The notes beneath the pieces are model-generated. The model was not told the origin of the DNA and made no database searches. It saw nothing but the letters and a program-made list of their open reading frames with translations. From NCBI GenBank assembly GCA_965197645.1, contig OZ240219.1, positions 2,208,001 through 2,272,000 of the forward strand: a stretch of DNA of 64,000 bases, read 5' to 3'. Source of the stretch: Dehalococcoidia bacterium (GTDB lineage: Bacteria; Chloroflexota; Dehalococcoidia; Plut-88900). Positions 1-64,000 of the stretch are shown here, one piece after another (positions within the stretch are counted from its first letter, which is position 1; the number at the start of each line of letters is the position of its first letter). The translations under genes were made by a program, and so were the position numbers.

Positions 1-1729
1 GGCACATCGTCCCGTCCGCCTTCCTGCAGGCGCCCATCCCGTTGCACATCTCCACTGCGCCGGCGTAGCTCCCGAACTTTGAAAAGTCCAGGCTGGCGGT
101 GACGTGACGGGCCTTATAGCTGGCGCCGTACCGCAGGTTTTCGTCCATCGGCGGGCATTGGACTATCTTCCCCGGATTCATGATGCCCTGGGGGTCGAAG
201 GCATTTTTCAGCTCGACGAAGGCATCGTACAGCTTGGGGCCGAACATCTTGGAGGTCCATACCCCTCGGACGATGCCGTCGCCGTGTTCACCGCTCAGAG
301 AGCCTCCGAACTCAAGGACGAGGTCCGCCACCTCCTCGGCGATGGACAGCATGCCGTCGATCCCCTGCCGCGTCTTGAGGTTGATCAGAGGCCGGATGTG
401 GAGGCAGCCGACGCTGGCGTGCCCATAGTACCCCGCCTCAGTGCTGTGGGCCTTGACGATCTCATCGAATCTTCTAACGAAGTCTCCCAGCTTCTCCGGG
501 TCGACAGCGGTGTCCTCTACGAAGGGGATCGGTTTGGCGTCGCCGGTCACACTCATCAGCAGGCCCAGGCCGGCCTTGCGTACCGACCACGCCTTGGCCT
601 GCGCACCCCCGTCCGACAGGTTGACGCAGGCGTATCCTAACCCCCGTCCCAGCATATCCGTTCGGAAAGCCTCCATCTTGCCGGCGACCTCGGCCTCCGT
701 GTCCCCGAAGTGCTCGACGAGGAGCATCGCCCCCGGGTCACCTTCGACAAAGGTCATGTTGCGGCTGACGGCCAGCGATGACCGGGCCAACCTCAACACC
801 ATGTCGTCGACAAACTCCACGGCTGCCGGACCGTGCTCCAGCACCGCCGGTGCGGCGTCGCACGCCTCGAAGATGTCCTTGAAGTGGAGGACCGACGTGC
901 CGGTGCACCGCGGCACGGGCTCCAGCTTCACTTTCGCCTCGGTTATGGTGCACAGAGTTCCTTCCGAGCCTACGATCAGACGGGCCAGGTTGAACGGCCT
1001 GCCGCCGGTATATTCGTCCAGGTTGTAGCCGCTGACCCGCCGCATGATCCTCGGGTAGCGGGCCTCTATCTCCGCACTGTTCTCCCGGGCGATTCTCAAC
1101 GCCTCCCGATGCACCTCCGACTCGAAGTTGTCTCCCGCCATCCTGGCCTCCAACTCCTCCGGGGAGAGTGTCCTCAGGTGGGACTGGCTGCCGTCGGACA
1201 GTATCACTTGCAACTCCATCACCTGGTCCAGAGTTTTGCCGTAGAGGATGGAGTGAGCGCCGCAGGAGTTGTTCCCGATGGCGCCCCCTATGGTCGAGCG
1301 ATTGGCCGTCGTAGGGTCGGGAGCGAAATGAAGCCGATGGTCCGATAGCTGACGGTTCAGCGATTCCAGCACTATCCCCGGCTGCACCCGTGCCCACCCC
1401 TCTTCGGCATCGACCTCCAACACGCTGCTCATGTACTTGCTGAAGTCCATGACGATGCCATGGTTTACTGCCTGCCCCGATAGGCTGGTGCCTCCGCCAC
1501 GGGGAAGCAGAGGGACCCGCTCCCGTTTGGCCAGGTCCACCACGGCCAGCACGTCGTCCACGTTGCGGGGCACGACTACCCCCACGGGCATCATCTGGTA
1601 GATGCTGGCATCGGTGCTGTAGAGGACGCGGGAGGCCTGATCGAAGCGCACCTCTCCGGACACCCGCTTGGTCAGCTCGCGGGCCAGCTCCTCGGTCTCA
1701 CGCCGGCTTTTCGTCGCGCTGGAGGCCAT
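1..1729 (-). CDS. FAD-binding/Fe-S oxidoreductase (GlcD/YdiJ-like); 3' end runs off the window
   Basis: Absent from the ORF track (no stop in window). Manual translation from ATG 1729: MASSATKSRRETEELAREL...YSTDASIYQ...PRGGGTSLSGQ...GGAIGNNSCG...EHGDG...AVEMCNGMGACRK..TMC. The start overlaps the upstream stop (TAATG). Confidence 0.9.
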   Translation of the reverse strand, partial: MASSATKSRRETEELARELTKRVSGEVRFDQASRVLYSTDASIYQMMPVGVVVPRNVDDVLAVVDLAKRERVPLLPRGGGTSLSGQAVNHGIVMDFSKYMSSVLEVDAEEGWARVQPGIVLESLNRQLSDHRLHFAPDPTTANRSTIGGAIGNNSCGAHSILYGKTLDQVMELQVILSDGSQSHLRTLSPEELEARMAGDNFESEVHREALRIARENSAEIEARYPRIMRRVSGYNLDEYTGGRPFNLARLIVGSEGTLCTITEAKVKLEPVPRCTGTSVLHFKDIFEACDAAPAVLEHGPAAVEFVDDMVLRLARSSLAVSRNMTFVEGDPGAMLLVEHFGDTEAEVAGKMEAFRTDMLGRGLGYACVNLSDGGAQAKAWSVRKAGLGLLMSVTGDAKPIPFVEDTAVDPEKLGDFVRRFDEIVKAHSTEAGYYGHASVGCLHIRPLINLKTRQGIDGMLSIAEEVADLVLEFGGSLSGEHGDGIVRGVWTSKMFGPKLYDAFVELKNAFDPQGIMNPGKIVQCPPMDENLRYGASYKARHVTASLDFSKFGSYAGAVEMCNGMGACRKADGTMC

Positions 1730-2397
1730 TAGACCAGGCCGCATACCTGCGCCGGAGTCTCAAGCAGGTAGTCGGGCTCGGATTGGACCAGCAGTTCCTT
1801 GGCTGTGGCCCCCCATAGAGCGCCCGCCGAGGTGACCTCCGCGTTCTTGGCCGCCGTTATATCGATGTGGCTGTCGCCAACCATCAGCGCTTCTGCCGAG
1901 GTGATGTCCAGCTTGTCCAGGGCGAACAGTATAGGCGCCGGCTTTGGTTTGCTTTCTTCCACGTCTCCCCAGCCGACGACACAGTCGAACAGGTCCAGCA
2001 CGCCCAGTCGCTGCATCTCCACCACCACCCCGTAAGGCCCGTCCTCGTTTTCCAGGAGCTTGGCCTTGGAAGTGACAATCCCCAGGAGGACTCCCTGGTC
2101 CTTTAGCCGGCCCAGCATCTCCTCGATGCCATCGAACAGCCGGACCGATTTGGTGCCGTTTCGCCAGTACCACCTCTGGTAGTCGGTCCACATCTTCTGG
2201 GCCGTTTCCCGGTCACCGACCAGGTCCGTCCAGATGTCGATCTGGGGCCGGCCCGCCCAGTCCTTCATTACCTGGTCCAGGTCTACGCTAGAGTCCAGCA
2301 CCCCCTCGGCGGCGACCTCCGCGGCCTTGATACGGGCGGAGAAGGTGTCGCACAGAGTATCGTCGTAATCGAACAGGACGGCCTTGAATGGGGACAT
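1729..2397 (-). CDS. HAD-superfamily phosphatase (Gph/PpaX-like)
   Basis: FDYDDTL motif I, IVTSK motif II, KPKP and VGDSHID motifs III/IV. Confidence 0.9.
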   Translation of the reverse strand: MSPFKAVLFDYDDTLCDTFSARIKAAEVAAEGVLDSSVDLDQVMKDWAGRPQIDIWTDLVGDRETAQKMWTDYQRWYWRNGTKSVRLFDGIEEMLGRLKDQGVLLGIVTSKAKLLENEDGPYGVVVEMQRLGVLDLFDCVVGWGDVEESKPKPAPILFALDKLDITSAEALMVGDSHIDITAAKNAEVTSAGALWGATAKELLVQSEPDYLLETPAQVCGLV

Positions 2398-2409
2398 CAG
2401 ATGCTCAAG

Positions 2410-3741
2410 CTAGCTCGGGATGTACTTGCGCCAGTCGAGCGTGGCTTCCGGCTGGTCGACATAAAGAGGCTGTACCGCGTGCAATACCTCGATGGCGGCG
2501 CGACGTCCGGTCTCCAGAGCTCCATGCACACACTCCGCACTCCGACCTTCGGCGGTCGCCTCTCCGGCCCAGTACAGAGGTGGTGTAGGGGAAGCCAGGT
2601 CGGCCCGCAGCCCGCCTCCACCAACGGTCCCCACGCTCACGCCGCCCAGCGCCCACGGGTCTGCGGCCCAATCTACGATGTCCAGGCTGACCAGCTCCTC
2701 TTCCAGGTCGACCCCCGGAAACATCTCTCCCAGCTCGCTGAACATCATCGAGCGAATCCTACCCGGATCGCCCTTGAACTCCTCGGCGCGGTCCGCTCCC
2801 AGGAACATGATCAGGGTCGGTGGGCCGGGCCTGTCCCAGAAGTGGGAGCTGTAGCTACCGAGCAACGAGTCTCCGTGCTGGAAGCCGAGGACCTTGCCCA
2901 GCGTATCCTCCCAGAAGGGCCGCTGGGACTCGACCACCACCTTTATGAGCGGTCCCATTCCCAACTCCTCTATAGCCCGCGCCTTTTTCTCTGTCAGCTC
3001 CGGGGTGAACTCGATCTTCCCGGACTGCAGCACCCCGAGCGATGCGGTGACGATGGCGGTCTTTGCTTCAAACTCCCCCGCTGAAGAGTGTACCCGTACT
3101 CCGTCCTCTCCCCACTCGACGGCTGAGGCCGGGCTGTCGAACCGGACGGAGTCCATTAACGGCTCGCTCAACCTGCGCCACAGCTCGCTGTAACCCTCCA
3201 CGATCGAGAAGTTCAGGCTCTCCGGAGACACCAGGCTCCAGGCGTGCTGAGCCGACTTGGAGCTCGCTTTGTGGGGATCTATCGGCGTCATGATCCGCAT
3301 CGTAGACGTGATCGAGTCCAGCTGGGCTTCGCTGAATCCGTAGTTCACCAATGCCTCGTGCAGGCTGACGTTGTCCCCATCCGGACAGTCCAGCGCCTCT
3401 GCTAACTGCCTGTAAGCCTGGTCGATATCCGGTTCCGGATCGTAGTTCCACTCGCCGTTTTCGAACACCGGGTTTAGACGCCTTTCTTCCATCGGCACGA
3501 AATGGGTCGTCAGACCGAGCCGGACCAGCAGCTCCCAGGTTGCCACCGTCGCACCGTGTACCAGCTGAGCGCCCCGCTCGACGGCGCTGCCGTCGGAGAG
3601 GGGCTTGCTGTGAGCCCTGCCCCCAATGTGGTCCCGGGCTTCCAGCACCAGCATCCTTCTGCCCGCTTCCTGAAGGGTGACGCCGGCGATCAGGCCCGCA
3701 GGCCCGGCTCCGATTACTATGCAATCATACTCTTCAGCCAT
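2410..3741 (-). CDS. flavin monoamine oxidase family protein
   Basis: GAGPAG...LEARDHIGGR FAD-binding N-terminus; WAGEAT...VHGALETG C-terminus. Confidence 0.88.
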   Translation of the reverse strand: MAEEYDCIVIGAGPAGLIAGVTLQEAGRRMLVLEARDHIGGRAHSKPLSDGSAVERGAQLVHGATVATWELLVRLGLTTHFVPMEERRLNPVFENGEWNYDPEPDIDQAYRQLAEALDCPDGDNVSLHEALVNYGFSEAQLDSITSTMRIMTPIDPHKASSKSAQHAWSLVSPESLNFSIVEGYSELWRRLSEPLMDSVRFDSPASAVEWGEDGVRVHSSAGEFEAKTAIVTASLGVLQSGKIEFTPELTEKKARAIEELGMGPLIKVVVESQRPFWEDTLGKVLGFQHGDSLLGSYSSHFWDRPGPPTLIMFLGADRAEEFKGDPGRIRSMMFSELGEMFPGVDLEEELVSLDIVDWAADPWALGGVSVGTVGGGGLRADLASPTPPLYWAGEATAEGRSAECVHGALETGRRAAIEVLHAVQPLYVDQPEATLDWRKYIPS

Positions 3742-3786
3742 CTCTCACCTTCGGGATAAGGTAGTGCATACAACTCACTGCTGTCG

Positions 3787-3815
3787 CTTATACTGGAGCG
3801 CTCCCAGGTTGTCAA
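3787..3815 (-). promoter_or_regulatory. sigma70-type promoter for the amine oxidase-HAD-oxidoreductase run
   Basis: TTGACA (3815-3810), 17 nt, TATAAG (3792-3787). Confidence 0.6.
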
Positions 3816-3824
3816 GGATTTCTG

Positions 3825-3854
3825 TTGACGGTTGGCCGGCGCCACGGTTACACT
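3825..3854 (+). promoter_or_regulatory. sigma70-type promoter for the DsbA-family selenoprotein gene
   Basis: TTGACG (3825-3830), 18 nt, TACACT (3849-3854); back-to-back with the minus-strand promoter. Confidence 0.55.
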
Positions 3855-3898
3855 CCAACCCTACTCACCCAGAACCGTGAAATCTAGAGGATGGCAAG

Positions 3899-4519
3899 AT
3901 GGCTGATCCCGTGAAGGTGCAGGTCTTCTCCGACTACATATGACCCTGGTGCTACATCGGTCTGGAGCGGATCGAACGACTGGAGTCCGAGTACGACGTC
4001 GATGTCGAGTGGAAGGCCTTTCTACTCAAACCCGACGTTCCCCCCGAGGGGGAGCCGTATCCCCTCAAGGAAGGCGAGACCAACGAGCTCAGGGGCCACA
4101 TGAGAGACTCGGCGGAGGAGGCCGGCCTGACGAAAATGCGCCGCCAGACCCTCACTCCCAACACCCGCCCCTCCTTCGAGGTGGGGGAGTTCGCCAAGGA
4201 GAAAGGCCTCTTCGACCAGTTCCACAAGAGCATGTTCCAGGCCTTCTGGGAAGAGGGCAAGAACATCGGCGCCGATGGCGTCTTGGAGCAGATCCTGCAA
4301 AGCTCCGGCCTGGACTGGGAAGAATACGCATCCTCGGAGCACCGAACCCACTATACTCAAAAGGTGGAGGGCCAGCTAATGGAGTCCCGTATGTACGGGA
4401 TAACGGGGGTACCCGCCTTCATCCTGGACAGGTATCTGATCTCGGGGGCGCAGCCCTACCAGGTCTTTCAGCAGGTGATGGAGCACATCCAGAAGGAGCG
4501 CAGCTCAGAGGGGCCCTAG
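3899..4519 (+). CDS. DsbA/FrnE-family thiol-disulfide oxidoreductase, probable selenoprotein (Sec at TGA 3941-3943)
   Basis: AGAGGA RBS, ATG 3899, MADPVKVQVFSDYI-(TGA)-PWCYIG, continuing in frame into ORF 4100-4519 with GVPAF and ISGAQP. The TGA occupies the first Cys of the family CPWC motif. Confidence 0.88.
3957..3975 (+). promoter_or_regulatory. candidate bacterial SECIS hairpin
   Basis: UCGGUCU-GGAGC-GGAUCGA: 7-bp stem (2 G-U pairs) with a G-first 5-nt loop starting 20 nt after the UGA. Confidence 0.6.
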
Positions 4520-4607
4520 TCTCGGTCTTGCAGGCCTGTTCTGTTCGAAAGGAGACCTTGGGCGGGTCGCCGGTGAATGCGACCCGGCGTTGATAATAGG
4601 TTAAGTC

Positions 4608-4949
4608 CTACCCGTCCTCGAACGCTTCCGGCTGCTGGTACACGTTGAACGTCAGCCCGTAGGGATCGCTCAAGTAACAGGGCCTACCCAGGCCCTCCCA
4701 CCGGACCACGCGACACCCGGCCCCTACCAGCTCCCTCTTCGCCTCCTCTATGTCGGGCACCAGAAACTCCATGACCGGCCCCTTCCTATCTCCCGGGTCG
4801 ACATAAAGTGTGATGGGTCCAGCTTCGAACGCCGTCGAATCCCCCTCCACTCCTTTGATTGGAAGGCCCAATACGTCCCTGTAGAACCCCACAGCCGCCT
4901 CGGCGTCCGGAGCCTCCAGAGCGATGTTAGTGCTGTACTTGTACGGCAC
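4608..4949 (-). CDS. VOC/glyoxalase family protein
   Basis: A..FYRDVLGL and Y..DPYG..F motifs; GTG start. Confidence 0.85.
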   Translation of the reverse strand: MPYKYSTNIALEAPDAEAAVGFYRDVLGLPIKGVEGDSTAFEAGPITLYVDPGDRKGPVMEFLVPDIEEAKRELVGAGCRVVRWEGLGRPCYLSDPYGLTFNVYQQPEAFEDG

Positions 4950-5049
4950 AAAAGTCCTCCATACCCTTGCTTAAGCTGGCATCTTTTCCATGCCTCTACA
5001 AGCATATACTCGGTGGCCCCCTCATCGTGAAGCGGTAGGACGAAAGCTC

Positions 5050-5895
5050 TCAGTTGAAGAATGGATCTTGGCCCTGTTCAATTCCAGCGACGATCCGTGA
5101 CTTCCTTTTGACCCAATCCATGTAAGAGATGTAGTAGGCAGGGTCGTGCTTCTGGATAGCTGCTCGCATTTCTACAATTTGCCGCTGGTCTCCCTTCAGC
5201 TCGAGTTCCTCCAACTGCCGGGTCAAGTTCTGCAAAGTAGGGTCAGTTGTTTCGGGCGGCTGAAGAGCCTCTCTTCGCTGGGTCACGTGGACGCGGGTCG
5301 CTTCTCCCTTCAGCTTCTTGATTGCTCCTCCGAGTACCCCTCTTACGTCACTATGGTCCTCCATGTCCATCGCTCTACGCAAAGCTGACTCAGACTCGTA
5401 GAAGCGGATATCCCCCAATGCCCAGGCCGACCATTGTCTTACCTCCACCGACCGATCATTAAGGGCCGCTATCAGGCGAGGTCCCGCATCCTGAAACTTC
5501 AAATTGCCCAGTGCCCAGGCAGACCATGCTCGGACATCTTTCCACGGATCATCAAGCGCAGCGATCAAGCGTGGCCCCGCCTCCCGATACTTCAAATTGC
5601 CCAGCGCATAAGCCGACCATTCTCTTACCTCCGGTGACGGATCGTTAAGGGCCGCGATCAAGCGTGGCCCTGCCTCCCGATACTTCAACTTGCCAAGAGC
5701 TGAGGCTGAATATGCTCGAACTCCTGGCGAACGATCATCGAGAGTGGTTACCAAGCGTGGCCCCGCCTCCAGGTAACGCAGCTCGCCCAGCTTCCACGCC
5801 GCCCATGCTCGAACTTCTGGTGACCGCTCATCAAGAGCGTCGATAAGGAGTTGCGCCGTCCCTGGTATCTCTGCTTGCTTATATCCCATGTACAT
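5050..5895 (-). CDS. HEAT-repeat (PBS lyase-like) protein with an unknown C-terminal domain
   Basis: About five 31-aa repeats LIAALxDxxxxVRxWSAxALGxLxYxEAGPR. Confidence 0.85.
   Translation of the reverse strand: MYMGYKQAEIPGTAQLLIDALDERSPEVRAWAAWKLGELRYLEAGPRLVTTLDDRSPGVRAYSASALGKLKYREAGPRLIAALNDPSPEVREWSAYALGNLKYREAGPRLIAALDDPWKDVRAWSAWALGNLKFQDAGPRLIAALNDRSVEVRQWSAWALGDIRFYESESALRRAMDMEDHSDVRGVLGGAIKKLKGEATRVHVTQRREALQPPETTDPTLQNLTRQLEELELKGDQRQIVEMRAAIQKHDPAYYISYMDWVKRKSRIVAGIEQGQDPFFN
5404..5847 (-). repeat. ~93-bp tandem coding repeats (about 5 units)
   Basis: Recurring DNA blocks gatcaagcgtggccc..gcctcccgatacttcaa.ttgcc at a 93-nt period. Confidence 0.8.
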
Positions 5896-6049
5896 CTGCT
5901 CCCGGCGTTAGAGTCCTCTTCAGATTGAAGCAATTCAACAACGTTCAGACCAAATTGAGAGCGCTTTTCCTCGGTGGCAAGCTGCTGCCTTTGCCCTTCT
6001 GCAAGCCTCTTCACTCGGCGTCCAATCACGGCTTGTCCGACGACTTCGG

Positions 6050-7510
6050 TCATTCGTTGCGAAGCTCTTCGGGCCACGGAACATCGCTGGGCAGCGGGCG
6101 GACCGGGGCACGGTGGGAGGCCCGCGGCGCCTGGCCCAGTTCCACACCCGCGGCTTGAGCCGACAACATGGCGATCTCCTCCCGGCACCGTCTTCCCTGG
6201 CAGTGGCCCAGGCCGGCGCGGGTGGTCCGCTTCACCTGGTCCAGATCGAGAGCCCCAGCGTTCTTCAGACCTTCGAAATTGCGGGCGCCCTGCTCCTTGC
6301 CTACACGCCCCAGAGGCTTCGGGGGAGCGGCGTCAAGGAGCTCCCCGCGGGTTACCTCCTCGCAGGGGCACACGTGGACATCCATACCTCCGGCGGATAC
6401 CAGCGACGACAGCCAGGCTGAGCGATACGCGGCGACGGGACCGCCTCCCACGACGCCCAATGTCGGGATCAACCCCGTTCGCGTCTTCTCGGCCTCAGCT
6501 TCGTCTACCAGCCCCAGCGATTCGGCGACCGAAAGCGCCGCCAGCCTACCCTGTCTCGCCGCTATCTCCGGGTTGTGTACCATGTTCTCGGTGAACCCGT
6601 CGACGTCACCGGCCACGTAGACATTGCCCACCCTGGTGCGCCGGTACTCGTCCCGGTCCGGCACGTAGCCGCCAAGCTCGGCCCGGAAGCTCATGAGACA
6701 TCCGGTGAGATCGGCAAGCTCCACGTTGGGTACCAGGCCTATAGCCAGGCACACGGTGTCGCAACCTATCTCCGTTTCGCTGTCTCCGTCTATCGGGCGG
6801 ATGACCAGAGACTCAACTTCCCTGTGGCCTCGTGCCTCCTGTACGGTGTGGGAGGTATGGAAAGGAACGCCTGTCGCTTCCACCTTCAATCGGAGGTCCT
6901 CCGATCCCCTCACTTCGGTCGATACGTCCACGATGCCGGCCACTTCGATGTTGTGCTCCATGGCCTTCAAGGCTGTCGCCAGCCCCAGGTCTCCGGAACC
7001 GAGAACGACCATCCTGGTCCCGTTCAGCGCCTGGTATCGACTGATGAGGGAATCGACGGCGTTGGCACCCATGACACCTGCCAGGTTACGGCCGGGAAAG
7101 CCAAGCACAAAATCCCTGGCCCCCGTGGCCAGTATCAGGTTGTCGTACTCCAGGAGCCAGGCCCGCTTGTCATCGGCGAGGCCAAGAATCGGCGCCTCTA
7201 GCTGACGGCCGTGCTCCTGGCTGACGAAACTGCCCCACACGTAGGTGCCCAGCTGCACGTCGACGCCAGCGTCTCCAACGGAAGAGAGCAGGCTATTGGA
7301 CTGGACTATTCGTCGGAGCATCAACTCCTTGTCCTGGACAGTGGTCATCATCCTCTGGCCGAAGTAGAGGGGTACGTCCGAGGCCATCATCGATAAGTCC
7401 AGGGGGTTCTCGTCGATGAGGGTAACCTCAACGCCTAACCTGGCAGCCTCGAGGGCCGCCGACGCTCCCGCAACCCCGCCGCCCACAACCGCTAGCTGTA
7501 CCCTGTCCAT
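6050..7510 (-). CDS. FAD-dependent oxidoreductase, HcnB/opine oxidase A/sarcosine oxidase alpha-like, with C-terminal BFD-like [2Fe-2S] motif
   Basis: GGGVAG, LATGAR, VYVAGD; CPCEEV...RAGLGHCQGRRC. Confidence 0.8.
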   Translation of the reverse strand: MDRVQLAVVGGGVAGASAALEAARLGVEVTLIDENPLDLSMMASDVPLYFGQRMMTTVQDKELMLRRIVQSNSLLSSVGDAGVDVQLGTYVWGSFVSQEHGRQLEAPILGLADDKRAWLLEYDNLILATGARDFVLGFPGRNLAGVMGANAVDSLISRYQALNGTRMVVLGSGDLGLATALKAMEHNIEVAGIVDVSTEVRGSEDLRLKVEATGVPFHTSHTVQEARGHREVESLVIRPIDGDSETEIGCDTVCLAIGLVPNVELADLTGCLMSFRAELGGYVPDRDEYRRTRVGNVYVAGDVDGFTENMVHNPEIAARQGRLAALSVAESLGLVDEAEAEKTRTGLIPTLGVVGGGPVAAYRSAWLSSLVSAGGMDVHVCPCEEVTRGELLDAAPPKPLGRVGKEQGARNFEGLKNAGALDLDQVKRTTRAGLGHCQGRRCREEIAMLSAQAAGVELGQAPRASHRAPVRPLPSDVPWPEELRNE

Positions 7511-7568
7511 GATCGTATCGAGGCGTTAGTCCGGGTCGTGGGGAACGCGCTCTCCGGGCATATGGGAC

Positions 7569-8765
7569 TTAGCCGCTGCTCGGAATCAGCTGGCCCGGCC
7601 GCTCCAGGATCTGCTTGAGCCTGCGCAGGAAGCTGGCAGCCGGCGCCCCGTCCACCACTCGGTGGTCGATGGTCAGGCTGAGCGTGCCCATCTCTCTCAC
7701 TACGATTTCGTCACCCTGGACCACCGGTTTCTTCGCTATCCTACCCACGCCCAGGATGGCGGTCTGTCCCGTGTTCAGGATCGGGGTGAACCCGTCCACC
7801 GAGCCCAGGACGGTGAGGGTGAATGTCCCGCCGGCCATGTGGTCGGGCAGGAGCTTGCCGTTCTGCGCCTTATCGACCAGCGCTATCCGCTCTTCCGCCA
7901 GCCCGATGACGTCTTTCCCGTTCACGTCCTTGATCACCGGGACGACCAGCCCGTCGTCGAGGGCCACCGCCAGCCCGATATTGACCTGGCTATAGTAGTG
8001 GATACTCCCATCGACCATTGCCGAGTTGAGCTTCGGGTGCCTTTGGAGGGCCTCTCCGCAGGCTTTCATGAAGAAGTCCGCCGTCGAGAGGGTCACGCCG
8101 CTCTTCTGGGACCCCTCTTTGCGCAGTGCGCCAGCATCGGTCATGTCCACGTCCAGGTGGAGGGTCAGCTGGGCCGTATTGGCCAGGCTCGAGTGCATGC
8201 GCTCGGCTATGATCTTGCGCATGCCCTGCACCGGCGACACCTCCGAGGGCTCCGGCATCCCTGGCATGGCGGGCGTCGACCGTCCGGCCCCTTTCTGCTC
8301 GGCGTAAGCGCGAACGTCGGACTCGGTAATCCTACCGCCGGTTCGGGCCGGCGGCACCTGGGCTATGTCGATATCCAGCTTGGCAGCCAGCCTTCGAGCG
8401 CTGGGCGCCGCTCGGACTCCTTCCGCTGCAGGCGCCGACCGTGAAGCCGATGCCGCGCTGGAGGCGGGCGTCGCCTGTGATGCGGCTGCGGGTGGGCTGC
8501 TGGGTTTGGGTACCTCGGGAGCCGGTTCTCCTTCCGCCAGCAGAAAGGCTATCAGCCCCTCGACGGGCACAACATCGCCCTCCTGGGCTACGGGATGAAA
8601 CAGGCCCACATTCGGGGCTTCGAGCTCGTAGGTGATCTTCTCCGTGGTTATCTCGGCCAGCGGCTCACCCAGGCTCACTGATTCCCCGGCATTCTTGTGC
8701 CACTTCGCCAGGGTCCCCTCGGTCATTATCATGCCCAGGTGGGGCATGCGGATCTCCGTGGCCAT
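7569..8765 (-). CDS. acoC: dihydrolipoamide acyltransferase (E2)
   Basis: Lipoyl domain TEKIT, PSARRLA peripheral subunit-binding domain, catalytic DHRVVDG. Confidence 0.88.
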   Translation of the reverse strand: MATEIRMPHLGMIMTEGTLAKWHKNAGESVSLGEPLAEITTEKITYELEAPNVGLFHPVAQEGDVVPVEGLIAFLLAEGEPAPEVPKPSSPPAAASQATPASSAASASRSAPAAEGVRAAPSARRLAAKLDIDIAQVPPARTGGRITESDVRAYAEQKGAGRSTPAMPGMPEPSEVSPVQGMRKIIAERMHSSLANTAQLTLHLDVDMTDAGALRKEGSQKSGVTLSTADFFMKACGEALQRHPKLNSAMVDGSIHYYSQVNIGLAVALDDGLVVPVIKDVNGKDVIGLAEERIALVDKAQNGKLLPDHMAGGTFTLTVLGSVDGFTPILNTGQTAILGVGRIAKKPVVQGDEIVVREMGTLSLTIDHRVVDGAPAASFLRRLKQILERPGQLIPSSG

Positions 8766-8768
8766 GCC

Positions 8769-9836
<1,068 letters not shown>

Positions 9837-9860
9837 CGTCCTGTCCTGGGGGATTCTGCT

Positions 9861-10847
9861 CTACCGGTAGTTGACGTAAACATCGTTCATCAGCTCTTCG
9901 GGCTCCGGCCAGGAGCTCTCGTCGGCGTACTTCACCGCCGCGTCTATCCTCTCCAGGACGTCCTCGTCGATCTTCTCCAGCTCGTCCCTGGTGATCTCTC
10001 CGCTCTCCAGCACGTGGATTTTGAAGGTCTCTATGCAGTCCTTGCTGCGGTAGTGGTCCTCCTCTTCCTTAGTCCGGTAGCCCAGCGGATTGTCGGCGCC
10101 GAAGTGTCCGTAGTATCGATAGGTCTGGGCCTCTATGACGGTTGGCCCTTCGCCGGCGCGGGCTCGTCTCACTGCCTCCTTGCAGACCTTGTACATTTCG
10201 ACTGTGTCCTGACCGTCGACGTGCACCCCCGGCATCCCGTAGCCCGCTCCCCGGGCGCTCACCGAGCCCCCGGCCAGCGAGTACTCCACCGGAGTGGCCT
10301 CGGCGTACCCGTTGTTTTCGCAGATGAAGATCACCCCCAGCTTCCAGATGGAGGCCAGGTTCATCGATTCGTGGAGGGCGCCCTGGTTCGCTCCGCCGTC
10401 CCCGAAGAAAACTACGGCAACCTGATCGGTGCCCCGGACCTTGGCGCTCAGGGCTGCGCCGGTGGCCACCGGCACGTTGGAGGCGATGACGCCGTTGGCG
10501 CCCAGCATGCCGACGTCCAGGTCGGCGATGTGCATCGTGCCTCCCTTGCCCTTGTTTGTACCCGTGGCCTTGCCCATCAGCTCGGCCATCATCTTGTTGG
10601 GGTCTACACCTTTGGCCAGGCAGTGATGGTGGCTGCGATGATTCCCCAGCACGTAGTCATCGGGTCTCAGGTGGGTGCATATCCCTGCCGCTACCGATTC
10701 CTGTCCCACCGACGAGTGGATGCCGCCTATCGGTTTCCCCGAGTCGGCCTCCCTATTTGCCCTCTCCTCGAACTGGCGTATGGTGGCCATGGTCTTGTAA
10801 AGCCACAGCATCTCATCTCTATTCGGGGCGTTTTCCGGGTTCGCCAT
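9861..10847 (-). CDS. acoA: 2-oxoacid/acetoin dehydrogenase E1 alpha subunit (TPP)
   Basis: GDGG...ENN TPP motif, HRSHHH, TYRYYGH. Confidence 0.88.
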   Translation of the reverse strand: MANPENAPNRDEMLWLYKTMATIRQFEERANREADSGKPIGGIHSSVGQESVAAGICTHLRPDDYVLGNHRSHHHCLAKGVDPNKMMAELMGKATGTNKGKGGTMHIADLDVGMLGANGVIASNVPVATGAALSAKVRGTDQVAVVFFGDGGANQGALHESMNLASIWKLGVIFICENNGYAEATPVEYSLAGGSVSARGAGYGMPGVHVDGQDTVEMYKVCKEAVRRARAGEGPTVIEAQTYRYYGHFGADNPLGYRTKEEEDHYRSKDCIETFKIHVLESGEITRDELEKIDEDVLERIDAAVKYADESSWPEPEELMNDVYVNYR

Positions 10848-11087
10848 TGAATTCCTCCCCTGGGCCGGCTAAACCGCCGAAGACGATGCCACCCTTTGCC
10901 GCGTGCTCGCCTTTTGCAGCATACTGGGATTCTGTGGGGGTTGGGGTGTCATCGTGAGTGTAAATTGGGGGCTGCCTACCTGTCAACGCTGGGCGCGCTC
11001 TACCCAGCTTTGGAGAATTGGACTCAGTCGAGTCAACTGGTACTCTATGGGCGCTCACCAGTCGGCCCCGAAGGAGGCGTTTTCACA

Positions 11088-11960
11088 ATGAATGTGCAAG
11101 AGGGCTTTATCGACGTGACCGGAGGCAAAGTCTGGTATCGGATCGCCGGTTCGGGCGGCTCGGTCCCTCTAATGGTGCTCCACGGAGGACCGGGCTACCC
11201 CCACGACGATCTGGAAGCCCTCGACCCGCTCTCCGACCAGCGGCCCGTCGTCTACTACGATCAGCTCGGTTGCGGCAGATCGGACCGCCCGGACGATCTG
11301 TCCCTTTGGAAGGCGCCGCGTTTCGTAGAAGAGCTGGGCCGGGTGCGGAGCGCCCTGGGCTTGGATAGAGTCCACATTCTCGGCCACTCCTGGGGCAGCA
11401 TGCTCGCCACCGATTACGCCTTGACCCAGCCTGAAGGCCTGGTGGCTCTGATTCTCGCCAGCCCGCCGATAAGCGTTCCCCGCTGGCTTGAAGATGCGGA
11501 AAAGCTCAAGGCCACTCTGCCGGTGGAGGTGCAGGAGGCCATCGCCAAACACGAGGCCGCCGGCACCGTGGACTCCCAAGAGTATCAGGGCGCTACTAAA
11601 GAGTTCAACAAGCGGTTCGTCTGCCGCCTCGACCCGTTGCCCGAGGTCATGGTCAAAGCGGAAGCGAGCTTCGGTAAAGTGGTCTACGAGACCATGTGGG
11701 GCCCCACCGAGTTCTACATGACCGGCAACCTGGCCGACTATGATCGCACCGGCCGGCTGAAGGAGATCAAGGCGCCCACCCTCTTCACCTGCGGCCGGTA
11801 CGACGAGGCTACCCCGGAGTCGACGGCCTGGTACCACAGCCTGCTTCCCGGATCGGAGATCGCCATCCTGGAGCACAGCGCCCATATGACCCACCTGGAG
11901 GAGACCGAGCGATACATCGGGATAGTCCGCAATTTCCTGGACCGCGCAGAGGCCGGGTAG
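11088..11960 (+). CDS. proline iminopeptidase-family alpha/beta hydrolase
   Basis: HGGPG, YDQLGCGRS, GHSWG; AAGGAGG RBS before ATG 11088. Confidence 0.9.
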   Translation: MNVQEGFIDVTGGKVWYRIAGSGGSVPLMVLHGGPGYPHDDLEALDPLSDQRPVVYYDQLGCGRSDRPDDLSLWKAPRFVEELGRVRSALGLDRVHILGHSWGSMLATDYALTQPEGLVALILASPPISVPRWLEDAEKLKATLPVEVQEAIAKHEAAGTVDSQEYQGATKEFNKRFVCRLDPLPEVMVKAEASFGKVVYETMWGPTEFYMTGNLADYDRTGRLKEIKAPTLFTCGRYDEATPESTAWYHSLLPGSEIAILEHSAHMTHLEETERYIGIVRNFLDRAEAG

Positions 11961-11984
11961 CATCCCCCGGTTATTGACCAGATA

Positions 11985-12013
11985 TTGACCGCAGGCCCGT
12001 TGGCGTATAGAAT
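11985..12013 (+). promoter_or_regulatory. sigma70-type promoter for the aminotransferase gene
   Basis: TTGACC, 17 nt, TAGAAT; the -35 is part of a TATTGACC direct repeat with 11-bp period. Confidence 0.65.
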
Positions 12014-12056
12014 GCCGGCAACGGGTTCGAAGGCGAAAAAGCAAAGGAGACCGTAC

Positions 12057-13412
12057 ATGGTGACCCAGAACTACGAAGAGCTAAAACAGATCGCGAAGGA
12101 CAACTTCTGGCCCCACTCCCAACAGGTTAGCGAGTTCGACGACGAGGGAGGCCTGCAGGTTATCACCAAGGGAGAGGGAGTCTGGGTGGAGGACGTTAGC
12201 GGAAACAGGTACGTCGACGTTCTCTCCGGCATGTGGCTCGTCAACATCGGCTACGGTCGCAAGGAAGTGGCCCAGGCAGCGGCGGAGCAGATCGGCACGG
12301 TGCACTATTCGCCCGAGAACACGACCAACATCCCGGCCTTGACACTTTCCAAGAAGGTGGCATCGCTGTCCAAGGACCCCAAGAGCCGGGTGTTCTTCGT
12401 AAGCGGCGGCTCCGAGGCGGTCGAAACCGCCCTCCAGATGGCTCGCAGATATCATTCCATCAGGGGTGAACCGGGCCGGTTCAAGTTCATAAGCAGAAAG
12501 GACTCCTATCACGGCGCCACCTTCGGATGCATGGGCCTGGGCGGATACAAGGGCACCGCAGAGTTCGGTCCGCTGGTGCCGGGCGGCAACGTCCACGTGA
12601 CCCAGCCTTATCCTTACCGTTGCCAGTACTGCAGCGACAAAGGCGGTTGCAACCTGGAGTGCGCCAGGGACGTTGAGCGGGCCATCGAGCACGAAGGTAA
12701 GGAGACGATAGCCGCCATGATCGGCGAGCCCATCTCCACCGTGAGCACCGAGGCGCCCCACAAAGACTACTGGCCGATGATACGAGAGATATGCGACAAG
12801 AACGGCGTTCTGCTGATCGCCGATGAGGTGATCACGGGCTTCGGCCGCACGGGTAAGATGCTCGGCCAGGAGCACTGGGACTACGTCCCCGACATCACCA
12901 CCATGGCCAAGGGTCTCTCCAGCGGATACGTACCCATCGGCGCCACCATGGCCCGAAAAGAGATAGCTGACGAGTTCGTCGGTAGCGAAGATAAGACCTT
13001 CCACCACCTGTTTACTTTCGGTGGCCACCCCGGCGCCATGGCCGCTGCGCTGAAGAACCTGGAGATCATGGAAGGCGAGGGGATGGTGGAGAACAGCGCC
13101 GCCATGGGCCAGTACCTCTACGACCAGCTCCAGACCCTGTACGAGCACGAGATCGTCGGTAACATAACGGGCGGAGTTGGACTGCTCGCATCGGTGGAGC
13201 TGGTGAAGGACCGGGCCACCAAGGAGAAGTTCCCGCAAGAGCTGAAGCTTGGCGACAAGCTGACGGAAGGTTTCCTCAAGAGAGGAATCCTGACCAGGCA
13301 GCGGGGCGAGATGATCTTCCTCAGCCCGCCCCTGTGCATCACCCGCGATGAGGTTGATCACATAGTCAAGGGCCTCAACGAGTCGATATCCGACGCTGCC
13401 GCTACCCTATAG
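12057..13412 (+). CDS. class III PLP aminotransferase (omega-amino acid/taurine/polyamine type)
   Basis: SGGSEAVE, YHGAT, DEVITGFGRTG, MAKGL; AAGGAG RBS. Confidence 0.92.
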   Translation: MVTQNYEELKQIAKDNFWPHSQQVSEFDDEGGLQVITKGEGVWVEDVSGNRYVDVLSGMWLVNIGYGRKEVAQAAAEQIGTVHYSPENTTNIPALTLSKKVASLSKDPKSRVFFVSGGSEAVETALQMARRYHSIRGEPGRFKFISRKDSYHGATFGCMGLGGYKGTAEFGPLVPGGNVHVTQPYPYRCQYCSDKGGCNLECARDVERAIEHEGKETIAAMIGEPISTVSTEAPHKDYWPMIREICDKNGVLLIADEVITGFGRTGKMLGQEHWDYVPDITTMAKGLSSGYVPIGATMARKEIADEFVGSEDKTFHHLFTFGGHPGAMAAALKNLEIMEGEGMVENSAAMGQYLYDQLQTLYEHEIVGNITGGVGLLASVELVKDRATKEKFPQELKLGDKLTEGFLKRGILTRQRGEMIFLSPPLCITRDEVDHIVKGLNESISDAAATL

Positions 13413-13458
13413 TAGCCGTAACGTAACGCCGGGCCTCGGCTCGAGTACCTGGCAAACA

Positions 13459-13498
13459 ATCGGCCTCCAGGAGACATCCTGGAGGCCGATGCTTTTCC
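13459..13498 (+). terminator. intrinsic terminator between convergent genes
   Basis: Perfect 14-bp stem atcggcctccagga-gaca-tcctggaggccgat followed by gctttt. Confidence 0.8.
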
Positions 13499-13597
13499 GG
13501 CGCCAATTCAGGCTGGAGGTAGCTTCCAGTTGGCCGGTATCGTTCGGGCGGTGTTGTGGCCGAAGTCCCCGTCACTCCCCCACGCCGATGAGCCCCG

Positions 13598-15274
13598 CTA
13601 GCTGAGGACGTATCTTCGATTTAGCGCCACTTGATCAACGGCCTCCGAGGTCACGATTGCCCCGTCCACCGATACCTCATACGTGTCCAGGTTCACGTCT
13701 ATGTCGGGGCTGAGGCTGTTGTGCAGCATGTGACGCTTGGATACCCCGCGGACGTTCCTGACGGGCAGCAGCTGGCGCCGGCTGCCCAGTTTGCCTTCCA
13801 ACCCCTCCTCCATCGATGCCTGGGAGACGAAGAAAGCGCTCAGCCTGGCGGGAGCATGTCCCAACCCGCCGAAGGAGGGGCCGTAGATCACGGGCTCGCA
13901 GCTCCTGATCGATCCGTTACCCTCGCCGAGGACGGACCAAGATGCGAATCCCGCCTTGATCACCACCTCCGGCTTGACGCCGAAGAACCGAGGGTCCCAC
14001 AGCACAATGTCGGCCATCTTGCCCTTTTCCAGCGACCCGACGTAGTCCGAAATCCCGTGGGTCACCGCCGGGTTGATAGTGTACTTGGCGATGTACCGGA
14101 GGATCCGATCGTTGTCGTGCTCGGTATCGTCGGCGCCGCGTTCCTGCTTCATCTTGTGGGCTAGCTGCCAGGTCCGGGAGATCACTTCACCGATGCGCCC
14201 GAAGCCCTGGGAGTCGGAGTTGATGATGGGAATGGCGCCGACGTCGTTGAGATAGTTCTCGGCGGCCATGGTGCCGTGTCGGATGAGGCCATCTCTCGTC
14301 GCCACGTCCTCGGGCAGATTCAGATCCAGGTCGTGGACCGGGCCGGCGGTCATCATGCTTTCCACGTAGGTGCCGGCGGTGTAGGGGAGGGTGGGGTTCG
14401 TAGACGACGTTACCATGCTATCGATACCGGCTATCCTGATCAGGTCCGGCGCATGCCCTCCTCCCGAACCCTCGATGTGGTACACGTGGACTGCGCGCCC
14501 GCCCACGGCATCTATCGTGTCCGCGAGCTGCATGGACTCGTGGAGACCATCGGTGTGGAGGGCCACGGAGACGTCATACTCGTCGGCGACGGTCAAGCAG
14601 CCATCAACGATGTATGGGAAAGTGCCCGAGTACTCGTGGATCTTGAGCCCGCAAGCGCCGTCTTCTATGACCCTGGCCAGCGGCTCCCGGTGGCTTTGCG
14701 CCCCTCTGCCCTGCACGCCCAGGTTTACCGGCAGCTCCTCGAACGCCTGGAAGTAGGTGTGTATCACCGAAGCGTTGTTGGTGTTGTGACCTGCGCCGAT
14801 CAACGTGGTCAGCCCTGACGTGAGGGCCGCCTTCATCTGGGATGGCGCATAGTAGATGTGGACGTGGGTATCTATCCCTCCGGCCGTCGCTATCAGCTTG
14901 TTGCCGGGATGGATGACCGTGTTGGGCCCCACCTCCAAGTCTATATCGTCCACGATGTCGGGGTTGCCGGAGCGACCGACGCCCGCTATCAACCCGTCCT
15001 TCACCCCGATGTCTCCCTTGAAGATTCCCAGCACCGGATCGATTATCAACACGTGGCTGATGAGGAGGTCCAGCTCGCTGTCCCCGGGCGATCGGTAGCC
15101 GTACATCATACCGGTCCGCATCGTCTTGCCCCATCCCCTCAGCACTTCATCCCCGTAGGAGGTGTAGTCGGCTTCGACCTTTGCTATCAGGTCGGTATCG
15201 CCGAGCCTTACCCGGTCGCCTGCGGCGGGCCCGTACAGAGTGTTGTATCTGGTCCGATCCATCTCGAACGACAT
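13598..15274 (-). CDS. ureC: urease alpha subunit-like metallo-amidohydrolase (divergent, stand-alone)
   Basis: YGP..GDRVRLGDT, DTHVH, GLKIHE, HTD, HIEGSGGGHAPD, SDSQ..GR.GE, RYIAKYTINPA. Confidence 0.85.
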   Translation of the reverse strand: MSFEMDRTRYNTLYGPAAGDRVRLGDTDLIAKVEADYTSYGDEVLRGWGKTMRTGMMYGYRSPGDSELDLLISHVLIIDPVLGIFKGDIGVKDGLIAGVGRSGNPDIVDDIDLEVGPNTVIHPGNKLIATAGGIDTHVHIYYAPSQMKAALTSGLTTLIGAGHNTNNASVIHTYFQAFEELPVNLGVQGRGAQSHREPLARVIEDGACGLKIHEYSGTFPYIVDGCLTVADEYDVSVALHTDGLHESMQLADTIDAVGGRAVHVYHIEGSGGGHAPDLIRIAGIDSMVTSSTNPTLPYTAGTYVESMMTAGPVHDLDLNLPEDVATRDGLIRHGTMAAENYLNDVGAIPIINSDSQGFGRIGEVISRTWQLAHKMKQERGADDTEHDNDRILRYIAKYTINPAVTHGISDYVGSLEKGKMADIVLWDPRFFGVKPEVVIKAGFASWSVLGEGNGSIRSCEPVIYGPSFGGLGHAPARLSAFFVSQASMEEGLEGKLGSRRQLLPVRNVRGVSKRHMLHNSLSPDIDVNLDTYEVSVDGAIVTSEAVDQVALNRRYVLS

Positions 15275-15444
15275 TGAGAGTCCTTTCAGCCGGCTCGGTG
15301 GGAACGACGGCTCAGATTATACATCCATTGAGAGAGCAATCTAGGCGCGGCCGTGTGCTACAATACGTCGCTGCCACCCAACGTCAGCTGCTGGACCAAC
15401 GCCCGTGAGGTCTGGTCTCGCTCCGGCAGTAACGAGGTCTCGAA

Positions 15445-16260
15445 ATGGGTTTCAATACGATAAAGCTGGACAAGAGCGACCGGGTCGCCGTCATCACCCT
15501 TGACCGGCCGGAGAAGATGAACGCCCTCAGCGGGGAGCTGCTGGGCGAGCTGGACCAGGCCTTCGATGACGTTCACGCCGACCAGGATGTCAACGTGCTG
15601 GTGGTGACCGGCAACGGCAGGGCCTTTTCCGCCGGTTTCGACCTTACCCCGGGCGGCGCCAGGCCGGAGCGACCGGCCACCGCAGATTGGGACTCGACCC
15701 ACCTGGCCCCTCGCATACTGATGAAGCTGTGGAACATCCGCCAGCCCACCATCAGCGCCGTAAATGGCTATGCCCTGGCGGCGGGCAACGTTCTCGCCAT
15801 GTCCGCGGATATCGTCATAGCTTCCGAGGAGGCCAAGTTCGGGGAGCCCGAGATTCGACACGTCGCCCACTCTCCCGCCGTGCTCCTTCCCTTCATGATC
15901 CCCCTAAGGCATCTCCACTGGCTCTACTACACCGGCGACATGATAGATGCCAGGACGGCGGAAAAGTGGAACATGGTGAACCTGGTGGTCCCCCACGACC
16001 GGCTCATGGAGGAGACCCTGAAGGTAGCCGAACGGATAGCTAAGGTGCCGCCCTACGCCACCCAGATGATGAAGCGCAGCATCAAGAGCGCCTACGACAA
16101 GATGGGCTTCACCGAGGCCTTCGAGCACCACTTGATGCTGAGAATGATCGAGAACACCGCTAGTCACGTACCCGAGCGCCAGGCTTTGGACATCATCCGG
16201 CAGGAGCAGGGCCTAAAGGCGTTCCTTGAGGCCCGCGACGGCCCGTTCAGGGAAGAGTAG
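15445..16260 (+). CDS. enoyl-CoA hydratase/isomerase family protein
   Basis: RPEKMNAL, FSAGFDL, AVNGYALAAG, FGEPE. Confidence 0.9.
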   Translation: MGFNTIKLDKSDRVAVITLDRPEKMNALSGELLGELDQAFDDVHADQDVNVLVVTGNGRAFSAGFDLTPGGARPERPATADWDSTHLAPRILMKLWNIRQPTISAVNGYALAAGNVLAMSADIVIASEEAKFGEPEIRHVAHSPAVLLPFMIPLRHLHWLYYTGDMIDARTAEKWNMVNLVVPHDRLMEETLKVAERIAKVPPYATQMMKRSIKSAYDKMGFTEAFEHHLMLRMIENTASHVPERQALDIIRQEQGLKAFLEARDGPFREE

Positions 16261-16267
16261 GAGCTAC

Positions 16268-16669
16268 ATGATTGACCAGAAGACCGAACAGTTTTTGAAG
16301 CGCACACTCGTTGCGGTAATCGGCACCATTGATGCGCATGGCCGGCCTCGAACAGCGCCCATCTGGTACCACTGGGAGGATGGGGCCGCCTACATGTTCA
16401 CCGATCGCAGCACGCTGAAATGGCGCAACATTCTGCGAAATCCCCAAGCATCCCTGTGTATAGACGACCGTAATCCGCCGTACAAGCTGGTATCGATGGA
16501 TGGCCCGGTGGAGGAGGTGGACAGGTCCGTCTACCAGCTGATAAAGGGCATGGCTTTGAGGTACTACGGCGAGAAGGAAGGGCAGGCCTTCGCCGACAAC
16601 TACAAGGACGAGCCGGAGAACGTGGTGGCGTTCAAGCTGACGCCCCGGCACGTAAACGCCGAGCTGTAG
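16268..16669 (+). CDS. PPOX-class (pyridoxamine 5'-phosphate oxidase-like) probable F420-dependent protein
   Basis: GTIDAHGRP..PIWY, KWRNILRNPQASL; AGGAG RBS. Confidence 0.82.
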   Translation: MIDQKTEQFLKRTLVAVIGTIDAHGRPRTAPIWYHWEDGAAYMFTDRSTLKWRNILRNPQASLCIDDRNPPYKLVSMDGPVEEVDRSVYQLIKGMALRYYGEKEGQAFADNYKDEPENVVAFKLTPRHVNAEL

Positions 16670-16671
16670 CG

Positions 16672-17724
16672 CTATCCGGCAACCAGGTCGGGACGGCAGG
16701 CCCTCATTGTTGCCAGCACGCCGCCCAATCCCCGCCGTGCCGCCACCACCCGGACCATAGCGATGTCCAGCCCTTGGGACAGACTTCGGAACGCCTGGGC
16801 GGCCCCTTCCGCCTTGCCGAAGTAGCCCACCTTCAGCAGCATATCTGCCGGGAAGGCGTCGGCCAGCTCATCGGGGGATGCATCGTTCTCTCGCATCCTG
16901 TCCAGGTTGGCCAGCGCTTTACCGAATCCCATCCGCTCGAAGTGGGCGCGGTATCCCAGGGACCGGCTTTTGGCTGAGGCCCCCTTAGGCCCTAGGGCGT
17001 AGTCCATAGTCGCCTTAGCGAAGGCCCTCCGAGCCGTATCCACGTCGTCGTCAATACAGACCCGGATGTACTCGGCTACCTTGATGTCTTCAGGGTCCCG
17101 GCCTGCGGTGCTTGCGCCCTCAGTGATGCGCTCCCTGCTCCAGGCGATCTGATCCGGGGTGCACCAGTTGAGGGCCAGCCCGTCGGCCACCTCACCGCCC
17201 AGGCGCAGCATCTTCGGTCCGAGGGCGCCGAGATATACCGGTGTGTTGGGCGTGGGACGAATGAACAGGCTGACCCCGTTCAGCTTGACGCTGGGCCCGT
17301 CGTGGGTGACCTCCTCACCAGCTACTAGCCTGCGGATAGTGGTAACGTAGTCTCTCATCACGTCCAGTGAGGAGACGGCAGGGAGCCCGAACTGCCTTCG
17401 GCCGCCCGGTGTGTATATCCCTCCCGATCCGATGCCCATGATGAAGCGTCCTCCGGTCATCGCGCTCAGCGTGCCCCCGCTCATGGCGAGGCTAAGCGGG
17501 GTGCGAGTGGCCACGGGCGAAACGGAGATGCCCGTCGTCAGCCCGTCGGGGACGACCTCCCTGGTTGCCGCCCATCTGTGAGCACAGACCTGGAAAGAGT
17601 CGTGCCCGGTGCCTTCGGGGGTCCAGATGCTGGTGTAGCCGAGTCTGGCCGCCTCCTTCGAGGCCTCTGCTTCTTCGTCGAAGGAGAGGCGGAGAGTAGG
17701 GTCCAGACCGACGCCTATTTCCAT
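16672..17724 (-). CDS. LLM-class flavin/F420-dependent oxidoreductase
   Basis: GRFIMGIGSG, PVYLGALGPKMLRLGGEVADG. Confidence 0.88.
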   Translation of the reverse strand: MEIGVGLDPTLRLSFDEEAEASKEAARLGYTSIWTPEGTGHDSFQVCAHRWAATREVVPDGLTTGISVSPVATRTPLSLAMSGGTLSAMTGGRFIMGIGSGGIYTPGGRRQFGLPAVSSLDVMRDYVTTIRRLVAGEEVTHDGPSVKLNGVSLFIRPTPNTPVYLGALGPKMLRLGGEVADGLALNWCTPDQIAWSRERITEGASTAGRDPEDIKVAEYIRVCIDDDVDTARRAFAKATMDYALGPKGASAKSRSLGYRAHFERMGFGKALANLDRMRENDASPDELADAFPADMLLKVGYFGKAEGAAQAFRSLSQGLDIAMVRVVAARRGLGGVLATMRACRPDLVAG

Positions 17725-17883
17725 GGGATTGTTCCTTCCATTTTCGCTCGATAGTATCAGCCGCCGGCTACTAATTCAATGATCCGTCCCCAACCCCTAC
17801 CGCTTGATCGGTCTCTCTTAGAGGTGGTAGCGCTGGCTCGTCTTGGGGAGATCAATGGAGGTGCCGTCAATCCGCCTCGCTCT

Positions 17884-19227
17884 TTAGCCGACTCCGGCAA
17901 GGGTTGGAGCGCCCGTTGTAGACGACCCCGGATGGCCCGGCATGCCATGCATCGGGCAGCCGATACAGCCACGGGCGGCCCCGCATGGCGCCGTTGAGGG
18001 TGCCGTTGGGTCCGGGGTATCCGCGGCCTGTTCCCTCGGCTCATTCTCTCGGAACAAGTCCAACCGTAGCTGCTTCGCTTTCGGAGGCCGGTGGCCGGGG
18101 AAGACGAGGAACGGCCATGCCCGCTTCTTGATCACACCCATCAGCTGCAGGTCACGCCACGCATCGATGCTATGCTGCTTCCGGTTCTTCACGATCCGGT
18201 CGACGGCGGTAGGCCCCACCCCCGGCACCCTCAGAAGCTGCTCCCTGCCGGAGGAGTTCACGTCCAGGGGGAAAGCCTCCAGGTTCTCCGTGGCGATGGT
18301 GGTCTTCGGGTCCTGGTCCATCGAAAGGTACCCGGATCCGTCGAAGGCCTGCTCTATCTCATCGTTGGAGAACCGGTATATCCTCTTCAGCCAGTCCATC
18401 TGGTAGAGACGGTGGGAGCGGGTCATCGATGTTGCTGGATGCTCCTCCAGGGGAGTGTGGCGTACCGGCTGAAAGTTGGCGTAGTAGGCTCGTTTCAGGT
18501 TCCACTCACCGTAGAGCTGGTCTATCCGACGGAATATCTCCCGGTCGGATTCGTTGGCAGCGCCCACGACGAACTGGGTGGCCTGGCCCACGGCGCCTCC
18601 TGACGCGGCGTGGGTTAGGTCGTTGATCCACTCCATCGGAGCCAGGATGTCCCGCTGCAAGTCCTTCATTTTGCTCAGCACTTTCATCTTCTCCACGGTG
18701 GGAGTCTCGATGTTGACCGAAAGGCGAGTCCCTAGCCGGTGGGCCGCCTCGACGTACTGATACTCGGTGCCGGGCATCACCTTCAGGTGAATGTAGCCCT
18801 TGAACCCGTATCTGTGGCGGATGATCTCCACCACGTCGATGAGCTTTGCCGTGGTCTTCGAGCCGCTGCCCGCCACCCCGGAGCTAAGAAACAATCCGTC
18901 GACAGTGTGGCGGCTCTGGAGCTCCATGAAGGCGCCGGCCAGCTCCTCCCTCTTGAAGGCGAACCGTTTCCTCGGCACCCAGTGGCTGTTGGGACAGAAA
19001 TGGCAGTCCATCTTGCAGAAATCGGTAAACATCACCCTCATGAGGCTGATGGTCTTGCCGTTGGGCATAGAGGCCTTGTAAACGCCGGGCAGCGGGTTCT
19101 TCTTCGGGTCGGAGTAGGGCCTGCGCTCCCGCGGCCGGGATGGCTGCTGGGATAGCATATCGTCACTGGCCATTCCGCCCAGTATCTGAAGCTTCTCGTA
19201 GGTATCGGGAGTGCGCCTGATCAACAT
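17884..19227 (-). CDS. putative DNA modification/repair radical SAM protein with helix-hairpin-helix (TIGR03916-like)
   Basis: CKMDCHFC; GLFLSSG; YIHLKVMPG; RLYQMDWL; LLRVPGVGP. Confidence 0.88.
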   Translation of the reverse strand: MLIRRTPDTYEKLQILGGMASDDMLSQQPSRPRERRPYSDPKKNPLPGVYKASMPNGKTISLMRVMFTDFCKMDCHFCPNSHWVPRKRFAFKREELAGAFMELQSRHTVDGLFLSSGVAGSGSKTTAKLIDVVEIIRHRYGFKGYIHLKVMPGTEYQYVEAAHRLGTRLSVNIETPTVEKMKVLSKMKDLQRDILAPMEWINDLTHAASGGAVGQATQFVVGAANESDREIFRRIDQLYGEWNLKRAYYANFQPVRHTPLEEHPATSMTRSHRLYQMDWLKRIYRFSNDEIEQAFDGSGYLSMDQDPKTTIATENLEAFPLDVNSSGREQLLRVPGVGPTAVDRIVKNRKQHSIDAWRDLQLMGVIKKRAWPFLVFPGHRPPKAKQLRLDLFRENEPREQAADTPDPTAPSTAPCGAARGCIGCPMHGMPGHPGSSTTGAPTLAGVG

Positions 19228-19247
19228 TGCCGTGACTCCTTTACAGT

Positions 19248-19261
19248 AGAACGTATGTTCT
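19248..19261. promoter_or_regulatory. LexA (SOS) box, GAAC-N4-GTTC type
   Basis: Palindrome AGAAC-GTAT-GTTCT 20 nt upstream of the radical SAM ATG, between a TTGACA (19283-19278, minus strand) and the AAGGAG RBS. Confidence 0.8.
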
Positions 19262-19522
19262 CACGTGACAAAGGGAATGTCAAGAGTAAAGGTAGACCGG
19301 CGTCTACGGGCGGCAAATACGGCAGGCTGTCCCAGGCCGGGGAACTCTCATGCTATGGGCATCGAATTGATTATCCTGTAGAATCCCATTCGCCACGCAG
19401 AAAGTGCTAGACCATGTCCACTCTGGTAATGGATCGGGGCCTTACCCCCTCTTTTCGGTTCAGAATGAGACGAGTTCTTTGCGTGGCAACAGAGCCTCGG
19501 CCTATACCGCAAGGAGGTTCCA

Positions 19523-20251
19523 TTGTCCTGCCCCACACCTCCCTCGCCACCACCTACGTTGCGTGACTACGGACTAACAGAAGAGGAGTACCAGGTCTAT
19601 CTGCATTACAAAAACAAAACGAATAGAACGAACGAAAAGAATAGAACCCTCTCATTTGGGGACACATGGAAAGGGAAAATACTTGGTTTCCTTCGGTTCT
19701 GGCGAAGCGATACCGTTCCCTACTCGTTCAATTACAGCCTACTGTATGAAGAATACTGCCTACCGTATGAAGAATACTGCCTACGATATGAAGAAGCGCG
19801 AGTAACCTATGATTGGGACCGGTGGGATGACTATCTGAACCGGCAGGTGGCTAAGAGGAGACAGAGAAAAGAGGCCAAAAGAGCGAGTTTCAGGAAGAAA
19901 GTCGGCTATTGGCAATCGTTGAAGGCTGTTCGCCTTGAGAAAGAGTGTGCCAGTCTATTCGCACGGCAGGACTACCTTGTAACAGACACGCCACCATCAG
20001 GGGATGAAGGCATTGATCTCATTCTAGAGAAAGATGGGAAGAAAACTGTCGTGCAGTGCAAAGGGTACGAAGACCCAGCCGGGCCTAATATCGTGAGGGA
20101 ACTGTTCGGGAGCATGCATCATTTCAAGGCCGACAGCGCCATACTAGTATGCACAGGAGGTTTCACGAGGGGAGTATGGGACTTCGTTAAAGGAAAGCCG
20201 ATACGCCTGATGTCCGCCAAGACCTTAGCGCAAGAATCAGGTGGGCAATGA
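19523..20251 (+). CDS. Mrr-like (type IV) restriction endonuclease domain protein
   Basis: C-terminal SGDEGID...VVQCK...VRELFG...TGGFT Mrr_cat motif; AAGGAGG before TTG. Confidence 0.75.
   Translation: MSCPTPPSPPPTLRDYGLTEEEYQVYLHYKNKTNRTNEKNRTLSFGDTWKGKILGFLRFWRSDTVPYSFNYSLLYEEYCLPYEEYCLRYEEARVTYDWDRWDDYLNRQVAKRRQRKEAKRASFRKKVGYWQSLKAVRLEKECASLFARQDYLVTDTPPSGDEGIDLILEKDGKKTVVQCKGYEDPAGPNIVRELFGSMHHFKADSAILVCTGGFTRGVWDFVKGKPIRLMSAKTLAQESGGQ
19738..19795 (+). repeat. 21-bp in-frame tandem repeat (about 2.7 units)
   Basis: tatgaagaa at 19745, 19766 and 19787, encoding YEEYCLP-YEEYCLR-YEE. Confidence 0.8.
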
Positions 20252-20335
20252 GCGAGTAGTGAATGGAAATAGACAAGCTCCAAAGTCCACGTGATTGGCA
20301 GTCCTGGATACAGGGGGCTGAAAGGAGACATCTAA

Positions 20336-20629
20336 ATGACCACGCCAGAAGACGACCCTCTATACCGGCCTGAGCTCCCCTTCACAAACGGAGCTGTAGC
20401 ACAATTCTTCACTGCCTTGGGCACCGCAATCATGCAGATTGACCGTGTGCCTCGCGAGGAGCTCACAAGCAACAACTTTTTGGAGGCTGTTGCTTACTAT
20501 CGGCAGAATCCAAATTCCTCAGTAGAAACAGCACTTCTCGATGCCCAAACTAGTAAAGAGACCGGAATCTTGCTGGGAATGTTGGAACTAGCTGTTCGCG
20601 AAGCGCGGGATTTGAATCCCCCCAAGTAA
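20336..20629 (+). CDS. hypothetical protein
   Basis: 97-aa ORF with strong AAAGGAG RBS; no family recognised. Confidence 0.6.
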   Translation: MTTPEDDPLYRPELPFTNGAVAQFFTALGTAIMQIDRVPREELTSNNFLEAVAYYRQNPNSSVETALLDAQTSKETGILLGMLELAVREARDLNPPK

Positions 20630-20646
20630 GAGTCTTTGCTGTCATC

Positions 20647-20865
20647 TCACGCTACTTTCCTAACCATCCAGCACATCAGATCGGCCTTGCCGCTCAGTAA
20701 CCGGACCAACGCTGTCACCTGGTAGGCCAGAGCAGGCATGATGGCGTGAAGGGTAATCTGCTGTAGACCTCGAACGCAGTGCCACTCCAACCTTCGGGAC
20801 TCCTTCATCGACTTGAGGTTTGCTCTAGAGCCTGACACTTGGCGTATAGTGCTGCCCATTCTAGG
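20647..20865 (-). pseudogene. C-terminal relic of a DDE transposase (IS4/IS5/IS1182-like), frameshifted
   Basis: EWAALYAKCQALEQT then a 1-nt shift to (F)KSMKESRRLEWHCVRGLQQITLH; resembles the Y..R..IE..F..K signature. Confidence 0.6.
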
Positions 20866-20936
20866 TTGTCTCAGTCCGGAAAACGCCAGAGACGGGGAGT
20901 GGGGCCGCCGTGGCTGGGACGGGAACCCTCGGTGGG

Positions 20937-21761
20937 TCAGAGGGGAAGCCTGAACAGCCTCCTAGCGTTGAGAGAGGTCATCGACTCCACGTCCTCCACC
21001 GGTATCTCCTGCAGCTCGGCCACCTTCTCCGCGATGTATCGGACCATCCGGGGTTCGGATACCTTGTCCATGTCGTAGGGGAAGGGACCCTCGGCGCCGG
21101 CCCTGGGGAGAACGTATCCCGGCGAATCGCTGTCCAGCACCATCTGTCCCAGGCTAAGCTCTTTGAACACGCTTCGCAGGCGCTCGGCGAGGGGATGGTG
21201 CAGGGTGACGCTGGCCGAGATGTAGATACCCAAGTCCAGGAGCTTCCTGGCCTCCTTGGGGCTGGCCTGGAAGTTATGAATCATGCCGCCCACCTCGTAC
21301 GCCTTCTCCTCCTTGAAGATGTCCGTCAGGTCCTGGCTGCTGGGCCTGTCCGAGTGCATGTTCAGCGGCAGGTCAAACTCTCTGGCTAACGTGATCATGT
21401 CTCGGAACATGTCCCGGCACTTGCTCCGATCGTCATCCGAGAGGTGGGGCGGGCCGAACATGGGGCCTTCGTAGTCCAGGCCCGTCTCGCCGATGCATAC
21501 CACCTTGGTGCTGTTTCTTATCAGGTCTCGGAACACGTCCAGCTGGTCGGGCGAGTAGGTGTCCAACGAACGAGGGTGCACGCCCACGCCGCAGTACAGG
21601 TCTTCGACCTCCTCGGCGACACGGACGATCTTCTTAGCATCCTCCAGGTCAGACGCCACGGCAACGAACGCCCCGGCGCCCAGCTCTCGGGCTGCTTGGA
21701 AATTGTGCTCTCTGTCCTCGTCGGACTTGTAGCTGAAGTGAATGTGCGAATCGATCAGCAT
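20937..21761 (-). CDS. tatD: TatD family hydrolase
   Basis: IDSHIH, GVHP, IGETGLDY, H..., DSDSP, SEP. Confidence 0.85.
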   Translation of the reverse strand: MLIDSHIHFSYKSDEDREHNFQAARELGAGAFVAVASDLEDAKKIVRVAEEVEDLYCGVGVHPRSLDTYSPDQLDVFRDLIRNSTKVVCIGETGLDYEGPMFGPPHLSDDDRSKCRDMFRDMITLAREFDLPLNMHSDRPSSQDLTDIFKEEKAYEVGGMIHNFQASPKEARKLLDLGIYISASVTLHHPLAERLRSVFKELSLGQMVLDSDSPGYVLPRAGAEGPFPYDMDKVSEPRMVRYIAEKVAELQEIPVEDVESMTSLNARRLFRLPL

Positions 21762-21847
21762 GGCGGTCCTCCCTTGTCCTGAACTCGATTCCGGTCGTGA
21801 CCGTATTATACGGCGTGAGGCCGGCTTCAATCAAAGCCCGGTGGCGC

Positions 21848-23248
21848 CTAGACGGGCGGGTGCTGTCGATGAAGCGGATTGTGCTGCTGGTAAGCGTAGG
21901 CCACTTTCAGCACGGTAGGTTCGTCGAAGGCCTTCCCCGCTATCTGCAGCCCGATAGGCAGCCCCTGGTTGCTGAACCCGCAGGGCACCGATATTGCAGG
22001 TGATCCGACCACGTTAAACAGCACCGACGTGGTCCCTCGCCTCGGTTCGAGCAGGACCATGGGATCTGAGTCCTCAAACCGCTCGGCGGGGATCATGGAA
22101 GCCGGAGACGCTATCACGTCCACCTGTTGAAACACCTTGGATATCTCTCGTTTGAAATAGGTCCTGGCTCGCTGCGCCTGGATGTAGTCCGCGCTGGAGA
22201 AGAGGGCGCCGGTGTACCCGTAGGTACGAAAGACCCGGCCTATGGATTCCGGGTTCGCCCGGAGCAGGTCTTGAAGGACGGTGAATCCCTCGGTCAGGTA
22301 GATGACGGCGCAAGTGATGTCGGCGATCTCCATGTTCGGGACGTCGATTTCGGATACCTCCGCGCCAAGCTCCTGTAGAGCGTCTACGGCCTGGTCCACA
22401 GTGCTTAGCACGTCGGGGTCTGCATCGTCGGCGGCCTCGTCGAAGAATCGGCGCATGACCCCTACCCTGACCCCTCTGATCTCCTCGGTCAGGCCTGACC
22501 GGTAGTTGGGCACGGGGGCTTTGCTGGAGGTGGGGTCCTTCGGATCGTACCCGGCTATCGCTTGAAGCATATGGGCAATGTCCTCGACGGTCCTGGTCAT
22601 CGGGCCGGCGTTGTCCAAGGACCAGCTCAAGGGCATCACGCCGTAACGACTCACCCTGCCGTTGGAGGGCAGCAGCCCGGCGATGCCGTTATGCGATGCC
22701 GGAAACCTTATCGAACCGCCCGTATCCGATCCCAACGCGCCGGCGCACAACCCGGCCGCGACCGCCACCCCCGACCCGCTACTGGACCCACTCGGCACGT
22801 GCTCAGTGTTCCAGGGATTCTTTGGTGGGCTGCCCAAGGCCGGGTCTCCGGTCATGGCCAGCTCGCTCATGTTGACCTTACCGAGAAGCACCGCTCCCGC
22901 GTCTCTGAGCCTCGCTGTGACCGTAGCGTCCTCCAAGGGTATCCGGTCTCTGTACACTTCGGACCCGCCGGAGGTGAGCACCCCCTTGGTATCGAACAGG
23001 TCCTTGAGCGCAATCGGGATGCCGTGCATCGGCCCCCGATAGTTTCCATTTTGTATCTCCGCCTCTGCCGAGCGAGCCTCCGCCAGGGCCGACTCGGGCA
23101 GGACGGTAAGGTAGCTGTCCAGAGCGCCATCGATCTCCTCTATCCGATCCAGGTAGGCACGGGTCAGCTCGACGGGAGAGAGGTCGCCGCTTTTGATCAG
23201 CCTGCTGGCTTCGTCGATGGACAGGTAGAACAGCTCTTCGCTAGCCAT
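21848..23248 (-). CDS. amidase signature family protein (GatA/AtzE-like)
   Basis: GIPIALKD, SGSSSGS, GSDTGGSIR, GLPIGLQ. Confidence 0.92.
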   Translation of the reverse strand: MASEELFYLSIDEASRLIKSGDLSPVELTRAYLDRIEEIDGALDSYLTVLPESALAEARSAEAEIQNGNYRGPMHGIPIALKDLFDTKGVLTSGGSEVYRDRIPLEDATVTARLRDAGAVLLGKVNMSELAMTGDPALGSPPKNPWNTEHVPSGSSSGSGVAVAAGLCAGALGSDTGGSIRFPASHNGIAGLLPSNGRVSRYGVMPLSWSLDNAGPMTRTVEDIAHMLQAIAGYDPKDPTSSKAPVPNYRSGLTEEIRGVRVGVMRRFFDEAADDADPDVLSTVDQAVDALQELGAEVSEIDVPNMEIADITCAVIYLTEGFTVLQDLLRANPESIGRVFRTYGYTGALFSSADYIQAQRARTYFKREISKVFQQVDVIASPASMIPAERFEDSDPMVLLEPRRGTTSVLFNVVGSPAISVPCGFSNQGLPIGLQIAGKAFDEPTVLKVAYAYQQHNPLHRQHPPV

Positions 23249-23264
23249 ACTCTTCTCACTTCCT

Positions 23265-23454
23265 CTGGCAGGGTAAGAACCCTTGCGACCATCCCCATGG
23301 CCCCCTTGCTGGCCGGGAAAAGGGTAACAATTTCATCTGAGGGACACTCCCTGGGCGGGCTCAGGGCAGGCTCTCAGACTCCCGGCCCCTAGCGGGAGGT
23401 CCCAGAACAAGAGCTTAGCCCCTCTGCACACCCCAAGTTTCATCAACCAGCTAG
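23265..23454. mobile_element. MITE-like dispersed element, copy 1
   Basis: Colinear similarity to 49051-49246, including the identical block ggctcagggcaggctctcagactcccggcccc. Confidence 0.65.
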
Positions 23455-23642
23455 GCCTGCTCGCCCTGGGGCAGGTAGGCGGTACCCACCTCCTCGCCTG
23501 TCAGGTCCAGCGCGTGCAGCTCGTCGACGAGGGGCAGGTACCCCGCCAGGGCCTCCGAGACCCAGCCGCGCTCCTCCTCGGTCAAGCTCAGCCCTGCACG
23601 TTTCAACAGCGTCTCCAGCTCGGAATCATCGAACTCCGGCAT
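23451..23642 (-). CDS. small GatC/AtzG-like amidase partner protein
   Basis: 63 aa, L..AGL.L.EE...L pattern, GGAGG RBS, directly upstream of the amidase. Confidence 0.6.
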   Translation of the reverse strand: MPEFDDSELETLLKRAGLSLTEEERGWVSEALAGYLPLVDELHALDLTGEEVGTAYLPQGEQA

Positions 23643-23680
23643 CTATCCCTCCTGTCGTGGCGACTGGATAATGCCCTTCT

Positions 23681-24469
23681 TCATACCAATTCTCCTCGTA
23701 AGACCGTGACCGCTTGGCCACTGATGTAGACCCGGTCGTCCCGCACACGGACCCGCAGCACGCCACCGCGTGAAGAAGCCTGGTAGGCCACAAACTCCAG
23801 CTTTCCCAACCGCTTTGCCCAGAAGGGTCCCAGGCAGCAGTGGGCAGAACCGGTTACCGGATCCTCAGCGATGCCCGACCTGGGAGCGAAGAACCTGGAA
23901 ACGAAATCGTACCCGGATGTTCCGGCGCGGGCGGTCACGATTACGCCTCGACAGTCCACCTTGGCCAACCGGCCTATGTCCGGGCTGAGCTCCCTGACCA
24001 TCTCTTCCGATTCCACCTGCACCAGGTAGTCGGAGCCGTTCCTACCTACGTACAGGGGCACCGCGCCCAGGGCTTCTACGAGGCCATCTGGAGGGACGGC
24101 CTCCGTCTCCGGCTTCGCCGGGAAATCCAGCTCGATCCAGCCGTTCGCCTGTCGGGCCAGCAACAGCCCGCTCCTCGTGTTGAACCGGGCCTGGCTATCG
24201 GGTCCTATGCGGCCTTGCTCCCAGAGGACGTGGGCGCTGGCCAGGGTGGCGTGTCCGCACAGGTCCACCTCGGTGGTCGGGGTGAACCAGCGCAGGTCGT
24301 AGCCGTCGCCGTTGGGGTGCAGGAACGCAGTCTCGGATAGGTTCATCTCCAGGGCCACGTGCCGCATCCAGCCTTCTTCCGCAGGCCCGTCCAATACGCA
24401 GACAGCTGCCGGATTGCCGCTGAAAGGTCTATCCGTGAATGCATCCACCTGGACTATCTCGAGACCCAC
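23681..24469 (-). CDS. PhzF/YddE family isomerase/epimerase
   Basis: QVDAFT...GNPA, NLSETAF, EVDLCGHAT, EDPVTGSAH. Confidence 0.92.
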   Translation of the reverse strand: MGLEIVQVDAFTDRPFSGNPAAVCVLDGPAEEGWMRHVALEMNLSETAFLHPNGDGYDLRWFTPTTEVDLCGHATLASAHVLWEQGRIGPDSQARFNTRSGLLLARQANGWIELDFPAKPETEAVPPDGLVEALGAVPLYVGRNGSDYLVQVESEEMVRELSPDIGRLAKVDCRGVIVTARAGTSGYDFVSRFFAPRSGIAEDPVTGSAHCCLGPFWAKRLGKLEFVAYQASSRGGVLRVRVRDDRVYISGQAVTVLRGELV

Positions 24470-24485
24470 GAAGGTCCCTCCTATC

Positions 24486-25631
24486 TCAGGCCACCGCCGA
24501 TTCCAGCTCCTCCATGGTCAGCTCTATCCCGAAGCCCGGCGCATCGCTGGGCACCAGGTAGCCGTTCTTGGGAAGGGCCATCCCGGGGGTGGGGCGCATC
24601 CCATCGTAGAGGGACGCGCCGGCAGCCGTCTCCATGAACATCTCCCCGTAGGTGTTGCTCGGCATAGCGTAGCAGACGTGCTGGCCGTAGGCATCGTTGG
24701 AGCCGAGGTGCATCATCACCTGGATGCCGGCCGCCTCGGCGATGTGGCAAATCTTGACAGAAGCCGTCACGCCACCGACGTACTGGATGTCCGGCTGGAA
24801 GATATCCACCAGCTGTCTGCCGGCCGCATCCAGAAAGGGTAGTGGGGTGTGCCAGCGTTCACCTGAGGAAAGGGTCTGCCAGGGCACGCGTCTGCGTATC
24901 TGCTCGTAGTTTCGAAAATCATCGGGGACCAGGAAGTCCTCCACCCACTTCAGCCTGTAAGGCCTCAGCAGCTCGATCTGCCGAACGATGAACTCCACGT
25001 CCGATACCGAGGAGTAGAAGTCCATCATCAACTCAGTCCCGTCACCGATCTGCTCCCTGGTCTCCGATGCGTTCTTCTCGTTCCTGGCAAGGGCGGCCAG
25101 CTTATCGTTGGGCGTCCGGGCGCCTAACAGCTTGACCGCCTTGAATCCCAACTCCATGTACCACTCGATGTCGTGGCCAGTGGCGTAGCACGTAGTGCGG
25201 TCCTTGGCCGGCCCGCCCAGCAGCTCATACACGGGTGTCCGGAGCAGTTTGCCTTTCAGGTCCCACAGTGCGAGGTCCACAGCGCTCACTGCGTGGCTGG
25301 CCAGCCCGGTTACGCCGTAGTGGGTCGAGGCTTGGAACATCAGGTTATAGGCCAGCTCCGTGGCCATGCAGTTACGTCCGCGGAGCAGCGGCGCGAAGTG
25401 ATCGTTGATGATGGAGGGGATGGGCCCGGTGTGGCTGGTCATCCCCATGCCCCACGTCCCATCTTCGGCGGTGGCGATGCACACCACCTGGCCCCAGTCC
25501 GGAGTGTAGCTGGTGGCCGTGAAGCGGTCATCGGAATCGAGGCCGGTATACCAAGCCGCCTTCGGCGCATCCGGATCGCCGAACTTACCGATCCCACCCA
25601 TCGGGACTGCGCGAATGTCTTTGATCTTCAT
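24486..25631 (-). CDS. enolase-superfamily (mandelate racemase type) dehydratase, L-rhamnonate dehydratase-like
   Basis: SAVDLALWDLKGK, metal ligands D/E/E (LMMD, WVED, SGE), QPD. Confidence 0.85.
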   Translation of the reverse strand: MKIKDIRAVPMGGIGKFGDPDAPKAAWYTGLDSDDRFTATSYTPDWGQVVCIATAEDGTWGMGMTSHTGPIPSIINDHFAPLLRGRNCMATELAYNLMFQASTHYGVTGLASHAVSAVDLALWDLKGKLLRTPVYELLGGPAKDRTTCYATGHDIEWYMELGFKAVKLLGARTPNDKLAALARNEKNASETREQIGDGTELMMDFYSSVSDVEFIVRQIELLRPYRLKWVEDFLVPDDFRNYEQIRRRVPWQTLSSGERWHTPLPFLDAAGRQLVDIFQPDIQYVGGVTASVKICHIAEAAGIQVMMHLGSNDAYGQHVCYAMPSNTYGEMFMETAAGASLYDGMRPTPGMALPKNGYLVPSDAPGFGIELTMEELESAVA

Positions 25632-25686
25632 GGCGATTTACTCCTTTTCAGCGGCTGTAGCCTTCCGACGTGAAATTGCGAAGGGA

Positions 25687-26568
25687 CTAGGTGTGGCCAC
25701 GGGCCTCACCGATGCGGCTTTTCTTTCTTGTTATGGGCAGCACCTCGTTGAGGCTGCCCGATCGGAACCCATCCATGTCCAACGTGACATAAGAGTACCC
25801 TATAGTGCGGAGATACTCGGTTATGCTGCTCCTGGTCGCCCCGTCGAGGAGGACGGGGAAATCGTCGGGGTGCACCTCGATCCTGGCGACGGCATCGTGG
25901 TGACGCACCCTGAGCTGTGTTATTCCCAGGCCTCGCAGGAACTCCTCCGCCTTGGCGATCCGGTCCAGCGCCTCCACGGTGACCGGCGTGCCGTAGGGTA
26001 TGCGGGAGGAGAGGCAGGCTTGGGCCGGCTTGTCCCAGGTGGGAAGGCCCATCTCTTTGGATAGCGCTCGTATCTCCGCCTTGTTGAGCCCCACCTCGAC
26101 CATTGGACTTCGCACACGGTAGTCCTTGGCCGCTTTCAAGCCGGGCCGAAAATCCCCCAGATCGTCGGTGTTGGCGCCGTTGGCTATCGATGCGAACCCC
26201 TCTTCCTCTGCCAGCTTCGTGAGCACGGTGTACAGCTCGTCCTTGCAGAAGTAGCAGCGGTTGGGCCTGTTTGCCTGATAGTCGGCCCTCTCCACCTCGT
26301 TGGTGCGGATGACCCGATGGTTCAGCCCGAGGCGGCTCGCCAAGGCTACCGCATCATCCAGCTCTGACGGCGCCAGGCTGGGCGAGGCGGCGGTGACGGA
26401 CAGGGACCGGTACCCCAGGACCTGATGGGCCGTGTTGGCGAGAAAAGCGCTGTCAACGCCGCCCGAATAGGCCACTATCACCGAGCCCATCTCCCGGAGG
26501 AGTGAGTTTAGGTCGGCCAGTTTCTCCGTCGCGTCTTTGGCGCGTTCGGTCTCAGGCTTGAGTTTCAT
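25687..26568 (-). CDS. larE: ATP-dependent sulfur transferase LarE
   Basis: PP-loop SGGVDS, RCYFCK, DDLGDFRPG, ACLSSRIPYG, FRSGSLN. Confidence 0.9.
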   Translation of the reverse strand: MKLKPETERAKDATEKLADLNSLLREMGSVIVAYSGGVDSAFLANTAHQVLGYRSLSVTAASPSLAPSELDDAVALASRLGLNHRVIRTNEVERADYQANRPNRCYFCKDELYTVLTKLAEEEGFASIANGANTDDLGDFRPGLKAAKDYRVRSPMVEVGLNKAEIRALSKEMGLPTWDKPAQACLSSRIPYGTPVTVEALDRIAKAEEFLRGLGITQLRVRHHDAVARIEVHPDDFPVLLDGATRSSITEYLRTIGYSYVTLDMDGFRSGSLNEVLPITRKKSRIGEARGHT

Positions 26569-26577
26569 GGGGATGCT

Positions 26578-27729
26578 TCACTGTATGACGGCCAGGTCCG
26601 GTGTACCGTCGTTGAGTTGCTCCAGTCCGTCTGCGGTCAGGTGGTAGCAGGCGCCTATGAGAATGCCTATCTCGTCCTCGGGGACCTGTAGGCAGGTGTG
26701 CAGATAGAAGACCATCCCCGGCTGGAATATCTCGTCCGACTCACGAATGATGCTTAGCGGGTCGAGCCAGCTGGGTGGATAGGCCGCCGAGATGCCCACC
26801 CCGAACCTCATGGGAGCATAGTCGGCCAGGCCCTTGTCCTCCAACGGCCTCAGCGAAGCTTCTTCGGCTTCCGATACAGGGCCTCCGACGTGAATGGCAT
26901 CCGTTCCCGCCTGTAGCGCCTCCGCGGCGGCGGCATGCAGCTCCACCGTCCTCGCCGACGGCTCTCCCAACGAGTAGGTCTTCATCGCCACACACTGATA
27001 GCGGCGAGCTACTCCGGCGAACTCGACGTGGACCAGGTCTCCCGGCTCCATCTCCCGGTCGACGGCCAGTGCATGCCCGCCAGGCGTGCGAGACCCGGAG
27101 GCGACCCATGTCGGCATCGCCGCATAGTCGCTGCCCCTGGACCTCATCGCGTACTCGATCTCCGCCGCCAGCTGTATTTCGGTAATTCCAGGACGGGAGC
27201 TGGTCAACACTGTTTCCATGCCGGCGTTCACGTACTGCGCCGCCTGCCGGATGTATCCAAGCTCCGCCTCCGACTTTATGAGCCTCGCCCTCCCTACGAT
27301 GTTCGTGCTGTCTTCGACAGTACTGCCGCCCAGGGCATCCTTGAGCTTCTGGGCGTAGGCCGCGGTCAGAGCATAGCTCTGCAGGTCCAGCCCGATCTTG
27401 CCGCCCAGGATCCCCTTCTCTTTGGCGACGCTCGCGATGACCTCCGCAGGACTCTCGGCGCCGTAGTGATACGTTCTGACGTCCTGCACCCACGATGTCT
27501 CCTGGGCCAGAGGTACGTCCACGTCCCGGATTACCAGGGTGGGTTCATCGTCACCCGTGGTGAAGACCAGCCCCTGCTCGCTGAAGTGGGTATGGGCGTC
27601 GTACCCCCCGATGTAGTACAGGTGCTCGGGCGCTACGCAGACGCACCCGTTGATTCCTGCCTGGCGCAGGTTTTCCCTGGCCCTTTCCAAACGCTCTCGA
27701 TGTTCCGACTCGGGAAATGCCGGTCCCAA
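26578..27729 (-). CDS. M24 (creatinase/ectoine hydrolase DoeA-like) hydrolase
   Basis: E..ERL, RLIKSEAEL, EFAG..RRY, YPPSW; the canonical Xaa-Pro metal ligand set is not evident. Confidence 0.75.
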   Translation of the reverse strand: MGPAFPESEHRERLERARENLRQAGINGCVCVAPEHLYYIGGYDAHTHFSEQGLVFTTGDDEPTLVIRDVDVPLAQETSWVQDVRTYHYGAESPAEVIASVAKEKGILGGKIGLDLQSYALTAAYAQKLKDALGGSTVEDSTNIVGRARLIKSEAELGYIRQAAQYVNAGMETVLTSSRPGITEIQLAAEIEYAMRSRGSDYAAMPTWVASGSRTPGGHALAVDREMEPGDLVHVEFAGVARRYQCVAMKTYSLGEPSARTVELHAAAAEALQAGTDAIHVGGPVSEAEEASLRPLEDKGLADYAPMRFGVGISAAYPPSWLDPLSIIRESDEIFQPGMVFYLHTCLQVPEDEIGILIGACYHLTADGLEQLNDGTPDLAVIQ

Positions 27730-27742
27730 TTCTTGCCTCCTA

Positions 27743-28999
27743 TCAGTCCAGAACTGCTATAGCTTCGATTTCGATTAACGCGTTGGGATTGAGTATCCGG
27801 TTGCAGATCGTCGTGGTGACGGCGGGCAGTGAGTCGCCGAAGAACTCTCGCCGTACCTCGGCGGCCTCGGCGTAGCCCGGCAGGCCCGCCTCGTCGATGT
27901 AGTCGGTTATCTTGACCACGTCCCTGAAGCCGGCGCCTCCGGCTTCGAGCACCTCGGCGATGTTGCGGTAAGTCTGGCGGGCCTGGGCCGCAATGCCTCC
28001 TTCGGCCAGCTTGCCGGTGGACCTGTCCTGGCCCGTCGCCCCCGACACGAAGAACAGGTTCCCCTTCTTCACTCCGGGCATGAACGTCAGGCCCTGGGCC
28101 AACGCCCGGTCCGCCATCACGATCTCCCGCTTCCCTTCCTTCACCGCCACCATGTTGATCTCGATAAGCCAGTCGGGGGCGAAGAGGGCCACGATCACCA
28201 CGCCTGTGGAGGCGGGAAACTCGTCTCCAAAGATCTCATGACGAATGTCTGCGGTGGCCCGGTAGAAGGGTCGAGCCGCCGGGACGATGTAGTCCCGGGT
28301 CATGATAACGTCTTCAAAGGTCAGCCCGGCGTCGCCCAGTATCAGCTCGAATTTCTCGTACAGGAAGCGGGTCTGCTCGACGAGGGTCTCGTGGGAGTGG
28401 ACCTGCCACTTCTCGTCCAGGTACCAGGGGGCCTGCCCCGCCGACCAGAGAACTCCGTTCTTGTAAACGCCGGGCCGGTTGGTGCCCCACTCGTAGAACT
28501 GGGCAGCCTTGTCGGGTTCCGGCGGGAAGCCGGGATTGATGTATCGTTTCTCGCCTGGCCTCATGTCCAGCGTCAGATCGGAGTTGACGGTGGCCCCGAG
28601 GTTGAGATTGCCCTGTACGAATATGCCGGTCCCCGGGGCGTAGTTCTTCCCGAACGACTCCTCCCACGCCGGCGGTCGTTTCGGTGGGCCCAGATTGCTC
28701 CAGGCCTGGTCCCGGATCGGCTTTCCTCCCGCGCTGCCTTGGAACAGGTCCAGGTTCACCAGGTGCTCCGGTCCGGCGCCCGCAGCCTCGATGAGGGTGC
28801 GCTGCTTCTCCATGACCACCGACATCTGCTCTTCGGCGTCGCCGGCGCACCCAATCCTGCCCGTATCCGGGTTCTCCCGTTCCGCCGTCTGGCCGGACAG
28901 GAACAGCAGCCCGCCCTTTTCCACGGCCAGCGAGTAGGGGAGGTCCATGTAGTCGAAATAGGGCCAGCTAGCGGGTTTGATGATTCGCTTATCGGCCAT
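27743..28999 (-). CDS. Rid (YjgF/YER057c/UK114) family protein with three tandem domains
   Basis: Three repeats of (L/F/W)xSG/AGQ ... Q...L..AG....V... IE; ATG 28999 with GGAGG RBS overlaps the upstream stop. Confidence 0.8.
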   Translation of the reverse strand: MADKRIIKPASWPYFDYMDLPYSLAVEKGGLLFLSGQTAERENPDTGRIGCAGDAEEQMSVVMEKQRTLIEAAGAGPEHLVNLDLFQGSAGGKPIRDQAWSNLGPPKRPPAWEESFGKNYAPGTGIFVQGNLNLGATVNSDLTLDMRPGEKRYINPGFPPEPDKAAQFYEWGTNRPGVYKNGVLWSAGQAPWYLDEKWQVHSHETLVEQTRFLYEKFELILGDAGLTFEDVIMTRDYIVPAARPFYRATADIRHEIFGDEFPASTGVVIVALFAPDWLIEINMVAVKEGKREIVMADRALAQGLTFMPGVKKGNLFFVSGATGQDRSTGKLAEGGIAAQARQTYRNIAEVLEAGGAGFRDVVKITDYIDEAGLPGYAEAAEVRREFFGDSLPAVTTTICNRILNPNALIEIEAIAVLD

Positions 29000-29906
29000 C
29001 CGTTCCTCCACCGGTCTGGTCCAACCCCAGAATGCGGGCTGCGTTGAGGCCGAGTATCGCCTCGACATCGTTATCGGTCAACTTCACGCCGAACCTCCGG
29101 CCCGTGGTTGGCAGCTCCCGGAAGACGTTGACGCAATCCATCAAGGGCATCGTACTTCGGAGGCCGGGGAAGTCGCTGCCCCACACCACCCGCTCGATGC
29201 CGAGTCGGTTTCTCATGCGGTCTATCGCGCTTACATACTCTTCCGGTTCGTCGTTGAGGAGTCCCTGCCATTCGGAGAGCTCCAGTATCATGTTGGGGTG
29301 ACTTCGAGCCACCGTAATGCAGTCTTGCCACCAATCGCCGCCGGCGTGTCCCATTATCATTACCAGATTGGGAAAGTCTGCAGCAACCTGATCGTACTCC
29401 AGGGGATGGGTGAACCTGCTGTAGAGGCTGGGATGAATCCCCGGCCCCGAGTGGAACAGCACCGGAATCCCGTGACTTACGCACAGCTCGTAGATCGGGT
29501 AGCATGCCCTATCGTGCGGGAAGTAGCCCACCGTCGGGTGAAACTTGATGCCCCGAACGCCCGACTCTCTTATCGCACAGTCAAAACGGTCGGCCGCACC
29601 GGGTCTGCGTGGGTCGATCCCATAGAACGGAATGATGCGGTCCGGATACAGCTCGCCGGCCCTGGTGATAAAAAGGTTCTCCTCATCGATGTTGAAGGGC
29701 GCCGGACCCAAACGAGGCTCGAAGTCGGCGACGAAGAGGACACTCCGGTCTATTCCGGCGCCGTCCATCTCCTCTACGGTCTCCTTAGCCGTCTCCTCCC
29801 AATCGAAGGTTACGGGTGGAGGCGGTACGTGTCCCGGTACCCCCGCGTAGGCCTCGGGGAACCGTTCCTGTACCGACCACATGTGCCTGTGTATGTCGAT
29901 TATCAT
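28989..29906 (-). CDS. amidohydrolase 2 family protein
   Basis: IDIHRH, GIKFHP, FHSG, MGHAG, WGSDFP. Confidence 0.88.
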   Translation of the reverse strand: MIIDIHRHMWSVQERFPEAYAGVPGHVPPPPVTFDWEETAKETVEEMDGAGIDRSVLFVADFEPRLGPAPFNIDEENLFITRAGELYPDRIIPFYGIDPRRPGAADRFDCAIRESGVRGIKFHPTVGYFPHDRACYPIYELCVSHGIPVLFHSGPGIHPSLYSRFTHPLEYDQVAADFPNLVMIMGHAGGDWWQDCITVARSHPNMILELSEWQGLLNDEPEEYVSAIDRMRNRLGIERVVWGSDFPGLRSTMPLMDCVNVFRELPTTGRRFGVKLTDNDVEAILGLNAARILGLDQTGGGTDGR

Positions 29907-30031
29907 GACGCCGATAAGGGCATGGCGCTAACGATGGCTCAGCGTTGGCGCCGCAGTGATGCCAGCATTATAAACCGAAAACTGGTAACCTTTCTCGATG
30001 AAGGAATCATAGCGAGGTTGAGAGGACTTAC

Positions 30032-30643
30032 ATGAGCACGCAGGACCGACTTGACATGCCCCTCGGCGAGGCTATCTTCACGTTAAGGGCCATCAGGAGG
30101 CTCAAACCCGACCCCATCCCCGACGCCGACATTCGAGACATCCTGGAAGCGACGATCCACGCTCCCAACGGCGGAAACCAGCAGTCCTGGCGATTCATCG
30201 TGGTGACCAACCCCGAGCTGAGGTCCAAGCTGGGAGAGCTGTACCGCGAAGCCTGGTGGGCCAAGCGAAGAGACGACGGCATCAGAGGCCCGGAGGACGT
30301 CCCGCCCGGCAAGGGCGTCATGCGCTCCGCTATGAGACTGGCGGACGAGATCGGCGACTCGCCGGTGATAGTCCTGATGTGCGCCACCGGTACGGGGCCC
30401 GCACAAGCCGCATCGATAATACCGGCGGCCCAGAACATGCTACTGGCCGCCAGGGCCCTGGGCATTGGCGGCACCATCACCACCCTTCACCCCCAGGTCG
30501 ATGAACGAGTCAACAGCCTGTTCGGCATACCGGATACCGCTCAGGTGGTCTACTGCATTCCGCTGGGCTATCCGAGGGGCCGCTTTGGGCCCACAAGCAG
30601 AAAGCCCCAGGACGAGGTCTGCTCCTACAACAGCTGGGAGTAA
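30032..30643 (+). CDS. nitroreductase family protein
   Basis: RAIRR, APNGGNQQSWRF, QNMLLAARALGIG, PLGYP. Confidence 0.9.
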   Translation: MSTQDRLDMPLGEAIFTLRAIRRLKPDPIPDADIRDILEATIHAPNGGNQQSWRFIVVTNPELRSKLGELYREAWWAKRRDDGIRGPEDVPPGKGVMRSAMRLADEIGDSPVIVLMCATGTGPAQAASIIPAAQNMLLAARALGIGGTITTLHPQVDERVNSLFGIPDTAQVVYCIPLGYPRGRFGPTSRKPQDEVCSYNSWE

Positions 30644-30689
30644 CCGTTCGAGAAGCCAGGCACGCCGGGGGACGACGGGCTGCAGATGA

Positions 30690-31880
30690 CTAGCCCACCG
30701 TGCTGCTGCTAAACAGCTCCTTCACCTCGTTGGGCGTGAATCCGGCCTCTTCCAGGATCTCCCTGGTGTGCTCCCCGAGGAGGGGCGCACGCCGCTTCAC
30801 CTTGCCGGGATTGGCCTTGATCCTTAGCGGGATGTTGACCATCTCGGTCTTGCCGACGCCCGGATAGTCCATGGTCAAACCGTAGCCGTTGGCTTTCACC
30901 TGCTCGCTCTGGAGGACGTGCTTTCGGTTGACCACCGGGGCACACGGAACGTCGTTTTCCTTGAGGACTGTCAGCCACTCGTCCAGTGGCTTGGTGGACA
31001 AGAGGCCATCTAGGAGCTCCCGTAGCAGCCCACTGTGCTTGGTCCTGCTCAGGGCCGTCGCAAACCTCTCGTCCTCCGCCAGGTGAGGCTCACCCAGGGC
31101 GTGACACAGGGAGACAAACTCCCCGTCGCTGATGATGACGATGTCTATCCACTTGTCATCCGAGCACCTGTAGGGGAGGTAGAGGGTCTGGTGGGCATGC
31201 TCCATATTTCCGTTTTGAGGGGCCGACTCGGCGTCCAGCCCGACCATGTCGACCGCCTGCATCGCCATAGCCATGTGCAGAAGAGAGGTCTCGATCTCCT
31301 GGCCCTGTCCGGTCCTCTCTCGATGAAGCAACGCCAGGGCCACGCCGTAGCACACTGCCCATGGAGTCGACATGTCGGAGGCCCATATCCCCGTGGCTAC
31401 CGGAGGCGAGTCCGGCGAGGCCTGCCGCATCATGCCAGACATCGCCTGAAACAGCCGATCGTAGCCTCGCCGGCCGGCGTAGGGGCCCTCGTCACCGAAC
31501 GCGCTCAGCCTGGCGTAGATGAGACGGGGGTTGACACGCCGGAGCGACTCGTAGTCGTACCCCAGCCGCCGTGCGCCCTCCAACCGGAAGTTGTTGAGGA
31601 CCACGTCGCACCACTTCACCAGCCGGTGGATGATCTCCTTGCCCTCGGGGCGGGCGATGTTCACGGCTATGCTCCGCTTTCCCCGGCCTGCGATGATCCA
31701 TGAGCGGCTCTCGTTGTTGGGCATGGGAGAGCTGCTGAACGTCCTTCGAGCGTTGTCGCCGGCCAGCGGCTCCACCTTGATCACCTCTGCACCCTGATCC
31801 GCTAGATAGGCCCCCGCCAACGGGATCGCCCACATGGATGCCAGGTCCAGGACTTTGACGCCTTCGAGAACTCCAGGCAT
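30690..31880 (-). CDS. CaiB/BaiF (family III) CoA transferase
   Basis: LEGVKVLDL, LADQGAEVIKVE, NFR, GYD, APLLGEHT. Confidence 0.9.
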   Translation of the reverse strand: MPGVLEGVKVLDLASMWAIPLAGAYLADQGAEVIKVEPLAGDNARRTFSSSPMPNNESRSWIIAGRGKRSIAVNIARPEGKEIIHRLVKWCDVVLNNFRLEGARRLGYDYESLRRVNPRLIYARLSAFGDEGPYAGRRGYDRLFQAMSGMMRQASPDSPPVATGIWASDMSTPWAVCYGVALALLHRERTGQGQEIETSLLHMAMAMQAVDMVGLDAESAPQNGNMEHAHQTLYLPYRCSDDKWIDIVIISDGEFVSLCHALGEPHLAEDERFATALSRTKHSGLLRELLDGLLSTKPLDEWLTVLKENDVPCAPVVNRKHVLQSEQVKANGYGLTMDYPGVGKTEMVNIPLRIKANPGKVKRRAPLLGEHTREILEEAGFTPNEVKELFSSSTVG

Positions 31881-32062
31881 TTTCACTCCTCCAGGTTTGA
31901 AAAGGCAAGTGGGAACCATCATTATAAGCCCTGGACAAAAAGGGGGGCGGATGAGATTAAACAGTCGGGACGTAGTGAACGTACTCTTCCGGCAGACCGG
32001 TAAGGCCCAATTGCGGCATACGAAGATGTGGTTTAATATGCCCCGTAGCGGGAGGATAAGCG

Positions 32063-32956
32063 ATGTTCGCGACGATAGGTAGAAGCTGGCAGCTGTACAA
32101 GGTCTGCTGGCGAGTCTTGCTCCACGATAAAGAGCTCCTCCTCTTTCCGCTGTTCTCAGGCATCAGCCTGATCCTCACTATCGCCGTCATCTTCGGCAGC
32201 GGCCTCGTGGGCCGGCTGGGCGACTCGGTCGACGAAGAGCTGGCCATGACCAACGCCGACTACGTGATCCTGGGCGTCTTCTACTTTATCAACTATTTCA
32301 TCATCATCTACTTCAATGCCGCCATCATCGGGGCGGCCAGAATCCGCCTCCAGGGAGGCGACCCCACCCTTCGAGATGGGTTCCGAGCCGCCAACTCCAA
32401 CCTCTCGGGCATTATAGGGTGGGCGGCCATTTCGGCAGTGGTCTCGCTGGTTTTCTACGCCATCGACAAGTTCGGTAGGCGCCAGTCCGGTGCCTCCGGC
32501 ATAATCTTCATGCTTCTCAGCACCCTTCTCAGAGTGGCGTGGTCGGTCATCACGTACCTGGTAATTCCCGTACTCGTGGCCGAGAAGGTGGGCCCCATCG
32601 AAGCCATCAAGCGTTCGGCAGCGCTGCTGAAGAAGACCTGGGGAGAGCAGTTGGTCAGCAACTTCGGGTTCGATCTGATGGTGATAATCCTGGCCATCCC
32701 CATCGTGCTGGTTGCCCTTGCGATAGCGTTCATCATTCCCGCTCCCGCCGGAATCATCATTGCGGTGGCGATAGCTGTCGTCGGTTTGGGGCTGCTCATG
32801 CTGGTGACGGCCGCCCTCCGGGCCATCTACATAGCCGCCCTGTACGAGTACGCCACTACCGGCGATCTGCCCCAGATATTCCCACGGCAGCTGGTTGCAG
32901 ATAGCTGGAGGCCCCAATACCGCACCTATACAGGTGAGCCTTCCCAGGGCGCCTAG
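32063..32956 (+). CDS. integral membrane protein (DUF6159-like)
   Basis: About 6 hydrophobic segments; KRSA.L.KKTWGE motif. Confidence 0.75.
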   Translation: MFATIGRSWQLYKVCWRVLLHDKELLLFPLFSGISLILTIAVIFGSGLVGRLGDSVDEELAMTNADYVILGVFYFINYFIIIYFNAAIIGAARIRLQGGDPTLRDGFRAANSNLSGIIGWAAISAVVSLVFYAIDKFGRRQSGASGIIFMLLSTLLRVAWSVITYLVIPVLVAEKVGPIEAIKRSAALLKKTWGEQLVSNFGFDLMVIILAIPIVLVALAIAFIIPAPAGIIIAVAIAVVGLGLLMLVTAALRAIYIAALYEYATTGDLPQIFPRQLVADSWRPQYRTYTGEPSQGA

Positions 32957-33119
32957 TGGAATTCGGAAGCGTCTCCCCGTTTCGGGGCTCCGGCTTGGAG
33001 TGGCCCCATCACCAGCTAATCGGCGAAACCGGAGAAACAACAGCCCCTAGCCTCAACGTGATACGCCGGTCCAACAACCGGGCCCGATCCCCCGGTTAGC
33101 CGGACAGGAGGGGAGACGT

Positions 33120-33977
33120 ATGGCAAACGAATCTTCCGGTGAGCTTGTCGATTGGCACAGCCACTGCTTCCTGGCCGAACACAAGAGCAAAGAGGCGCTG
33201 GCCGAGAGGGCCGCTTACGGCGTTAGAGGCAGTGACAACGGCACCCCGGAGCGACACCGAGCGGCCATGGAAGAGGCGGGCGTTGGGAAGTTCGTCGTGG
33301 TCAACGTCCCCTGGCGCAAGGGCCACGAGACCCCCAACAAGTTCATCGCCGACTACGTTGCCAAATACCCCGGAAAGGCCATCGGTCTGGCTTCCGTCCA
33401 TCCCAACGACCCTGGCGCCGCCCAGGAGTTCGAGCACAGCGTTAGGGACCTGGGGATCAAGGGCCTGAAACTGTCTCCGGTCTACCAGAGCTTCGATCCC
33501 TGGACTCCCGATGCCTACCGGCTGTTCGAGATAGCCCAGGACTACGAGGTGCCGGTGATGTTCCACATGGGCGGAATGTATGACCCCCACGCATCGCTGC
33601 AGTGGTCCAATCCCCTGTTACTGGACAAAGTGGGGCTGGACTTCCCAAACCTGCGTATCATCGTGGCCCATCTGGGTCAGCCCCACATGGAAGAGACGGT
33701 GATGTTGCTCAGGAAGAACAAGAATATGTTTGCCGACCTGTCCGCCCGATACCACAGGCAGTGGCAGCTCTACAACGGCCTGCAGGTGGCCATCGAGTAC
33801 AAGGTCACGGACAGGCTTCTCTTCGGCTCGGACTTCCCCGTCATGACACCCAGAGAGGCCGAGACCGCTTTCAAGGGCATCAACGACTGGGGGGATGGTA
33901 TTCGCCTACCGCCAATTCCTCCCGCACTGATCGAGGATATCCTCTACCAGCGTCCCTTCGAGCTGCTGGGGTTGTAG
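33120..33977 (+). CDS. amidohydrolase 2 family protein
   Basis: DWHSH, GLKL, FHMG, AHLG, FGSDFP. Confidence 0.88.
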   Translation: MANESSGELVDWHSHCFLAEHKSKEALAERAAYGVRGSDNGTPERHRAAMEEAGVGKFVVVNVPWRKGHETPNKFIADYVAKYPGKAIGLASVHPNDPGAAQEFEHSVRDLGIKGLKLSPVYQSFDPWTPDAYRLFEIAQDYEVPVMFHMGGMYDPHASLQWSNPLLLDKVGLDFPNLRIIVAHLGQPHMEETVMLLRKNKNMFADLSARYHRQWQLYNGLQVAIEYKVTDRLLFGSDFPVMTPREAETAFKGINDWGDGIRLPPIPPALIEDILYQRPFELLGL

Positions 33978-33980
33978 GCG

Positions 33981-34481
33981 TTACAGAGGGTTCTCCGGTT
34001 CCATAGGTATCTGCTCTGTGCCCTCGTATCGCTCGTCGGCGGGCAAACCGGGCCGAGCCGCGGCTTGTGTTGCTAGCTGATCGCATCGTTCGTTCTCACG
34101 ATTGCCCGAATGTCCTCTCACCCAGTGGCAACTGACTTCGTATGCTTCGCAAAGTTCAAGCAGCCTCCCCCATAGATCGGGATTTAATGCACGCTCTTTC
34201 TTGTTCCGTCGCCATCCGTTCGCACGCCATTTTGTTGCCCACCCATTCGAAAGAGCATCAACGACGTACTTCGAATCACAGTAGAGCTCGACCTTGCACT
34301 TCTCTTTCAGAGCCTCCAATCCCTGGATAACAGCAGTAAGCTCCATCCGGTTGTTCGTCGTCTTCCGGTAGCCGCCAGAGAGTTCCTTGCGGTGTTCTCC
34401 GAAAAGCAGTACAACCCCGAATCCACCCGGACCAGGGTTACCCAGGCATGCACCGTCGGTGTAGAGCTCAACCGTTCTCAT
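33981..34481 (-). CDS. rnhA: ribonuclease HI
   Basis: YTDGACLGNPGPGG, TTNNRMEL, DSKYV, WVRGHSG..NERCD. Confidence 0.95.
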   Translation of the reverse strand: MRTVELYTDGACLGNPGPGGFGVVLLFGEHRKELSGGYRKTTNNRMELTAVIQGLEALKEKCKVELYCDSKYVVDALSNGWATKWRANGWRRNKKERALNPDLWGRLLELCEAYEVSCHWVRGHSGNRENERCDQLATQAAARPGLPADERYEGTEQIPMEPENPL

Positions 34482-34604
34482 TGCAGCGGTACGCTTGGAA
34501 TCGCAAGTTGGAGCAACGGTATCCTGCCCATAAAGCGGTCGACCTGCCGCTGGACCAACTGGAACGCGGCGGGAAAAGTCTTGATTCTCGCCGGCTAGAG
34601 GAAC

Positions 34605-35639
34605 CTAGCTACTGTTTCCGCAGACCGTCTCAAGGATGAGGCGGGTCACAACGTAGGGGTCCATGTTGGCGTTCGGGCGCCGGTCTTCGATGTACCCTTT
34701 GCCGTCCCGCTCCACCTGCCAGGGGATTCGCACCGATGCTCCCCTGTCCGAAACGCCGTAGCGAAACTCCTTGTAGGAGCAGGTTTCGTGCAGGCCGGTC
34801 AACCGGCCCTCGATCCCGAAGCCGTAGTTGGATATGTGGAGATCATGTCTCCGTTTTAGGGCCTCGGCGGCGTCGATGCAGGGCTGGTAGTCGGACCTCA
34901 TCTCCTTGGTGGAGAAGTTGGTGTGCGCCCCCGCGCCGTTCCAGTCTCCCTGAGCAGGCTTGGGATCAAGGGTAGCGATGATGCCTTCCTCTTCGGCGAT
35001 CCGGTACAGCAGCCACCTGGCGACCCAAAGCTGGTCCGACACCTCGGTAGCGCCGATGGCTCCCACCTGGAACTCCCACTGGCCCGGCATCACCTCGGCG
35101 TTGATGCCCTCAATATCGAGACCTGCCCTCAGGGAAGCGTCCAGATGGATCTCCACTGTATCCCTGCCGAAGATATGGTCCGGGCCCAGTCCGCAGTAGT
35201 AGTCCCCCTGGGGAGCGGGGTATCCCTCCTCGGGAAATCCCAAGGGCCTGGTGCCGGTGCCGCTGAGGAACGTGTATTCCTGCTCTATGCCGAAAATCAT
35301 CTCGTGGCCGGCATGCTTCTCGGCCATCTCTGCGCACCCGGCTCGGGTGTTGGTGGGATGGGGACTCAGGTCGGGCATGAGTACTTCGCATAGGACTAGA
35401 ATGTCGTTTCCCTCGCGTATCGGGTCGGGACAGGTGAACACAGGTCTCAGGACGCAGTCCGATGATTGGCCGGCAGCCTGATTGGTGCTCGATCCGTCGA
35501 AGGCCCAGATCGGCAGGTCCCCAGGAGCCGGCACGTCTCCACTGCTGCTCGGCACTATCTTCGTCTTGGAGCGTAGCGTGCTGGTGGGTTCCGTCCCATC
35601 GATCCAGATGTATTCTGCTTTTATGACGCCTGTACTCAC
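34605..35639 (-). CDS. glnII: glutamine synthetase type II
   Basis: 344 aa; EYIWIDG, W.FDGSST.QA, GIEQEY, INAEVMPGQWEFQ, GDWNGAGAHTNFST, YIEDRRPNAN.DPY. Confidence 0.93.
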   Translation of the reverse strand: MSTGVIKAEYIWIDGTEPTSTLRSKTKIVPSSSGDVPAPGDLPIWAFDGSSTNQAAGQSSDCVLRPVFTCPDPIREGNDILVLCEVLMPDLSPHPTNTRAGCAEMAEKHAGHEMIFGIEQEYTFLSGTGTRPLGFPEEGYPAPQGDYYCGLGPDHIFGRDTVEIHLDASLRAGLDIEGINAEVMPGQWEFQVGAIGATEVSDQLWVARWLLYRIAEEEGIIATLDPKPAQGDWNGAGAHTNFSTKEMRSDYQPCIDAAEALKRRHDLHISNYGFGIEGRLTGLHETCSYKEFRYGVSDRGASVRIPWQVERDGKGYIEDRRPNANMDPYVVTRLILETVCGNSS

Positions 35640-35928
35640 TCCAACTCCTCCTCAAGGAAATTTGTGTCGCTACTATTATCTTGTAGAACGCGAATACGAG
35701 ATCCGGCCGCGGCTGAATCTCGCTCTCTACATTACGAATTATAGTACACGCGGATTGATGCGATTGTCTAGCGTAACGAGCCGAGAAGTGCGAAGCTTGT
35801 TTCACTCTGCGGTTGCTGACCGCTTGGTATAATGCCGGCAACACTAAGCTGCCATTAACACGGGACCGTCATACGAAGATTGCTGCCCGGAAACCCCGAG
35901 GAACTGCCAAATCGGCTGGAGCGAAAGT

Positions 35929-37356
35929 ATGGCTATGAACGAATTGAACACCCTAACCGCCCGAGAAGCCGTCGAGCTGTTGAAGACGCGGAAGGTATCA
36001 TCCGAGGAGCTGATCGATGCCGCCGTCCAGCGCATCGAGGAGACCGATGGCGACCTCAATGCCCTGCCTACTCTGTGCATCGATAGGGCGAAGAACAACG
36101 CCGGCGAGCTGGCCCGGAACACACCTTCGGACCCTCCGCCGGGCTACCTGTACGGATTGCCCATAGCCGTCAAGGACCTCTCCAACGTGGCTGGCGTCCG
36201 CAGTACCATGGGCTCGCCCCTGTTCGCAGACAACGTGCCCGACGCCTCCAGCTACGTCGTGGAGATGCTGGAGGCCAGCGGCGGCATCGTGCTGGCCAAA
36301 TCCAACACTCCCGAGTTCGGCGCCGGCGCCAACACCTTCAACGAGGTGTTTGGCAAGACGGTCAATCCCTGGGACACCCGCATGACCTGCGGCGGGTCGT
36401 CGGGCGGTTCGGCGGTGGCCCTGGCAACGGGGCAAGTGTGGCTGGCCACGGGGAGCGATCTCGGGGGCAGCCTGCGAATCCCGGCCAGCTTCTGCTCCGT
36501 AATCGGCTTGCGGCCCAGTCCCGGACGGGTGCCGCAGGGCCCGCGAGAGTTCCCTTTCGGGACCATGTCCGTCGAGGGGCCCATGGGCAGAAACGTGGGC
36601 GATGCTGCGCTCATGCTGGATGCGGAATCGGGCCTTCACTCCCGGGACCCCATCAGCTATCCATCTCCCTCGACTCCCTATGTCGAAGCCGTCGATAACC
36701 CGGTACGACCGGCGAAAGTCGCCTTCACACCCAACCTGGGTGTCGCTCCCGTGGAGCCGGAGGTTGTCGATGTCTGCACTCAAGCCGTTCAGCTGTTCGA
36801 GGCCATCGGCGCTGAGGTGGAAGAGGACACCATCGATATGCACGATGCCAGCCCGACCTTTCAGACCCTCCGTGCGGCCGGGTTCGCCGCGGGGATGAAG
36901 TCGTTGCTCGAGAACCGGAGCGACCAGCTCAAACCGGAGATCATCTGGAACATCGAGAAGGGGCTGGCCCTCTCGACGGAGGAGGTCGCCGACTCCGAGC
37001 GGGCCCGGGGCGCACTCTTTCAGCGGACCGCGGATTTTTTCGACCGCTACGACCTGCTGTTGACCCCGGCCGTCGCCGTACCACCCTTTGACGTCGACAT
37101 CCGCTACGTAACCGAAATCGACGGCGTCCAGATGGACAACTACATCGACTGGGCCCTGTTGACTTCCGCTCTTACCCTTACCGCCTGCCCCGCCATATCG
37201 GTCCCATGCGGATTTACCGAGGCCGGGCTGCCAGTCGGGCTTCAGATAATGGCTCCACATAGGGAAGAGGCCCGGCTGCTCTCTGCCGCAGCGCTGTTCG
37301 AGGAGGCTACGGGTCTGGCAGATCTGGTACCCCTGGATCCCAGGGTGAGCGCATAG
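35929..37356 (+). CDS. amidase signature family protein
   Basis: GLPIAVKD, GGSSGGS, GSDLGGSLR. Confidence 0.92.
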   Translation: MAMNELNTLTAREAVELLKTRKVSSEELIDAAVQRIEETDGDLNALPTLCIDRAKNNAGELARNTPSDPPPGYLYGLPIAVKDLSNVAGVRSTMGSPLFADNVPDASSYVVEMLEASGGIVLAKSNTPEFGAGANTFNEVFGKTVNPWDTRMTCGGSSGGSAVALATGQVWLATGSDLGGSLRIPASFCSVIGLRPSPGRVPQGPREFPFGTMSVEGPMGRNVGDAALMLDAESGLHSRDPISYPSPSTPYVEAVDNPVRPAKVAFTPNLGVAPVEPEVVDVCTQAVQLFEAIGAEVEEDTIDMHDASPTFQTLRAAGFAAGMKSLLENRSDQLKPEIIWNIEKGLALSTEEVADSERARGALFQRTADFFDRYDLLLTPAVAVPPFDVDIRYVTEIDGVQMDNYIDWALLTSALTLTACPAISVPCGFTEAGLPVGLQIMAPHREEARLLSAAALFEEATGLADLVPLDPRVSA

Positions 37357-37492
37357 AGAGGGCTTCTCTTGGGGCTGGCGGTCCCGTAACGATAACCTGG
37401 AGACACGTCACGCTATCGAGGCTAGGAACACTGTTCACCTCTTCGCCGAGTGAGAAGGGCTCACCTCTCCGGCGAGGGATAAGGAGACGGGC

Positions 37493-38881
37493 ATGGACGA
37501 TATTACGACCACCTCCGCCGCGAAGTTGGCTCAGGCTATCAGCGACAAGAGGGTCTCGGCTACCGAGGTCGTACAGGCGCACATCGACCGGATAAAGGAG
37601 GTCAATCCCAAGCTGAATGCCGTCGTTAAACTCGTTGAGGAGAGGGCCATTTCCGAGGCGAGAGAGGCCGACGAGGCTCTGGCAAAGGGCGAAAGCGTGG
37701 GGCCTCTTCACGGGGTGCCCATTACCATCAAGGACTCCCTGAATACCGAGGGCATAGTCTCCACCGGAGGCACCAAGGGCCGGTCTTCCTTCGTCCCGGA
37801 TCGGGACGCCACAGCGGTAGCCAGGCTGCGGGCCGCAGGAGCTATTCTCATGGGCAAGACCAACACCCCCGAGCTGACCCTGGACGGAGAGACGGACAAT
37901 CTGATCTACGGACGGACCAACAACCCGTATGACCTGGCTCGTAGTCCGGGCGGCAGCAGTGGCGGCGCCGCCGCCATCGTCTCGGCGGCGGGCTCCCCGC
38001 TGGATATCGGTAGCGATACCGGCGGCAGCATCAGGGGCCCGGCCCACGACTGTGGAATCGCAGGCATCAAACCGACGTCGGGCAGGGTCCCGAGGACCGG
38101 CCACATCGTTCCGTATGGCATGGGCGCACAGGACGCCCTCACCCAGCTGGGCCCCATGGCCCGCTACGTCGAGGACCTGACCCTCGCCCTTGGCATAATC
38201 GCCGGGCCGGACATGGAGGACCCAGCCATAGTGCCGGCTCCGCTGGGAGATCCGGCATTAGTAGACATAAAGACCCTTAAGATCGCCACGCACTCCAACA
38301 ACGGGCTGGTCGATCCCACGCCAGAGACCACCGAGGCTGTAAGCCGGGCAGCTGCAGCCTTGTCCGAGGCGGGAGTGTCGGTGACGGAAGACGTGCCCGA
38401 GGCCCTAAAACGGAGCACGGACCTCTACGACCGGCTGGAGAGCATCGATGGCCGGACCTGGGTACGGCGCATGCTGAAGAAGGCCGGCACCACCGAGGTG
38501 GGAGACTTGCTGACTAAAATGTTGGCCGAGGCAAAGATGGGCTCCTCTGAGCAGTTCTCCAAGCTGTTGGAGGAGCTAGACGAGTATCGAAGTCTGATGC
38601 TCCAGTTCATGGCCAACTACGATGCCCTGCTCGTTCCCTCCATCTCTCACCCGGCCGTGCTGCACGGTGAAAGCCACAACGAGGAGTACAGCGACTACAG
38701 CCACACCAGCGCCTACAACCTCACCGGCTGGCCGGGTGCAGTGGTGCGGGGAGGCACGTCGCCGGAGGGCATGCCGATAGGCGTCCAGGTTGTGGCCAGG
38801 CCTTGGCGCGAGGACGTGGCCCTAGCCCTCGCCCAGCATCTCGAGACGGCTCTTGGAGGCTGGCAGCCTCCCCCGCTATGA
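37493..38881 (+). CDS. amidase signature family protein
   Basis: GVPITIKD, GGSSGG, GSDTGGSIR. Confidence 0.92.
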   Translation: MDDITTTSAAKLAQAISDKRVSATEVVQAHIDRIKEVNPKLNAVVKLVEERAISEAREADEALAKGESVGPLHGVPITIKDSLNTEGIVSTGGTKGRSSFVPDRDATAVARLRAAGAILMGKTNTPELTLDGETDNLIYGRTNNPYDLARSPGGSSGGAAAIVSAAGSPLDIGSDTGGSIRGPAHDCGIAGIKPTSGRVPRTGHIVPYGMGAQDALTQLGPMARYVEDLTLALGIIAGPDMEDPAIVPAPLGDPALVDIKTLKIATHSNNGLVDPTPETTEAVSRAAAALSEAGVSVTEDVPEALKRSTDLYDRLESIDGRTWVRRMLKKAGTTEVGDLLTKMLAEAKMGSSEQFSKLLEELDEYRSLMLQFMANYDALLVPSISHPAVLHGESHNEEYSDYSHTSAYNLTGWPGAVVRGGTSPEGMPIGVQVVARPWREDVALALAQHLETALGGWQPPPL

Positions 38882-38900
38882 TAGGCTTCGAGGTCCAGCC

Positions 38901-40778
38901 GTGCTCATAGCGAGCCTGCATAACATAGCCCATCATTTCGGTGGCCAGGACGTCCTTCGGGACGTTACCCTGGAAATCAACTCGGGGCAGAAGCTGGGGC
39001 TCATCGGCTCCAACGGGGCCGGCAAGACCACCCTCGTCCGAATACTGCTCGGCGACGAGCAGCCGGCCAGGGGTACGGTGTTCCTGGCCGACGGAATCCG
39101 GGTTGGATATCTCCCCCAACACCTGGAAAATGCCCAGGACGCCACGGTCCTCGACTACCTCCTGTCGCGACAGCGTCACGTTTCAGCCCAGCTGAGACGG
39201 GCCGAGGAGGCCCTGTCCACAGCCACCGACGGACTTCTGGACAAGGCTTCCAGAGAGTATCAGCGGGCCCGTGACGAGTACGATCGCATAGACGGCGATC
39301 TGCTTCCCCAGCGGGCGGCTTCCATGCTGGATTCCATGGGGATCGGACATAAAGGAGACCAGGCCGTCGAGTCCCTGTCGGGCGGCGAGAGAAGCGTCTT
39401 GTCCCTGGCCCGGGCCCTGCTGGACGAGCCGGAGTTCCTGGTCCTCGATGAGCCGGCGAACCACTTGGACTACCTCAGCGTTGTCTGGCTGGAGGACTTC
39501 CTGAATCGATTCAAGGGCGCCGTCCTGGTGGTCTCCCACAACAGGTATCTGCTGGACCGCGTCGTCGACGGCATTGTGGAGCTGGATTCGGGACGATGTC
39601 GCTACTACGACGGAGGCTACTCCGAGTACCGGGCGGGTAAGCTGCAAGATCTCTTGGCGCAACAGTCCGACTATCTGGTCCAACAAAAACGTCTGGCCCA
39701 GCTGACGGCGTTGGTCCAAAAGTTCGAGGTGCTGGCCAGCGCTCACCCGGACCCCAAGTGGGGCAAGCGGCTGCGGGCCAGGCGTTCGCAGCTGGCGCGT
39801 GAGCAGTCTCAGGCCATCGATAGGCCTACGATCGAACGAAATCCCGTCCGCGCCCGGTTCGAAGCGGATAGGTCCCAGGCCAACATCGCTCTCCAGCTTC
39901 GCGGTTACACCAAGGCCTTTGGAGAGCTGGTTCTGCTGCGTGACGTGAGCCTGGATATCGCCGGTGGGGAGCGGGTCGCCCTGGTTGGGCCCAACGGGTG
40001 CGGCAAGACCTCTCTCCTGGAAGACATCGTCGGTACCGGCGCCTGGGAGAACCTAGTGGTGCGCGTCGGGCGAAGCATGAACATCGGTTACTCGCCCCAG
40101 GAGCAAAAGGGCCTGGTGGGCAACGAGAGGGTTATGGAATCCATCAGGACCACCGCCCCCATCAGCGAGGGAGACGCCCTGAGCCTGATAGCCCGCTTCG
40201 GCTTCACGAAGGACGACTCGGAGAAGAAGATCAGCAACCTTTCCGGCGGCGAGAAGAACCGTCTCCATCTGGCCCGGCTGATGCTGCTCAAGCCCAACTT
40301 TCTAATATTGGACGAACCCACCAACCACCTGGACATCCTGTCCCGGGAGGCTGTCGAGGAAGCCCTGGAGGACTTCAAAGGGACCATCCTGGTGGTGTCC
40401 CACGATCGATACTTCCTCGACAAGGTGGCCAACCGGGTGGTAGAGGTCGAGGACGGGCAGCTGACGTCCTATCCGGGCAATTTCACCGAGTTCTGGCTGG
40501 CCAGGCGCAAATTCACGCCTCGTACGGCGCTGCGAAAAGTGAAGGTATCCAGACCTCGACAGAGAAGGCGGAACGAGAACAAGGCCCCATCTAAGCCTAA
40601 TGATGGCAATGACGTAGAAGGCCAGATTAGAGAGGCGGAGACCGAGAAGCTGGAGTTGGAACATCGTATGGCCGAGGCCTTTGCCAAAAACGATTATCGG
40701 GAGGGTCGGAAGGTAGAGCGGCGTCTGAAGCAGGTCAACGCCGTGATCTCCGATCTGTATGACAAATGGAACGAGTAG
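38901..40778 (+). CDS. ABC-F family ATP-binding protein
   Basis: Two NBDs (GSNGAGKT/LSGGE/LDEP; GPNGCGKT/LSGGE/LDEP), no TM segment, C-terminal coiled coil; probable GTG start at 38901. Confidence 0.9.
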   Translation: MLIASLHNIAHHFGGQDVLRDVTLEINSGQKLGLIGSNGAGKTTLVRILLGDEQPARGTVFLADGIRVGYLPQHLENAQDATVLDYLLSRQRHVSAQLRRAEEALSTATDGLLDKASREYQRARDEYDRIDGDLLPQRAASMLDSMGIGHKGDQAVESLSGGERSVLSLARALLDEPEFLVLDEPANHLDYLSVVWLEDFLNRFKGAVLVVSHNRYLLDRVVDGIVELDSGRCRYYDGGYSEYRAGKLQDLLAQQSDYLVQQKRLAQLTALVQKFEVLASAHPDPKWGKRLRARRSQLAREQSQAIDRPTIERNPVRARFEADRSQANIALQLRGYTKAFGELVLLRDVSLDIAGGERVALVGPNGCGKTSLLEDIVGTGAWENLVVRVGRSMNIGYSPQEQKGLVGNERVMESIRTTAPISEGDALSLIARFGFTKDDSEKKISNLSGGEKNRLHLARLMLLKPNFLILDEPTNHLDILSREAVEEALEDFKGTILVVSHDRYFLDKVANRVVEVEDGQLTSYPGNFTEFWLARRKFTPRTALRKVKVSRPRQRRRNENKAPSKPNDGNDVEGQIREAETEKLELEHRMAEAFAKNDYREGRKVERRLKQVNAVISDLYDKWNE

Positions 40779-41031
40779 CCGGCCTGCGGCAATCGGCAAT
40801 GGCAGTCTGTAGCTAACATAAGTCGTTGGTTTGCCTTTTCGTCCGCAACCGTCGAGGACACGCCTGTTCCGAGCGGAGTCCGAGCGTCTAAGGGTGGGTT
40901 GCCGATGAAGCTCCAATACGTTACGCCTGTGGTAGACTTCACCAGAGTCAGCTCTACCAGGCCAAGAAGCTGTACAGAGCCATACGTTCGGCTTCAGCCC
41001 ATGCCTGTAGCAATCGGGAGCAGTGATCATC

Positions 41032-41664
41032 ATGGATGAAAAACCGCCCGAGTTTAGAAACATCTACACGGCGAAGGACAGCGAAGAACTGGCGGATATA
41101 TACTCAGAGATGGCCGACCACTACGATAGCTCTCTCCAGACCGGTTGGGGATGGACCATACCCGACTTCACCGCTGACGTTTTCGCCAGATACGTCGACC
41201 ACGGTTCCTGGATCCTGGACGCAGGAGCCGGCACCGGACTGGCAGGCGAGGCTCTCGTCAAGCGGGGCTACCGCAACATCATCGGCATCGACCTTACCGA
41301 GGCGATGCTGGCCCAAGCCCGAGCCAAGGACGTTTATCGTAAGCTGCACCTGATGGAGCTGGGAGAGCCTCTGGCGTTCCCGGTGGACCGTTTCGATGCG
41401 GTGATATCAGTGGGTGTGATGACCATGGGCCACGCCCCACCCAGGTCCCTCGATGAGCTGGTCAGGATCACTAAACCCGGCGGACACATCGTTTATACCC
41501 TGCGCCCCGATTGGTACCTGCTGGGCGGCTTCCGAGAAAAGCACATCGTGCTGGAGGCCGGCGGACAATGGGAGTTTCTAGAGCGTACCGAACCCTTCGT
41601 AACCAGGCCCCAGGAGGGACCCGACGTCGTCTTCGAGGTCTGGGTATTTCAGGTGCTGGACTAG
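41032..41664 (+). CDS. class I SAM-dependent methyltransferase
   Basis: ILDAGAGTG, GIDL, KPGG. Confidence 0.88.
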   Translation: MDEKPPEFRNIYTAKDSEELADIYSEMADHYDSSLQTGWGWTIPDFTADVFARYVDHGSWILDAGAGTGLAGEALVKRGYRNIIGIDLTEAMLAQARAKDVYRKLHLMELGEPLAFPVDRFDAVISVGVMTMGHAPPRSLDELVRITKPGGHIVYTLRPDWYLLGGFREKHIVLEAGGQWEFLERTEPFVTRPQEGPDVVFEVWVFQVLD

Positions 41665-41668
41665 GCAT

Positions 41669-42316
41669 ATGCAAGAGACCCGTCAGTCCAAACGAGCCAA
41701 GAAGCGGTACAGGTCCAATGCTCCCCGCTATGATAGCTACATGTCCGGCGCGCAAGATTTGCGCGTGTCGACCGTCGAGCGATTGGCCCTGAGTCCCGGA
41801 GACACGGTGCTGGACCTTGGTTGCGGCACCGGTCTGAGCTTTCAGTTTCTGCAGGATGCGGTAACATCCGAAGGGCGGATCATCGGTGTGGACGTCAGCT
41901 CGGACATGCTCAGCCAGGCACAAGCTAGAATCGAAGACCACGGATGGCGCAACGTCACCCTCATCGAAGGAAACGCCAGCACCATCGAGGTCCCGGGACC
42001 GGTGGATGGCGTACTCTGCTACTTCACCCATGACATCATGAACTCCAGGCCCGCCGTTGAGCGCGCTCTGTCGACGCTCAAGGATGGCGGCAGGTACGTG
42101 GCTGTCGGAATCAAAAAGGTGAAGGGCCTGCGGGGGATACCCAAGAACATTAGGGCCTATATGAACTCGGGCCGATTCATCACAACCAAGGTCTTCGCCA
42201 CCCTGTTCTGGGGGACCGCCGTGCCCTGGGCAAATCTGGATGAGCTGATGGGACCCCTGGAGTTCGAGGAGATCCGAGGCGGCACCGACTACATCGCTTG
42301 TGCAGTAAAGCATTAG
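41669..42316 (+). CDS. class I SAM-dependent methyltransferase
   Basis: VLDLGCGTG, GVDVS..ML, LKDGG. Confidence 0.88.
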   Translation: MQETRQSKRAKKRYRSNAPRYDSYMSGAQDLRVSTVERLALSPGDTVLDLGCGTGLSFQFLQDAVTSEGRIIGVDVSSDMLSQAQARIEDHGWRNVTLIEGNASTIEVPGPVDGVLCYFTHDIMNSRPAVERALSTLKDGGRYVAVGIKKVKGLRGIPKNIRAYMNSGRFITTKVFATLFWGTAVPWANLDELMGPLEFEEIRGGTDYIACAVKH

Positions 42317-42389
42317 GCTTGTGCGGTAAAGAGTTAATGGTATAGTTTCCTGTGAGTAGAGTGCTCCTCCTAGTAAGCAGAGGTGGACC

Positions 42390-43550
42390 ATGAAGAACGG
42401 CTTCAAGGTGCTGGACAGCGATATACACGTTACCGAGCCCGATACTCTGTGGGCCGACTACATGGAGGCCGACTTCAAGGACAGCGCTCCGGTCAGAGTG
42501 GTTGACGAAGGCTCTTGGTCGGCAGGCATGTGGAGATCGGATGGAAAGCTTCTGCCGGCCTACATGGACGTAGCGGAACGCAGCAGGACCATGCGGGTGC
42601 GGGAGGAGATCTCCGCGGAGCGGTACGTCCAGTCCGGTCGGCAATTGGTCAGTGGCGCCGAGTCCGATCAGGATGAGGGGACCCGTCCCGAGCACATGCT
42701 GGAGGCCATGGGGGTGGAGGGGGTAGACGTAGCGGTGGTCTTCCGTACCATGGGCGCCCACGTCATCGGGATCGACGAGATGGACCCCAACCTTTCAGCC
42801 GCCATCTGTCGGGGCTACAACGACTGGCTCTACGATTTCTGCGCCGCGCAGCCATCCGCTCTGAAGGTAGGCGCCCTCATGCCGATGCAGGACGTGGACC
42901 TGGCTGTCCACGAGGCCAACAGGGCCGTTGACAAGCTGGGGGCGGTCACCTTGATACTGCCCAGCAATCCGGTTTGCGAGCGGCCCTGGTACTCGGAATA
43001 CTACCACCCCTTCTGGGCCGCAGCTGAGAGCCTGGGAGTCCCCGTCTCCTTTCACGGCATCCAGATGGCCTATCAGGACCATCTGGCCCGAAGGTACATG
43101 GACAATCACGTCCTTGGACACTCGGTGGCGCACCCGGTCGAGATGATCTGCACCGCCGGCGCCATGGTGAGCGGAGGCATATTCGAGCGGTTCCCCACCC
43201 TCAAGACCGCCTTCCTGGAGGGCCACTCCAGCTGGGTCCCCTGGTGGCTCTACTGCCTGGACGAGCACGAGGAGAAGATGGGCGACAAGGAGCGGTTCGG
43301 GCTGGTCCTCTCACCCAGTGAGTACTTTCTGCGCCAGTGCTTCGTCTCGGTAGACCCTGACGAGGCCCTCGTCAAGTACACCATCGATGCCATCGGCGAC
43401 GACAACCTGGTCATCTCCACCGACTGGCCCCACGACGACTCCGCCTATCCCAACGCCATCGATACCTTCCTGGGCTTGGAGGGAGTATCACAGGCCAGCC
43501 AGCAGAAGGTGCTCTGGGACAACTGCGCCAGGCTTTACGATATCGACTAG
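42390..43550 (+). CDS. amidohydrolase 2 family protein
   Basis: DSDIH..EP, YNDWL, FHG, LEG...W, STDWPH. Confidence 0.88.
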   Translation: MKNGFKVLDSDIHVTEPDTLWADYMEADFKDSAPVRVVDEGSWSAGMWRSDGKLLPAYMDVAERSRTMRVREEISAERYVQSGRQLVSGAESDQDEGTRPEHMLEAMGVEGVDVAVVFRTMGAHVIGIDEMDPNLSAAICRGYNDWLYDFCAAQPSALKVGALMPMQDVDLAVHEANRAVDKLGAVTLILPSNPVCERPWYSEYYHPFWAAAESLGVPVSFHGIQMAYQDHLARRYMDNHVLGHSVAHPVEMICTAGAMVSGGIFERFPTLKTAFLEGHSSWVPWWLYCLDEHEEKMGDKERFGLVLSPSEYFLRQCFVSVDPDEALVKYTIDAIGDDNLVISTDWPHDDSAYPNAIDTFLGLEGVSQASQQKVLWDNCARLYDID

Positions 43551-43576
43551 GCGTCCCTGCGGAAAGTTAACATAAC

Positions 43577-45241
43577 TTACGCCCGGTCTTTGATGAGGGC
43601 GGTCACGGGCCCACCGGCGTCTCCGTACATCACCATGCTCTTGCCCGCCGGGCCGCCCACCACGACCACGTCGTAGAAGCTGGAGTTCTCTACGACGCGT
43701 AGATAGACATCCTCCAGCTCCGAGTCGGACCTTTCCAACAGCCACCGCCACTCGGGACGGAACACCTCTGGGGTCTTGCGGCCCCAGCTCAATGCCAGTC
43801 GAGCGTTGACCTTCGAGTAATGGTGGACGTACTCCCGGACCGATCGCTTGGTCCAGCCGGCCTGCCCGCAGATGTTGGCGTGCTCAGGACACATGGCCAA
43901 GAGAAGCCGGTCGGTGGCCTCTTCGACGTCGAAGTAGTTGATCACGTACCTGGCGGCGTGGTTGGAGCAGGTAACGGCGAAGCTGTCGAGCACCCTTTCC
44001 GGCTCCCAGTTGGTCAGGTCGTCCACGTCCTCCTCGCCCAGGGTGTCGAAGAGAGTGACGGTGCTCTGGTCGTTATCGTATCCCCGGTCCACGTGATATC
44101 CGTTCCAGGGACTTTCCTCATCGTTTTCTGCGAAGCAGAGGCTGAACTTCCTGGACGAACCGATGGTGTCCATGTCCATCCGGCCCGGATAGGCGTTGCC
44201 GACGTTCATCAGTACCAGCCGGAACGCTCTGCCCAGGACCACGTTGTGGCGGGAAGGGGCGCCAGGGCCCATGGCGCACCGGCCCGAGTTCATGCCGATC
44301 TCCCTGGCTATGGGACCGTTCACCATCATCAACGGTGCGTTGGCGCTGGTAGACATCGTCAGCGCTCTGGCCGGCGTGCCGAACCGGGGTAGTGCTTCAC
44401 AGGCCGCCATCAGCACCGGCAGGTGGATGGGCTCGCAGCCCGCCATCACGGCGTTGATGGCTATCTTCTCGACCGTGGCGTATCTCATGCCTGGCGGCAG
44501 AATCGAGACCACGTCCTGGGGGTCCCTGGTAGTGCCTCCCAGCATCGCGTTCACCTTCTCGGGGGTGGGCGGAATGATGGGAAAACCGTCGCCCCACTCC
44601 TTCTCGATGAAGAGCCTGTTCAGGGACTCGAAGGCATCGTACCTGTCTTCTCCATGAACGGTCAGAGACTCGGCGGCATGCGCATCGGCGATGGCAGCGC
44701 CATTGGCCCCGTTGATATCGGTTGTCAGGACCTCGACTATCTGGTCGAAGGAGTTGGTCACGTGTTCCTCGATGCGCTCGGGACTGAGGCCGGTCAGCAC
44801 CTCGGGGACCAGGGCATAGCGGAACTGGGGGAACCCGAAGGCCCGGGCGCTGACCATAGCGTCCCGCGCAAAACCCTCGGAGACGATGCTGACGGTGGGC
44901 TTGCCGGCCTTCTCCACCTGGACCATGTCGTGGACAAGCCACGACGTGCAGGAGCCTCAGTCCCCGGTTGAGCCGACGATCACGTCGCTCTCGGCTATGG
45001 CCTGCTTGAGAAGGTCCTCCCGACAGGGCTGGCTGCCTTCGTACCGTCGCACTGTGACGCCGCTATACCGATTGGAGATCAGCTCCCCCGCTTTGTCCAG
45101 GGCCTCCAGACCTCCTCGCTTGGCGTTCCACACAAGCCCGACGTTCAGCCCGTCCAGAGAGTTGGGCCGATGCGCCGGATGGCTGATCTCGTGGTCTCCC
45201 TGGGCGTCCGCCACCGGATGCAGTATCTCCATGGTATACAT
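43577..45241 (-). CDS. UGSC-family selenoprotein fused to a large unknown domain (Sec at TGA 44959-44957)
   Basis: ORFs 44957-45262 and 43577-44926 share a frame; read-through gives GSTGD-U-GSCTSWLVHDMVQVEKAGKPT. GGGGGA RBS before ATG 45241; no RBS before ATG 44926. Confidence 0.85.
44927..44945 (-). promoter_or_regulatory. candidate bacterial SECIS hairpin
   Basis: GUCGUGG-CUUGU-CCACGAC: perfect 7-bp stem starting 11 nt after the UGA. Confidence 0.6.
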
Positions 45242-45444
45242 GATTCCCCCTCCCCGATTCATGAGAAAGTTACGAGAAGTGTAGCGAAATGCACCCGGCA
45301 GGGCAACGACGAGCCCGCCAGGCCCCTTGGGCGAGAGCCGCGTCGGTGGAACACACCCGTGGGGATATCCACGCGTCTATCGATGCCTTCTAGGAGTCGC
45401 TCGAAGGGGTGCGACGGAGAGGCCGGCCGTTGTGGGGAAGGAGC

Positions 45445-46200
45445 TTAGGGAACGTCCATCTTGCGCAGCCGCCGCACCGACAGAAGGAAGAACACCAACG
45501 TGACCGCTATGGCGCCTGCCATCGCTGCGGGGAACTCGATCACACGGCTTTCCAGGCTTCCGAAGTTGACGTCGTCTATGCCGTGCATGATCCCTAGGAC
45601 GTAGCCCCGAACGCTCAGGTATCTAACTCCCCCTAGGAAGCTGCTTATCAGCCCTTCCCATAGGAAGACATAGACCAGTCCGAAAGCCAGTGCGCGGGTG
45701 GTGACCAGGCCCGTCCACGTGAAGATGGCAGCATAGGTGACGACGCCGGCCAGCAGGGCCACGCCGACCGCCAATACGGCCCTGACACCGTTGTCCAGCT
45801 CCAACAGGGCCACTCCCAGCGCGCTGGTGCCTATAATCATTGTCGCTATGCCGCTGGCCACTAGAATCGGTCCGGATATCGAGATGGGCGCCAGCAGTTT
45901 TGGCAGTACGATGCGCGATCGGGCCACCGGCTTCAACACCAGGTAGCTCAAGGTCCGGTCCTCCAATTCGTTGCCGAAGGTTGCCGACGCCAGCACCATG
46001 GTCACTATGGGCAGTATCCCCCCGATCAACAGGCCATCGAGCATACTGTTGGTGAAGTCCCTGTTAGACGGATCGTCTTGGCCCACTGTGAAGGAGATCA
46101 GGGCGGCCAGGCCTACAGGGACCAGGGCCAGAAGGGATATAAGCAGAAGCCGTCGTCCACTTGCCAGCTGGCGCAGGGAGAGGCGGAACGTCGGTCCCAT
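45445..46200 (-). CDS. ABC-2 type transporter permease
   Basis: About 6 TM segments; E.EDRTL.YL..KP. Confidence 0.85.
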   Translation of the reverse strand: MGPTFRLSLRQLASGRRLLLISLLALVPVGLAALISFTVGQDDPSNRDFTNSMLDGLLIGGILPIVTMVLASATFGNELEDRTLSYLVLKPVARSRIVLPKLLAPISISGPILVASGIATMIIGTSALGVALLELDNGVRAVLAVGVALLAGVVTYAAIFTWTGLVTTRALAFGLVYVFLWEGLISSFLGGVRYLSVRGYVLGIMHGIDDVNFGSLESRVIEFPAAMAGAIAVTLVFFLLSVRRLRKMDVP

Positions 46201-47145
46201 CTATCCTTCCACCAGGTAGCTGAACACGCTCTCCAACGATTCGTCCAGCGGCTCTACCCGCATCAGGCGTATCCCCATCTCTTTCGCCAGTTTGGGAATC
46301 GACCTCTGCAGGACCAGGATCTTGCGACTCAGGACCATAATCGACTCATCGGAGCCCACCGCAACCGAGTCCACGTCAGGCAGTTTGACCACAGCCGCCG
46401 CCATAGACCTGGGGTCATCGGTGACTATGCGCACCTTGTACGGTTGTTGGTCCAGCTTGGATCGGATGGCGTGGTAGTCTCCCGCCGCGGCCAGCTTGCC
46501 GGTAACCATCAGCAGAATGCTGTCGGCCAGGGTCTCTATCTCCTCCAAGATGTGGGAAGAGATCAGTATGGTCCGCCCTTCGTTGCCCAGTTGGCGCATC
46601 AGGTCCTGAAACTCGATGCGCTGGCGAGGGTCCGTGCCGTTTAGGGGTTCGTCCAGAATCAGGACTTCGGGATCGTGGACCAGGGTCGCGGCCAGCCGTA
46701 TCCGCTGCCGCATGCCTCGTGAGTAGGTTGAAATAGGCCTGTTCTGAGCGTCCTGAAGCCCCACTATTTTGATCGCCCGATCCACCGCCGGCGACAGAGG
46801 GTCAAGACCGTAAAGCCGGCCTGTGTGCGCTACAAACTCCCGGCCCGTGAAGAACTCGTAGGCCGCCTCGTGCTCCGACATTACGCCTACTCGCCGGTAC
46901 AGGTCCGGGTTGTCCCGCACAGGCTCTCCCAGCACCTTCACCTCTCCCTCCGATGGGTGGGCCAGACCCGTGATCACGTGTAGAAGGGTGGTCTTTCCCG
47001 CGCCGTTGGGGCCCAGCAGTCCCGTAACGCCCGGCCCCACCCGGGCCGACACGCTGTTGACGGCAACCACGTTGCCAAACCACTTCGAGACGCCCTGAAT
47101 GTCAATGGTCGGTTCGGTACGGATGGTCATTTCGGGGGACGTCAA
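46201..47145 (-). CDS. ABC transporter ATP-binding protein
   Basis: GPNGAGKT, YSRGMRQR, LDEP, SSH; probable TTG start at 47145 (AGGAGG RBS) overlapping the upstream stop. Confidence 0.88.
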   Translation of the reverse strand: MTSPEMTIRTEPTIDIQGVSKWFGNVVAVNSVSARVGPGVTGLLGPNGAGKTTLLHVITGLAHPSEGEVKVLGEPVRDNPDLYRRVGVMSEHEAAYEFFTGREFVAHTGRLYGLDPLSPAVDRAIKIVGLQDAQNRPISTYSRGMRQRIRLAATLVHDPEVLILDEPLNGTDPRQRIEFQDLMRQLGNEGRTILISSHILEEIETLADSILLMVTGKLAAAGDYHAIRSKLDQQPYKVRIVTDDPRSMAAAVVKLPDVDSVAVGSDESIMVLSRKILVLQRSIPKLAKEMGIRLMRVEPLDESLESVFSYLVEG

Positions 47146-48077
47146 GCCAGAATCCTCCTGTAGCGCCACCACAGCACCAGGGCGGGGCCGACGGTGAGCA
47201 GGGCGTACCACCCGATCCGGATGCCGGCGTTCAACTCTCTACCGAGCGTTACCGTGGGCGGCTCGTTGCTCTCTTCGAAGATCAGGCTGTTGACCTGAGC
47301 CGGGACCTGGGCAAGGTCTATCAACGCGAACCACTTGGAGAACTCGCCAGCCGGCCCTTCACACTCCACCGTGGTCCCGGCTGAGGTGGTACGTTCAATT
47401 TCGACGCAATCCGTGAACGCTCCGGCGATCGGGACCGAAATGATGAACAGCGCTATGACGAAGGCGGCGGCATATGCCCTGCGAGTGGTGAAAGCGGACA
47501 CCGCCAGCGGTACCGTGGTAATGAAGGCGGTCACCAGAACTCCAGCCCCCAGAAAGCGGGGGATGTCCAGCCAGTTGTCTTGAAAATGCTGCAGCGGGTC
47601 TTCGGCGGCCAGGACCAGGCCGACCAGCAACACTATCTGGCCTATGTACACCAGCGCCAGGACGGCGCAGAAGAAGGCCAGCCACCTGCTGGCGACGTAA
47701 TCGGTGATAGTGAGCGGCCGCACGAGGTACAGGTTGATCACCCGGTCCCTTCTATCGGCGCACAACAGCTCGGGCGCTATGATCGCGGCGAACAGGATCA
47801 GCACCACCGATACCATGTTGTAGTATCCAGCGTGCCCCAGCAGGTCCTGTTCATCCGTACCGGCCAGAGACGCGATGATGCTCAAGACTACGGCTGGAGT
47901 TATAACTGCGATGAGCAGAAGTACCGGCATGACCTTGGAGGGCCATCCCCGGCCCAGACCCAGGGCCATGCGAATGCCGCTTATCCAGATAGCCTTCCGG
48001 GCCTCCATGCGGCCCGCCCGCGGCCCCGAGTAGCTCTGGTACCCGAGGTCGAATACCTCTCCCTGGTAATCGTTCAT
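47142..48077 (-). CDS. ABC-2 type transporter permease
   Basis: Multiple TM segments; DRRD..I.LY.VRP. Confidence 0.85.
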   Translation of the reverse strand: MNDYQGEVFDLGYQSYSGPRAGRMEARKAIWISGIRMALGLGRGWPSKVMPVLLLIAVITPAVVLSIIASLAGTDEQDLLGHAGYYNMVSVVLILFAAIIAPELLCADRRDRVINLYLVRPLTITDYVASRWLAFFCAVLALVYIGQIVLLVGLVLAAEDPLQHFQDNWLDIPRFLGAGVLVTAFITTVPLAVSAFTTRRAYAAAFVIALFIISVPIAGAFTDCVEIERTTSAGTTVECEGPAGEFSKWFALIDLAQVPAQVNSLIFEESNEPPTVTLGRELNAGIRIGWYALLTVGPALVLWWRYRRILA

Positions 48078-48976
48078 GGGGTGGTCTTCCGGAAGATGTC
48101 CGTCAGCACGTGACGGCCGGGGGCCATCCTGCGCAGTGGCGCGTCTGCTTCTACCAATGCGTCTCGAATCGCATCGTACTGTTCGCCCTCTTCCCAGGTC
48201 ACCATCAGCGATGACCCTTCCAAGGTCGCTTCGATGCCCCGTTTAGCCAGCTCTTCCACCAGCTTGTCCCGGTTCTCGGTGACGTCTATGAAAAGGGTCT
48301 GCGTCTCCTGGGTAAAGCCGGAGACCGCCCCCTCCTCCATGACGTGGCCCCCCTCCAAGACTACGATCCGTTCGCAGACGCTCTCGACGTCTCCCATCAG
48401 ATGAGATGAGAGAAGGATGCTGATCCCGAAATCTCTGCCGATCCGGTAAATCAACGCCAGCATCTCCTCTCGTCCTCCGGGATCGAGGCCGGCGGTCGGT
48501 TCGTCCAGCAGTACCAGGACGGGATCGTGGACCAGGGCTTGGGCTAGCTTGACCCGTTGCTTCATGCCGGTGGAGTACTCGCCGATAGAACGATAGCGCT
48601 CTTCGGCGAGGCCCACGTGCCGCAGGATGTCGGCCGCTCGAGTTCGTGCATTTTTGGCCGGCAGCCCGCTCACCTGGGCCATGTGGGTGAGGAACTCTGA
48701 GGATGTCACCGACGTGGGCAGGCAGTCGTGCTCCGGCATGTAGCCCAGCCTCTCCCTGCTCTCCACCAGCTCGTAGGGCTTTTGTCCCATCACTTCGACC
48801 GAGCCGGCCGTCGGCTCCAGCAGTCCCAGGAAGAGTTTGATCGCCGTGCTCTTGCCCGCCCCGTTGGGGCCCAGCAGGCCCGTGGTCCCATCATCGACCT
48901 GAAAATCTACCGATTCCAGGGCGATGGTGGCGCCGTAGCGTTTGGTCAACTCTTTTGCTTGCAGTAGAGGCGGCAT
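48074..48976 (-). CDS. ABC transporter ATP-binding protein
   Basis: GPNGAGKS, YSTGMKQR, LDEPTAGLD, SSH; start uncertain (48976-49000). Confidence 0.88.
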   Translation of the reverse strand: MPPLLQAKELTKRYGATIALESVDFQVDDGTTGLLGPNGAGKSTAIKLFLGLLEPTAGSVEVMGQKPYELVESRERLGYMPEHDCLPTSVTSSEFLTHMAQVSGLPAKNARTRAADILRHVGLAEERYRSIGEYSTGMKQRVKLAQALVHDPVLVLLDEPTAGLDPGGREEMLALIYRIGRDFGISILLSSHLMGDVESVCERIVVLEGGHVMEEGAVSGFTQETQTLFIDVTENRDKLVEELAKRGIEATLEGSSLMVTWEEGEQYDAIRDALVEADAPLRRMAPGRHVLTDIFRKTTP

Positions 48977-49050
48977 CGTCCGAGTATCCACTCCCTTCAC
49001 TGAGCTATGCGTACTATAACACCTGAGAGGCCGGAACTGGATGGGAAGCT

Positions 49051-49246
49051 CTAACAGGGTGTCGAAAAACCCTTTCGACCATCCCCCTAGCCCCCTTCCT
49101 GGCTAGGAAGGGGGAACAAAAGAAGTTTCTGAGGGACACCCCTTCGGCTGGCTCAGGGCAGGCTCTCAGACTCCCGGCCCCCAGCAGGCAGTCACAGAAA
49201 AAGTGCTTCGCCCCTCTGTACACACCATGGTCCATCAGTCTGTTGG
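49051..49246. mobile_element. MITE-like dispersed element, copy 2
   Basis: Colinear with 23265-23454; imperfect terminal inverted repeats ctaacagggtg...catcagtctgttgg; internal hairpin cccccttcctggctaggaagggggg-like. Confidence 0.65.
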
Positions 49247-49258
49247 ACGGACGAGGGC

Positions 49259-50848
49259 TTACGGGTCTATGAGGACGCCGGGGTTCATCACCCCGTTGGG
49301 GTCCACAGCCTTCTTGGCCGCTCTCAACGCTTGGGCGAAAGGTTCCGGGCGCTGGATGTCGTACCAAGGCCGATGTTGCCTACCGACGGCGTGGTGATGG
49401 GTGATGGTGCCTCCCGCCTTCATGATAGCGTCGGATGCGGCCTTCTTCACCGCGTCGGCGTGCTCGTTGTCCAGGCCGGGCAGCGCTCCGCTGAAGGTGT
49501 AGTAGGGTGCCGGTCCGTCCACGTAAACGTGGGTGAACCTGCAGTTCAACGTGCCTCCACCGCACACATCGTCCAGTGCCTTCTGCAACGCCTCCCGGAC
49601 ATGGTAATCGAAGTCGGGCCACCGGTCCCAGGTTATCGATGTCTCGACGGTATCCTGGACCAGGCCCAGTCCGGCGGAGAGGTCTCCGCCCTGGGGAATG
49701 AATGCGTTGCGCCAGGCCCCCACCGCCCCCGAGCGACCCGTCGGTTGACCCTGCCCCGAGTACAGTACCTCATCGTCGTCGATCATTCCTCCGACGCCCC
49801 GCGCTATCTCGATGGCCGATTGCATGGGCCATTCCTGGGGCAGCTCCGCCGATTCAAACCCGATGATCAGCAGCGCCTCTTTTCCGTCCATGTCGGCGGT
49901 CTCCTGGCACAGCACCGGGTCCAACAGGCGCAGGTTGGCCGGCCACAGCTTGGCTTGGACTATCTGCCTGGTGGCCTCGTACCCCGCCTCCCAGGATGGG
50001 AATCTGACCCCGGCCGTGGCTCGGTGCACCGGGCGGGCCTGGATGCGCATCCAGGCCTCGGTTATGACGCCCAGGATTCCCTCGCTGCCGATTACCATCC
50101 GGTCCGGGCTGGGGCCGGCGCCGCTGCCCGGCAATCGCCTGGACTCCCACCATCCGGTAGGCGTCAGCATCCTCACCGACTCCACGAAATCGTCTATGTG
50201 GGTGTCCTTGGTGGCGTAGTGGCCGCCGGAGCGGGTGGCTATCCAGCCGCCGAGGGTAGATCCGGTGAAGCTTTGAGGGAAGTGTCGAAGGGTGTGCCCG
50301 CTGGGTTTCAGCTGGGCCTCCAGGGCCGGGCCGAAGGCGCCGGCCTGAATTCGGGCAGCGCGAGATATCTCGTCGATCTCCAGCACCTGGTCGAACGCGT
50401 CCATATCGATGGTGACTGCCGCTTCACACCCGTCAGGCGGGGTAAACCCTTCCACCGATGAGGATCCGCCTCCGTAGGGGATGGTCACATAGCCGTTGCC
50501 GGACGTCCAATCGAGCAGCCTTTCCAGCTCCTCTTCGTTGGTGGGGTGTGCGACTATGTCCGGCGGATTGGGGAACTCGCCCCTGAAGGCCATCAGGTGG
50601 TTATTGTGGGCGTGAAGCGCCCGCTCGTAATCGTCGGTGAAGCAGATATCGGCCAGAGAATCGGGCGGCTTGATCCTGGGAGGTTGGAGACCTAGAGAAT
50701 CGACGTCCGGTTTCGCTGGGACTTCAACGCTCCGTCCTATGCGCCTTGAGAGCTTTTCGGCGAACCCGTTCCGCTGCTCCTCCGTCGGTTCTTCGGACTC
50801 CAGGCCGAACATCCACAGGCTACGTCGAGGCTTGCTGGTGACTACCAT
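49259..50848 (-). CDS. FAD-binding oxidoreductase, alkyl-DHAP synthase-like (VAO/PCMH family)
   Basis: PYGGGSS, HFPQSF..STLGGWIATR.GG, GSEGILG, HHHAVG, DPNGVMNPG. Confidence 0.88.
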   Translation of the reverse strand: MVVTSKPRRSLWMFGLESEEPTEEQRNGFAEKLSRRIGRSVEVPAKPDVDSLGLQPPRIKPPDSLADICFTDDYERALHAHNNHLMAFRGEFPNPPDIVAHPTNEEELERLLDWTSGNGYVTIPYGGGSSSVEGFTPPDGCEAAVTIDMDAFDQVLEIDEISRAARIQAGAFGPALEAQLKPSGHTLRHFPQSFTGSTLGGWIATRSGGHYATKDTHIDDFVESVRMLTPTGWWESRRLPGSGAGPSPDRMVIGSEGILGVITEAWMRIQARPVHRATAGVRFPSWEAGYEATRQIVQAKLWPANLRLLDPVLCQETADMDGKEALLIIGFESAELPQEWPMQSAIEIARGVGGMIDDDEVLYSGQGQPTGRSGAVGAWRNAFIPQGGDLSAGLGLVQDTVETSITWDRWPDFDYHVREALQKALDDVCGGGTLNCRFTHVYVDGPAPYYTFSGALPGLDNEHADAVKKAASDAIMKAGGTITHHHAVGRQHRPWYDIQRPEPFAQALRAAKKAVDPNGVMNPGVLIDP

Positions 50849-50854
50849 GATATC

Positions 50855-50896
50855 CCTTTACCTCTCAGGGGCATGCCTTTACCTCTCTGGCGCCGG
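50855..50896. repeat. 21-bp imperfect tandem duplication spanning a stop codon and RBS-like sequence
   Basis: cctttacctctcaggggcatg / cctttacctctctggcgccgg. Confidence 0.6.
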
Positions 50897-52474
50897 TTCG
50901 TATTTTCTCCCCAGCTCCTCCTCCCACCTCAGGTAGTTGATCGCTTCCGCGAAGTTGCGCTCCGATCCGAAGGCGACCATATCGTCCGGAGGGCTCATAA
51001 CACCTGTTAGCCCCTTCTCGACAGATAGCCCTTCCCCGAGCCACCGTTTCATTCCCCCATTCATGACCATAACGTTGCTATACCCCAGCTCCTTGAGGGT
51101 TGCTGCAGCCAGCACTGAGTTTCTTCCATCGCTGCAGGTGACCACCAACTCCGATGACTTGTCGACGCCCAGGTCGCCGATCCACAGCTCCAACCACCCC
51201 CGGGGCATCCACCTGGCCCCGGCCACGTGTCCCTCCGCGTACTCCTGGCTGGTGCCCACGAACAGTACGCTGGGCGGGCTGGACGATAGGAGCCTGTCCT
51301 GCAGTTCGTGAGCGTCGATGCTCTTTACTTTGTCCATCTCCTCATCCAGCCCGAACGGTTCATGCGGTGCCATTCCAGACTGCAACTGAAGTCCTGCGTC
51401 TCTCCAGGCGGATGTCCCACCCTCCACGCAGTAGACCTTCGGGTATCCCATCTGCCGGAACCAGGATGCCGTAACGAAGGACCTGATGCTGCCGTCACAG
51501 CAGAACACGATGTTACCGTTCTTCACCGCTACCACGTCGTCGCTCTGCTGAACAGCCTGCCCACCCGGGTACCAGCGGAAGCCGGGAACGTAGCCATCGC
51601 GGAACTCTTCCACGGTGCGAACGTCGATAAGATAGACCGTCTCGTTGTTGCTCCTGCTCATCAAGTCCTGGAGCGCGTCTATGCCCAGGACCTGTACACC
51701 GTCCTCTGCCGCCGCCTTTCGGGCAAAGGCCTCCGCCTTGGATCTGGCTCCTTCGGAGACCTTGGGAGCTTCCGTGCGCTGCGATCCAACCTCCAGGTCC
51801 AATCCCGCCAGCGACCATCCCATCGTTCCGTTGCGGAGCCCCCTGGCGTTCTTGAACCCCATCCTCTGCAGCAGCCCGGTACCGATGATGCTGCGAGTCC
51901 TGCCTGCGCAGTGCACCACAACTGGCGTTTCGAGATCGTCTACGAGGTCCCAGATGTGCAATGCCAGCTCACCTCCCGGTAGGCTTCGGCTGCCCGGTAT
52001 GCAGTAGCTGGTGTGCTCCTGGGGCGTTCGGGTGTCGACGACCACCTCAACCTCGGCATTGGAGATTCTCTGCTCCAGCTCCTCGGCGTCGATCTCGGGA
52101 ACGCTGCGCTCCACCTGTATCCGCTCCCCGAAATCCTTGCTCAGGACGTTGGTGCCCCACTCGGTGGGGTACCCTTCGTAGGCCCAGCGATTTGCCCCGC
52201 CCGCCAGCACCGAGACACGGCCGTATCCCATCACTTCCAGCGTAGCGGCCGCCAGGTCTGCCCTGCGCCCGTCGTCATCGCATACCACCAGGTGCACACC
52301 CTTGTAGGGCGCCAGCTCCTCCGCTCGAAACTCCAGCAACCGGCGCGGCAGGGAGCTGAAACCGGGAATATGCGAGGTGTTGTACTCCCCGTACTCCCGC
52401 ACGTCTATCAGACCGAGCTCGGCCTCGGACTGCATCAGGCCGTTGAGCTCGCCTGCTGTAATGGACGTAGGCAT
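50879..52474 (-). CDS. four-domain rhodanese/sulfurtransferase
   Basis: Four rhodanese repeats (DVRE..EY...HIPG; DTRT..E; DVRT.EEF; EY.EGHV.GA); active-site loop HCAGRTRS in domain 2. Confidence 0.9.
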   Translation of the reverse strand: MPTSITAGELNGLMQSEAELGLIDVREYGEYNTSHIPGFSSLPRRLLEFRAEELAPYKGVHLVVCDDDGRRADLAAATLEVMGYGRVSVLAGGANRWAYEGYPTEWGTNVLSKDFGERIQVERSVPEIDAEELEQRISNAEVEVVVDTRTPQEHTSYCIPGSRSLPGGELALHIWDLVDDLETPVVVHCAGRTRSIIGTGLLQRMGFKNARGLRNGTMGWSLAGLDLEVGSQRTEAPKVSEGARSKAEAFARKAAAEDGVQVLGIDALQDLMSRSNNETVYLIDVRTVEEFRDGYVPGFRWYPGGQAVQQSDDVVAVKNGNIVFCCDGSIRSFVTASWFRQMGYPKVYCVEGGTSAWRDAGLQLQSGMAPHEPFGLDEEMDKVKSIDAHELQDRLLSSSPPSVLFVGTSQEYAEGHVAGARWMPRGWLELWIGDLGVDKSSELVVTCSDGRNSVLAAATLKELGYSNVMVMNGGMKRWLGEGLSVEKGLTGVMSPPDDMVAFGSERNFAEAINYLRWEEELGRKYEPAPER

Positions 52475-52481
52475 CGGGGGC

Positions 52482-53066
52482 TTACTCGTTATCGTATTTC
52501 GTAGAGGACTTGAAGGACTTGATCTGGCCGGTCTCGGGATGGAAGATGCACCGATCGATGGTCGCTAGGTCCTGACCGTAGACGTGGATCTCCACCGTCG
52601 GCTTGTCGTCGGTGTTGTCGATCTGGTGAATCTCGTCGATGCCGGGAATGAGAAGGCTGACCTCTCCGGGCTTGGAAAGCGTCTCCCTGTTCAGCTCCAG
52701 GAGGGCGCGTTCTTTGTTGGAGCCGTCGTCCAGCCGCCGGAATCTCTTCTCCTCCAACGTGTTGTCCAGCACCCCGATCATGCCCCAAGTGTGGTGGTCG
52801 TGGGGATCGACGTGGTCCCCGGGGCCCCAGACCTCTGCAGTAACCAGAAGCTCCGGTGATCGATGCAGCAGGTAGGAGCCGTGGGGCGCATCCCTGCCGG
52901 CCCGCACCGATGGGAGCTTGTACTTCTCCGGTATGCAGTTCTGGTTGCCGATCAAGCGCTCCAGCAGAGTTGAGGCCTTGTCCAGCACCTTTTCATCGTC
53001 CGGCTCCGCCGCTATCAGCTCGAGCATCTCGTGGGTGAAGTCGTCGAGCACATAACTTCCAGCCAT
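52482..53066 (-). CDS. cysteine/3-mercaptopropionate dioxygenase-like cupin
   Basis: WGPG...PHDH.TWG, EIHQI, IHVYG. Confidence 0.82.
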   Translation of the reverse strand: MAGSYVLDDFTHEMLELIAAEPDDEKVLDKASTLLERLIGNQNCIPEKYKLPSVRAGRDAPHGSYLLHRSPELLVTAEVWGPGDHVDPHDHHTWGMIGVLDNTLEEKRFRRLDDGSNKERALLELNRETLSKPGEVSLLIPGIDEIHQIDNTDDKPTVEIHVYGQDLATIDRCIFHPETGQIKSFKSSTKYDNE

Positions 53067-53119
53067 CTCTCACACTCCCCTCCCAGCTTTAACCTATCCT
53101 TTGGACCTTCGACATTTTC

Positions 53120-53147
53120 ATTATCCCGTTCGAGGGCACGGTGTCAA
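53120..53147 (-). promoter_or_regulatory. sigma70-type promoter for the dioxygenase-rhodanese unit
   Basis: TTGACA (53147-53142), 16 nt, GATAAT (53125-53120). Confidence 0.5.
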
Positions 53148-53210
53148 GCCGAACCAAATCAAAATGCGCGTGAGCGCCAGCGTACCATAGTAAAGAGATG
53201 TCTCTCCGGA

Positions 53211-54527
53211 CTAGTGCCCCTCGGACGCCAGTGCTATCGCCTCTTCCAGGATGGACAGACTGGTGTCCACCTGTGCCCGGGTTATGATCAGGGGCGGAGC
53301 TATTCGCGTGATGTTGCCGTGGTCCCCTCCGAACAGGATAAGCCCCCTCTCCAGGCACCGGGACCAAATCTTGTGGAGCAGCTCCGGCGCCGGTTCCCTG
53401 GTGTCCTTGCTCTGGACGATCTCTATGCCGAGAAGCAAGCCCAACCCTCGAACGTCGCCTAGAATCTCGAACCTGTCACGCAGGTCCTCCAGGCCCGACT
53501 TGAAGTAGGCACCCATGCGGGCGGCGTTCTCGACCAGGCCTTCGGTCTCGATGATATTGATATTCGCCAGCCCGACTCCGCACAGGAACGGGTCACCCGA
53601 ATGGGAGGACAACAGGGAGAACCCCTCGGTCTCCAGCTTCTCAGCCACCGACCGTCTCACTATCGTAGCGCTCAGCGGCACGGAGCCTCCCAGGGCCTTG
53701 GACACCGTGAGCACGTCTGGCACCACGTCGAAGTGCTCGATGGCGAACCACTTACCCGACCTGCCTATGCCGGTCTGGGCCTCGTCCAGGATCATCAGCG
53801 CCCCGCGCTCGTCGCAGAGACGCCGGACCTCCCGCATATACTCCACCGAAGGTACGAAGATGCCACCCGAGCTCAAGATAGGTTCCAGTATGATGGCAGC
53901 CGGCGAGCCGGCGGTGGTCTTGTCGAGGAACTCCACACCGTACTCGAGGCAGGTCAGGTTGCAGGAGCCGTTCTGCCTGCAGAAACGACATCTGTACGGG
54001 TTCGGGGTGGGCAGGAAGGCTGCTCCTGGCATCGTCGAGCCGTACCCCCGCTTCAGGTCGCTGCCTGCGGCCGTCACCGCTAGCGATCCCTGGGTAAGTC
54101 CGTGGTACCCACCGACCAGTCCGACTATCTCGTCCCGTCCGGTATAGAACTTGGCCATCCTCAGGGCGGCCTCGTTGGATTCCGAGCCTGTGTTGGCGAA
54201 GTAGGTCTTATCCAGGTCGCCGGGGGTCAAGTCCGCCAGCCTCTTCGCCAGCTTGATCTCCTCCGGCGTGGTGAAGGTGTAGCCCGTCTGCATGATCCGG
54301 CTTGCCTGAGCGGCAATCGCCTTCACCAGCTCGGGATGGCTGTGCCCGGCAGAGACGCAAATCTGGCCCGACATCAGGTCGATGTACTCGTTCCCTTCTA
54401 CGTCCCAGACCAGGCACCCCTCCCCCCGTTCCAGGACTATCGGGTAGGTGTTCCTGCTCTGCAGCCGGTACTCCTCGTTCTCGGCCATCCATTCTTCGTT
54501 CGTGGTGAATATAGGTGTCTCACCCAT
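53211..54527 (-). CDS. class III PLP aminotransferase, 2,2-dialkylglycine decarboxylase-like
   Basis: SGQ...GHSHP, TGSESNEAA.RMAK, EPILSSGGI, DEAQTG, SKALG, RIAPPL; GAGGAG RBS before ATG 54527. Confidence 0.82.
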   Translation of the reverse strand: MGETPIFTTNEEWMAENEEYRLQSRNTYPIVLERGEGCLVWDVEGNEYIDLMSGQICVSAGHSHPELVKAIAAQASRIMQTGYTFTTPEEIKLAKRLADLTPGDLDKTYFANTGSESNEAALRMAKFYTGRDEIVGLVGGYHGLTQGSLAVTAAGSDLKRGYGSTMPGAAFLPTPNPYRCRFCRQNGSCNLTCLEYGVEFLDKTTAGSPAAIILEPILSSGGIFVPSVEYMREVRRLCDERGALMILDEAQTGIGRSGKWFAIEHFDVVPDVLTVSKALGGSVPLSATIVRRSVAEKLETEGFSLLSSHSGDPFLCGVGLANINIIETEGLVENAARMGAYFKSGLEDLRDRFEILGDVRGLGLLLGIEIVQSKDTREPAPELLHKIWSRCLERGLILFGGDHGNITRIAPPLIITRAQVDTSLSILEEAIALASEGH

Positions 54528-54570
54528 GTTGTAGTCTCCTCTGTGGCGACTGCCGGTAGTCGATTCGGGC

Positions 54571-55968
54571 TCAGTCCAACTGCGGGGGCTGCCAACCGCC
54601 CAGCTCCGACTCGATGTGCTTGGCGACAGCCAACGCGATATGATCACTCCACGGTTTGGCCCCAACCTGTACCCCGATGGGCAGTCCCTCCGGCGAGGTC
54701 CCTCCGCGCACCACGGCGCCGGGCCATCCGGTGAGGTTGTAGTACAGCACGTAGCTGAACCCTCGCAGCGAGTCCGGCTCCAGGCCCGTCCAATGGGGTG
54801 CGGCCGGTTCGGCGCCCACGGGGCTGATAATCACGTCGTAGTCGGCCATGTATCTCGTCATGCTGCGACGAAACTCATCCCACTGGGCCACGGTTGCGAC
54901 GACCTCCGCCGGAGACTCCGTTGCCGGGGATATCGTTTCCATCCAACGCTCGATCAGCGGATGAATACGTTTGGTACCGGCCGCTGCCAGCGTGGCTTTG
55001 GCGCCGGCCGCGCCCTCTATCCGCCACAGTCGGCGGGACAGTTCAAATGTGGTCGAGATGCATTCCGGGAGCGACTCCTCAACTCGAGCGCCAGCATCCT
55101 CCAGGCATCGGGCCGCTGCTTTCACCGCCTCTACAGTCTCCGCCGTCGGAGACTGGATGCCATTGTCCGTGTGGTACGAGACCCTGAGGGAACTTACATC
55201 AACCTCGGAGGGGTCTCCGAGAGGGCCGGGTATGATGGCCGGGTCCCTATCGTCGGGCCCGGCGATGATGGGCAGAGTCAGTATCAGGTCTTCTACGTAG
55301 CGGGCCATCGGGCCTACCTGAAACTTGAAGTCCAGGATGCCGCCTGCCGGACCGAAGTGGCCCGTTCGAGGTACACACCCGGAGGTCGGTTTGATACCGG
55401 CGATGCCGCAGTTGTGGGCCGGCTGCCGTATGCTGCCGCCGGAGTCGCTGCCGATGCCGAAGGGCGATCCCCCCGCCGCGATGATGGCCGCCTCTCCGCC
55501 GCTGCTGCCACCCGGCCCCCGTTCCAGATCGTAAGGGTTATTGCACCTTCCATAGACCAGGTTATCGCTCTCCCACAGCATGCTCAACTCGGGCAGGTTG
55601 GTCTTGCCCAGCATTATTCCCCCGGCGGCCTTCAATCGCTTTACCACCGTGGCATCCTCGGATGGCACGAAGGACGAGCGCCCCTCCGTGCCACCGGTCG
55701 AAACGACTCCGGCCGTCTCCAAGGCGTCCTTGATGGTCATCGGGACTCCGTGCAGAGGTCCCGTAGTCCGGCCTTTCGCCAGCTCCTCGTCTGCCTCCCG
55801 CGCCTGGGCCATGGCCTCGTCGCCGGTCACCACGACCACCGCGTTAATCTGGGGATTGACCTCCTGGATCCTGTCCAAGTGGGCCTGCACCACCTCCGTG
55901 GACGAGACTTTCTTATCTCGGATCGCCTGGGCGATACTGACGGCTGAGGAATGTAAGAGGTCTTTCAT
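54571..55968 (-). CDS. amidase signature family protein
   Basis: GVPMTIKD, GGSSGG, GSDSGGSIR. Confidence 0.92.
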   Translation of the reverse strand: MKDLLHSSAVSIAQAIRDKKVSSTEVVQAHLDRIQEVNPQINAVVVVTGDEAMAQAREADEELAKGRTTGPLHGVPMTIKDALETAGVVSTGGTEGRSSFVPSEDATVVKRLKAAGGIMLGKTNLPELSMLWESDNLVYGRCNNPYDLERGPGGSSGGEAAIIAAGGSPFGIGSDSGGSIRQPAHNCGIAGIKPTSGCVPRTGHFGPAGGILDFKFQVGPMARYVEDLILTLPIIAGPDDRDPAIIPGPLGDPSEVDVSSLRVSYHTDNGIQSPTAETVEAVKAAARCLEDAGARVEESLPECISTTFELSRRLWRIEGAAGAKATLAAAGTKRIHPLIERWMETISPATESPAEVVATVAQWDEFRRSMTRYMADYDVIISPVGAEPAAPHWTGLEPDSLRGFSYVLYYNLTGWPGAVVRGGTSPEGLPIGVQVGAKPWSDHIALAVAKHIESELGGWQPPQLD

Positions 55969-56004
55969 GTCTAGTTCCGCCTCCTTGTACTGTCTACGAC
56001 CGCT

Positions 56005-56936
56005 CTACTTGAAGTGGGGAATCACCTCACTACTGAAGGTCTCTAGCTGCTTGGCCGACTCCGACGGTGGGCAGCACTGGGTGATTATGAAGTGGCTGAT
56101 TCCCAGCTCCGCGAACCGTTCGATGCTCTCGATACAGTCTTCGGGAGTGCCCAGCCCGTAGCTCCTGTCGAGCTTCACGTCCCACGGCACACCGAGCGCA
56201 GCTTCGATCTGCTGTTGTGCCATCTTCCGGGCTTGCGCCTTGGTTTCTCCCAGGCAAGTCCATAACGTCCCGGCCCACTTTATCGAATCGGGATTACGCC
56301 CATAGGAAGCGGCCAGCGCCCGAATGGCGTCCTGGGTCTCCTTGTACAGACCGGAGGGTGTGTCGGCGGGGAAGATGAAGGTGTCCGCGTGACGAGCGGC
56401 GCGCCGGAGGGCCGCCTTGGCGATTTTTCCGTCCAACGAGCACCTACCCATATGGGGATGCCTGGCTCCTGCGCCGGTCTCGGTTCGATGGACACGTCCT
56501 CGAAGCTGTAGTACCGGCCCTCGTAATCAACTCCAGTCCCGCTCAGCAAGCTATCGAGAATAGCCAGCCGCTCGTCGGTCAGCTTACCCCGCTGGCTCGG
56601 GTCTATCCCTTCGATCTCCAGGTCCTTGGGGACTACGCCTCCCATGCCCACGCCGAGGGTCAGACGGCCTCCCGAGAGCAGGTCCACGGATGATGCCGCC
56701 TTTGCCAGCTGGAAGGGGCTTCGCAGCGCCAGGGCCACAACGCCCGTTCCCAACCTGAGGGAACTGGTGTGCTGGGCTACCGCGGCCAGCAGGACCATGG
56801 GGTCGAAGGTGGGAATGGTGAGAAACTCGGGCGCCCAGTAGGTATGGAAGCCCCAGGCTTCGGCCTGTTTGCCCAGGCTTATGGGCTCTATCCCCCTGTT
56901 CAGGGAATGGGTAACGCCGAATTCCACTCTAGCCAC
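56005..56936 (-). pseudogene. LLM-class flavin-dependent oxidoreductase split by a 1-nt frameshift near 56432
   Basis: N-half (56936 to ~56433: SVDLLSGGRLTLGVG...PIWVGARW) continues in another frame (DGKIAKAALRRAARHAD...GTPEDC...FSSEVIPHFK). Confidence 0.78.
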
Positions 56937-57093
56937 GATGGTATTCTACCCGTCGATTGCTATTTGTCTCAAGGGCGAACTACGACACTGAGAGAGACCG
57001 TTTGCTGACACGGACGCCGCCATCTGCTATGCACCTCGAACTGGCAGGAATCGAGAGTGCATCCGAATAGAGCGGTCCGGAGCGACTGACCGG

Positions 57094-58503
57094 CTACTCC
57101 AGGACAACCTGGACGATAAAGGCATCGGTGCTGCCGAGCTTGCGCTGGGTTGGCAGGGCGTCCTCCGTCCGTCCGGTGATGTAGATCTCTCCGGAAGCTG
57201 CCGAGGCTATCCCGGTCGCCTTGTCGAAGGGAGTGGACGTCAGCTGTATCCTGGTCAACTCAGCGCCCGAGGGATCGTAGGTGGTGAGGAAGGAATCGGC
57301 GCCGACTGCCGTCGCCCTCGCAACGATTATTCCCAGCGTCCAGCCCGCCGCCTGGATAGTGCCATCGGCGCTGATGGCCAGGTCGCGGATTTCGTCCTCG
57401 CTGTTGGAGCCGAACTGGAGGGTCCAGAGGAGACCCGCCGTCGAGTCGTATTTCCTGAGGAAAGCATCCGCGCCGCCGGCGCTCTCGGCATCACCCAGCG
57501 AACCGCTTGTGCCGCCCCCAACGTATACGTTTCCCTCCCCATCCACGGCTATGGCGAAAGCGTCATCCTTCCTGAACGTCCCGAATTGAACAGTCCATAT
57601 CTCCGTTCCAAGAGGATCGTACTTGCGCACAAACGCATCCTCGATTCCGTACGCCGATTGACCCGGTAGGGCGTCACCGACGGTACCGGCAATGTAGACG
57701 TTGCCTTCACCATCGATGGTTACGTCGTGAGCGATATCATCTTCGTCCGTGCCCAGCTGGACCGTCCAGACCTCGTGGCTGTCCGGGTCCAGGACGGTCA
57801 AGAAGATGTCCTGGTCGCCCAACGCCTCCTGCTCCGGTAGCACGCCAGAGGTGACGCCGGCCACGGCGATGTTTCCGGAACCGCCTATCGCTACTTTGAA
57901 CGCCTCGTCCTCTTCGGCGGTCCCGAACTGGGCGATCCATATCTGCTCGCCCGAAGAATCCAGCTTTTCGACGAAGGCGTCCTTACCTCCGGCGTTCGGC
58001 TGGGGCGAAAGCTCACCCGTCGTGCTGCCAACCACGTAAATCTCGCCGTCCGGGTTGATCGAGATGCCGTTGGCAATGTCCGCCTCTTCGGTCCCGAGCT
58101 GTACGACCCAGGCGGAGCTTCCATCCGGGTTGTAGCGTTGGATGAAGGAGTCCCTCGATCCGATGTTGTCTTGCTCCGGAAAGGCGCCGGCGGTGGTGCC
58201 CGTGACGTAGATGTTGTCCTCGGAGTCAAGGGCGATGTCCAGCGCCAGATCGGTGGAACGGGACCCGAACTGGCGTACCCACGTTACCGGCAGATCAGTG
58301 TATCCGGGATGCGTCGATGTCCTGGTGCTTGTGGCCGGTGCCGTGGTAAGTGTAGGGGTAGGCTCGGGGTCTTCCGCAGGCTCCGCTCCGGGGTCAACGC
58401 CTCCACACGCCAAGGCGGCGATGGTGACGGTCACGACAAGAAAAATCGCTATCAACCAGCGCTGCGCACCCGAAGACCAGATGTTTGTAAGTGGGCTGAT
58501 CAA
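57094..58503 (-). CDS. SBBP-repeat beta-propeller lipoprotein
   Basis: Hydrophobic signal with LAC lipobox, Pro/Thr linker, about 7 repeats W..Q.G....D.A......D..GN.YV.G.T.G. Confidence 0.82.
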   Translation of the reverse strand: MISPLTNIWSSGAQRWLIAIFLVVTVTIAALACGGVDPGAEPAEDPEPTPTLTTAPATSTRTSTHPGYTDLPVTWVRQFGSRSTDLALDIALDSEDNIYVTGTTAGAFPEQDNIGSRDSFIQRYNPDGSSAWVVQLGTEEADIANGISINPDGEIYVVGSTTGELSPQPNAGGKDAFVEKLDSSGEQIWIAQFGTAEEDEAFKVAIGGSGNIAVAGVTSGVLPEQEALGDQDIFLTVLDPDSHEVWTVQLGTDEDDIAHDVTIDGEGNVYIAGTVGDALPGQSAYGIEDAFVRKYDPLGTEIWTVQFGTFRKDDAFAIAVDGEGNVYVGGGTSGSLGDAESAGGADAFLRKYDSTAGLLWTLQFGSNSEDEIRDLAISADGTIQAAGWTLGIIVARATAVGADSFLTTYDPSGAELTRIQLTSTPFDKATGIASAASGEIYITGRTEDALPTQRKLGSTDAFIVQVVLE

Positions 58504-58581
58504 CTTGTGATTCCTAGCTTCCTAAGACCAAAATGAAAACGGAAATCCGGCGCCAAAGGTTGCAGGATACCGATTGGCGGA

Positions 58582-59976
58582 CTATAGATTCGGCGCCTGC
58601 CAACCTCCGGTTACGCCCTCGATATGAGCGGCAAGGGCCAGGGCCACGTCTTCCCGCCATGGCCGACCCACTACCTGCACCCCAATCGGCAGCCCGTCGG
58701 CGGTTTCACCGGCGCGAACTACCGCCCCCGGCCAGCCTGTCAGATTATGGGTCATGGTGTAGCTGAACGAGGTGGATACATCCTCATCGATGGATGTGCC
58801 GTGGGCTATCGCTGGGAAAGCGTTGGTAGGGCACAAGATGGCATCGTAGGTCTCCATTGTGGAGAGCATGCTGCTGCGAAAATCGTCCCACGCCGATAGT
58901 GCGGCTGCGAGACCGGCCGCATCCACCGCCTTTCCTGCGCCCCTCTCGAAGATGTGTGAGATGAACGGGGACGGTTCAGCGGTACCGGCTTTCTCCAGCT
59001 CCAAACGGAGCTCCGCTCCACCGTCCGCCGAGCCTATCCTTTCAGCCACGTCGTTCGCCCCTTCGATGCCGTTGGGACGGGTCTCTTCAACCCGGATCCC
59101 AGCATCGGAGAGCGCTTTGGCACATTCCCGCACCACCCGGTCTATGTCGTCGGTGGGGGCGATGATGCCGTTGTCCGTGTGGAAGGCCACCCTCAAGCTG
59201 GTCAGGTCCACGTCTCCAGGGTCCCCTAGAGGCATCGGCACGATGGCCTGGTCCACCCAGTCAGGTCCGGAGATGATCGGTAGACTCAACGCTAGGTCCT
59301 CGACGAACCGGGCCATCGGACCTATCTGGAACGTCGAGTCCTGCAGCCCGTTGAATCTCGGGTAGTGGCCCGTTCGCGGTACCCGGCCCGAGGTCGGCTT
59401 GATTCCGGCTATTCCCGCAAAGTGGGCAGGTAGCCGAATGCTCCCACCCGAGTCGCTCCCCAGACCCAGAGGGGAGCCTCCGGAAGCTATCAGGGCCGAT
59501 TCTCCGCCGCTGCTTCCACCCGGGGTGCGGGATAGATCGTAGGGGTTGTTGGTTTGTCCATAGACCAGGTTGGCGCTTTCATAGGCCATGACGAACTCGG
59601 GCACGTTGGTGTGACCCAGCAGTATGGCCCCGGCTTCTTTCATTCTGGCTGATACGGTGGCGTCCTTCTCGGCCACGTATTCGGCACGGCCCGTGGTACC
59701 GCCGCTGGTTATCACACCGGCGTTCTCTATGCTGTCCTTGACCGTGAAGGGAACGCCGTGCAGCGGGCCCACTACTTCGCCCTTGGCCAGGGCCTCGTCC
59801 GCCTTCTTCGCCTGGGCCGTCGCCGAGTCCGCCGTGAGCTGCACCATGGCGTTTAGCTTGGGATTCACCTCTTCGATACGGCGAAGGTGGGCTTCGATCA
59901 CCTCTTGCGAAGAGACCTTCCTGTGCCTGATGTCTCTTGCCAGCTGGGTAGCCGATGCGTAAATGATCTCATCCAT
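58582..59976 (-). CDS. amidase signature family protein
   Basis: GVPFTVKD, GGSSGG, GSDSGGSIR. Confidence 0.92.
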   Translation of the reverse strand: MDEIIYASATQLARDIRHRKVSSQEVIEAHLRRIEEVNPKLNAMVQLTADSATAQAKKADEALAKGEVVGPLHGVPFTVKDSIENAGVITSGGTTGRAEYVAEKDATVSARMKEAGAILLGHTNVPEFVMAYESANLVYGQTNNPYDLSRTPGGSSGGESALIASGGSPLGLGSDSGGSIRLPAHFAGIAGIKPTSGRVPRTGHYPRFNGLQDSTFQIGPMARFVEDLALSLPIISGPDWVDQAIVPMPLGDPGDVDLTSLRVAFHTDNGIIAPTDDIDRVVRECAKALSDAGIRVEETRPNGIEGANDVAERIGSADGGAELRLELEKAGTAEPSPFISHIFERGAGKAVDAAGLAAALSAWDDFRSSMLSTMETYDAILCPTNAFPAIAHGTSIDEDVSTSFSYTMTHNLTGWPGAVVRAGETADGLPIGVQVVGRPWREDVALALAAHIEGVTGGWQAPNL

Positions 59977-60208
59977 GAATGTCCCCTCCGAGAGGTTTGG
60001 GGCCGACTCAACTTGTCTATGACAATCGGGTCCGGGAGACTGCCTCGACTAGTGCCCCATGATACCCCTAGAGGTTCCCACTGGCAATCCGCGCCGCCGA
60101 TTTTTCCCGTGGGTTGCAGACCATGCACCATTCGCCACCCTGCGTAGAAGCCTGCTACTATAGACAATCTCTGCCATCTTCTAGCTCAAACCGTTGGAGG
60201 TTGCACCT

Positions 60209-60982
60209 ATGACCGATCGACTAAAAGGCAAGGTAGCCCTGGTCACTGGAGGGAGCACTGGCTTGGGAAGGGCCACCGCCCTAGCTTACGGGCGAGGGGG
60301 TGCTTCCGTAGTGGTGTCGGCCCGCCGCACTGGTATGATCGAGGAAGTGGCGGCGTCCATCAACGGTTCCGGCGGGAAGGCTATCGCCGTTACCGCGGAT
60401 GTCGCTTCGGACGGCGATGTCAAGGCTTTGATCGACGCTACTATCGATACCTACGGCCGCATCGACGTCGCCTTCAATAACGCCGGCATAGGCGGCGCCG
60501 ATGGGTTGACCCACGAGATCAGCGTGGAAGATTACGATCAAACCATGGACATCAACCTGAAGGGCTTATGGCTGTGCATGAAGTACGAGCTTCCCCACAT
60601 GATCGAGCAGGGGAGCGGCTCGATAGTCAACATGTCCTCATCGGCCGGAGTCATGGGCTGGAACGAGTTCCCCATCTACACTGCCAGCAAGTGGGGCATA
60701 GTCGGCCTGACCAAAGCTGCAGCACTTCAATACGCTCCCATGGGGATACGGATCAACGCTGTATGCCCCGCTTTTACCCTCGTAGAGAGCATGGCTGCCG
60801 GTATGGCTGAGGACCAGTCGCTTGAGGCCAAGATGGTCTCGACCATTCCGTTGGGAAGGATAGGTACAGCGGAGGAGGTGGCCGAAGCGGTGGTGTGGCT
60901 GTCTTCGGATGAGTCGTCCTTCTGCGTCGGCCATGCGTTGACCCTGGACGGTGGTCAGACCAGCGGCCTGTGGAAGTACTAG
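60209..60982 (+). CDS. short-chain dehydrogenase/reductase
   Basis: TGGSTGLG, NNAG, YTASK; GGAGG RBS. Confidence 0.92.
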   Translation: MTDRLKGKVALVTGGSTGLGRATALAYGRGGASVVVSARRTGMIEEVAASINGSGGKAIAVTADVASDGDVKALIDATIDTYGRIDVAFNNAGIGGADGLTHEISVEDYDQTMDINLKGLWLCMKYELPHMIEQGSGSIVNMSSSAGVMGWNEFPIYTASKWGIVGLTKAAALQYAPMGIRINAVCPAFTLVESMAAGMAEDQSLEAKMVSTIPLGRIGTAEEVAEAVVWLSSDESSFCVGHALTLDGGQTSGLWKY

Positions 60983-61025
60983 CCGCCTCCGGTTCAAAGA
61001 GAGCAGCGACCAGCGTCAGGATGTC

Positions 61026-62027
61026 CTAGCGGTCCAGGCCGATGGCAGCGCCCGCGCCCCGCATGCGGGGGTCCAGAATATCGCGAAGTCCGTCACCCAG
61101 CACGTTGATGGCAAATACCACCATCGAGATGATCACCCCGGGCACTATCGCCATCCAGGGCGCCCTGAAGAGGTAGTCCCGACCCTGGAAGCTGAGCATG
61201 TTGCCCCAGGAGGGGTTGGGCGGCGGCACTCCGTAGCCCAGGAAGCTCAGCACGGCCTCCGACAGAATGGCGAACCCCATCGTCAAGGTGGCCATCGTGA
61301 TAATCGGGGCCATGATGTTGGGCAGCATGTGCCGGAACATTATTCTCGTACCCGGCGCTCCCAGCGCCTTGGCGGCGTCGACGTACTGGTTCTCCTTGGC
61401 GCTCAGCGCCGCCGACCTGATGATACGAGATACCCAGGCGATGTCCAGGATGCCCAGTGTAAATATAACCTTCAGCACTCCCCACCAGCTGGTATCTATC
61501 CAATCGACGGGGGAACGCTGGGGCAAGGTGGTCACAATGACCAGCAGGGCGACAAGCCATGGAAATACCATGACGCCGTCTACGATGCGTTGGATCGAGG
61601 TATCTATCTTGCCGCCAAGGAAGGCTGAGCCTAATCCCACGATGGTGGCAAAGGTAATCCCCAGCAGGATCGTGCCCAACCCCACTATCAACGATATCCT
61701 GGCGCCATAGATTACGAGGCTCAGCACGTCCCGGCCCCGTTCGTCCAGTCCGAAGGGGTGGCCCCAACTGGGGCCTACGTACTGGATGGCCTGGTAGCCC
61801 GCATCCGTGTCTACGAGCTCCAGCCTCTCCATGTGCTGCTCTTTGTAGCTCTCCGGCGCCACGAAGTTGGCGAAGATGCCGGAGAAGAAGAAGACCGCCA
61901 GTATCACCAGACCGACCGTAGCGAGACGCTTCTCCTTTATCACCCGGCCCCAAACGCTTACCCAGATGGGGAGGTTTCTTCGTCTCTTATAGGGCCATTG
62001 TGGCTCGGCTACAGCGACATCGGCCAT
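61026..62027 (-). CDS. peptide/nickel ABC transporter permease (DppC/OppC-like)
   Basis: HPFGLDERGRD, GARISL, YVDAAKALGA (EAA loop), LSFLG.G..PP.PSWG. Confidence 0.92.
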   Translation of the reverse strand: MADVAVAEPQWPYKRRRNLPIWVSVWGRVIKEKRLATVGLVILAVFFFSGIFANFVAPESYKEQHMERLELVDTDAGYQAIQYVGPSWGHPFGLDERGRDVLSLVIYGARISLIVGLGTILLGITFATIVGLGSAFLGGKIDTSIQRIVDGVMVFPWLVALLVIVTTLPQRSPVDWIDTSWWGVLKVIFTLGILDIAWVSRIIRSAALSAKENQYVDAAKALGAPGTRIMFRHMLPNIMAPIITMATLTMGFAILSEAVLSFLGYGVPPPNPSWGNMLSFQGRDYLFRAPWMAIVPGVIISMVVFAINVLGDGLRDILDPRMRGAGAAIGLDR

Positions 62028-62062
62028 GCGCTTATCTCGCTTCCCTGAGCTCTCTCATACCG

Positions 62063-64000
62063 CTATTCGTACCTGATCCTCGGATCAAGCCAGCTGTATA
62101 CCAGGTCGACTAACAGGTTCAGAACTACCACTACCAGGCCCAGGAACATCGCCAGACCCTGTATCAGCGGCAGGTCCCTATCGCCTATGCCGTCGAACAT
62201 CAACCTTCCCAACCCGGGGACGTTGAACACCCTTTCTATGATTACCAGCTGGCCCAACTGATACGGAATCAGCAACCCTATCATGGTAACTACCGGGATC
62301 AGGGCGTTCTTCAAAGCGTGACGGAATATCACCATCCGGGCGCGGAGGCCCTTGGAGAAGGCTGTTCTCATGTAGTCCTGTCGCATGACCTCCAGCATCA
62401 TGGACCGGGTCAGACGCATGATTTCAGCCATGACCGGGAGGGAGGCGACCAGGGAGGGCAGCATGAAGAAGTACAGGTTCTTGCCCGGGTTTTCGAAGAA
62501 CTCTACATATTGTAGTGGAGGAACCCATCCTAGCCAGTAGCTGGGCACGAGGATAACCATGAGCGCCAACCAGAAGCTGGGGATGGCCAGGCCTCCTATG
62601 GCGAAGCTGCGTCCTACGAAATCGCCCCACGTGTCCTGACGCACGGCGGAGAACACGCCGATGGGTATGGCCAGCACCACTCCTGTGATCACGCTCATCA
62701 GCATCAGCTGCATGCTGGGGCCAAGCTTTAACCGGATGTCTTCCATTACGGGTTTACCGCCGAACAGGAACCTCTCTCCCAGGTTTCCGCCTAGTATTCC
62801 CCAATCCCAGAAGCTGTCTATCGCCGGGGCCCATGCCCTGACCTTCCCGCTGGAGCTGATGAACACCTGAAGGTCTCTGATCGGGTACTCGATGGGCGGG
62901 GTTTCTACAGCCTTGTCACCCTCGATCTTGGGGACGCTGACGCCTCTTCGATCCCACGTGGCGCCCCCGTTCCCGGTGATGAGGAATACCCCGTCGTCTC
63001 CGACGATTACACCGGCCTCCTCATTGCCGAAGTCCACCGCCGACAATTTGGAATCCAGGTCCGGTATGGGAACCACGGATGACCATGCCAGGCCGCCATT
63101 GTCGCTGCGAAGGACCGTCCCGCTGTCTCCTACCGCCCAAACTCTGGATGGGCTGGCGTAGGATACCGAGTTGAGGGTGCTCTCGGTCCCGCTCTCGGCT
63201 GCGAACCACGACGAGCCTCCGTCGGTGGTGGCCAGGATAGTTCCCGAGCTTCCGACCACCACACCCTCCGATTCATCTGCAAATTCGATCGAGGTGAAGT
63301 CGGCATTCGTGCCGGTGTCCTGTTGGGTCCACGTGACGCCGCCGTCTCCCGTAAAGAGCAGTGTGCCGTCGTCCCCTGTTATCCAACCTCTGCTCTCGCC
63401 GACGAACAGCACATCGGTGAGCTTCTTGTTGGCGCCGGTGTCCACAGGCTGCCACGTCTCCTCCAGTAGGCCTCCCCGGCCGGTATTCTTCTTACCGCCT
63501 TCGGTCGTATGGAGGACGGTGCCTTTGTTTCCTACGGCCCATCCGACGTTTTCATCCCCAAAATAGACCGAGTTTATACTCTGAGAGCCCAGGTGCTGAT
63601 TGGACCACTGGGTGCCACCATCTCTGGTCTGGAAGATCATGTTTTCCCGGATCCCCCAGCCCATGGTCGGCGTGAGGAAAGAAACCCCGGAGAACGGTTT
63701 GACGTCCTCGAGCACTGACCTCCGCCAGGTCTCTCCACCGTCGGTGGTGCGGTATATGGCGCCCTCGTCCTTGGGCCAGCCCACGATCCATCGTATGTAC
63801 TGCTCCCAGAACGGTTTGTCCAGGCCCAGCTTGCCTTTTACCAGCTCGATGCGGGACGGGTCTCTATTGAACTGGGTGCCAATTCCTCCCGTGGCCTGGG
63901 CGATGACGTCCCCGGGCAGCAGCCGCAGCATCAATGCCAAAAGCAGGGAGGCGACAATCAGCGTGGGGAAGATGAGGAGGACTCTTCTGATTGTGTACTG
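62063..64000 (-). CDS. peptide/nickel ABC transporter permease (DppB/OppB-like) with an inserted Asp-box/YCF48-like beta-propeller; start lies beyond the window
   Basis: Frame open to 64000 (QYTIRRVLLIFPTL...LPGD...LGLDKP.WEQY); C-terminal RSMMLEV..DY.RTA.SKG, HALKNA, DPRIR. Confidence 0.9.
   Translation of the reverse strand, partial: QYTIRRVLLIFPTLIVASLLLALMLRLLPGDVIAQATGGIGTQFNRDPSRIELVKGKLGLDKPFWEQYIRWIVGWPKDEGAIYRTTDGGETWRRSVLEDVKPFSGVSFLTPTMGWGIRENMIFQTRDGGTQWSNQHLGSQSINSVYFGDENVGWAVGNKGTVLHTTEGGKKNTGRGGLLEETWQPVDTGANKKLTDVLFVGESRGWITGDDGTLLFTGDGGVTWTQQDTGTNADFTSIEFADESEGVVVGSSGTILATTDGGSSWFAAESGTESTLNSVSYASPSRVWAVGDSGTVLRSDNGGLAWSSVVPIPDLDSKLSAVDFGNEEAGVIVGDDGVFLITGNGGATWDRRGVSVPKIEGDKAVETPPIEYPIRDLQVFISSSGKVRAWAPAIDSFWDWGILGGNLGERFLFGGKPVMEDIRLKLGPSMQLMLMSVITGVVLAIPIGVFSAVRQDTWGDFVGRSFAIGGLAIPSFWLALMVILVPSYWLGWVPPLQYVEFFENPGKNLYFFMLPSLVASLPVMAEIMRLTRSMMLEVMRQDYMRTAFSKGLRARMVIFRHALKNALIPVVTMIGLLIPYQLGQLVIIERVFNVPGLGRLMFDGIGDRDLPLIQGLAMFLGLVVVVLNLLVDLVYSWLDPRIRYE

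Follow-up and report, generated by a model that had tools for sequence, protein, structure and literature searches.

Does the TGA codon that interrupts a reading frame on the minus strand of this 64,000-nucleotide stretch of DNA (the window) end a gene, or does it encode selenocysteine (Sec) within a longer protein, and what might such a protein do? Two open reading frames share one frame here, the upstream one (44957..45262, minus strand, 101 aa) ending in the TGA at 44959-44957 and the downstream one (43577..44926, minus strand) comprising 449 aa, both lying where an earlier note, made from the sequence alone, had placed them. Translated from 45241 to 43577 with TGA as Sec (U), the locus yields the 554-residue chain described in that note, with a single recoded codon in the context STGD-U-GSC-TSW (U95) and no further stop. 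The features referred to below are the following.

43577..45241, minus strand: whole gene of the UGSC::Unknown_1 selenoprotein, 554 aa, with start codon ATG 45241-45239, Sec codon 44959-44957 and stop codon TAA 43579-43577
44723..45229, minus strand: UGSC domain, residues 5-173, as matched by PF24696; flavodoxin-like alpha/beta fold in the model
44957..44959, minus strand: TGA read as selenocysteine U95 of the motif U-G-S-C, from the read-through translation and related loci
44927..44945, minus strand: SECIS-type hairpin, arms 44945-44939 and 44933-44927, loop 44938-44934
44669..44722, minus strand: interdomain linker, residues 174-191, between the Pfam UGSC match and the conserved large domain; low model confidence
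43580..44668, minus strand: large partner domain 'Unknown_1', residues 192-554, from the Fig. S1A motifs and conserved columns
45246..45255, minus strand: Shine-Dalgarno-like run GGGGAGGGGG, read from the sequence, 4 nt upstream of ATG 45241
42390..43550, plus strand: Amidohydro_2 gene (PF04909, 101.8 bits), convergent with the selenoprotein gene; context only

As start codon, ATG 45241 appears preferable to ATG 45262, because the run GGGGAGGGGG precedes it by 4 nt and a 77 %-identical orthologue begins at the same MYTME residues.

Decoding of the in-frame TGA

Membership of the read-through product in the UGSC family, as proposed in the earlier note, was borne out by Pfam family PF24696, which matches residues 5-173 and therefore runs across the TGA (130.9 bits at a cut-off of 25, E 7.1e-38, model positions 1-171 of 172). 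The NCBIfam UGSC equivalog NF041046 reached 106.7 bits and stayed under its cut-off of 125, so the protein is a member of the UGSC family but not of the equivalog type. Absence of sel genes, which the note had named as an argument against Sec, was not what we found: the genome holds selA (547.7 bits), selB (346.8 bits), selD (379.7 bits) and a tRNA-Sec (66.4 bits, called tRNA-SeC with anticodon tca by ARAGORN), all of them above curated cut-offs, and its selD gene carries a TGA of its own.

Among 74 related loci, the codon aligned to U95 is TGA in 71 and a Cys codon (TGC) in three, and no stop other than TGA occurs before the large domain in any of them. Cys-form proteins read CGSC, CGGC or CGAC at the motif and are continuous chains of 549-582 aa, which speaks against homologues that end at the TGA and start independently at the position of 44926, the second outcome the note had held against its own reading. 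The perfect 7-bp hairpin reported 11 nt after the TGA is likewise present (GTCGTGG / CTTGT / CCACGAC with a 5-nt loop, 44945-44927), and its 3' arm directly abuts ATG 44926. All seven stem pairs form in 58 of the 71 Sec loci, while the three Cys loci form 5, 5 and 6 pairs. Throughout the hairpin columns 90.7 % of the cells are paired, compared to 18-52 % with the partner columns slid by 1-3 positions, and in 15 cells both partners are altered, versus 3.4 in shuffles; one sub-type features a different stem (GCCCGC..GCGGGC) at the same place. Folded as a single sequence, an 86-nt stretch around the TGA did not outperform its shuffles (z +1.10), so the support for the hairpin is comparative and does not come from folding energy.

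With the UGSC profile crossing the TGA, the sel genes, the TGA kept in related loci and the conserved hairpin, the suggested read-through holds: on this comparative evidence, the in-frame TGA encodes selenocysteine and the locus is one real gene. Translation of the C-terminal domain can thus reasonably be expected to depend on selenium. The opposing reading, an ordinary stop separating a 94-101-aa peptide from an independent 449-aa protein, draws on the ATG standing at 44926, on public gene calls of relatives that almost all span 440-457 aa and start just after the TGA, and on 114 of 267 aligned family members that begin just after the U position, yet it is close to refuted and strikes us as very improbable, as each product alone would be half a domain given the single UGSC match across the TGA, ATG 44926 has no Shine-Dalgarno-like sequence and abuts the hairpin, the Cys forms are continuous, TGA at the exact codon and the conserved hairpin recur in 71 of 74 loci, and the Sec machinery is present. 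Gene callers systematically cut UGSC/Unknown_1 fusions short at the Sec codon, which this locus illustrates. Rows of the comparison that recorded one TAG were rejected as pyrrolysine, the TAG being the stop of an upstream tandem paralogue in the same frame.

The two domains and their predicted interface

An AlphaFold2 model of the whole 554-aa chain reached a pLDDT of 90.1 and a pTM of 0.90, with linker residues 179-184 below pLDDT 50. Whole-model fold searches matched the UGSC domain only: Foldseek returned flavodoxin/Rossmann-like matches, as did VIA-align for residues 27-179 (Z 9-11). No thioredoxin-fold chain was among the best 50 VIA-align matches of the UGSC model, and no thioredoxin-family Pfam model matched the 554-aa protein. 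The flavodoxin-like model thereby differs from the Trx-like fold suggested for UGSC in a passage of Zhang and Gladyshev (2008, PMC2398784). With the Trx-fold UxxC selenoproteins (Trx-like/Prx-like) the window protein shares the UxxC motif and presumably selenenyl-sulfide chemistry, and some relatives of its partner domain carry an AhpC/TSA-type domain instead of UGSC; it differs from them in the flavodoxin/Rossmann-like structural neighbours of its model.

UGSC accounts for 255 Sec and 21 Cys sequences in Table 2 of the GOS survey (PMC2398784) and is still placed among selenoproteins of uncharacterised function in the relevant section of a 2026 review (PMC13188914). The window protein resembles this family (PF24696/NF041046) in its U-G-S-C motif and SECIS-like hairpin and differs by its fusion to a domain of ~360 aa. 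Three stand-alone UGSC copies of the same genome (186-197 aa) are 27-29 % identical to the fused copy by tblastn.

All motifs quoted in the earlier note for the large domain (WGDGFPIIPPT, EKIAINAVMAGC, CFAENDEESPW and MCPEHA) are present in the translation. Compared by eye with the printed alignment of Fig. S1A, rather than by a scored search, these motifs identify the domain as 'Unknown_1' of Zhang and Gladyshev. The UGSC/Unknown_1 fusion was first reported in that figure from the GOS metagenome (PLoS Genet 4:e1000095, PMC2398784), where the domain fused to UGSC is characterized, in the pertinent passage, as conserved, of unknown function and with one conserved Cys. Those fusions have an N-terminal UGSC domain with U-x-x-C, followed by a domain with A-x-N-x-V-M-A-G-C ... 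V-N-G-P, and so does the window protein, which reads AINAVMAGCEPIHLP...MMVNGP as compared to AVNGVMAGCRPEYMP...VLNGS or TINGP in Fig. S1A (PMC2398784). They are read fragments, in contrast to the full-length genomic copy from a Dehalococcoidia-class genome described here. The fusion has thus been known since 2008, and the present copy is a further family member.

The Cys of the VMAGC motif is C269 (44437-44435) in the window protein. Further conserved positions of the large domain are D218, N263, S297, T298, G309-P310, R338, C369 (44137-44135), E372 and H454. C269 is replaced by Ser in one related locus (L027) and by Ala in another (L029), both of which keep Sec, and an alignment of 267 family members shows substitutions of either residue, C269 or C369, in a minority. 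These Cys residues are thus common without being invariant, so that a strict Sec-to-Cys relay does not follow from them.

The earlier note was unable to assign the large domain, and our profile, sequence and structure searches found no family for it either. Neither Pfam nor NCBIfam holds a model that matches it, its sequence found nothing better than E 1.2 among PDB chains, and its profile (alignment A2) reached a best E of 0.44 against the PDB. Modelled alone (pLDDT 86.9), the domain gave no Foldseek match in the PDB at E<=1e-3 (TM about 0.2) and a best VIA-align Z of 5.9 against 48,161 chains, none of them at Z>=8. Class I fumarate hydratase, cyclic amide hydrolase, MmgE/PrpD and serine dehydratase were rejected as relatives, their VIA-align rows lying below the noise guide. 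The named clusters of the ESM Atlas gave no usable match; the other hits comprised unnamed clusters, a cluster labelled 'thioredoxin domain (fragment)' and another in which 41 % of the members carry UGSC. At E<=1e-3 the Unknown_1 family spans 4649 representative clusters.

To look at the contact between the domains, a complex was predicted from the two halves of one natural chain, the Cys-form relative P0126 and not the window protein itself, so that the result expresses model confidence and is not a measurement. The score was 0.86, compared to 0.00 for the best of three controls; of 78 solved complexes in the benchmark, 51 reach this mark, as do 2 of 108 mismatched pairs. At least 97 % of the contacts agree between runs, with a partner pLDDT of at least 90. 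The predicted interface involves C94, G95, S96, T98, S99 and W100 of the U-G-S-C loop on the UGSC side and N264, M267, P251-T257 and R293-T299 on the large-domain side, where these positions rank with the most conserved ones. The U-equivalent residue is therefore predicted to sit in the interface of the two domains. Neither of the conserved Cys residues C269 and C369 is named in this interface, and no similar complex was found among solved structures.

Pairing of UGSC with the large domain

Fused and split forms, which the earlier note had proposed to survey, were both encountered. Of 301 genomes sampled from the phylum, 35 carry UGSC. In 29 of the 32 UGSC loci that were inspected, UGSC and the large domain are either fused or encoded no more than about 1.5 kb apart, the large domain lying within the same 3.5-kb locus in 28 and just outside in one more. 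Two split forms (L031 and L034) have a stop between the parts and the same gene order as the fusion. All four UGSC copies of the present genome have TGA. Apart from the single fused copy, each of them has a stand-alone large-domain gene no more than about 1.5 kb away.

The large domain also occurs fused to an AhpC/TSA-type thioredoxin fold (P0164) and, in four of eight longer hits, to Pyr_redox_2 domains, named thioredoxin reductase by one source. Adjacency, these redox-type fusions and the complex predicted for the Cys-form relative all fit the idea, put forward in the earlier note, that a Sec module serves its partner domain. The passages of Zhang and Gladyshev (2008, PMC2398784) drawn on here give no adjacency statistics, TrxR-like fusions or paralogue expansions.

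For the neighbourhood, 139 flanking ORFs were annotated in 25 loci, which had been picked by eye for diversity out of the 74. Among these, no gene recurs at a fixed position, and no thioredoxin reductase gene stands beside the fused gene in the window or in the 25 annotated loci. The neighbours in annotated loci are catabolic and comprise MmgE/PrpD, acyl-CoA dehydrogenases, CoA-transferases, TctC receptors and amidohydrolases. In the window, the Amidohydro_2 gene ends 26 nt from the selenoprotein stop codon; the 77 % orthologue is also adjoined by such a gene, in a different orientation, and an ORF judged Amidohydro_2-like from the likeness of its N-terminal part to the window's gene lies inside a split C-domain/UGSC pair elsewhere in the genome. 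As these genomes hold many such genes, we claim no functional link.

A candidate two-module reductase

We consider it fairly probable that the protein works as a two-module, thiol/selenol-driven reductase, in which the read-through product brings Sec to the domain interface and the large domain acts as the catalytic or substrate-binding partner. A redox role is a reasonable inference, and we read it as that of a reductase because the large domain is also fused to AhpC/TSA-type and Pyr_redox_2 domains and because UGSC aligns weakly with GrdB, selenoprotein B of glycine/sarcosine/betaine reductase. On this view the ribosome reads the UGA at 44959-44957 as selenocysteine, guided by the downstream hairpin together with SelA, SelB, SelD and tRNA-Sec. 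UGSC forms, in the model, a flavodoxin-like module whose U-G-S-C loop resembles the selenocysteine loop of GrdB. At the interface, the selenol of U95 may act upon a substrate held by conserved residues of the 'Unknown_1' domain, after which C98 would resolve U95 to a selenenyl-sulfide that a thioredoxin-type system could re-reduce. Chemistry, electron donor and substrate class are all inferred here; the substrate would be small, probably an organic acid or a related catabolite.

Glycine reductase is likewise built from two parts, a Sec module and the larger partner it works with. In hhalign, UGSC and GrdB's Sec module give a weak alignment, Sec on Sec over 94 columns (probability 87.9, E 3.3e-6, with a shallow GrdB alignment of 13 sequences, Neff 2.1). 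Masking Sec lowered the probability to 71.8, reversing the template to 0.2, and controls ranged from 0.1 to 4.8. Pfam GRDB (PF07355) is not listed for the window protein at E<=1, and this model cannot see the Sec module because it ends just before Sec. Both proteins hold Sec in a strand-loop-helix (..VILTxT-U-GT.. in GrdB, ..VIVGSTGD-U-GSC.. in UGSC), followed by E-[KR]-x-G-x-P-T. They differ in the motif, which is UxxC in UGSC and U-G-T-x-T-R-[CS] in the GrdB copies inspected, in the N-terminal ~350 residues of GrdB, which the UGSC protein lacks, and in the partner, GrdE being unrelated to the large domain.

This alignment could be taken further, to a true functional analogue of glycine or D-proline reductase in whose large domain a covalent electrophilic cofactor, or else an amine or organic acid substrate, would be bound, while Sec reductively cleaves a C-N or C-X bond via a Se-C intermediate. 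GrdB and GrdE-like genes abound in the genome, with three full-length copies of the former and six copies of the latter, a short GRDB-family selenoprotein gene lies inside a split UGSC/large-domain pair, and a Gly_reductase (PF09338) gene is found near the fused gene in one related locus (L104). Against this, hhalign of the large domain (A2) gave a probability of 0.1 with 40 GrdE-like sequences (GrdE/PrdA, PF09338) and 0.5 with GrdB, there is no sign of a pyruvoyl-forming cleavage site, PF09338 was without a match at E<=1e-10 in the two genomes with the most fused paralogues (G043 and G045), and the homology signal is moderate and stems from a shallow GrdB alignment. As the large domain has no detectable similarity to GrdE/PrdA, the analogy is one of the Sec module, and we regard a true functional analogue as possible but unlikely.

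Also improbable to us would be a thiol/selenol system with a general role in antioxidant defence or disulfide exchange, be it peroxidase-like or a protein-disulfide reductase, in place of a substrate-specific catabolic reductase. The UxxC motif would suit such a role, as would the AhpC/TSA-type domain of P0164 and the grouping of UGSC with Trx-like redox selenoproteins in passages of both the 2008 survey and the 2026 review (PMC2398784, PMC13188914); the flavodoxin/Rossmann-like matches of the UGSC model and the catabolic genes, not stress genes, in its neighbourhood argue against it. So do at least 23 fused paralogues in one related genome (23 of 249 first-look candidates were scored), since such an expansion suits substrate diversification better than housekeeping defence.

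Within the favoured reductase reading, we tentatively suggest, as a possibility we would not rate highly, that UGSC and 'Unknown_1' may constitute a Sec-dependent reductase class of their own, with a GrdB-like Sec module and a catalytic subunit of apparently unsolved fold but without a pyruvoyl partner; in Dehalococcoidia-class and other bacteria, this class would have diversified into dozens of paralogues, each specific for its substrate, that reductively break down organic acids or other dissolved organic matter. UGSC is an abundant selenoprotein family. Together with its split neighbours and with the partner's fusions to thioredoxin or thioredoxin-reductase-like domains, the fused gene outlines a concrete two-part enzyme that is open to expression and assay. 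As the partner family comprises thousands of clusters with neither a Pfam model nor a solved relative, one structure or activity would annotate thousands of genes.

Decoding of the fused gene

As described in the earlier note, two open reading frames (ORFs) on the minus strand share one frame and are split by a TGA, which is followed by a short hairpin.

45262..44957, minus strand: upstream ORF, 101 aa, terminating at TGA 44959-44957
44926..43577, minus strand: downstream ORF, 449 aa, in the frame of the upstream ORF
starting 11 nt after the TGA, minus strand: SECIS-type hairpin GTCGTGG-CTTGT-CCACGAC, perfect 7-bp stem with a 5-nt loop

Translating 45241..43577 with TGA as selenocysteine (Sec) reproduced the 554-residue read-through chain containing GD-U-GSC-TS, with U95 as its single recoded codon in the context STGD-U-GSC-TSW. 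ATG 45241 is the likely translation start, judging from the sequence, because it is preceded at a distance of 4 nt by a GGGGAGGGGG run and because the N-terminal residues of the closest orthologue are those read from this ATG. The alternative ATG 44926 directly adjoins the 3' arm of the hairpin.

The read-through product was searched with both UGSC-family models, of which Pfam PF24696 matched residues 5-173 over model positions 1-171 of 172 with 130.9 bits (cut-off 25), while the NCBIfam equivalog NF041046 gave 106.7, under its cut-off of 125. Judged by the PF24696 match, this is one domain crossing the TGA uninterrupted. The sel genes on which such a reading depends were found by profile searches in the window's genome, one 3.21-Mb contig: it encodes selA (547.7 bits), selB (346.8 bits) and selD (379.7 bits, with an in-frame TGA of its own) as well as a tRNA-Sec with anticodon tca.

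Among 74 related loci, taken from the best 80 of 584 confirmed stretches in a scan with one genome per species, 71 carry TGA at the aligned codon with no further stop ahead of the large domain, and three carry Cys (a Gracilibacteraceae MAG, Phytohabitans suffuscus and an Actinophytocola MAG). In the register of the window's hairpin, all seven pairs form in 58 of the 71 Sec loci; the three with Cys reach 5, 5 and 6 pairs, despite a nearly identical encoded peptide. Across 72 aligned sequences (66 distinct), 90.7% of the hairpin cells are paired versus 18-52% after shifting the 3' partner by 1-3 columns, and two-sided changes occur in 15 cells versus 3.4 in shuffles. A sub-type encoding another peptide has another stem (GCCCGC..GCGGGC) at the unchanged position. 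Folded by itself, an 86-nt stretch of the window sequence did not outperform shuffles (z +1.10), and the support for the hairpin is therefore comparative, not energetic. Domain match, Sec machinery, codon conservation and hairpin together argue firmly that the TGA encodes selenocysteine.

Homologues do not consistently end at this codon, as the Cys forms (CGSC, CGGC, CGAC) and forms with a degenerate UGSC motif are continuous chains of 549-582 aa. Almost all public gene calls for close relatives span 440-457 aa with a partial UGSC match; annotation broke them off at the Sec codon and resumed at the next Met. The fused gene encodes a genuine selenoprotein, which gene callers cut short.

Fused and split arrangements

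An alignment of UGSC fused to a partner domain called Unknown_1 appears in supplementary file 1 of PMC2398784, reading AVNGVMAGCRPEYMP...VLNGS / TINGP with Cys marked. The window protein has the same motifs, AINAVMAGCEPIHLP...MMVNGP, so the UGSC/Unknown_1 fusion was already known, and the fused gene is a new member of this published family from a Dehalococcoidia-class genome. Its closest named relative among the best 80 of 584 stretches is a Dehalococcoidia MAG with 77% identity. In their passages on UGSC, PMC1976440 calls it a selenoprotein of unknown function, PMC13188914 counts it among selenoproteins with largely uncharacterised functions and PMC9312934 merely lists the family; neither these passages nor those in PMC2398784 assign it a function.

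The window's genome holds seven copies of the large domain and four of UGSC, each of the latter with one TGA. One UGSC copy is fused, and all three stand-alone copies have a stand-alone large-domain gene within about 1.5 kb. The two genes are adjacent in the first pair; in the second, the intervening ORF appears Amidohydro_2-like solely because its N-terminus resembles that of the gene of this family in the window. The third pair encloses a short GRDB-family ORF (G000:C1:2775824-2776663, or L022:2115-2954; PF07355, 46.2 bits) that itself contains an in-frame TGA (..VPA-U-PLDHQ..), so that about 3 kb holds two Sec-containing genes as well as one for the partner domain. With four TGA-bearing UGSC genes and the recoded selD, this genome is selenoprotein-rich; it also has six GrdE-like genes (PF09338) and three full-length frames of GrdB, the glycine reductase selenoprotein B, that end at a TGA, read-through being checked for one locus alone (L126).

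Surveying fused versus split and Cys versus Sec versions, as the earlier note had proposed, returned both architectures. The fused protein found matches in 30 of 61 related genomes, several with full-length one-TGA matches, and two loci (L031, L034) are split by a stop codon between the parts, in the order of the fusion. In an even sample of the phylum, 35 of 301 genomes carry UGSC, with 57 matches over the cut-off: 53 with one TGA, two full-length without a stop and two fragments missing the codon. Frames were clearly sized for 54 of them: about 31 (176-305 aa) have the length expected of a stand-alone UGSC gene and 23 (466-1049 aa) that of a fusion, while the remaining three are short (61-110 aa). 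The inferred pairing of the Sec module with a partner domain holds widely, since the large domain lies within the same 3.5-kb locus in 28 of 32 UGSC loci and just outside in one more. Both tallies include two unpublished genomes (G097, G281), and removing them leaves the picture unchanged.

With 23 of 249 first-look candidates scored, the related genome G043 already shows at least 23 full-length fused paralogues, one of which has two TGA codons and the other 22 a single one. They frequently share contigs (C9, C11, C72, C78, C97, C99, C101 and others), and their true number may be much larger. A fused homologue at L028/L117 (G058:C26:998-2656) carries, besides the Sec TGA, a TAG that interrupts its large domain (..TVQFV*GICELF..); this copy is either broken or misassembled. 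At L041 and L042 (genus g4), where two tandem large-domain genes lie in one frame, a TAG considered as a recoded codon was rejected, being the upstream gene's stop.

Further architectures of the large domain were seen. P0164 has an AhpC/TSA-type thioredoxin fold at its N-terminus, P0153 and P0157 are tandem duplicates of 709-741 aa, and four of eight longer matches contain Pyr_redox_2 flavoprotein domains that a source names thioredoxin reductase. One protein among P0270-P0275 joins it to an AMP-binding domain, and P0231 has a thioredoxin-like CxxC N-terminus with a sub-threshold Pfam match.

The two modules and their predicted contact

In the structural model, residues 27-179 gave flavodoxin/Rossmann-like matches at Z 9-11 (B12-binding domains, receiver domains and others), with no thioredoxin fold among the matches listed. 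GrdB of related genomes reads ..VILTxT-U-GTxTRxGATxxKExERAGLPT.., compared with ..VIVGSTGD-U-GSCTSWLVHDMVxxEKAGKPT.. in the fused protein. Profile-profile comparison aligned UGSC and GrdB (77 versus 13 sequences) over 94 columns, Sec on Sec, with a probability of 87.9 (E 3.3e-6), and of 71.8 with Sec masked; the controls gave 0.2 (GrdB reversed), 4.8 (GrdE) and 0.8 (large domain). This sequence likeness carries moderate confidence, the GrdB alignment being shallow at 13 sequences. The large domain showed no similarity to GrdE (0.1) or GrdB (0.5).

The C-terminal domain (residues ~192-554) proved as unassignable as first described: neither it nor that of ten relatives, several of them stand-alone, matched Pfam or NCBIfam, at E<=1 for the window protein. 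Its family is large: among 1.84 billion representatives, 4649 clusters matched at E<=1e-3, of which 2932 remain at E<=1e-10 and 912 at E<=1e-30. Conserved positions, numbered as in the fused protein, include D218, N263, C269, S297, T298, G309-P310, R338, C369, E372 and H454, of which C269 and C369 are common among relatives, not invariant. AlphaFold2 models were predicted with confidence for the whole chain (pLDDT 90.1, pTM 0.90) and for the large domain alone (pLDDT 86.9, pTM 0.88). With the latter, Foldseek returned 0 matches at E<=1e-3 and VIA-align a best Z of 5.9, none reaching 8, and searches of PDB chains by sequence and by profile gave nothing; the domain has no clear solved-structure relative.

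The whole-chain pTM of 0.90 suggests a fixed domain arrangement. For P0126, a relative of the Cys form, we ran a complex prediction with its two halves supplied separately; contact between them is expected, as they form one natural chain. The score was 0.86 (best of three controls 0.00), and this mark was reached in 51 of 78 solved complexes but in 2 of 108 mismatched pairs. At least 97% of contacts agree between runs, with partner pLDDT of at least 90. The useful result is the predicted position of the Sec loop: C94, G95, S96, T98, S99 and W100, the U-G-S-C loop, would face N264, M267, P251-T257 and R293-T299 of the large domain, which rank among its most highly conserved residues. The conserved cysteines, whose contact with U/C the earlier note had proposed to examine, are not named in the predicted interface.

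Decoding, architecture and coupling are demonstrated here. A two-module reductase is the best-supported working model. For its chemistry, we infer that the Sec loop would sit at the interface of the two domains and may be recycled by a thioredoxin-type system.

Gene neighbourhood

The surroundings of the fused gene are as follows.

3' of the fused gene, convergent: Amidohydro_2 gene (window annotation)
45445-49000, upstream of the fused gene: ABC-2 transporter genes, two modules

The neighbourhood examination called for in the earlier note covered 139 flanking ORFs of 25 of the 74 loci, picked by eye for diversity, and found no fixed neighbour among them. No adjacent thioredoxin reductase occurs in the window annotation or these 25 loci. 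Organic-acid and acyl-CoA metabolism recur as themes, with MmgE/PrpD (4 loci), acyl-CoA dehydrogenases (3 loci), TctC receptors (3 loci) and CoA-transferase III (2 loci), besides aconitase, enoyl-CoA hydratases and amidohydrolases. The window further contains three amidase (PF01425) paralogues (35929-37356, 37493-38881 and 54571-55968), two adjacent SAM-methyltransferase genes (41023-41664 and 41669-42316) and, at 50879-52474, a protein with four rhodanese domains.
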